A stretch of DNA of 22,663 nt, taken from contig JAFGOT010000038.1 in the NCBI GenBank assembly GCA_016926395.1, positions 1 through 22,663 of the forward strand, read 5' to 3'. Below, one piece after another: positions 1-22,663 of the stretch. A model generated the notes under the pieces. It saw nothing but the letters and a program-made list of their open reading frames with translations. It was not told the origin of the DNA and made no database searches. Source of the DNA: Candidatus Woesearchaeota archaeon. Lineage in GTDB: Archaea; Nanobdellota; Nanobdellia; Woesearchaeales; SKGA01. Within the stretch, counting starts at the first letter, position 1. Each line of letters opens with the position of its first letter. The position numbers and the translations under genes are program-made.

Positions 1-86
1 GCGCAGTACAATGCAAAACGTAGGCGCGCTTGACTTCCGAGTTCGAAATGGGTTCGGGTAGGACCACGCCGCTTTGACCGTCCAAG
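1..86 (-). rRNA. rrf: 5S rRNA, 5' ~85 nt (3' part outside window)
   Basis: Reverse complement reads TTGGACGGTCAAAGCGGCGTGGTCCTACCCGAACCCATTTCGAACTCGGAAGTCAAGCG..., containing the conserved 5S loop C motif CCCAT-CGAAC-CGGAAG. The exact 5' end is uncertain by a few nt. Confidence 0.92.
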
Positions 87-105
87 ATTAGTGAATCCAC
101 TTCTC

Positions 106-113
106 TTTATAAA
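106..113 (-). promoter_or_regulatory. TATA box of the 5S rRNA gene
   Basis: TTTATAAA (self-complementary) 20-27 nt upstream of the inferred 5S 5' end, with purine-rich BRE-like sequence upstream on the minus strand. Confidence 0.6.
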
Positions 114-235
114 GCTTAGCTCTTTTTCTCTCTGTTGTTCGAAAAATGTTCGTGTTTTTCAAACCTGTAAATTTGCCTTTTTTAAGAGGTAAATTTCCGG
201 TTAAATTTATAAAGCAGGCTCAGTTCTTTTTATTT

Positions 236-1537
236 ATGTCTGAGAAGAAAACCGCAACTAAAAAGGCCTCTACTAAGAAAACAGCGAAAAAAGTTAGTTC
301 TGATATTGTATCTTTACAACCTGAAGTGAATATTGGTCTTGTTGGTCATGTTGATCACGGTAAAACAACTCTTACTCAGCAGTTATCTGGAAAATGGACT
401 GATACTCATTCTGAAGAACTAAAACGAGGTATTACTATTCGTTTAGGTTACGCTGATACTATTATTAGAAAAGATCCTTCTCTTCCTGAACCTGATTGTT
501 ATACTACTAAAGAAAAACATCCTGTGACTGGTAATGATACTGAAGCTATTCGAAAAGTATCTTTTGTCGATGCTCCAGGTCATGAGAGTCTTATGGCTAC
601 TATGCTTTCAGGAGCTACTATCATGGATGGTGCTTTTTTGCTTGTTGCAGCAAATGAAACCTGTCCTCAACCTCAAACTCAAGAACATTTAATGGCTCTT
701 GAATTATCTGGTATTAGAAAAGTTATTATCGTTCAAAACAAGATAGATATTGTTTCTGAAGACAGAGCTCTTAGAAATTATGAAGAAATTAAAAAATTCT
801 TAAAAGGCACTTCTTTCGAAGATTCTCCTGTTGTTCCTATTAGTGCACAACATGGTATTAATATTGATTTACTTCTTGATACTGTTCAAAAAGTTATTAC
901 AACGCCTGAAAGAAACAATTCTGATGATCCAACTTTTTTTATTGCACGTTCATTTGATGTTAATAAACCCGGTACTAAAGCGGGAAAATTGGTTGGTGGT
1001 ATTCTTGGTGGTAGTGTTCAATCCGGTCAGTTTACTGTTGGTGATGAAATTGAACTTCGACCTGGACGTCTTGTTGAAGAAGCTAATAAGTTAGTTTCTA
1101 AACCTATTCGAACTACCATTCGTGGTTTGATGACTGGTGGCTCTTCTGTTGACTCTTTAACTCCTGGAGGTAGTGCTAGTATTCTAACTGGTCTTGACCC
1201 TTCAATTGTAAAGGGGGATCATTTAACTGGTAATATTGTTGGTTATCCTGATAAACTCCCGCCTGTTTGGTATGAGTTTAAACTTAAAACCACTATTCTT
1301 GAACGTGTTGTTAATGTTGGTGAAGATTTCAAAATCGACCCTCTTAGAAAACAAGAGATGCTTATGCTTAATGTTAATAGTGCTAAGACTGTTGGTATAG
1401 TTACTGATCTAAAAAAAGGTATTGCAACTTGTAATCTTCGTCTTCCAGTTTGTGCTGCTGTTGGTGATAAAGTTACTATTTCTAGACGAGTTGGAAACCG
1501 ATTCCGATTGATTGGTTATGGTTTGATTACTGAGTAA
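236..1537 (+). CDS. eif2g: Translation initiation factor 2 gamma subunit (aIF2-gamma)
   Basis: G1 GHVDHGKT, EELKRGITIRLGY, G3 DAPGHE, NKID, QTQEH and C-terminal RFRLIGYG. The start is moved to ATG 236 because TTTATAAA at 206-213 fits a leaderless transcript and the ORF-track N-terminal extension has no family resemblance. Confidence 0.96.
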   Translation: MSEKKTATKKASTKKTAKKVSSDIVSLQPEVNIGLVGHVDHGKTTLTQQLSGKWTDTHSEELKRGITIRLGYADTIIRKDPSLPEPDCYTTKEKHPVTGNDTEAIRKVSFVDAPGHESLMATMLSGATIMDGAFLLVAANETCPQPQTQEHLMALELSGIRKVIIVQNKIDIVSEDRALRNYEEIKKFLKGTSFEDSPVVPISAQHGINIDLLLDTVQKVITTPERNNSDDPTFFIARSFDVNKPGTKAGKLVGGILGGSVQSGQFTVGDEIELRPGRLVEEANKLVSKPIRTTIRGLMTGGSSVDSLTPGGSASILTGLDPSIVKGDHLTGNIVGYPDKLPPVWYEFKLKTTILERVVNVGEDFKIDPLRKQEMLMLNVNSAKTVGIVTDLKKGIATCNLRLPVCAAVGDKVTISRRVGNRFRLIGYGLITE

Positions 1538-1552
1538 GTTGGTAATCGATTC
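1490..1552 (+). repeat. Decayed 48-bp-period tandem duplication of the eif2g 3' end
   Basis: 1490-1504 GTTGGAAACCGATTC vs 1538-1552 GTTGGTAATCGATTC: 13/15 identical, same frame, both encode VGNRF. Confidence 0.55.
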
Positions 1553-1712
1553 AAATAGTTGATATTTTGTAAGTGTTTCATTTATTACAGATATTCTATT
1601 TGTGCCAAGAATTTAGAATAACTTGTTGAGTGTTGTTATTGAGTGATTTTTCTTATTTCTTTATTTTATAGGGCAAGGTTTAAATATTGATTAAGGCAAA
1701 TTACTTACTATT

Positions 1713-2297
1713 ATGGTGAGAAAAGGTCAAGCTTCAGTAGAATTCTTAACCACTTATGGTTGGATGTTTTTAGTTGTTATTGTTGTTGCAATTGGGTTTG
1801 CTTATTTTGGTGTATTTGATGCTAATACCTACCTTTCTTCATCTTGTTCTTTTGATTCTTCTATTACTTGTCCTGTTTTTAATGTTCAATATGATTCCAT
1901 TAATGATCTTTACGTTGTTCAAATGGAAGTTGAGAATTTGTTAAATCAAAACATTAATGCTGTTGATTTGCTTTTTGGTTCTTATGTTAGTGATATTACT
2001 TGTCAAGCTTCTAGGGTAAAATTATCTACTGATGCTAATTATGTTTGTAATTATGGTGGTGGAAATACTTATGCCACTCCTGCTTGTCAATTGGCAGTTG
2101 CAACTTATGGATCTACACAAATAGATTTTATGTTTGAAAATGGTGTTAATGGATGTAATTTTACTGATGCGGGTATCGCAATGCCTCAGTTAAATGAGAA
2201 ATATTCTTTTAAAGTTGGTTTGACATATCTTCCTCAACAATCAAGTAAACCTTCTTTAACCTTTGGTCAAATGATTGCTTTGGTGAATCCAATTTAA
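1713..2297 (+). CDS. Archaeal type IV pilin-like protein (class III signal peptide)
   Basis: MVRKG|QASVE followed by a hydrophobic helix (Q at +1, E at +5), then a Cys-containing beta-rich domain. Confidence 0.8.
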
Positions 2298-3319
2298 AAA
2301 AATTGATATTTTATTTTTCCTTTAGGACCTAGTTCTAAGATTGTGAATCGTCCTTTACTTCCTTCGCCGCTGTTTATTCTAACATCACTTAGCCATTGAT
2401 TAGGATTTATTTCGGATTCTTTTTTGTTTATTGCTTTAGGTCCTGCTTCATGTATGTGGCCGCAGATTATTTTATTAATTTTGAATTTATTCATTAGGGT
2501 GGTTATATCTTTTGAACCAACATTTTTATTCATCACTTTTACAGGATATTTGTATTTTTTTAGAACTTTCACTTCATCCATTGTAAGAACTGAACCTTTT
2601 TCAAAAAGTTCATCCGTAGTGATTGTTTTGAATTCTTTTTTACGTAAGTCTTCTTTTTTTATAGAAAATGTTTTTGTTATAATCCCAAATTCTGCTAAGT
2701 CTATTCCATTCTTTGTTTTGCACAGTGGTGGATTGTGGCTTAATATTATTTTTTTTGAACCTGGTAGTGGGCTTAGATTTTTTTCTACTGTTTTGTAAAT
2801 GTCATCCATAAATACAAGAGTTCCTTTTCTTGCTATTCCTTTTTCTTTTAATTTTTTATTTGCTTCTTTTTGAACTTTGGTTTTGTCTCTTCCTCTTTCT
2901 ATTTGCCAATAGGATCCGCCTCTATAATTAGGAATTCCTGAGACAACAGACGAACTTCCACTGATTACGATAATTTCATACATGCCAATTTTTAGATAAT
3001 TGTGTTTATAGCCGTCGATTAGTTTTTTATTTTTTATTTTTTTTATTATTTCATCATATACTTCGTAGTTTTCATGACTTCCAGGTATTAGCAAAGTGTA
3101 TATATCAAGTTTCATAAATGCATTGACCACTTTTAATGTTCCAGGCATAGTGTAATCTGTGAAATCTCCACCTAGAACTATTAATGAGATATCGCCTTGT
3201 TTTTTTATTGTAGAAATTATTTCTTTAACATTATTAAATCCGTGTAAATCGCTGATAAATGCTATTTTTGGAAGTTTATCTTCGCAAGGTATTTTTCCTT
3301 CGCAAGGTACTTTTTTCAT
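2294..3319 (-). CDS. Calcineurin-like metallophosphoesterase
   Basis: Motifs SDLHG, GGDFT, PGSHE (GNH-equivalent), SHNPP and CGHIHE occur in canonical order. 4-bp tail-to-tail overlap with the pilin gene. Confidence 0.85.
3280..3315 (-). repeat. 18-bp tandem duplication at the N-terminus of the phosphoesterase
   Basis: CTTCGCAAGGTATTTTTC / CTTCGCAAGGTACTTTTT (16/18 identical), encoding K-V-P-C-E-G then K-I-P-C-E-D. Confidence 0.8.
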
Positions 3320-3356
3320 AATTCTTTACTTCGCACGTAGTATTTATAAATGTATT

Positions 3357-3376
3357 AGTTCAATAATTATTGAACT
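3357..3376. promoter_or_regulatory. Perfect 20-bp palindrome, candidate operator
   Basis: AGTTCAATAATTATTGAACT, just upstream of the TTTATAAA box (3343-3350) of the minus-strand phosphoesterase gene. Confidence 0.55.
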
Positions 3377-3434
3377 TATGTTGCTTGTATATTAAGAAGT
3401 ATTACTTTATAGTTTATGACCTTTGGTTTTATGT

Positions 3435-3455
3435 AACAATTTGATTCAAATTGTT
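3435..3455. promoter_or_regulatory. Perfect 10-1-10 inverted repeat, candidate operator or 5' UTR hairpin
   Basis: AACAATTTGA-T-TCAAATTGTT, just upstream of the AGGTGA SD (3464-3469) of the beta-propeller gene. Confidence 0.55.
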
Positions 3456-3475
3456 GCTTATGTAGGTGAAATAAA

Positions 3476-5566
3476 ATGAAACAAATTTATGTTATATTTT
3501 CAATCCTTTTGTTAGTAGTTACACTATCTGCCTGTTCTGTGCAGCCTGATCCTTATTCTCCAAGTGGGACTTATATTGAATCTAATATTGATTTAGGCAA
3601 TCCTAGCGATATTAAACCATTTACGAGTGAAGATGATTATCAAGAATTTTTTTCTTCATTATCTTCTTCTAATAGCTATTATTATGGTGGTCTAGCTCGT
3701 GGTGGAGATTTGATGGTGGAATCGGTCGCTATGGATGGTATGGCGCCGATGGTTAAAACTACTGCAACTAATTCAAATGTAGGTGTTTCTGATGATTTTT
3801 CTGGTACTAATAATCAAGTTCAAGGAGTTGATGAAGCTGATCTTTTAAAAACTGACGGGGAGTTTATTTACACAATTACCGATAATACTATTTTTGTAAT
3901 TAAAGCAACTCCTGGAGAAGATTCTAAAGTTCTTTCTCAAGTAACTCTAAAAGATGTTTATCCAAGTGAAATGTTGCTTAAAGGTGATAAGCTTGTTGTT
4001 ATAGGTCGAGTTGATGTTTACAAGTTTAGAGATGAGCTTGATGTGGTTCCTGAAAATGGAATGTCTTTTGCTTATGTTTATGATGTTAGTGATAAAGAAA
4101 GTCCTAAGCTGGTTAAAGAACTTCTTTTTGAAGGTTGGTATGATACTGCTCGTCTTTATGACGAAGCATATGTTGTAACTAGAGTGAGACCTGAAATAAG
4201 GGATGTTTATCCTTTGCCTATGGTTGTAACAGATGGTGTTGTATCTACTTTAAGACCAGCAGATATGTTTTATATTCCTTATCAATACAATTCTCCAGAA
4301 TTGGCTATTGTTCACAAAATTGATTTGGATACTTACAATGTTGATTCGACTGCTGTAACTGTTGATAATCTGCAAACTGTTTACATGTCTTATGATAATA
4401 TTTATGTTGTCGGTCATGAATCTATTTCAGAATATAGACTTGAACAAATAATTCTTCAAGAATTAATTGAACCTAAGTTATCTGTTAAAGATTTAGATTT
4501 AATAAAAAAAATAAAAGAAACTGATAATGCAGTTTTATCTCAATACGAAAAAGAACAGAAAATTCAGTCTATCTACATGAAACGACTTTACTCTATGAGT
4601 TCTGATGAACAGGATGATTTACAAGATGAGGCTGAAAATCTAATGGTCGAAAAAGTTAAAGACATGCAATATCTTGATTATGTTTTGATTCATAAGATTG
4701 ATATTGATCGTTTAAAAGTTCAAGCTAGTAACAAAGTTCCTGGTCAAGTGGTTAATCAATTTTCTTTAGATGAATATGATGGTTATTTACGTATTGCAAC
4801 AACCATCCCTCAAAGATGGAGTAACTTGATTGAATCACAAAAAGATGAATCTAACAACATCTATGTTTTGAATAAAGATTTAGAAACTGTTGGAAGTTTA
4901 ACTGGTTTAGCTGAGAATGAAAGAATTTATTCCACTCGATTTGTTGGCGATCGTCTTTACATGGTAACTTTTAGACAAGTTGATCCTTTCTTTGTAATTG
5001 ATTTAAGTAATCCTAAAAAGCCTACTTCTTTAGGTGAACTTAAAATTCCGGGATTTAGCAGATACTTACATCCTTATGATGCAACTCACATAATTGGCAT
5101 TGGTCAAGATGCAACTGAAACCGGTCGAACAAGTGGTCTTAAAATTTCTTTGTTTGACGTAGAAGATGTTGCTAATCCAAAAGAAGTAGCTAAGTATGTG
5201 ACTGAAGCAAAGTATGCTTCTTCAACAGCTCTTTATGAACATAAAGCTTTCTTGTTTTCTAAGGAGAAGAACTTGCTTGTGATTCCTGCTTATAGTTATG
5301 AGTGGAAAGATAATCAGCAGTCTGGTTATGCTGGTGCTTTCGTGTTTAACATTGACGAGTCTAATATTGAACTTCGTGGTTTAATTGATCATACCAAAGG
5401 AAGTAATAATATTTGGAACTCCCAAGTTGAGAGATCTTTGTACATTGGTGACTTGCTTTACACTAAGTCAAGAAATCTTCTTAGAATTAATGCTCTTGAA
5501 GATTTAAGCAGTGTTAAAGATGTATCTTTAGAAGTTAAACAAACAGGCGACATACCTATCTATTAG
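3476..5566 (+). CDS. Secreted/lipid-anchored beta-propeller domain protein (Beta_propel, PF09826-like)
   Basis: Signal peptide ending LSAC; family motifs S-G-T-N-N-Q-V-Q-GVDEADLLKTDG, NQFSLDEYDGYLRIATT, ERIYSTRFVGDRLYMVTFRQVDPFFVIDLS, GELKIPGFSRYLHP. Confidence 0.88.
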   Translation: MKQIYVIFSILLLVVTLSACSVQPDPYSPSGTYIESNIDLGNPSDIKPFTSEDDYQEFFSSLSSSNSYYYGGLARGGDLMVESVAMDGMAPMVKTTATNSNVGVSDDFSGTNNQVQGVDEADLLKTDGEFIYTITDNTIFVIKATPGEDSKVLSQVTLKDVYPSEMLLKGDKLVVIGRVDVYKFRDELDVVPENGMSFAYVYDVSDKESPKLVKELLFEGWYDTARLYDEAYVVTRVRPEIRDVYPLPMVVTDGVVSTLRPADMFYIPYQYNSPELAIVHKIDLDTYNVDSTAVTVDNLQTVYMSYDNIYVVGHESISEYRLEQIILQELIEPKLSVKDLDLIKKIKETDNAVLSQYEKEQKIQSIYMKRLYSMSSDEQDDLQDEAENLMVEKVKDMQYLDYVLIHKIDIDRLKVQASNKVPGQVVNQFSLDEYDGYLRIATTIPQRWSNLIESQKDESNNIYVLNKDLETVGSLTGLAENERIYSTRFVGDRLYMVTFRQVDPFFVIDLSNPKKPTSLGELKIPGFSRYLHPYDATHIIGIGQDATETGRTSGLKISLFDVEDVANPKEVAKYVTEAKYASSTALYEHKAFLFSKEKNLLVIPAYSYEWKDNQQSGYAGAFVFNIDESNIELRGLIDHTKGSNNIWNSQVERSLYIGDLLYTKSRNLLRINALEDLSSVKDVSLEVKQTGDIPIY

Positions 5567-5570
5567 GCTG

Positions 5571-5592
5571 TTTATTTTTTTTCTTTTTCTTT
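5571..5592 (+). terminator. Oligo-T tract, archaeal-type terminator
   Basis: TTTATTTTTTTTCTTTTTCTTT immediately after the beta-propeller stop, in a short gap between convergent genes. Confidence 0.5.
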
Positions 5593-6826
5593 TTAATTTT
5601 CTTCAGGTGTTTTCTTTAATGGCATTCTTTTACCAAAAAGCATTTTCGAAAATATTATTACTGGTAAAAATATGAAAAAACCGTATAATAAGAATATTTT
5701 TACTCCAAGGATTCCAAGTAAAAAACCTCCTAATGCAAAACTTATTGTTATGGTTATTCTTGAAATAGAGCTATAGCTTCCAACAACTTTTCCTTCAATG
5801 TTGTTCGCCTCTGCAATGTCTGACATATATGACCACATTGAGATATTAAATAATGATCCGCCTACTGCTTTAACAAACAGCGCAACTAATATTATTTCAT
5901 ATGTTGGTGCTAAAAACAGTCCAAATAGGCCTATTGACGAGATTGTTAGTCCTATTGCTATTGTTCTTCTCTTGCCAATTTTATCTGCTACTTGTCCTGC
6001 GAATAATTGAAGAATGTGTGCTGCACCCATCATAAAGACAGCTACACTTAATTGTGCATTTGTTAGTCCCATTTTTTCTATTATAACAAAAGGAATAACT
6101 AAAATCATAAGGGGTGTTGTGATGTTTGCTAAAGCCCCAATAAATGCTAATTTTCTAAGCTTTGGATATGATAACATTTCTTTTACATCGGTAAATGGAT
6201 TAAGATCTTTTTTTCTTAATTTGTCTTTTTTTTCTGTGCGGTCTATTATCGTCATAAAATATTGTGTCAAATAGAAGTAATCCAAGCATTATTACAACAA
6301 TAACTACTAATGCTATGCTAAATACAGCTGTGTATCCATAATAATCTGCAATAAAACCTCCAATTAGTGGTGCTGTTATTGCTGAAACTGAAAGTATTGA
6401 TTGAAAAATGCCATTTATTCTTGATCTTTTAGAGCTGTCTTCTATAGTATCATTAACTCTTGATATTGCTGTGACTGTAACTGCATTGAATGCTATTGCT
6501 GAAATTATTCTAATTGCAAACAGGTATGGTGTTGATTTAATTGTTATGTATCCTATCAAAGCTATTGTTTCCAAAAATAAACCGAGTATTATTACTTTAT
6601 ATCTTCCAATTTTATCTGATATTGTTCCCATTATTGGGGCTGCAAAAATTCCAATGAATGCGAATAATGAGAAAAAATATCCTTTTAGTGCTTCAGACCA
6701 ACCTAGTGTTGAAAAGTATGGTGATAAAAAAGAAAGATACATATAAATTACAAAGTAAAGCAAAGCATCAAGGGCTGTTGTTTTCACAAATTTGTTAAAT
6801 AAAAAGTGGTCTTTGTAATAGCTCAT
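5593..6826 (-). pseudogene. MFS transporter split by a 1-nt frameshift (or a homopolymer sequencing error)
   Basis: N-half ORF 6200-6826 has motif A (GTISDKIGRYKV); C-half ORF 5593-6285 has GQVADKIGKRR. Removing one base from the T8 run at 6226-6233 joins them (…PHRKKDKLRKKDLNPF…) into one 410-aa, 12-TM-sized protein. Confidence 0.85.
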
Positions 6827-6918
6827 ATTTATTTAATTCAATATTTTTATTTATAAACTCATCGCTATTTAATAAAATTCACAAGCCTTATAAATCGAGT
6901 TTTGGTTTGGTTCTACTA

Positions 6919-7458
6919 ATGAATCAAAAACAAATAGGAATTGCACTAATGATATTTGGTATTCTTGTAATGCTTATGGTTTTTATGTTTAAATCTCAAA
7001 TGGATTTATCTGCTCATCAAACAATGGCTTTATCTGGTACTTGTTTTACTCCCGAAGGGGTTTGTATTCATGAAAGAAATATTGTTTACTTGTCTATTGG
7101 ATGGTCATTATCTGCTATAATTTTTATTCTTGGTTTATACCTGTTCTTTTTTGATAAAACACAAGAAAAATTAGCTGCGCAACAGCTTACAATATCTAAA
7201 GCTTTAGAGGCGGCTAGTTTACATGAGTCAAAGAAATCTAAATTTGAATCTTTCTTGGCTGGTTTTAATAGTGAAGAAAAATTAGTTTTGCAAGCTATTC
7301 ATGACCAAGATGGAATTAAACAATCCACTCTTAGATTTAAGACTGGTATCTCAAAAACTTCCCTTTCCTTGATTTTAAACTCTCTTGAGAAACGAGAAAT
7401 TGTTTCTAGAAAAGAGGCTGGGAAAACAAAGGAAGTATATCTTAGAAAAAAGTTTTAA
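6919..7458 (+). CDS. Membrane-anchored winged-helix (MarR-like) transcriptional regulator
   Basis: Two hydrophobic helices flank a His/Met/Cys loop; C-terminal wHTH GIKQSTLRFKTGISKTSLSLILNSLEKREIVSRKEAGKTKEVYL. ATG 6919 lies ~25 nt downstream of CTTATAAA (6887-6894). Confidence 0.75.
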   Translation: MNQKQIGIALMIFGILVMLMVFMFKSQMDLSAHQTMALSGTCFTPEGVCIHERNIVYLSIGWSLSAIIFILGLYLFFFDKTQEKLAAQQLTISKALEAASLHESKKSKFESFLAGFNSEEKLVLQAIHDQDGIKQSTLRFKTGISKTSLSLILNSLEKREIVSRKEAGKTKEVYLRKKF

Positions 7459-7578
7459 AAATAGCTCGTAAACGTTCTGGAACAATAATTTTGCATTTAC
7501 AGGCTTTATTGTTTATTTTTTTTAATCGAATGGTTATAATATATCTTAATCTAAACAAACTTATCGAAAGGTGATTAA

Positions 7579-7899
7579 ATGAAAACACAATATATTTTTG
7601 GAATTTTTGGAATCGCAATTGTTTTAGCCTTTGCAATAATTGGATTTATGGGCGTACCTGCAAATGCAGATGAGTTAACTGGTGATGTTGTTGCTAGTGC
7701 TTCTTCTGTTGATACTTGTCCTTTAGCTAATAGTGGAACTTGTCCTATGGCCGATGGTAATTTTGATGATTGCCCTGCTTTACATGGTGGAAATTGTCCT
7801 TTAGCTAATTCAGGAGTTTGTCCTATGGCTGATGGGGATGACTTTGGAGAAGGCTGTCCAATGAGAAATAATAAGGTAGTTGGCTCTTGTCACGGTTAG
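7579..7899 (+). CDS. Small secreted/membrane-anchored Cys-Pro repeat protein
   Basis: GGTGA SD; hydrophobic N-terminus; 7 Cys, six as CP; CPLANSG(T/V)CPMADG repeated at 7717-7758 and 7795-7836. Confidence 0.75.
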   Translation: MKTQYIFGIFGIAIVLAFAIIGFMGVPANADELTGDVVASASSVDTCPLANSGTCPMADGNFDDCPALHGGNCPLANSGVCPMADGDDFGEGCPMRNNKVVGSCHG

Positions 7900-7911
7900 T
7901 TTTTTTTCTTT

Positions 7912-8508
7912 TTAATTTTCATTTATTGTTTTGATTGCTTTTGCACACGTCATACATTCAAAATTTTTAACATCTTCAAATGATTTTATTTCTTTCTGGC
8001 TTAATGTTTCGAGCATATTATTTAGAATTCCATGTGTTGCTTGAACATCACTCATTGCTCGGTGTGCGTTTTCATTAATTAATCCGTAATATTCACAAAT
8101 CATCCCTAATCTTTTGGATGGAAGATCGCTGTGTATTCTTCTTGCTAGTTTCATCGTACAGAGGGTGTCGTTTGTTAATAGAAAATTTTCATGTCTCCAA
8201 AAATTTTCTTGTAAGAAATTATAATCAAAAGAAATGTTGTGTCCTACTATTAAGCTATTTCCAATAAATTGTTTTAATGAAGGTAAAACTTCTTTGATTT
8301 TTGGCTGATCTCTAACCATATCGTTCGTTATTCCTGTTAGTTTTGTTATAAATCTTGGAATTGGCGTTTCAGGATTTACTAGTGTTTGAAACTCATCCAC
8401 AATTTCGTTATTAAGAATTTTTACTGCTGCAATTTCAGTTATTTTGTGTCTGTGTGGGCTTAAACCCGTTGTTTCCAAGTCAATGATGATTATTGGTCTT
8501 TCACGCAT
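7912..8508 (-). CDS. DEDDh 3'-5' exonuclease (DnaQ/Pol III epsilon-like)
   Basis: ExoI DLETTG, ExoII GHNISFDYNFL, ExoIII AHRAMSDVQAT. Confidence 0.9.
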   Translation of the reverse strand: MRERPIIIIDLETTGLSPHRHKITEIAAVKILNNEIVDEFQTLVNPETPIPRFITKLTGITNDMVRDQPKIKEVLPSLKQFIGNSLIVGHNISFDYNFLQENFWRHENFLLTNDTLCTMKLARRIHSDLPSKRLGMICEYYGLINENAHRAMSDVQATHGILNNMLETLSQKEIKSFEDVKNFECMTCAKAIKTINEN

Positions 8509-8541
8509 GAACTTTTAGCAAGTTTCTTGGTTTTAAAAAAC

Positions 8542-9390
8542 TTATTGTATTCTTTCTATTGTTCTTAAATCTTCAATCCTTTTTTTAGCATCTACACTTC
8601 CTGAAAATAGGTGCCAGAATACTTTAATTATCCAATCTAGCCATAAATCATCTAATATGTCGTAGAATATGAATAGATTTTTTTTATTCGTTTTATCGGC
8701 AAAATGATTTGCTCTTGTTTCTTTAAACCGAACAATATTGTTGTCTATTACAAATGCTCTAAATGGTTGATTTCGATGTCTTATCTCGATAGCTTCTCTT
8801 TTTGAATAATCATTTATTGCGAGAGTTTCTTCTATTTGTTTTATGTTGTTTATTTCAACTGAAGCAATAACTTTGATGCTTATTCCTTTATCTGCTAGTT
8901 CTTCAAAAATTTTTCTTAGCCTTGTTTTACCTTGTTTAGCTTGACTCCATGAAAAATCTCCTGAAAAAATAAGAACTTGTTTTTTTGCGCTCCTAAGAAG
9001 CGAAACTAAATCTTGTTTTAGAGTTATTTTATATTCTTCTTGTTCCTCAAGAAATGCTCTTCTTTTGTCTTTATCTACATATTGATATATGTCGAATGGA
9101 GAAAGATCATTTTTTTCTTTTGCTAGTTCTATTTGTTTTAAAAGTTGTTCTTGAAACGTGTTGGATGTGATTTGTTTAACGCTCTGATGATAGACTATTT
9201 TTAGAGCTCCTCTTGTTCCTTCTCTGAATATTCTTGTCTGAATGCTACCATCTTCTTTTGATATTTTATCAACATATGAGTCTGCTGTTCGCCAATTCTT
9301 TTTAATGTGGTTTGCTATTTCTTGAATGCTTCTTGGCTTTATAGCGACATAAGTTATTATTTTTCTTGTTGTTTTCGAATCTAGAACCAC
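8542..9390 (-). CDS. Putative transcriptional regulator, N-terminal wHTH plus TrmB/PLD-like effector domain
   Basis: N-terminal RSIQEIANHIKKNWRTADSYVDKI HTH-like segment. The C-terminal VLIFSG…ISIKVIA…FRAFVIDNNIV segment resembles TrmB-type effector domains by eye. GTG start. Confidence 0.5.
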   Translation of the reverse strand: MVLDSKTTRKIITYVAIKPRSIQEIANHIKKNWRTADSYVDKISKEDGSIQTRIFREGTRGALKIVYHQSVKQITSNTFQEQLLKQIELAKEKNDLSPFDIYQYVDKDKRRAFLEEQEEYKITLKQDLVSLLRSAKKQVLIFSGDFSWSQAKQGKTRLRKIFEELADKGISIKVIASVEINNIKQIEETLAINDYSKREAIEIRHRNQPFRAFVIDNNIVRFKETRANHFADKTNKKNLFIFYDILDDLWLDWIIKVFWHLFSGSVDAKKRIEDLRTIERIQ

Positions 9391-9522
9391 TTTGCTTATT
9401 TTATCTATCTTCTGATTTAAAAATTTTTGTAAAAATACAACACTAATACATTTTTATCATCAGAAATTATGAAATAAACTACAAGTCTATGTAAATAACA
9501 TACTTTATAGTGTGAGGTTTTA

Positions 9523-10116
9523 ATGATGGAAATAAAGAATGTAAAAGTATATGATCTAGAAGAAAGTATCAAAGCTTCTTCTTATCCTATGTCTATAGGT
9601 AATACTCCCGAGGAAGTTTCTTTTTCGGATTTGATGGATTGTGATTTTAAAAGAGCTAGTAAATTAGGTTCTGTAAGGTCTGGTTCTGGGCATGATAATT
9701 TTCTAAAGGGAATTGTTGTTAATTTTGACATTTCAGCTCCTCAGTACTGGTGGCCTCAGTTTCAAAGATATCATTTTGCTGATATTGTTTCCAGTCAGAG
9801 TAAAATGCATCGTTTAACTAAAATGGACTTGGATGCGCAGTATAATGAATGGGTTCTTCCTGAAGCTAAACTTATTGTTAAAGACTTAATTTCTGAATAT
9901 GATCAAAATCCTTCTAAAGATAATTTTCAAAGACTGGTTAGTAATGTGCCTATGGGTCTAAATTTATCTGCCAGGATTACAACTAATTATTTGCAACTAA
10001 AAGGGATTCATTCTCAACGTAGAAGTCACAAACTTAATGAGTGGCAATACTTTTGTGATTGGGTAGAAACATTGCCTTATTTCACTGATTTCGTAAAAGC
10101 TGTTGGAGGTAAATGA
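9523..10116 (+). CDS. Divergent ThyX-fold (flavin-dependent thymidylate synthase-like) protein
   Basis: SGHDNFL; APQYWWPQFQRYH aligns with ThyX APIFVARQ-xx-RHR; TTNYLQLKGIHSQRRSHKLNEW aligns with ThyX T-x-N-xxx-L…R..SH…E. ATGA overlap with tmk. Confidence 0.6.
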   Translation: MMEIKNVKVYDLEESIKASSYPMSIGNTPEEVSFSDLMDCDFKRASKLGSVRSGSGHDNFLKGIVVNFDISAPQYWWPQFQRYHFADIVSSQSKMHRLTKMDLDAQYNEWVLPEAKLIVKDLISEYDQNPSKDNFQRLVSNVPMGLNLSARITTNYLQLKGIHSQRRSHKLNEWQYFCDWVETLPYFTDFVKAVGGK

Positions 10117-10784
10117 AAATGGTTTTTGTAGTTATAGATGGTATTGATGGAACTGGAAAAGGAACACAATCCCTAATGCTTATGAAACGTCTTATTGCCG
10201 AGGGTTATTCTGTGAAACTCATGGATTTTCCAAGACATTCTAATCCTTCAGCTTATTTTGTTGATGCGTATTTGAATGGAGAATTTTCTGATAAGGCAGA
10301 AGATGTTCATCCCAAAACAGCTTCCTTGTTTTATGCACTTGATAGATTTGCAGCTAAGAAAGAAATGGTTAGTCATTTATCTTCTGGTGGTATAATTATT
10401 TCAAATCGTTATGTCTCATCTAATAAAGGTCATCAACTTGGAAAGATTAAAGATTCTACTGGGCGTGATGAATTTCTTTATTGGCTTGATGACTTGGAGT
10501 ATGGTATTTTAGGTCTTCCTCGCGAAGATGTTAATATTCTTCTAAACGCAAGTCCTAAAGTTTCACAAATAAATGTTGATAAAAAATCTACTCGATCTTA
10601 TACTTCCAAAAAGAGGGATTTGCATGAGTTTGATTTAGAACATTTAGCGAGTGCTCGTGAAGCTTATTCTTATGTTGCACAAAAAGAGAATTGGCATGTT
10701 ATTGATTGTGCTCCCAAACATGTGATGAGGCCGGTTGAAGACATTCATGAAGAAATATACTCTATTGTTAAGCCTTTGATTTAG
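10113..10784 (+). CDS. tmk: Thymidylate kinase
   Basis: P-loop DGIDGTGKGTQ, DFPRH, LFYALDRF, NRYVSSN (DRY-equivalent). Confidence 0.9.
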   Translation: MKMVFVVIDGIDGTGKGTQSLMLMKRLIAEGYSVKLMDFPRHSNPSAYFVDAYLNGEFSDKAEDVHPKTASLFYALDRFAAKKEMVSHLSSGGIIISNRYVSSNKGHQLGKIKDSTGRDEFLYWLDDLEYGILGLPREDVNILLNASPKVSQINVDKKSTRSYTSKKRDLHEFDLEHLASAREAYSYVAQKENWHVIDCAPKHVMRPVEDIHEEIYSIVKPLI

Positions 10785-10847
10785 CTTTTGTTTTTTTATT
10801 TTTTCATACCATAACTTTTAAATACTCTTTTCCTTGTAATATTGTTT

Positions 10848-12224
10848 ATGAGATATACAAAAATTGTTGCAACCATTGGTCCTGCATGCGATACTAAAAT
10901 TGATCAACTAATTAAACACGGTGTGGATGTAGCTCGTTTGAATTTTTCTCATGGTAATTATGATTATTTTAAAAAAGTAATTAAGCAAATTAGGAATGTT
11001 AACTCTTTAATTCCTATTCTTCTTGATACTAAAGGGCCTGAAGTTAGAATTGGAGATATTAAGCCTACTCAAATTGAGAAGAATTCTTTTGTTAATCTTG
11101 TTCCTTTTGGTGCTAAACTTGATCTTGGTTCCATTCCTCTTTCATATACTAACTTATCTGCTGATGTGAAGAAAGGAGACAAATTGATGATTGATGATGG
11201 AAAATTAATTCTTAGAGTTGAACGTTTTGATGGAAAAACTGTTGTTTGTAAAGCTCTTGATTCTCACGTTCTTCTTCCAAGAAAATCTGTTGATGTTTTA
11301 GGAGGAAGTGTTAGTCTTCCCGATTTAACACTTCAAGACAAAAAAGACATTTCCTTTGGTGTTAAACAAGGAGTTGATATTATTGCAGTCTCTTTAGTGC
11401 GTAATGCGAAAACAATAACGCAAGTTAGAAAACTTGCTCCAAAACAATTTATTGTTGCAAAAATTGAACATCCTGAAGCTGTTAAAAACTTTGATGCGAT
11501 TTTATCTGTTTCTGATGGTATTATGATTGCAAGAGGAGATTTAGGTTTAACTGTTCCGACCGAAAAAGTTCCAACTCTTCAAAAAAAAATGATTGACAAG
11601 TGCAATTTAGCAGGAAAGCCTGTTATTGTCGCAACTCAAATGCTTGATTCAATGACTACAGAACCTATTCCTACGCGTGCCGAAGCTAGTGATGTTGCAA
11701 ATGCAGTTTTTGATGGTGTTGATGCTTTAATGCTTAGTGGTGAGACTGCTAGCGGTGATTATCCTATTGAATCTGTTAAGATGATGGAAAAAATTGCTCA
11801 TGAAGCTGATGCGCATTTAAAAGAAAAATCTGTTCATATTCATAAATCAAAAGAAACAATGGTTGAGAGTATGTGTGTTCTGATAACTGAAGCTGCTCAT
11901 GAGATGAATGTTAAAGCTATTATTACTCCGACGGTGACTGGATACACTTCTCGTCTTTTGGCAAAATATCGTCCTAAAATACCTATTGTGGGCATAACTA
12001 GAAATTTAGTCGTTGGTCGAACTTTAAATCTTTCAAAAGGCGTTCGTAGTTTTGTAATAAATAAACCAACTGCTCATTCTCAAATTAAAGAATGTATTGA
12101 TGAGATTGTTGATTTACATAATCTTAAAAAATCTGATCTTGTTATTGTGGCTTATAATAACAGTCAAAATGTTTCTGGCACTACTAATGTTTTTGAAATT
12201 CGAGAAGTTAAAGAGTTGATGTAA
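10848..12224 (+). CDS. pyk: Pyruvate kinase
   Basis: TKIVATIGPA, ARLNFSHG, DTKGPEVR, AKIE, IMIARGDLG, ATQMLDSM, MLSGETASG. ATG 10848 preferred over TTG 10842. Confidence 0.97.
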   Translation: MRYTKIVATIGPACDTKIDQLIKHGVDVARLNFSHGNYDYFKKVIKQIRNVNSLIPILLDTKGPEVRIGDIKPTQIEKNSFVNLVPFGAKLDLGSIPLSYTNLSADVKKGDKLMIDDGKLILRVERFDGKTVVCKALDSHVLLPRKSVDVLGGSVSLPDLTLQDKKDISFGVKQGVDIIAVSLVRNAKTITQVRKLAPKQFIVAKIEHPEAVKNFDAILSVSDGIMIARGDLGLTVPTEKVPTLQKKMIDKCNLAGKPVIVATQMLDSMTTEPIPTRAEASDVANAVFDGVDALMLSGETASGDYPIESVKMMEKIAHEADAHLKEKSVHIHKSKETMVESMCVLITEAAHEMNVKAIITPTVTGYTSRLLAKYRPKIPIVGITRNLVVGRTLNLSKGVRSFVINKPTAHSQIKECIDEIVDLHNLKKSDLVIVAYNNSQNVSGTTNVFEIREVKELM

Positions 12225-12262
12225 TTCGTTTTATTCGTGTTTTTCTTATTTTTATAGAAATA

Positions 12263-12303
12263 TTTATAAATCAATAATGTTTATCTATTGATAATAATTC
12301 CTA
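12263..12303 (+). promoter_or_regulatory. perR promoter: TATA box with overlapping Fur/Per-box-like operator
   Basis: TTTATAAA 12263-12270; inverted repeat ATCAATA-N9-TATTGAT 12270-12292; TGATAAT-A-ATTCCTA 12289-12303 matches 11/14 of the 7-1-7 Fur box. Confidence 0.5.
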
Positions 12304-12316
12304 TTAAGTGATTTTC

Positions 12317-12694
12317 ATGGTTGACAAACGCCTAACAATTCAGAAAATAAAAATTCTTGAATATTTACATAGTGTTCATTCTCATCCAACTGCTGATGTT
12401 GTTTATGAAGCGGTAAAAAAACACATTCCAAACATTTCGTTAGCTACTGTTTACAGGAATTTAAACCAGATGGTTGATTCCGGTGATGTTCTGCGTTTGG
12501 AAATAAATGGGGAGTATCATTTTGATGGTGATGTTTCAAAACATCTACATTGTTACTGCTCTAGATGTGGTAAATTGGTTGATGTTTTTAATAAAAAAAT
12601 AACTGACTATGCAATAAAAAATGTTGACCTGCCAGGGTTTGAAGTATCTAACGTTCAAGTCCTATTCAAAGGTTTGTGTACAAAGTGTAGTTAA
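12317..12694 (+). CDS. perR: Fur-family repressor, PerR type
   Basis: HPTADVVY, SLATVYRNL, HFD…KHLHCYCSRCGKLVD and C-terminal CTKC. Residues equivalent to B. subtilis PerR ligands H37/D85/H91/H93/D104 are present. Directly upstream of ahpC. Confidence 0.8.
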   Translation: MVDKRLTIQKIKILEYLHSVHSHPTADVVYEAVKKHIPNISLATVYRNLNQMVDSGDVLRLEINGEYHFDGDVSKHLHCYCSRCGKLVDVFNKKITDYAIKNVDLPGFEVSNVQVLFKGLCTKCS

Positions 12695-12710
12695 TGTGAG
12701 GTAATATAAG

Positions 12711-13271
12711 ATGAAAATAAATAGTGAAGCTCCAGATTTTGAAGCTGAAAGTTTTGTAGATGATCAAATTAAAAAAATAAGTTTGTCTGACTATCAAGGT
12801 AAGTGGGTTGTATTATTTTTCTACCCTGCAGATTTTACATTTGTATGTCCAACCGAACTTGGAGAACTAGCAGATCATTATGATGAATTCAAAAAGCTAA
12901 ACACTGAAATTCTTTCTGTTAGTACTGATACTGCTTTTGTTCATAAAGCATGGCATGATAATTCAGAAACAATTGCTAAGATTAAGTTTCCTATGATTGC
13001 AGATCCAACAAGAAAGATTTGTACTGAATATGGTACTTTAATTGAAGAAGAAGGATTATCTTTAAGAGCAACAATTTTGATTAATCCTGAAGGAAAAGTT
13101 AAAGCTTTCGAATTCCATGATAATAGTATTGGACGAAGCATTGAAGAATTATTAAGAAAAATTCAAGCTGCACAATATGTTGAAGAACATGGTGGAGAAG
13201 TTTGTCCAATGAATTGGAAGCCTGGAGAAAAGACTCTAAAACCAGGACTTGACTTAGTTGGTAAAATATAG
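12711..13271 (+). CDS. ahpC: Typical 2-Cys peroxiredoxin (AhpC)
   Basis: FFYPADFTFVCPTEL (peroxidatic Cys) and GEVCPMNWKPG (resolving Cys). Confidence 0.96.
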   Translation: MKINSEAPDFEAESFVDDQIKKISLSDYQGKWVVLFFYPADFTFVCPTELGELADHYDEFKKLNTEILSVSTDTAFVHKAWHDNSETIAKIKFPMIADPTRKICTEYGTLIEEEGLSLRATILINPEGKVKAFEFHDNSIGRSIEELLRKIQAAQYVEEHGGEVCPMNWKPGEKTLKPGLDLVGKI

Positions 13272-13309
13272 GCAACTAATAAATCAATCTAACCAAAAAC
13301 CACATAACT

Positions 13310-13352
13310 GGTACCCAAGGAAAGATTCGTTCTATCTTGGGTGCCTTTTTTT
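13310..13352 (+). terminator. GC-rich hairpin followed by T7 (intrinsic-terminator-like)
   Basis: GGTACCCAAG (13310-13319) pairs with CTTGGGTGCC (13336-13345; one G-U pair), immediately followed by TTTTTTT. Confidence 0.7.
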
Positions 13353-13361
13353 AATTCTAAA

Positions 13362-13979
13362 ATGGACTTGATAGCTAAGGTAAATGAACTTAAAGGTTCT
13401 TCAGTTTCTAAAATTGTAGATTCAAAAATAAAATCTTTTAGTAATCTTGGCAAGAAAGGAAATGAGGCGTGGTTTTCTGAACTTTGTTTTTGTATTTTAA
13501 CTTCTAATTCTAAAGCACAAACGGCAATCAATATTCAAAATGAATTGGGTTATGTTGGCTTTGCAACTTTTACCAAAGAACAACTTAGTGAATCAATAAG
13601 ACGAAATAAACATCGTTTTCATAATAATAAATCTGATTTTATAATTTTGGCAAGAGAATATATTGATATCAAATCACGTCTAAAAAAAGAAAGAGATCCT
13701 CGTGCTTGGCTTGTAAGAAATATTAAAGGAATTGCTTGGAAAGAAAGTAGCCCCTTTCTTAGAAATGTGGGTTATACAGATTATGCTATTCTTGATAGAC
13801 ACATAATTAATCTTCTTCATGAAATGGGTTACTTAAAAGAAAAGCCTAAAACTCTAAATGAAAAAACTTATCTTAAGATAGAATTGGTTTTTAAGAAACT
13901 TGCTTCTGACTTAAACTTAAACTGTTCAGAATTAGATCTTTATATGTGGAATATTAAAACTGGAACCATTTTGAAATAA
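13362..13979 (+). CDS. ogg: 8-oxoguanine DNA glycosylase/AP lyase (archaeal Ogg2, MJ0724 type)
   Basis: FSELCFCILT, RFHNNK, LVRNIKGI.WKE.S.FLRNVG, AILDRHI, LDLYMW and the family's C-terminal Lys (…TGTILK). ATG 13362 preferred. Confidence 0.9.
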   Translation: MDLIAKVNELKGSSVSKIVDSKIKSFSNLGKKGNEAWFSELCFCILTSNSKAQTAINIQNELGYVGFATFTKEQLSESIRRNKHRFHNNKSDFIILAREYIDIKSRLKKERDPRAWLVRNIKGIAWKESSPFLRNVGYTDYAILDRHIINLLHEMGYLKEKPKTLNEKTYLKIELVFKKLASDLNLNCSELDLYMWNIKTGTILK

Positions 13980-14441
13980 TTACATCAACCTATTCTTTTT
14001 ATGTTTGTAATGTAATGTTCCGCCAACAACTATTCCTGCAGATATAAGAACAAGATTCTTGAATATGTATTGTCCTTCCATTGATAATACAAATGGGAAT
14101 TTGACAAAAACTACTTGTGGTAGAAGAACTAATGGTAAAAATGTTCCTATCATTTGTGCAAATAATAATATTATTCCTATTGGGAGTGTTTTTCTAAATA
14201 ATAGTGTTATACCGATTATCACTTCCCACCAACCAACAATAAGTAGGAATGTATGTGGAGAGAACCAGAATGCTGTTGCATAAACCAAATCTGCTGCAGG
14301 GCTAAGACCAAGCGGTTTTAATATCCCAAACCAGAAAAAAACTATTGCAAGAGAGATTCTTAAAAATAATAGACCATGATTATCCATCCAAGTTTCTATT
14401 TTAGATTCAATATTTTGGATGGTTTTCTTGTTCATATTCAA
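13980..14441 (-). CDS. DoxX-family membrane protein (RclC/YkgB-like)
   Basis: LRISLAIVFFWFGILK, EVIIGITLL, GTFLPL, GQYIFKNLVL; four hydrophobic segments. Confidence 0.8.
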   Translation of the reverse strand: MNMNKKTIQNIESKIETWMDNHGLLFLRISLAIVFFWFGILKPLGLSPAADLVYATAFWFSPHTFLLIVGWWEVIIGITLLFRKTLPIGIILLFAQMIGTFLPLVLLPQVVFVKFPFVLSMEGQYIFKNLVLISAGIVVGGTLHYKHKKNRLM

Positions 14442-14482
14442 ATTATTATTTTTTTAGTTTATAAAAATTGTCTTTATATGTT

Positions 14483-16060
14483 TCAAATTCTTGATTCAAG
14501 ATTTAGTCTATAGCTTTTATTATATTTTAATTCTTTTTTTATTTGGGTGTTTTCATCCATTATTTTTTGAACTCTTCTTGTTATTGCCCAGACGTGGTTT
14601 GCAGATTCAAATGGTATTGGAATTTTAATTGTACTTGTTTTTTTTAGTGGCATTTCTGCGTTTGTTGGAATGTACTTGTTCATTATTGAATCATAACTTG
14701 TTTTACCTTGTTTTGTTATGAGTTCTGAAGTATATTTTGGACCCCAATTATATGCTAGTAATGCTAATTTTTCATCTTCAAATTTGTTAAGTAAATAATC
14801 CCAATAAATAATTCCTGCTTTTATATTTTCTTTTGTCGACTCATCTGTATCGCCCAGTGCTAATTCTTTATCTATTGGCAAGATTTTTGAGTATCTTGTT
14901 CCAAATATTGTTGTATCTGATAAATTATTATTCATCCAATCAATTGTGTTTGGCATTAATTGCATAATTCCTTTAGCACCTGATTCTGATATTATTGTAT
15001 TATTTTTTCTTTTTTGTAAATATCTTGATTCTTGATATGCTTTTGAAAGTATATATGCTATTGTTCTAGAACTATCAACTTCAAAACCTTTATTTATCAT
15101 TTCTTTTAAAACAATATCTGCAAGAACAATGTTTTTACTTCTCTCTTCGAGTTGTGGCCAATTTTTATTTGCCAAATCGAGTATATATGAATTTACTATT
15201 CCATCATAGTTTAATATTTTTTTATCTTCTAAAATTATTTCTATATTTTCTTTATTTCTTGTGGTTACTCCTGAGCTAGTTTGTTGAGGTACCATCTCCA
15301 ATCCTAGCATTAAAGTAACAGTTGCAATTGCGGCTTTTTGAACAGGGGTTAATCTTCTTATTTTTTCATCTTCAAATATTACTGTTGGATCTAATTTGTT
15401 GTTATTTTCATCTAATCCTAAATTTATTAGTTCTAACATGAATCCAGAATTAACATAATTTTTATCAAGTGTCGTGGTAGATATTCTATGTTGAAATTTT
15501 TTTGAAACTTTTTCTGCAGTTTCTGTTAGTTTTTTATATTTAATACTTTGATTTGAGTTTTGAAACTTATCTTGTACAAATCTTAGAACTTCGTATTTAT
15601 TGACATGTGTTGAATCCCAAATTCCTATGATTATTGATGTGTTAAGTAGTGACCCTAAATAAACCGCCTCATATGCTCTTGATTTTGAACGTATTTCAGG
15701 GTGTATTTGTTTATTTAGCGTTGCTTCTAGTGCTAATCGATGTTTTGTTGCAAAGTTTAATGATTTTTGTTGTTTATTTAATTTATTAATTTCTTTTTTG
15801 TATTGTTTAGCAGCTTTAAGTATTATTGACTCGAACTGTTTTATTGATTTTTTACTTTCTGGAAGTTGATTAAGAATTGTATCTGCCAAGCTTTCCAAAC
15901 TACTTGCTTTGTATTGGTTATTTTTAAATATTAATGCTCCTCTTCTAAAGAAAAATTCTCTAAGAATATCATATTCTCTACCATACTCTTTTTCCAATAT
16001 TTCTTTAGCACTTTTTACTTCTTCTTCATTTAAAAGTGTTTGAAGTGTGGATTGTTTCAT
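14483..16060 (-). CDS. Lytic transglycosylase (GH23/SLT domain) with large uncharacterised N-terminal region
   Basis: Motif I AYQES (catalytic Glu), motif II SESGAKGIMQLMPNT, motif III NIKAGIIYWDYLL…LALLAYNWGP; short hydrophobic segment AAIATVTLMLGL near the middle. Confidence 0.85.
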   Translation of the reverse strand: MKQSTLQTLLNEEEVKSAKEILEKEYGREYDILREFFFRRGALIFKNNQYKASSLESLADTILNQLPESKKSIKQFESIILKAAKQYKKEINKLNKQQKSLNFATKHRLALEATLNKQIHPEIRSKSRAYEAVYLGSLLNTSIIIGIWDSTHVNKYEVLRFVQDKFQNSNQSIKYKKLTETAEKVSKKFQHRISTTTLDKNYVNSGFMLELINLGLDENNNKLDPTVIFEDEKIRRLTPVQKAAIATVTLMLGLEMVPQQTSSGVTTRNKENIEIILEDKKILNYDGIVNSYILDLANKNWPQLEERSKNIVLADIVLKEMINKGFEVDSSRTIAYILSKAYQESRYLQKRKNNTIISESGAKGIMQLMPNTIDWMNNNLSDTTIFGTRYSKILPIDKELALGDTDESTKENIKAGIIYWDYLLNKFEDEKLALLAYNWGPKYTSELITKQGKTSYDSIMNKYIPTNAEMPLKKTSTIKIPIPFESANHVWAITRRVQKIMDENTQIKKELKYNKSYRLNLESRI

Positions 16061-16171
16061 CAGAACCCAAAATATGTTTAAAATAATAAATATTATGTTT
16101 TCTTTTTATAAATCGCTTTTATTTATTTAAAAGCAGAAGCTTTTTATTCTGTTGTGTTTTTTTCACCAACT

Positions 16172-16462
16172 ATGTCTGATTTACCTGTTATTAACTCAAA
16201 AATCTCTCAATCCATTATTGACAGAGAGTTTCTAATAATTGAAAATGTTCCTTTTTGTCTTTGTCCTATTGAGCACTGTTCTTATCTTTATTTCGGAACA
16301 GGAAAAGGTCAAAAACCATATGGCTGTTCTTCTTGCAAATTAAAATATTGGTGTGATTATGATAAATCTCAAGATTTAGAAATTGTTTCTTTGACTGATT
16401 GTGACCCTGATTTATTAAAATTCTTGGAGGAAAGAGATGAAAATATTAATGATTGGTTTTAA
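16172..16462 (+). CDS. Small Cys-rich protein with CxxCxxxxxC motif (SPASM-like Fe-S domain candidate)
   Basis: 7 Cys; IENVPFC … KPYGCSSCKLKYWC. Overlaps the radical SAM start by 26 bp and contains its GGAGG SD. Confidence 0.6.
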   Translation: MSDLPVINSKISQSIIDREFLIIENVPFCLCPIEHCSYLYFGTGKGQKPYGCSSCKLKYWCDYDKSQDLEIVSLTDCDPDLLKFLEERDENINDWF

Positions 16463-17594
16463 TATTCAAACTTCTATTTTTCCACTAGGCTTGAATTATC
16501 TTAAATCTTATGCTAAAAAGTTTCATCCAGATATTAATTTTAAAATTCAAGAGTTTGCTTTTGGTAATAAATTAAATCATGATATTAATAAGAATTTAGA
16601 GCTTCAAGTTATCAGTTATATTTTGGTTGAAAAACCTGATGCTGTTTGTTTTAGTACTTATATTTGGAGCGCAGAGTTAGTTAGAACTATTTGTTTGTCC
16701 TTAAAGAAAATATCTTCTATAAAAATAATTCTTGGAGGTCCTGAAATTGATAATTCCTACTTTGATTTCGCAGATTACTTAGTTATTGGTGATGGTGAAG
16801 AAAAGTTTGTAGACGTTCTTGACAACCTAACAAATTCTAAAACAAACCATTCTTTGGTAAATTTAGATGATATTCCTTTTCCATATAGATTTCACGAAGG
16901 ACCAAAAGACTATGCTGCAATTCGTATAGAAACCGCTCGTGGTTGTCCTTTTACTTGTGCTTACTGTAATTATGCATCTCGTGCTTATAAAGAATTTTCA
17001 TTATTATATCTTGAAGAGAATATTAAATACCTTTTTGAGAATTATACTTTTAGAAACTTAACAATTTTGGATGCTAATTTCAATCTTAAGAAGAATAGGA
17101 TGAAAGACGTGCTAGGTATTATATCTAGATATTCAAAAGATCACAAAATTAATTTTGAACTAAAACCTGAGTTGATAGATGAGGATGTTATTAAAATAAT
17201 TAAAGACTCAAAATTAAACATTTTCTGTGAGCTTGGTCTGCAATCAATATCTGAGAGTGTGTTGCATGACACAACTCGATCATATGATTTGGAGAAAGTA
17301 AAAAATGGTCTTGATTTACTAAATAAAAATAATATTCCTTACAAAATAGATTTAATGTATGGTCTTCCCAAAGATAACTTTTTTAGATTCTTAAGAACTA
17401 TTAATTTCATAAAAAAATATTCTAGACAAAAAGGAGTTCCAGCTCATCATTACATGTTGCTTAATAATACTTCTAATTCTAATTGTGTTCGTATGTTTGA
17501 AAATAATAGCAGCATGGTTATCAAAACAGACACGCAAGATGTTTTAGATTTGTATAAACAAAAATTGTTTATTGATTTAATTAATAAAAAATAA
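16437..17594 (+). CDS. Cobalamin-binding radical SAM protein (class B methyltransferase-like)
   Basis: N-terminal B12-binding motifs PLGLNYL, FSTYIW, LGGPE, GDGE; RGCPFTCAYC cluster motif; DANF, ELGLQS, DLMYGLP. Confidence 0.9.
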   Translation: MKILMIGFNIQTSIFPLGLNYLKSYAKKFHPDINFKIQEFAFGNKLNHDINKNLELQVISYILVEKPDAVCFSTYIWSAELVRTICLSLKKISSIKIILGGPEIDNSYFDFADYLVIGDGEEKFVDVLDNLTNSKTNHSLVNLDDIPFPYRFHEGPKDYAAIRIETARGCPFTCAYCNYASRAYKEFSLLYLEENIKYLFENYTFRNLTILDANFNLKKNRMKDVLGIISRYSKDHKINFELKPELIDEDVIKIIKDSKLNIFCELGLQSISESVLHDTTRSYDLEKVKNGLDLLNKNNIPYKIDLMYGLPKDNFFRFLRTINFIKKYSRQKGVPAHHYMLLNNTSNSNCVRMFENNSSMVIKTDTQDVLDLYKQKLFIDLINKK

Positions 17595-17597
17595 TTT

Positions 17598-18986
17598 TTA
17601 TTTCTTCTTTGTTATTTTTTTTACTGTGTTTTCGATAAATGCCATGCTACTAGTTGCGCTACTTACTGCAAATCCTAATGGTCTATGAACTAAAATTTCG
17701 TAAAATAATCTTCTATCTTCTACTTTTTCATGGTTTTGTATTTCTTTGACTTTCGGCGTTGCTGTTATTGCAATTATTAGTCTTAGTATTCCTGATGTTG
17801 TTATTACTATTATTAATGCTGTGAGTATGTTGGTTTGCTTTGTTAGTATCATAACTGAAAAACTTCCTATTAAACCACCTAATAATATTAAAAAATTAAA
17901 TATCACATTATAATATGCAAACAATTTTACTCTTCGCTTTGGACTTGAGGCATCTAACATATAATTAAATGTAGTTAGTTCCATCCCTGCCCACGAAAAT
18001 CCACTGGTCATTTCAATAATTAAGATTGCGATGAATAAAGTGTTATTTTTAAAAAGCAATGTTGCAATCAACCAATTAATAGGTATTATGCCGATTAATA
18101 TTGCCGTTACTCTTAGTATATTTTTATTTCCAAAATGATGACTAAGTCTTCCCCAATAAGTCATTGTCAGTGCTTTAATTATCATTGGTGCTAGAACAAT
18201 TACGCTAAACTGCAAATATGTAAAATTAAAAACCTTCAACATTAATACAGCAAAAAATGGGGATGCAATCATCACTGCAAATGATAGTGATGAACGAAAA
18301 ATAACAAATCTTCCAAACGCATTTTTTCTCAGTTCTAAAACAAAATCTTTAAAACCGTTGTTACTAAATATTTCGCTTTGATACGTTGGCTCTTTGTGTT
18401 TAAAAAAAAGAATGAATGATATGAATCGACCTATAAATGCCATTAAAAATAGTATTCCAAATCCGACCCAGATATTATCTTCTAAAAAATTAAGTATTAA
18501 TCCACTAATTAAAACTGATGAGAACAAAAATATTATTGTTATTCTGTTTCTTAAACTGAAATATTTGCTTCTTTCATTCATTGGTATTACATCACCTAGC
18601 CATGAACTCCATGCAGGAGCTGCGATGTTTCCAAATGAAAGATATATTGTGAAAATTATTGCTAATACCCAAAAGTTTTTTGTTATGACGGGTAGAATAA
18701 ATAATGGTATGAATGTTAATGCTTGCAATAAAACGAATGTTAAAACTATTCTTTTTCTATTTTCATACTTGTCTGTAATCTTAGCACTCAGTAGTTGAAA
18801 TAATGATCCTAAAAATGAAGGTATTGAGGAAAGTAATCCTATTTGTCCGCTACTAGCTCCCAATCTAAGTGCAAACGGAACAACATACTGTTCTCCAAAT
18901 CCAAGCATTAAGCTAGCAGCAGAACCTTCTGCTATTGATGCTTTTTTAGTTTGGTCAATTTCCTTATGGTTTAGTTCATTTTTCAA
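17598..18986 (-). CDS. MFS transporter
   Basis: About 12 hydrophobic segments, GASSGQIGLLSSIP, ITDKYENRKR and WGRLSHHFGNK loops. The TTG start is supported by CTTATAAA 25 nt upstream (19011-19018, minus strand). Confidence 0.85.
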   Translation of the reverse strand: MKNELNHKEIDQTKKASIAEGSAASLMLGFGEQYVVPFALRLGASSGQIGLLSSIPSFLGSLFQLLSAKITDKYENRKRIVLTFVLLQALTFIPLFILPVITKNFWVLAIIFTIYLSFGNIAAPAWSSWLGDVIPMNERSKYFSLRNRITIIFLFSSVLISGLILNFLEDNIWVGFGILFLMAFIGRFISFILFFKHKEPTYQSEIFSNNGFKDFVLELRKNAFGRFVIFRSSLSFAVMIASPFFAVLMLKVFNFTYLQFSVIVLAPMIIKALTMTYWGRLSHHFGNKNILRVTAILIGIIPINWLIATLLFKNNTLFIAILIIEMTSGFSWAGMELTTFNYMLDASSPKRRVKLFAYYNVIFNFLILLGGLIGSFSVMILTKQTNILTALIIVITTSGILRLIIAITATPKVKEIQNHEKVEDRRLFYEILVHRPLGFAVSSATSSMAFIENTVKKITKKK

Positions 18987-19089
18987 GAAGCAATCGGTGA
19001 AAATATTTTGTTTATAAGCTTATTCTTTTCGTGTTATTTTCGATTTTTGCATCTAAATTTATTTTAAATGATTTTGTTAATTTAATTTT

Positions 19090-19191
19090 ATGTTCTTTCA
19101 ACTAATTTTAGCTGTGGTTCTGGGTATTCTCTCAGGGGTTTTTACAGGCTTCTTGAACTCAATGTGCGAGTTTTTTCTTGTGTTTGTGTAA
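19090..19191 (+). pseudogene. 5' fragment of a TctA-like (archaeal tripartite tricarboxylate transporter permease-type) membrane-protein gene, truncated
   Basis: Not in the ORF track. MFFQLILAVVLGILSGVFTG resembles the N-terminus of archaeal TctA-family proteins, which continue L-x-PG-x-H-x-N; here it runs into unrelated sequence and stops at codon 34. TTTTAAAT at 19062-19069 sits at promoter distance. Confidence 0.55.
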
Positions 19192-19421
19192 ACCGCTAAT
19201 CGATTGATATTATGCGGTTTTTAGGCGTTTTTCTGTATTTTGGGGTTGGAGGCTAATAAGATGCGAGAAAACCCGACACACGCCTTTTTTCAAAGGCTAA
19301 AAGGTATATTTTTTTGTAGTGAGCATTATTCACTGCCAGTTTTTTCTTTTTTTGTATTGCAAAGTCCGACGTTTTGTTTTTGTTTATCGGAGCCTATTGT
19401 TTTAGTATGGGGGCAAAGAAA

Positions 19422-19892
19422 ATGAGTTACGATCGTCTTGGGCAAACTAAAGTTAGATCTAACGGTCGTAAGATTTCTATTTTTGATAAAGTCAATGATA
19501 TCAAGGCAGATCTTAAGGAAATTATTCCTGAAGTTAAGGATGAACAGCTCATTCAATTATTTAGTAAAGTTAGAAGTTATTACCTTAACAAGAAAAAAGG
19601 TGTGCCTTTAGGTAGAAGAAGCAACATTAAGGGAGTAAGGCCATTAACTGAGATTGAAGAATTATTATTCAATTATTTAATGAGAAATAACCTTAATCCC
19701 GGAACAACTTATCGATGGTTCATTGCAACAAGACTTCCGCCCGATATTAAAGATCGTTTAGCAAGGGGCTTGATTAATCAGAAAGTTGCAATGCATATTA
19801 GTGCTAATAGGCGAAGAACAAAGAATAGTGTTGAAGGACTAATTATGATGGAGGAAATTAGAACCATCATTCAAAAACTTGATTGGAAGTGA
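19422..19892 (+). CDS. Putative DNA-binding protein with ParB/KorB-like HTH-adjacent motif
   Basis: PGTTYRWFIATRLPPDIKDRLARGLINQKVA resembles the ParB/Spo0J L-P-x-x-I-x-x-x-L-x-x-G-x-I-x-x-x-x-A segment; no recognisable ParB N-terminal CTPase motif. GGGGG SD-like sequence before ATG 19422 (alternative start 19407). Confidence 0.5.
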   Translation: MSYDRLGQTKVRSNGRKISIFDKVNDIKADLKEIIPEVKDEQLIQLFSKVRSYYLNKKKGVPLGRRSNIKGVRPLTEIEELLFNYLMRNNLNPGTTYRWFIATRLPPDIKDRLARGLINQKVAMHISANRRRTKNSVEGLIMMEEIRTIIQKLDWK

Positions 19893-19897
19893 ATAAA

Positions 19898-20986
19898 ATG
19901 GAACCAGAATTTAACTCATCAACAAACGCCCTTATTGAAGAGATTAATATTTTACTTTCAAAAAAGCGTTTGTTTCAAAAGGAAATTTATGAGAACTTGA
20001 TAGCTCAAGGAATGATGAAGCCTAACACTGAAAAAGAATTTAAGAAACTTTACGAGTGGGCTATTAGTCAGAAACTTATTGATCAAACAAAAGTTCGTAA
20101 TTGGAATAAGAAGAAAGGAAAACTTCCCCACTATTTTACTAAAGCACAACTCATCAAAATATTTGATGCTATTGATAGGCCAAAAGATGGTATTGCTTGT
20201 TTCTTAGCATTAATGTGTGGTTTGCGAGTAAGGGAAGTTTGTTGGCTTAAAATTAAGGACATTGATTTTGAGGATCAAAAGATTTTCATACGTAACAGTA
20301 AGAATCCTAACAGAAGCAGACAAGGTTATGGTAAAGATCGTATCGTTCGCTTCGATAAAGCAATTGAAGGTGCTTTAAGAAAATGGATTGACATAATAGG
20401 AGATAGTAGTGAATGGTTTTTACCTTCAGATAAAAGTCCTGACACGCATCTTAGGCCTAAGAGTTTACACGAACGATTTAGAAGTTACTTAAAACAATCA
20501 AACTTGTTAGAAGTAGATTACGTACTAAACATTCGACAAAGAGTTAATGGAGAATACAGAGATAAAAAAGTTCACAGACACAAATTCTACTTTCACTGCT
20601 TAAGACATACAATGGCTTCAATAATCTACAATAAGACAGGAGATATTTACGCAGTAAAAGAATTCTTAGGACACGAACAAGTAGACACAACAACAGTCTA
20701 CGCAAAAATGACAGAAAGCAAAATGAGGGGAGTAATAGCATCAGTATTTAGCAGTCTACACTACAACTACTCAAACGGCGAACACCACCCTCTACCACAA
20801 AGAATAGTTCCAGGAGTAAAATCACAACCAGTAGTACAAACAGAAGCAAACAGCCCAATGCAACTACTAGAAATTCAATTCGTAAACGGAGACATAGGAG
20901 AAGTAGAATTCCTAAGAAAAAAACAAATCCTAGAATCAAACAGCATAACAAGAACAATTGAATTAAAAGGAGATTTTCAAACATGA
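19898..20986 (+). CDS. Tyrosine recombinase/integrase with C-terminal SHOCT-like tail
   Basis: CGLRVRE (Arg I), FHCLRH (HxxR), LGHE and TTVYA (Tyr nucleophile); tail LLEIQFVNGDIGEVEFLRKKQIL. ATG 19898 preferred over TTG 19883. Confidence 0.92.
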   Translation: MEPEFNSSTNALIEEINILLSKKRLFQKEIYENLIAQGMMKPNTEKEFKKLYEWAISQKLIDQTKVRNWNKKKGKLPHYFTKAQLIKIFDAIDRPKDGIACFLALMCGLRVREVCWLKIKDIDFEDQKIFIRNSKNPNRSRQGYGKDRIVRFDKAIEGALRKWIDIIGDSSEWFLPSDKSPDTHLRPKSLHERFRSYLKQSNLLEVDYVLNIRQRVNGEYRDKKVHRHKFYFHCLRHTMASIIYNKTGDIYAVKEFLGHEQVDTTTVYAKMTESKMRGVIASVFSSLHYNYSNGEHHPLPQRIVPGVKSQPVVQTEANSPMQLLEIQFVNGDIGEVEFLRKKQILESNSITRTIELKGDFQT

Positions 20987-21159
20987 AAACACACAAAATA
21001 CTAAGGGTAACAGTAACCAAAGAACAATACGATAGCATACAACAAAAAGCATCATATTATGGATTCACAACAATGAGCGCATTCATAAGAGATGCATTGT
21101 TAAAAGATATTTACTATCAAAGATTATTAAGAGAGATTCACGAGAAGATTTGCAAATAA
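20983..21159 (+). CDS. Small ribbon-helix-helix-like protein (RHH-A), 58 aa
   Basis: Not in the ORF track. MKTHKILRVTVTKEQYDSIQQKASYYGFTTMSAFIRDALLKDIYYQRLLREIHEKICK. GGAGA SD and ATGA overlap with the integrase stop; beta-strand, helix, G, MSxFIR pattern. Confidence 0.8.
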   Translation: MKTHKILRVTVTKEQYDSIQQKASYYGFTTMSAFIRDALLKDIYYQRLLREIHEKICK

Positions 21160-21338
21160 TTAACCTGACAAGTCTTTTCATGAATTTCTTTTATTAATTC
21201 TAAACCATACAAATCACCAAGACAAGAATCCCTAACAAGATCACTCATAGACCTATAACCAAGAGCATTCATCTTGCTTTGCAATAAGTCAAACTCTTCC
21301 TTAGTCAAACAAAAAGCAATAACCTTAGTTTCAGTCAT
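21138..21338 (-). CDS. Small ribbon-helix-helix-like protein (RHH-B), paralog of RHH-A
   Basis: Ungapped alignment to RHH-A gives 23/58 identities by hand count (TKE, MS..RD, EIHEK.C). Confidence 0.8.
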   Translation of the reverse strand: MTETKVIAFCLTKEEFDLLQSKMNALGYRSMSDLVRDSCLGDLYGLELIKEIHEKTCQVNYLQIFS

Positions 21339-21396
21339 GATGATATTAAGTTTAACATTTTAGAAAATAAAAAGTCGGAGAGAGTAATACATTTTT

Positions 21397-22134
21397 TTAA
21401 TTTAAGAAATCAATCGTTAGTGTAATTGGGTCTATTGCTATTTTTTCTTCTTTTTCTATGTTTGAGTCATCTCCTAAGAAGTATCCGTTTGCTCCATCCC
21501 CAACAATACAATCCATATCGTCGAAAATGTAATAATCAATTCCGTTGTAATATTCATCCCAAGTTGTATCATACAATAAATCGGCAACGTATTGATTTGT
21601 AGATTCGACATCAAGTCCACAAACTAAAGAATAAGCATGATCTTTTGTTAGAACAAGTTTAGTTTCAATACCAACGTTTTCAAGTAAGCTGTTATACAGA
21701 ATTGTTAAGTCTTCACAATCTCCACCACCAACTTCTAAAGTATCATGTGGTGATTGAATAAGTTCAACGCCTCTTGGATCACTAATATATTCATAATTCA
21801 TAACAACATAATCAAATATTTCTACAGCTCGACATTCATCATCAGAACAACCTTCACTTATCTCAGCAGCTAAGACTCGCAAATCGTGATTGTCTGTAAT
21901 TATTGCATCTAAGTATGGTTTTGTATCTGCTAAAACTTCTTCTTCATCGTATTCAACATAAACTGGTTCAGACTTTTCTTCGACAATAGTTGTAGTTTCT
22001 TCATGAGTGCTTGTTTGTTGTTGAGTGTTTATTTCTTGAGTTGGCTGAATATTGTTAATTGGTTCTTCAGAATAATTTGAACATCCTGTTAGAATTAATG
22101 AAAGAACCAAAATTGCTAAGAACATATATTTCAT
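21397..22134 (-). CDS. Transglutaminase-like (Cys protease fold) lipoprotein
   Basis: Lipobox LILTGC, low-complexity Q/T/E linker, YEYISDP…QSPHDTL…GGGDCEDLTILYNSLLENVGI…DHAY. Confidence 0.8.
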   Translation of the reverse strand: MKYMFLAILVLSLILTGCSNYSEEPINNIQPTQEINTQQQTSTHEETTTIVEEKSEPVYVEYDEEEVLADTKPYLDAIITDNHDLRVLAAEISEGCSDDECRAVEIFDYVVMNYEYISDPRGVELIQSPHDTLEVGGGDCEDLTILYNSLLENVGIETKLVLTKDHAYSLVCGLDVESTNQYVADLLYDTTWDEYYNGIDYYIFDDMDCIVGDGANGYFLGDDSNIEKEEKIAIDPITLTIDFLN

Positions 22135-22170
22135 AATAGTTTTTTGAATTTATTCATTTAAATTTTTTGT

Positions 22171-22200
22171 GTTACCGCAGGGGTTACCGTTTTTGTTACC
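22171..22200. repeat. Three GTTACC direct repeats at exact 12-bp period
   Basis: GTTACC at 22171, 22183 and 22195, in the divergent intergenic region between the transglutaminase gene and the RHH-C/RHH-D pair. Confidence 0.75.
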
Positions 22201-22260
22201 TTTTTTGTGTATTTTTTTGTAGCCTAAGCTTACTTCTCTTATGACGACCTTACAATTATT

Positions 22261-22383
22261 ATGGTTAAGACAAAAGTGCTTGTTATTAGGATATCTGAAG
22301 ATCAGGATAAATTGTTAACTCAGTTATCCCGAGAGCACTTCGTTAAGAAATCAGAGTATGTCAGGTTAAAATTATTTAGGTGA
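22261..22383 (+). CDS. Small RHH/CopG-like protein (RHH-C), 40 aa
   Basis: Not in the ORF track. MVKTKVLVIRISEDQDKLLTQLSREHFVKKSEYVRLKLFR: alternating beta-strand, helix, S-E-Y-V-R helix. Its stop overlaps the AGGTGA SD of the next gene. Confidence 0.65.
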   Translation: MVKTKVLVIRISEDQDKLLTQLSREHFVKKSEYVRLKLFR

Positions 22384-22389
22384 TATTCA

Positions 22390-22599
22390 ATGGAAGAAGA
22401 TTTCAGTATGCTTAGAAGTGAGAGAAGAAGTTTTTTCTGTCCTAATACTTTATGGGCAGAGTTAGAACGTGAAACTAAAGACGATATTAGTATTTCGACG
22501 TATATTCGTTTAGCCATTGTAGAAAAGTTGATCAGCGATCATCCTGATCGTGAAGAGTACTTCAAAGATTTGATTTCCGGAAGATTTCCGAGAAATTAA
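22390..22599 (+). CDS. Small RHH-like protein (RHH-D), 69 aa
   Basis: RRSFFCPNTLWAELERETKDDISISTYIRLAIVEKL fits the strand-helix-helix RHH pattern; AGGTGA SD 6 nt upstream. Confidence 0.6.
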   Translation: MEEDFSMLRSERRSFFCPNTLWAELERETKDDISISTYIRLAIVEKLISDHPDREEYFKDLISGRFPRN

Positions 22600-22663
22600 C
22601 AGTACTATTTATATATGAAGACAACTTTACTACTGATAAGGTATTACAAAATGACTAGCGTCC

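Follow-up and report, generated by a model that had tools for sequence, protein, structure and literature searches.

The gene on the reverse strand at positions 14483-16060 of the window (the whole 22,663-nucleotide stretch of DNA analysed here) encodes a protein of 525 amino acids, P0001, that is a real and probably active family-1 (GH23) lytic transglycosylase, as judged from its sequence and predicted structure. The host is an archaeon with no detected genes for murein synthesis, and the catalytic domain is fused to an N-terminal domain restricted to the same genus. In the sequence searches, the gene is a singleton of near-orphan architecture. A reading in which this fused protein is exported and cleaves the walls of neighbouring bacteria has about an even chance of being correct.

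The open reading frame is open throughout and ends in a stop codon. P0001 begins with the orphan N-terminal domain (residues 1-235, positions 15356-16060), which is predicted to be all-helical. It is followed by a weakly hydrophobic, Ala/Thr/Gly-rich segment, AAIATVTLMLGLEMV (residues 239-257, 15290-15346), with Lys/Arg residues before it, and by a linker (residues 258-329, 15074-15289) that is modelled with low confidence (pLDDT 28-46). The GH23/SLT catalytic domain, assigned from Pfam, VIA and conserved alignment columns, occupies residues 330-470 (14651-15073). The remaining residues, 471-525 (14486-14650; pLDDT 73-94), contain the fourth motif, IP..E...[Y], with His489 in its last position, and a long C-terminal helix (residues 484-524). 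All of these features are on the reverse strand. The start Met is also present in P0002, a 96-residue fragment with 88% identity from another data set (a Logan assembly). A TATA-box-like sequence, TTTATAAAAA (16103-16112, reverse strand), about 50 nucleotides 5' of the ATG, is a candidate archaeal promoter for the gene.

The Pfam SLT profile (PF01464) matches residues 341-456 with an E value of 4.2e-10 and a score of 39.7 bits, above the curated gathering score of 21.3 bits, and a six-frame search of the genome with the SLT profile finds this locus with an E value of 7.8e-11. The three GH23/SLT motifs, including the catalytic Glu, that had been noted in the initial annotation are borne out by the profile, the alignment and the fold. 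They are Q-E344-S345, G364-I-M-Q367 and A436-Y-N-W-G440, and the second is part of a S-x-x-G-A-x-G-L-M-Q motif that also includes S358, G361 and A362. The predicted catalytic residue, Glu344 (codon at 15029-15031, reverse strand), is located at the end of the helix of residues 329-345. This column is Glu in all 55 aligned homologues and the next one is Ser in 49 of them. Residues S358, N412, G416, Y419 and E485 are also in nearly invariant columns.

There is one departure from the canonical motifs. The Tyr of the fourth motif (IP..ET..Y) is replaced by His489 in P0001, in a column with 48 Tyr, 3 Phe, 2 His (one of them P0001) and 1 Trp among 54 aligned sequences. This Tyr is important in MltE and Slt70, and it is not among the residues that strictly define the Pfam SLT family. 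In addition, the SLT domain of P0001 contains two insertions relative to the aligned homologues.

The AlphaFold2 model of residues 330-525 (pLDDT about 90) shows the lysozyme-like α-helical fold expected of an SLT domain. The best structural match, by VIA, is LtgA (5mpq), with a Z score of 14.8 and an rmsd of 2.8 Å over 150 residues (21% identity); MltC (4cfo, Z 14.0) and Slt70 (1sly, Z 13.8) are other matches. The top structural matches are lytic transglycosylases without exception, and Z scores of 12-15 are observed for Slt70, LtgA, MltC, MltD, MltE and MltF. The phage protein phiKZ gp144 is matched as well.

The contig is archaeal (Woesearchaeota). It carries an aIF2-gamma gene whose nearest relatives are in Woesearchaeota MAGs (76% identity), and the flanking Prx, orf172 and integrase genes have counterparts with 37-63% identity in the genus. 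A bacterial origin of the contig, which the initial annotation had raised against its own proposal, is contradicted by these genes. The genome is 82.5% complete, and no Mur ligase, PBP transpeptidase, SEDS or GT51 gene was found in it. The premise of an archaeon lacking peptidoglycan agrees with this result, and as the genes for murein synthesis were not detected, a foreign wall would be the natural substrate of the enzyme. The suggestion that bacterial walls are scavenged did not fare as well, since the anhydro-MurNAc kinase AnmK was not found in the genome. A second protein with murein hydrolase domains is encoded on another contig (C15), in an open reading frame of 1370 residues with both SLT and NlpC/P60 domains, and 28 of the 41 related genomes have SLT domains.

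The N-terminal region had resisted assignment, and it continues to do so, with no match in Pfam, PHROG, NCBIfam or the PDB (searched by sequence). Structure matches in the Atlas have TM scores of at most 0.35, are unrelated to each other, and amount to no assignment. The only homologues of this domain are P0003 (G013:C30), with 31% identity (BLASTP E value 2e-20), its neighbour P0073, and the fragment P0002; a profile search with the domain matched only P0073 and P0002. The models of residues 1-235 have pLDDT values of 44-64, with 44-77 for the N-terminal region of the full-length model and an average of 44 when the domain is modelled alone, values that are too low for a meaningful fold search. 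A full-length homologue of P0001 was found neither in a word-based search of 5.8 billion proteins nor in an exhaustive HMMER search of 1.84 billion representative proteins. The latter gave the 96-residue fragment, one protein with the N-terminal domain, and weak SLT matches with E values above 1e-8. There is likewise no full-length orthologue in 40 relatives, and a search of genome contigs with P0068 for the nearest SLT relatives gave no match.

The position of P0001 relative to the membrane is less clear. A central hydrophobic segment had been proposed, and it is present at approximately residues 239-257. However, its Kyte-Doolittle mean of 1.23 over 19 residues is below the value of 1.6 that is usual for a membrane helix, and too weak for the segment to be called one. 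A similar value is found for residues 129-147, and the segment contains a Glu. The mean for its 12-residue core, AAIATVTLMLGL, is about 2.1 by hand calculation, and in P0003 the corresponding position, following KKFKR, is likewise hydrophobic. No N-terminal signal peptide, Sec signal or lipobox was found in P0001, and the membrane tether of the earlier description would depend on this weakly hydrophobic segment. Most of the SLT proteins in the relatives have N-terminal signal peptides or anchors, which indicates that the clade exports such enzymes, and in one relative (L035) an internal anchor precedes the SLT domain, with a membrane segment at residues 104-124. For P0001, we infer export and a topology from the weak segment and the Lys/Arg residues before it, which may together form a signal-anchor.

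In the preferred reading, an SLT domain of divergent sequence and probably separate origin would have been joined behind the helical domain and the short hydrophobic segment, which are otherwise known, without an SLT domain, from a single other species of the genus. The N-terminal domain would be cytoplasmic, the segment at approximately residues 239-257, with positive charges on its N-terminal side, would serve as the signal-anchor, and the C-terminal SLT domain would be displayed outside the cell. There, it would cut the MurNAc-GlcNAc bond of bacterial peptidoglycan, leaving 1,6-anhydro-MurNAc ends. As the archaeon makes no murein of its own, the walls under attack would be those of neighbouring bacteria, which may be opened locally for attachment or access, or for antagonism. 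P0001 would then be a second, species-specific enzyme beside the SLT and NlpC/P60 surface protein on C15. We infer the substrate and this ecological role from the identity of the catalytic domain and its host.

The genomic surroundings bear on the origin of the gene. It had been described as being located among host-like genes, which is misleading. The gene lies in an AT-rich accessory block (13980-19061) that also contains genes for a DUF417/DoxX-like membrane protein, a small protein with seven Cys residues, a B12 radical SAM protein and an MFS transporter. The GC content of this block is 27.5-28.8%, compared to 32.1 ± 1.9% on average for the genome, which puts it in percentiles 0-4 among 1895 windows, and the 5-kb block with the SLT gene has the lowest GC content in the genome. 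For the two neighbours tested, the radical SAM gene and the DUF417-like gene, the 13 genomes of the genus contain no orthologue, with only distant matches (27-36% identity) in one genome each. The earlier remark that no phage genes are adjacent is literally true, but an element with an integrase begins at about 19.15 kb, roughly 3 kb from the SLT gene, and the island itself has an unusual composition. Direct repeats resembling att sites were sought around 13.98-19.06 kb, and only short, AT-rich repeats at chance level were found; the window contains no tRNA gene. The downstream DUF417-like gene was considered as an operon partner and rejected, as it is unlinked to SLT or N-domain genes in the relatives and has its own TATA-like box, and a holin-like role for it was dropped for lack of evidence.

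These surroundings raise the possibility that the gene came in as a passenger on DNA gained by horizontal transfer and has no role in interactions with bacteria. Its SLT domain would have arrived with a mobile element, for example from a lysin of a phage tail or virion, or from the VirB1-type enzyme of a bacterial conjugative system. P0001 might then not be exported, a view with which its lack of a signal peptide agrees, or might be decaying in a variable island. Besides the low GC content and the missing orthologues of its neighbours, this possibility is favoured by the integrase and NikA-like genes 3-5 kb away, by a match to a PHROG lytic tail fibre protein (E value 1.9e-8), and by the lack of a close relative of the SLT domain in 400 genomes of the order, where the best match to the SLT domain of any relative is 40% over 92 residues (G083). 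In a tree of the SLT domains (78 rows and 104 columns), P0001 groups with database proteins, of which P0006 is clearly bacterial-looking, and apart from all 15 of the sampled Woesearchaeal SLT domains. The SH-aLRT values for this grouping are 89-94 in a mostly unresolved tree, and the placement is weak evidence because the database rows were picked as the best matches of P0001. Since the gene is a singleton and its island has an atypical composition, it may be a recent, possibly transient, acquisition. On the other hand, all 525 codons are intact and every core motif is kept, the N-terminal two-fifths of the protein are native to the genus, and the fragment P0002 shares the start Met. Moreover, capsid, tail, T4SS and relaxase genes are all absent from the window, the genes for the integrase and the NikA-like protein belong to a separate element that appears to start outside the block, searches of phage records and viral contigs gave no close relative, and no copies of P0001 were found in the viral or metagenome contigs searched. 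A passenger is an unlikely, though by no means negligible, explanation of the gene.

The substrate may also be a glycan other than murein, such as chitin or chito-oligosaccharides, surface glycans of archaea that are rich in GlcNAc, or the wall of a host archaeon. A GH23 chitinase, that of Ralstonia sp. A-471 (3w6e), matches the model with a Z score of 12.0, the His of the fourth motif and the two insertions could shift the specificity, and a search for LysM and other modules that bind murein found none. To our knowledge, the DPANN archaea cultivated so far all have archaeal hosts. This possibility is distinctly unlikely, however, as murein lytic transglycosylases are the best structural and sequence matches throughout, and the protein on C15 has an NlpC/P60 murein peptidase domain beside its SLT domain, an indication that this organism targets murein. 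Pseudomurein has β-1,3 links to N-acetyltalosaminuronic acid, and we know of no GH23 enzyme that cuts them.

Two further readings concern the link between the domains. In the first, which is quite unlikely, an orphan cytoplasmic domain specific to one Woesearchaeota genus would be tail-anchored by a weak, SAR-like segment rich in Ala, Gly, Ser and Thr, and in this species it would have captured a foreign SLT domain on the outside. If true, this would be an undescribed architecture, which might work as a regulated, releasable weapon for cutting walls, or as a sensor of bacterial peptidoglycan that signals across the membrane to the cytoplasm. In the second, a catalytically weakened SLT domain would be an extracellular sensor or adhesin that binds peptidoglycan and is coupled to the cytoplasmic helical domain. 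The predicted type II-like layout with a sizeable cytoplasmic domain, the His in place of the fourth-motif Tyr, and the occurrence of the N-terminal domain and hydrophobic segment on their own in G013 are consistent with such a role. It is nonetheless very unlikely, as the catalytic Glu-Ser pair and all of the substrate-groove motifs are intact, no recognisable signalling domain was found in the N-terminal domain, and the putative topology depends on the same weak segment. Finally, a bacterial contig or a chimera at the SLT gene, as the local GC dip and the typically bacterial nature of the SLT family (in control genomes) might suggest, is extremely improbable, since native archaeal genes flank the block on both sides, homologues of the N-terminal domain occur only in the same archaeal genus, the tetranucleotide distance is only at the 80th-86th percentile, the contamination of the genome is 0.95%, and SLT genes are common in the order.

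The cleavage of bacterial murein by P0001 remains the preferred reading, and a bacterial host or prey, as the initial annotation had proposed, is plausible, as the enzyme domain is real and no murein genes of the archaeon's own were found. It is not a new pointer, however, as a bacterial partner has already been published for the clade: the use of SLT enzymes by Woesearchaeota against bacterial walls was proposed in 2015 (Castelle, AR20) and restated in 2021 (Castelle, PMC8204110) and 2022 (Vigneron, PMC9723730). A suggested link to pili, such as those of the pilin-like gene at 1713-2297, which carries a class III signal, was not supported, as the two genes share only the contig and are 12 kb apart with housekeeping genes between them.

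Genes of this kind are familiar from the group, and P0001 differs only in its species-specific fusion to a domain of unknown nature and in having no clear export signal. The idea of an attack on bacterial walls is better served by large, conserved and clearly exported SLT proteins, for example that on C15. If active and displayed, P0001 would be one more clonable handle on whether the as yet uncultured Woesearchaeota physically engage bacteria rather than archaea, and its 525 residues make it a handy small construct for a first biochemical assay. P0001 also illustrates the repeated gain of SLT domains and their fusion to lineage-specific modules in variable islands, which suggests a species-level turnover of the wall-cutting repertoire in these archaea.

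SLT proteins of phages and secretion systems (phage tail and virion enzymes, phiKZ gp144 and VirB1-type enzymes) also carry the SLT domain behind a non-catalytic module, and the PHROG lytic tail and phiKZ gp144 matches as well as the location in an accessory island add to the likeness. In comparison, the window lacks virion, tail and T4SS genes, and the best phage match to P0001 has only 27% identity.

Archaeal peptidoglycan hydrolases have been shown to kill bacteria in a 2025 report (PLoS Biol, PMC12352652), which, like PMC8204110 and PMC9723730, belongs to the published interpretation of the clade. It describes a survey in which Nanoarchaeota are rich in bacterial-wall hydrolases and which its authors consider likely to be weighted to hydrolases of Gram-positive origin; murein transglycosylases enter there by citation of the work on Woesearchaeota. 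P0001 would have in common with these proteins that it is a bacterial-wall hydrolase of an archaeon, a putative antibacterial tool.

The large SLT proteins of Woesearchaeota and Pacearchaeota (fam00969), which reach about 3000 residues and are predicted to be extracellular (PMC8204110), share the domain, the clade and the proposed role with P0001, and the C15 protein is of this type. P0001 is much shorter, lacks a signal for export or of the prepilin type and is located outside a pilin-like operon, and no SLT domain found in the 400 genomes searched across the order is more than 40% identical to its own.

The bacterial family-1 enzymes differ from P0001 in their hosts, as P0001 comes from an archaeon without murein, in its lack of an N-terminal Sec signal or lipobox, and in their N-terminal modules, which are superhelical, LysM or similar to ABC-binding proteins, in place of an orphan helical domain. 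His489, the two insertions and an identity of only about 20% also set P0001 apart. Nevertheless, the catalytic fold is shared with Slt70, LtgA, MltC, MltD, MltE and MltF (rmsd 2.8-3.9 Å for about 150 residues), and the single Glu of the E-S motif, the GLMQ-type motif and the AYNxG motif are common to all of them and P0001.

The ORF at 14483-16060 (minus strand) encodes a protein of 525 residues (P0001), in which a lytic transglycosylase domain is confirmed, far beyond chance, by sequence comparison and fold prediction. Residues 341-456 match the Pfam SLT family (PF01464) with an E value of 4.2e-10 and a score of 39.7 bits (cut-off 21.3 bits). All three classical motifs are found: Q-E344-S345, G364-I-M-Q367 and A436-Y-N-W-G440. 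Alignment with 55 homologues shows no variation at E344, and the columns of S358, A362, G364, Q367, N412, G416, Y419 and A436-G440 are nearly invariant. Residues 330-525 have a pLDDT of ~90 in the AlphaFold2 model, and the closest structure to the modeled SLT domain is that of LtgA (5mpq), with a Z score of 14.8 and an rms distance of 2.8 Å over 150 residues, followed by MltC (Z 14.0), Slt70 (13.8), and MltD, MltF and MltE (12-13.5). These top matches are all murein lytic transglycosylases, and a Ralstonia GH23 chitinase is next in line (Z 12.0). The GH23/SLT domain with its catalytic Glu, recognized from motifs in the initial annotation, is borne out at each of these levels.

The domain shows some departures from the canonical form. 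In the fourth motif ('IP..ET..Y'), where 48 of 54 homologues have Tyr, P0001 has His489. A catalytic contribution of this Tyr is reported for MltE and Slt70. The homologue alignment also reveals two insertions, one behind the E-S motif and the other behind AYNWG.

The source genome (1.02 Mb in 40 contigs, 82.5% complete and 0.95% contaminated, with the window as one entire contig, C6) is archaeal. The aIF2-gamma at 146-1537, on the same contig as the SLT gene, has its nearest relatives in Candidatus Woesearchaeota MAGs (76% identity, in a search of 185,579 species genomes). The Mur ligase, PBP transpeptidase, SEDS and GT51 families, each detected in 10-12 of 14 control genomes, were not found in this genome. 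The premise of an archaeon without its own murein holds, given the caveat of 82.5% completeness. A chimeric contig at the SLT gene is unlikely, because the genus has counterparts of flanking genes from either side (Prx, 57-63%; orf172, 54%; integrase, 37%), the only homologues of the N-terminal half of P0001 are from the same genus, and the tetranucleotide distance at the locus is unremarkable (80th-86th percentile).

The SLT gene sits in a species-specific accessory island. Besides the gene itself, the 5-kb block that holds it (13980-19061) contains a DUF417/DoxX-like membrane protein, a small 7-Cys ORF, a B12-binding radical SAM gene and a convergent MFS transporter. The assignment is based on the GC content of the block, the lowest of the genome (27.5-28.8%, compared to 32.1 ± 1.9%; percentile 0-4 of 1895 windows), on its neighboring genes, and on a comparison with the related genome G003. 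A search of 13 genomes of the genus gave no orthologues of the radical SAM and DUF417-like genes; for each of them a single genome had distant matches, at 27-36% identity. The 7-Cys ORF has no orthologue in the genus either. The beta-propeller, MFS and RNase T genes (left of 8.5 kb in the window) are 11 kb away from the orf172-integrase pair in the window, but only 2.2 kb away in G003. The location among host-like genes, as originally described, is therefore not supported. The absence of phage genes holds as far as virion genes are concerned; however, an element with integrase, NikA-like and transglutaminase genes extends from 19.15 kb to the contig end, with the SLT block outside it. The window has no virion or secretion-system genes, and neither att-like repeats nor a tRNA were found there.

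Several other features of the region can be described. The 102-aa 7-Cys ORF overlaps the start of the compact 385-aa radical SAM gene (16154-17594, plus strand), whose best NCBIfam match, TIGR04013, is far under its cut-off. The integrase/NikA-like element includes a transglutaminase-core protein (21397-22134, minus strand), and pseudomurein endoisopeptidases have a fold related to this core. The place corresponding to the extra 11 kb is occupied in G003 by a gene (L017 11266-12462, contig C3) for a Woesearchaeote protein that combines a lipoprotein-type signal with a VWA domain and an OmpA-family (peptidoglycan-associating) domain, the latter just under the Pfam cut-off (25.7 versus 27.2 bits). 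The MFS transporter at 5593-6826 (minus strand) is present as two overlapping ORFs (5593-6285 and 6200-6826), and both parts match adjacent stretches in G003 that begin in the same reading frame; the split indicates a frameshift, pseudogene or sequencing error. The pyruvate kinase at 10842-12224 (plus strand) is one of two in the genome (37% identical to that at G000:C7:3379-4722), and is the copy matching genus relatives at the DNA level.

The N-terminal domain of P0001 (residues 1-235) has no match in Pfam, PHROGs, NCBIfam, PDB or ESM Atlas, in agreement with the initial failure to assign it to a family. It is predicted with low confidence to be all-helical (pLDDT 44-77 as part of the complete protein, with a mean of 44 when modeled alone). 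Its only relatives among 1.84 billion representative proteins are P0002, a 96-aa fragment with 88% identity to the N-terminal part of P0001; P0003, from a species of the same genus (G013), which is 31% identical across 224 residues (BLASTP E 2e-20); and P0073, the divergently transcribed neighbor of P0003, detected via a profile search. Judged from these sequences, the domain is a tiny family limited to one genus. In P0003 the domain is followed by KKFKR, a hydrophobic segment rich in Ala, Ser, Thr and Gly, and then only ~26 residues. P0003 has no SLT domain, and the G013 genome has zero Pfam SLT hits. From this layout, the ancestral unit looks like the N-terminal domain with a C-terminal hydrophobic tail, with the SLT domain added behind it later, in this species. 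The two divergent G013 genes with the domain (contig C30, L012/L022) are located at L012 1441-2535 (minus strand) and 2435-3361 (plus strand), and one of them has N-terminal membrane segments together with a C-terminal hydrophobic tail.

There is no signal peptide at the N terminus of P0001. The central hydrophobic segment noted earlier is present at ~239-257 (AAIATVTLMLGLEMV), but its mean Kyte-Doolittle value over 19 residues is only 1.23, compared to the customary threshold of 1.6, and residues 129-147 inside the N-terminal domain reach an equally high value. A signal-anchor is favored by the K/R cluster on the N-terminal side of the segment, by the conserved position of the segment in P0003, and by the internal anchor at 104-124 in the SLT protein of a relative (L035). 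Most SLT proteins of related genomes carry obvious N-terminal signal peptides or anchors, and P0001 is therefore atypical. The proposed membrane tethering has a roughly even chance of being correct.

SLT domains above the Pfam cut-off are found in 28 of 41 related genomes (19 of 25 genera). These counts underestimate the family in the genus, because Pfam misses very divergent SLT-like domains in G005 (L024 8068-9393, contig C21, 441 aa) and G008 (L023 6495-7838, contig C15, 447 aa, with a clear N-terminal hydrophobic segment). Both are picked up by P0001 (E ~1e-5), have the motifs ATES, GVFQF and AAKHNAG, and share the setting metK - thrS - SLT-like gene - CPBP-like - PAS regulator. In G003, a co-directional set of genes (L017 413-5411, contig C3) comprises four unknown genes (684, 256, 257 and 87 aa) and, at its end, a 307-aa SLT protein (E 2.6e-17), which adjoins a TctA gene a few kb past the counterpart of the integrase in the window.

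The second SLT gene of the genome is a 1370-aa ORF (G000:C15:63776-64678, minus strand) with SLT (E 4.4e-7) and NlpC/P60 (E 7.5e-10) domains. It is of the conserved 'large extracellular' type of Castelle et al. 2021 (PMC8204110), and several genus genomes have counterparts of 1379-1860 aa with SLT. By sequence comparison, P0001 is not orthologous to this ORF or to other SLT genes of the clade. Across 400 genomes of the order, its closest SLT domain has 40% identity over 92 residues. The best matches anywhere (41-45%) are small metagenome proteins, at least some of them with signal-peptide-like N termini (P0005, P0006), and one bacterial-looking 597-aa protein; no close relatives were found in phage records, viral contigs or JGI metagenome contigs. 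A rapid maximum-likelihood analysis of 78 rows and 104 columns, which left most of the tree unresolved, grouped P0001 with these best-matching database proteins (SH-aLRT 89-94) and scattered the 15 Woesearchaeal domains over many places. Since the database rows were the best matches of P0001 itself, the tree gives only a weak hint of a separate acquisition.

In the best-supported reading, P0001 would be an E344-dependent lytic transglycosylase working outside the archaeon on the murein of bacteria, probably with an N-in/C-out anchor. It would supplement, as an accessory enzyme, the conserved surface protein with SLT and NlpC/P60 domains. The scavenging suggested initially finds no support in the form of nutritional use of anhydro-MurNAc, as AnmK was not found in the genome; nor were LysM, M23 or Amidase_2 domains. 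There is likewise no support for a connection with the pilin-like gene at 1713-2297 (plus strand), which is 12 kb away with housekeeping genes between. This 194-aa protein has a class III (prepilin-like) signal, KGQ/ASVEFL, followed by a hydrophobic helix; it has paralogues on contigs C10, C19 and C20 and no Pfam or NCBIfam match.

What is particular to P0001 is its orphan status, the fusion to a genus-specific domain, the lack of a clear export signal, the His in place of the motif-4 Tyr, and the island location. These features are worth a brief mention, and the overall picture is unchanged. Lytic transglycosylases of Woesearchaeota and the idea of bacterial interaction are already published: PMC8204110 cites Castelle 2015 (AR20) and Rinke 2013 for such murein enzymes and an inferred interaction with or predation on bacteria, and the family is fam00969 in that paper. 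GH23 is reported in five Lake A MAGs (PMC9723730), and PMC12352652 describes archaeal peptidoglycan hydrolases with experimental activity.

Follow-up and report, generated by a model that had tools for sequence, protein, structure and literature searches.

The skin element in sigK and phi10403S in comK are inserted in protein-coding genes that stay inactive until the element is excised. By contrast, the dusA-specific integrase islands (DAIs) of Proteobacteria integrate into dusA at its 5' end, substitute island sequence for this end, keep a promoter and leave the original remnant behind (Farrugia et al. 2015, PMC4482086). These islands encode a tyrosine integrase whose target is a conserved position in the 5' end of a gene for a protein, and carry a variable cargo that includes defense and metal genes (PMC4482086). 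In a survey of 68 elements integrated in genomes of Thaumarchaeota, 39 were located in tRNA genes, 15 in intergenic regions and 14 in 3'-distal parts of genes that encode proteins (Krupovic et al. 2019, PMC6563490). Finally, the SSV-type integrases are site-specific tyrosine integrases of archaeal plasmids and viruses, with the attP located inside the int gene, such that int is split upon integration (PMC7253208).

The window analyzed here is the entire 22,663-bp contig C6 of a metagenome-assembled genome (MAG) of a Candidatus Woesearchaeota archaeon (G000; about 1.02 Mb in 40 contigs, 32% G+C, 82.5% complete). It contains, as modelled below, what is very probably the attL junction of an integrative element of a DPANN (Woese- or Pacearchaeota-type) archaeon that targets the tctA gene and repairs it. 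Like the skin element and phi10403S, the element interrupts a protein-coding gene and has a stub on one side, but it differs from them in that the tctA element family rebuilds the gene on integration. The dusA islands are the closest analogue, through a likeness in mechanism only: as in these islands, an orphaned 5' fragment of the target gene (here, 19090-19149) is located at the integrase-proximal junction, whereas the host is a DPANN archaeon, the target is the membrane transporter gene tctA at codon 20/21, the promoter is of the archaeal TATA/BRE type, and the integrase is Xer-like and always paired with an upstream gene, which we denote orf172. The tctA elements resemble the integrated elements of the thaumarchaeal survey in the presence of a tyrosine recombinase, short direct att repeats and modular cargo as well as in the use of protein-coding targets, in some cases, and the occurrence of tandems, but a 5'-end target with promoter replacement is not reported in that survey (PMC6563490). 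Compared to the SSV-type integrases, the tctA elements differ in having an intact int gene and an attP that would lie 5' of orf172. No relevant paper emerged when the literature was searched for tctA as a target of integration, and a description of a tctA-targeting, gene-repairing family of archaeal elements was not found in the literature searched.

The left flank of the contig encodes, in this order, aIF2-gamma, a metallophosphoesterase, a beta-propeller protein, an MFS protein and RNase T; a thermosome-like subunit, recognized by eye and unscored, is encoded on another contig of the same genome, and there are no tRNA genes within the window. The flank is found in the same order and orientation in G003, and parts of it, compared over the portion present on the respective contigs, are found in G005 (MFS and RNase T), G008 (beta-propeller, MFS and RNase T) and G007 (RNase T). 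In the latter three genomes, an intact tctA gene lies 2.5-9 kb past the RNase T gene, with no integrase homologue in between, whereas the flank of the window, like that of G003, leads into a stub rather than an intact tctA. The loci of G005, G007 and G008 are empty sites, as expected for elements of the dusA-island type; a search for the empty site in relatives had been suggested in the first-pass annotation, a set of remarks made on the sequence alone.

The last gene before the stub encodes an MFS transporter (17598-18986, minus strand; Pfam MFS_1, E=3.5e-29) and belongs to a variable block of 10.5 kb between the RNase T gene (7912-8508) and the stub. The condition of the first-pass annotation that relatives should have a membrane-protein gene divergent from this MFS gene is moot; the MFS gene was not found in 13 genomes of the same genus, and was dropped as a synteny anchor in favor of the wider flank, the synteny of which holds. 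The block (8542-18986) also encodes a ThyX-like protein, Tmk, pyruvate kinase, Fur, a peroxiredoxin, Ogg, a DUF417 protein, an SLT transglycosylase and a B12-radical SAM protein, and occupies a different position in relatives, with the peroxiredoxin gene located 22-24 kb beyond tctA, on the other side, in G001 and G003. The region upstream of tctA is a hotspot for rearrangement and insertion. A separate irregularity is observed beside the RNase T gene, where the MFS gene of the flank is broken into two overlapping open reading frames (ORFs) of 230 and 208 aa (5593-6826, minus strand), both of which match a single intact gene of 411 aa in G003, which points to a frameshift, to a pseudogene or to an error of the assembly.

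The stub is contained in an ORF at 19090-19191 (plus strand) that reads MFFQLILAVVLGILSGVFTGFLNSMCEFFLVFV over 33 codons, from the ATG at 19090 to a stop at codon 34 (19189-19191), in full agreement with the first-pass description of an unlisted ORF with a TATA-like box that breaks near 19151 and stops at this codon. The ORF consists of two parts. The first 20 residues, MFFQLILAVVLGILSGVFTG (19090-19149, plus strand), align with the TctA N-terminus and would represent the chromosome-side half of attL; the rest (19152-19191, plus strand), ending in FLNSMCEFFLVFV, would be an element-derived tail translated out of context. The only TctA of the genome, encoded on contig C12, has the N-terminus MFLEILLAILLGVNAGTLTG-LIPGVHVNL, and all ten TctA proteins from the same genus start in the same way; the stub aligns with the N-termini of 11 TctA proteins of the genus and departs from the TctA pattern after residue 20. 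The continuation L-x-PG-x-H-x-N that had been predicted for the interrupted protein is found in the C12 TctA, which reads L-I-P-G-V-H-V-N. In a six-frame search of the whole 1.02-Mb genome, the pattern [AS]h..G h..G..TG had no matches other than the stub, the C12 tctA and a single unrelated site, and no PF01925 domain was detected in G000, which is 82.5% complete. Because of the match of 20 residues, the specificity of the motif and the absence of PF01925 from the genome, the stub, which on its own is too short for an HMM score, is assigned to the TctA N-terminus and appears to be the orphaned start of tctA; the TauE-like identity, initially considered as an alternative, can be abandoned.

The region immediately upstream of the stub (19040-19089, plus strand) aligns with the upstream regions of 11 tctA genes of the genus and corresponds to a remnant of the chromosomal tctA promoter region. 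A TATA-like A/T-rich stretch at approximately 19051-19068, 22-39 nt 5' of the ATG at 19090, aligns with the gaaacTTATAAat box that is conserved 5' of tctA in these 11 genes, and the operator-like and gaaacTTATAAat portions of the upstream region are more degenerate at the stub than in the 11 genes. The operator-like portion is a palindromic CCGGAAA(n)TTTCCGG-like motif that precedes the tctA TATA box by about 20 nt in 11 genomes of the genus (in the window, approximately 19020-19068); it is kept on the element-borne copies of tctA and may be an operator for some regulator. A scan of the window for sigma-70 promoters and terminators is uninformative for an archaeon.

The break itself is sharply defined. 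In a junction table that includes 13 tctA genes and 12 stub-like matches to the pattern, 11 of which are true stubs, the break falls, throughout the family, directly after ACAGG(C/T), that is, after Thr-Gly codons 19-20, and immediately before the most conserved motif of TctA, L-I/T-P-G-x-H-V-N. In the window, the sequence ACAGGCTT (19144-19151, plus strand) is the only stretch that exactly matches the start of the C12 tctA; the identity between the two stops at ACAGGCTT|C, precisely at the break proposed in the first-pass annotation, making this the probable strand-exchange (overlap) region. The sides of the junction in G000 are …GGGGTTTTTACAGGCTT on the left of the stub, CTTGAACTCAATG… on the element side to the right, and AATTCCCGGAGTTCAT… to the right of the core on C12, with TTTACAGGC as the candidate cleavage region. 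The tails of the stubs vary among the elements and mostly reach a stop within 0-13 codons. Downstream of the tail, the presumed non-coding left arm (P'; 19192-19373, plus strand) contains several T-runs and one hairpin followed by a T-run, and is overlapped by a mechanically listed short frame of 61 aa (19240-19425). No convincing arm-type repeats or inverted repeats of the core were found in the region 18950-22663.

The first gene to the right of the arm, orf172 (19374-19892, plus strand), the likely true start of which is the ATG at 19422 (MSYDRLG…), has homologues with 44-68% identity in 21 loci, always between the stub and the integrase gene. The family is strongly conserved, with the motifs YRWFIATRLP and ANRRR, and no match to Pfam, PHROG or NCBIfam was detected. 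The AlphaFold model of the protein (pLDDT 72.8, moderate confidence) is mostly helical; the Foldseek search of PDB with this model yielded no match at E<=0.001, with ParB, Noc and KorB appearing only at E>1, and the VIA-align matches were weak (Z<=6.1), mostly on the C-terminal helices, including the KorB DNA-binding domain at Z 4.7. Considering its fixed position, the orf172 product is likely to be a helical protein that binds DNA and acts as an accessory or directionality factor. A second, distant homologue of orf172 is encoded elsewhere in the same genome (C30:2463-2723, minus strand; E=6e-9), and many distant homologues with about 30% identity are scattered across the order, with no tctA stubs, and are probably parts of elements that have different targets.

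The 5' end of the next gene overlaps orf172 by 10 nt. This gene encodes an intact Xer-like tyrosine integrase of 367 aa (19883-20986, plus strand; PF00589, E=1.2e-22), in which the catalytic motifs of Pyrococcus abyssi XerA (4a8e) are matched, in the alignment, by the segments GLRVRE, HCLRHT, LGHEQ and TVYAK, such that the catalytic set is present; the enzyme is presumably active. Its association with a mobile module and a tctA stub in more than 20 genomes, together with a score of 115.9 bits that is far below the 220-bit cut-off of the NCBIfam XerA_Arch model (NF040815), identifies it as an element integrase rather than the housekeeping XerA. An integrase of the SSV type (type I) was rejected as well, given that int is a single, unsplit ORF located 730 nt from the junction. 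The remaining genes are a small gene for a 58-aa protein with a homologue in the G003 element (20983-21159, plus strand); a convergent small gene for a 66-aa NikA/RHH-like protein (21138-21338, minus strand; PF21983, E=3.3e-5, below the cut-off); and a gene for a transglutaminase-like cargo protein (21397-22134, minus strand; PF01841, E=1.2e-10) that is probably a lipoprotein, although its N-terminus shows only weak matches to lipoprotein models, with E-values of 5.8e-4 to 9e-3, far below the cut-offs. Further element DNA with small ORFs (22320-22517, minus strand, and 22390-22599, plus strand) extends from 22135 to 22663, where the contig ends inside the element, 3.5 kb in. Homology to related elements, at 65-70% identity, is confined to the region from 19402 to 20922, and there is no near-identical relative; to the left of 19085, nothing but the stub itself resembles the related elements.

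The association of the stub with orf172 and the integrase is not limited to this genome. When 400 genomes of the order were sampled, 58 proved to encode homologues of orf172, and a tctA stub is located directly 5' in 8 of the closest matches. An alignment-based scan of species-representative genomes, which partly overlap with these 8, identified 21 loci in MAGs of Woese-, Pace- and Nanoarchaeota. In 20 of these, the orf172 homologue is preceded, at a distance of 56-242 nt, by a tctA stub, each ending in …TG; a locus search with orf172 alone gave none. In G003, the stub (MFIQILLAIVLGVASGVFTG-FD followed by a stop) is 75% identical to that of the window at the DNA level, has the same position relative to the orf172 homologue (orf154, 54% identity) and is followed by the integrase gene (about 38% identity). 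An intact tctA of 403 aa lies 4.4 kb past this stub module, and a perfect direct repeat of 30 nt, cttggtgtggcttccggggtttttacaggc, is present at both ends. The stub and an intact tctA are found on one contig each also in G047 (15.6 kb) and G124 (24 kb). Taken with the synteny of the flank, these three elements and the 20 stub-bearing loci bear out the first-pass proposal of an attL in a protein-coding target, after codon 20 of a tctA-like gene.

The cargo of the tctA-targeting elements is modular. The 4.4-kb element of G003 carries almost nothing, and that of G047 encodes a primase-MCM fusion protein and a resolvase. The 24-kb tctA-integrated element of G124 (L066/L067; G124:C1:290950-314700) encodes a VirB4/TraG-like ATPase, a TFIIB homologue and a set of copper-resistance proteins, namely, a copper P-type ATPase, two multicopper oxidases and a DsbA-like protein; this DPANN element may be conjugative. 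The element of G000 carries RHH genes, the transglutaminase-like protein gene and, probably, a DISARM system (see below). Several contigs of this DPANN-type element family are deposited as 'uncultured Methanosarcinales archaeon' or 'Acidobacteriota bacterium'; these labels are probably wrong.

A more complex history is apparent in G001, a genome from the genus of the window, where two tctA stubs (G001:C26, L045; 1057-1095 and 1356-1394), 300 nt apart, are located 5' of a single orf172-int module. This arrangement, which indicates that stacking does occur, is a footprint of serial or tandem integration. Furthermore, the stubs of G001, G003, G047 and G332 have GGTGTGGCTTCCGGGGT…ACAGG in common, in several unrelated hosts, which complicates a simple assignment of sequences to host and element, and suggests that some of the 'host' stubs could be leftovers of the replacement ends of earlier elements.

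The rest of the gene, which had been predicted to lie beyond the element, shares a contig with the stub in G003, G047 and G124; in G000, it is on another contig, C12, and the link between the two would have to span an assembly gap. The C12 tctA is the single copy in this genome: it is full length (PF01970 positions 1-421 of 423, E=3.1e-47) and has a TATA box, and no second copy or 3' remainder was found in G000 by tblastn with the C12 TctA, the weak match on C15 (E=0.2) being an MFS protein. The 5' neighborhood of the C12 tctA lacks the RNase T flank and instead comprises genes for an N4/N6 DNA methyltransferase, DrmC, DrmB and DrmA (C12:17696-23547; L034:8697-14548), that is, the drmA, drmB, drmC and methyltransferase core of DISARM. 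The E-values of the PADLOC matches are 9e-198 for DrmA (over model positions 447-1221 only), 3e-85 for DrmB and 6e-22 for DrmC, and that of the methyltransferase is 1.5e-57; drmA is cut by the end of C12, and the first ~450 residues of DrmA are absent from the G000 bin. Because a defense island stands where the cargo of the element is expected, the most likely order is C6, gap, C12, with the intact tctA and the DISARM cargo at the far end of the element, which under this arrangement would be at least 9.6 kb long.

It is also possible, although less likely, that the C6 integrase element and the C12 DISARM island are two elements stacked at one site, or that the element in C6 is a relic that has lost its mobility; in either case, the C12 tctA would owe its 5' end to an element other than the one next to the stub. 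Compared to the 30 nt in G003, the exact identity between attL and the 5' end of the C12 tctA is only 8 bases (19 of 33 around the site), which suggests an old, tandem or decayed arrangement, and a blastn-short search with 19000-19450 against all G000 contigs produced only chance matches of up to 16 nt, so that the repeated core envisaged in the first-pass annotation is apparent in G003 but not in G000. The degenerate promoter of the stub and the twin stubs of G001 point in the same direction. Moreover, neither the right end of C6 nor the end of C12 overlaps with any other contig end, and with the two contigs unjoined and the 5' part of drmA missing, C12 could be part of a second element in tandem or come from a different strain in the population. 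Arguing against stacking or decay are the intact integrase and orf172 genes and the lack of a further stub in the assembled G000 genome. Either way, the stub remains an attL-type junction.

The comparison of G001 with G047, which belongs to a different family, shows which part of tctA is mobile. The 246 nt 5' of tctA are 96.7% identical between the two genomes and codons 1-20 are 98.3% identical (59 of 60 nt), whereas codons 21-390 show only 56% DNA identity and 45% protein identity; the integrase-side arms are 88% identical, starting from inside the stub. Given this break at codon 20/21, the promoter and the first 20 codons of tctA therefore travel with the element. In site-specific recombination, the DNA to the left of the core is chromosomal at attL and element-derived at attR. 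In every resolved case, attR includes a start codon, 20 tctA-like codons, the CCGGAAA…TTTCCGG motif and the gaaacTTATAAat box, and the conserved upstream region is the same as in uninterrupted tctA genes. An intact gene with a replacement 5' end and promoter is accordingly present at the far junction in G003, G047, G124 and G001 and, if C12 is the far end, also in G000.

These observations bear on the possibility, put forward in the first-pass annotation, that the element splits and inactivates tctA, such that excision would restore the transporter in a gene switch of the type known for skin in sigK and phi10403S in comK. A stub combined with a distant gene body is indeed what such switches look like, and the far end in G000 is on a contig other than that of the stub. 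However, intact tctA ORFs with a start codon and a TATA box lie beyond the elements of G003, G047 and G124, the only tctA of G000 is full length and has a promoter, and the replacement 5' end is element-borne. Because the element-borne promoter and codons 1-20 keep the gene intact, so that the target is not non-functional in the integrated state, an excision-controlled switch is highly improbable; tctA appears to stay whole while the element is integrated, rather than being switched off.

The least probable explanation, to which we assign hardly any weight, is that the stub and the orf172-int module are the attP of a non-integrated circle that was wrongly assembled or binned with the chromosome, for an attP of this kind (tctA-type promoter, 20 codons, core and orf172-int) would be indistinguishable from attL over some 300 nt and C6 stops 3.5 kb into the element, but the left flank is joined to the stub without interruption in one contig and, as far as RNase T, consists of chromosomal DNA with conserved synteny, integrated copies are proven in G003, G047 and G124, and the 5' half of the stub is unlike the C12 5' end, which makes a repeat-induced chimera unlikely.

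We therefore favor integration at attL with concomitant repair of tctA, for which the following scheme can be proposed. The Xer-like integrase, probably assisted by the orf172 protein, would catalyze recombination between a site of the circular element and the tctA gene of the chromosome at Thr-Gly codons 19-20 (ACAGGC). The attP would be located just downstream of an element-borne tctA-type promoter and tctA codons 1-20. Integration would strand the host promoter and the first 20 codons in the form of a short, dead-end ORF that precedes orf172-int, into which transcription from the host promoter could read through, whereas the element copy would be joined to codon 21 and onward at the far end, such that a complete, promoter-equipped tctA persists. 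Under this scheme, the expected attB consists of the left side of the stub, …GGGGTTTTTACAGGCTT, and the right side of C12, AATTCCCGGAGTTCAT…, and attP would combine the left side of C12 with CTTGAACTCAATG…, the exact positions of exchange being those suggested by the alignments.

A further-reaching, tentative extension of this scheme, which we regard as doubtful, is a promoter swap. The orf172-int module would always be located behind a tctA-type promoter, its own in the circular state and that of the host in the integrated state, and the host tctA would be expressed from the element promoter, with an element-derived N-terminal half-helix. With elements crossing families, stacking and replacing one another, the 5' ends of a core gene across DPANN lineages would be recycled element DNA, and the regulation of tctA in the host could control excision and integration.

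To our knowledge, the mobile elements of DPANN archaea are almost uncharacterized, and their attachment sites are largely unknown. The tctA-targeting family is widespread in MAGs of the Woese-, Pace- and Nanoarchaeota type, and its three-part signature (tctA stub, orf172 and Xer-like integrase), combined with an integration site defined at the base-pair level, makes it possible to delimit elements and their cargo in fragmented MAGs. This cargo ranges from DISARM defense genes and copper resistance to a VirB4/TraG-like ATPase and a replicase of the primase-MCM type. That hosts from different families contain near-identical element DNA is direct evidence of recent horizontal transfer. The family provides an archaeal example of 5'-end targeting with replacement of the promoter and the N-terminus, hitherto documented for the bacterial dusA islands. 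Should the promoter swap be true, the tctA promoter and the first 20 codons of this gene would be mobile-element DNA across many DPANN lineages.
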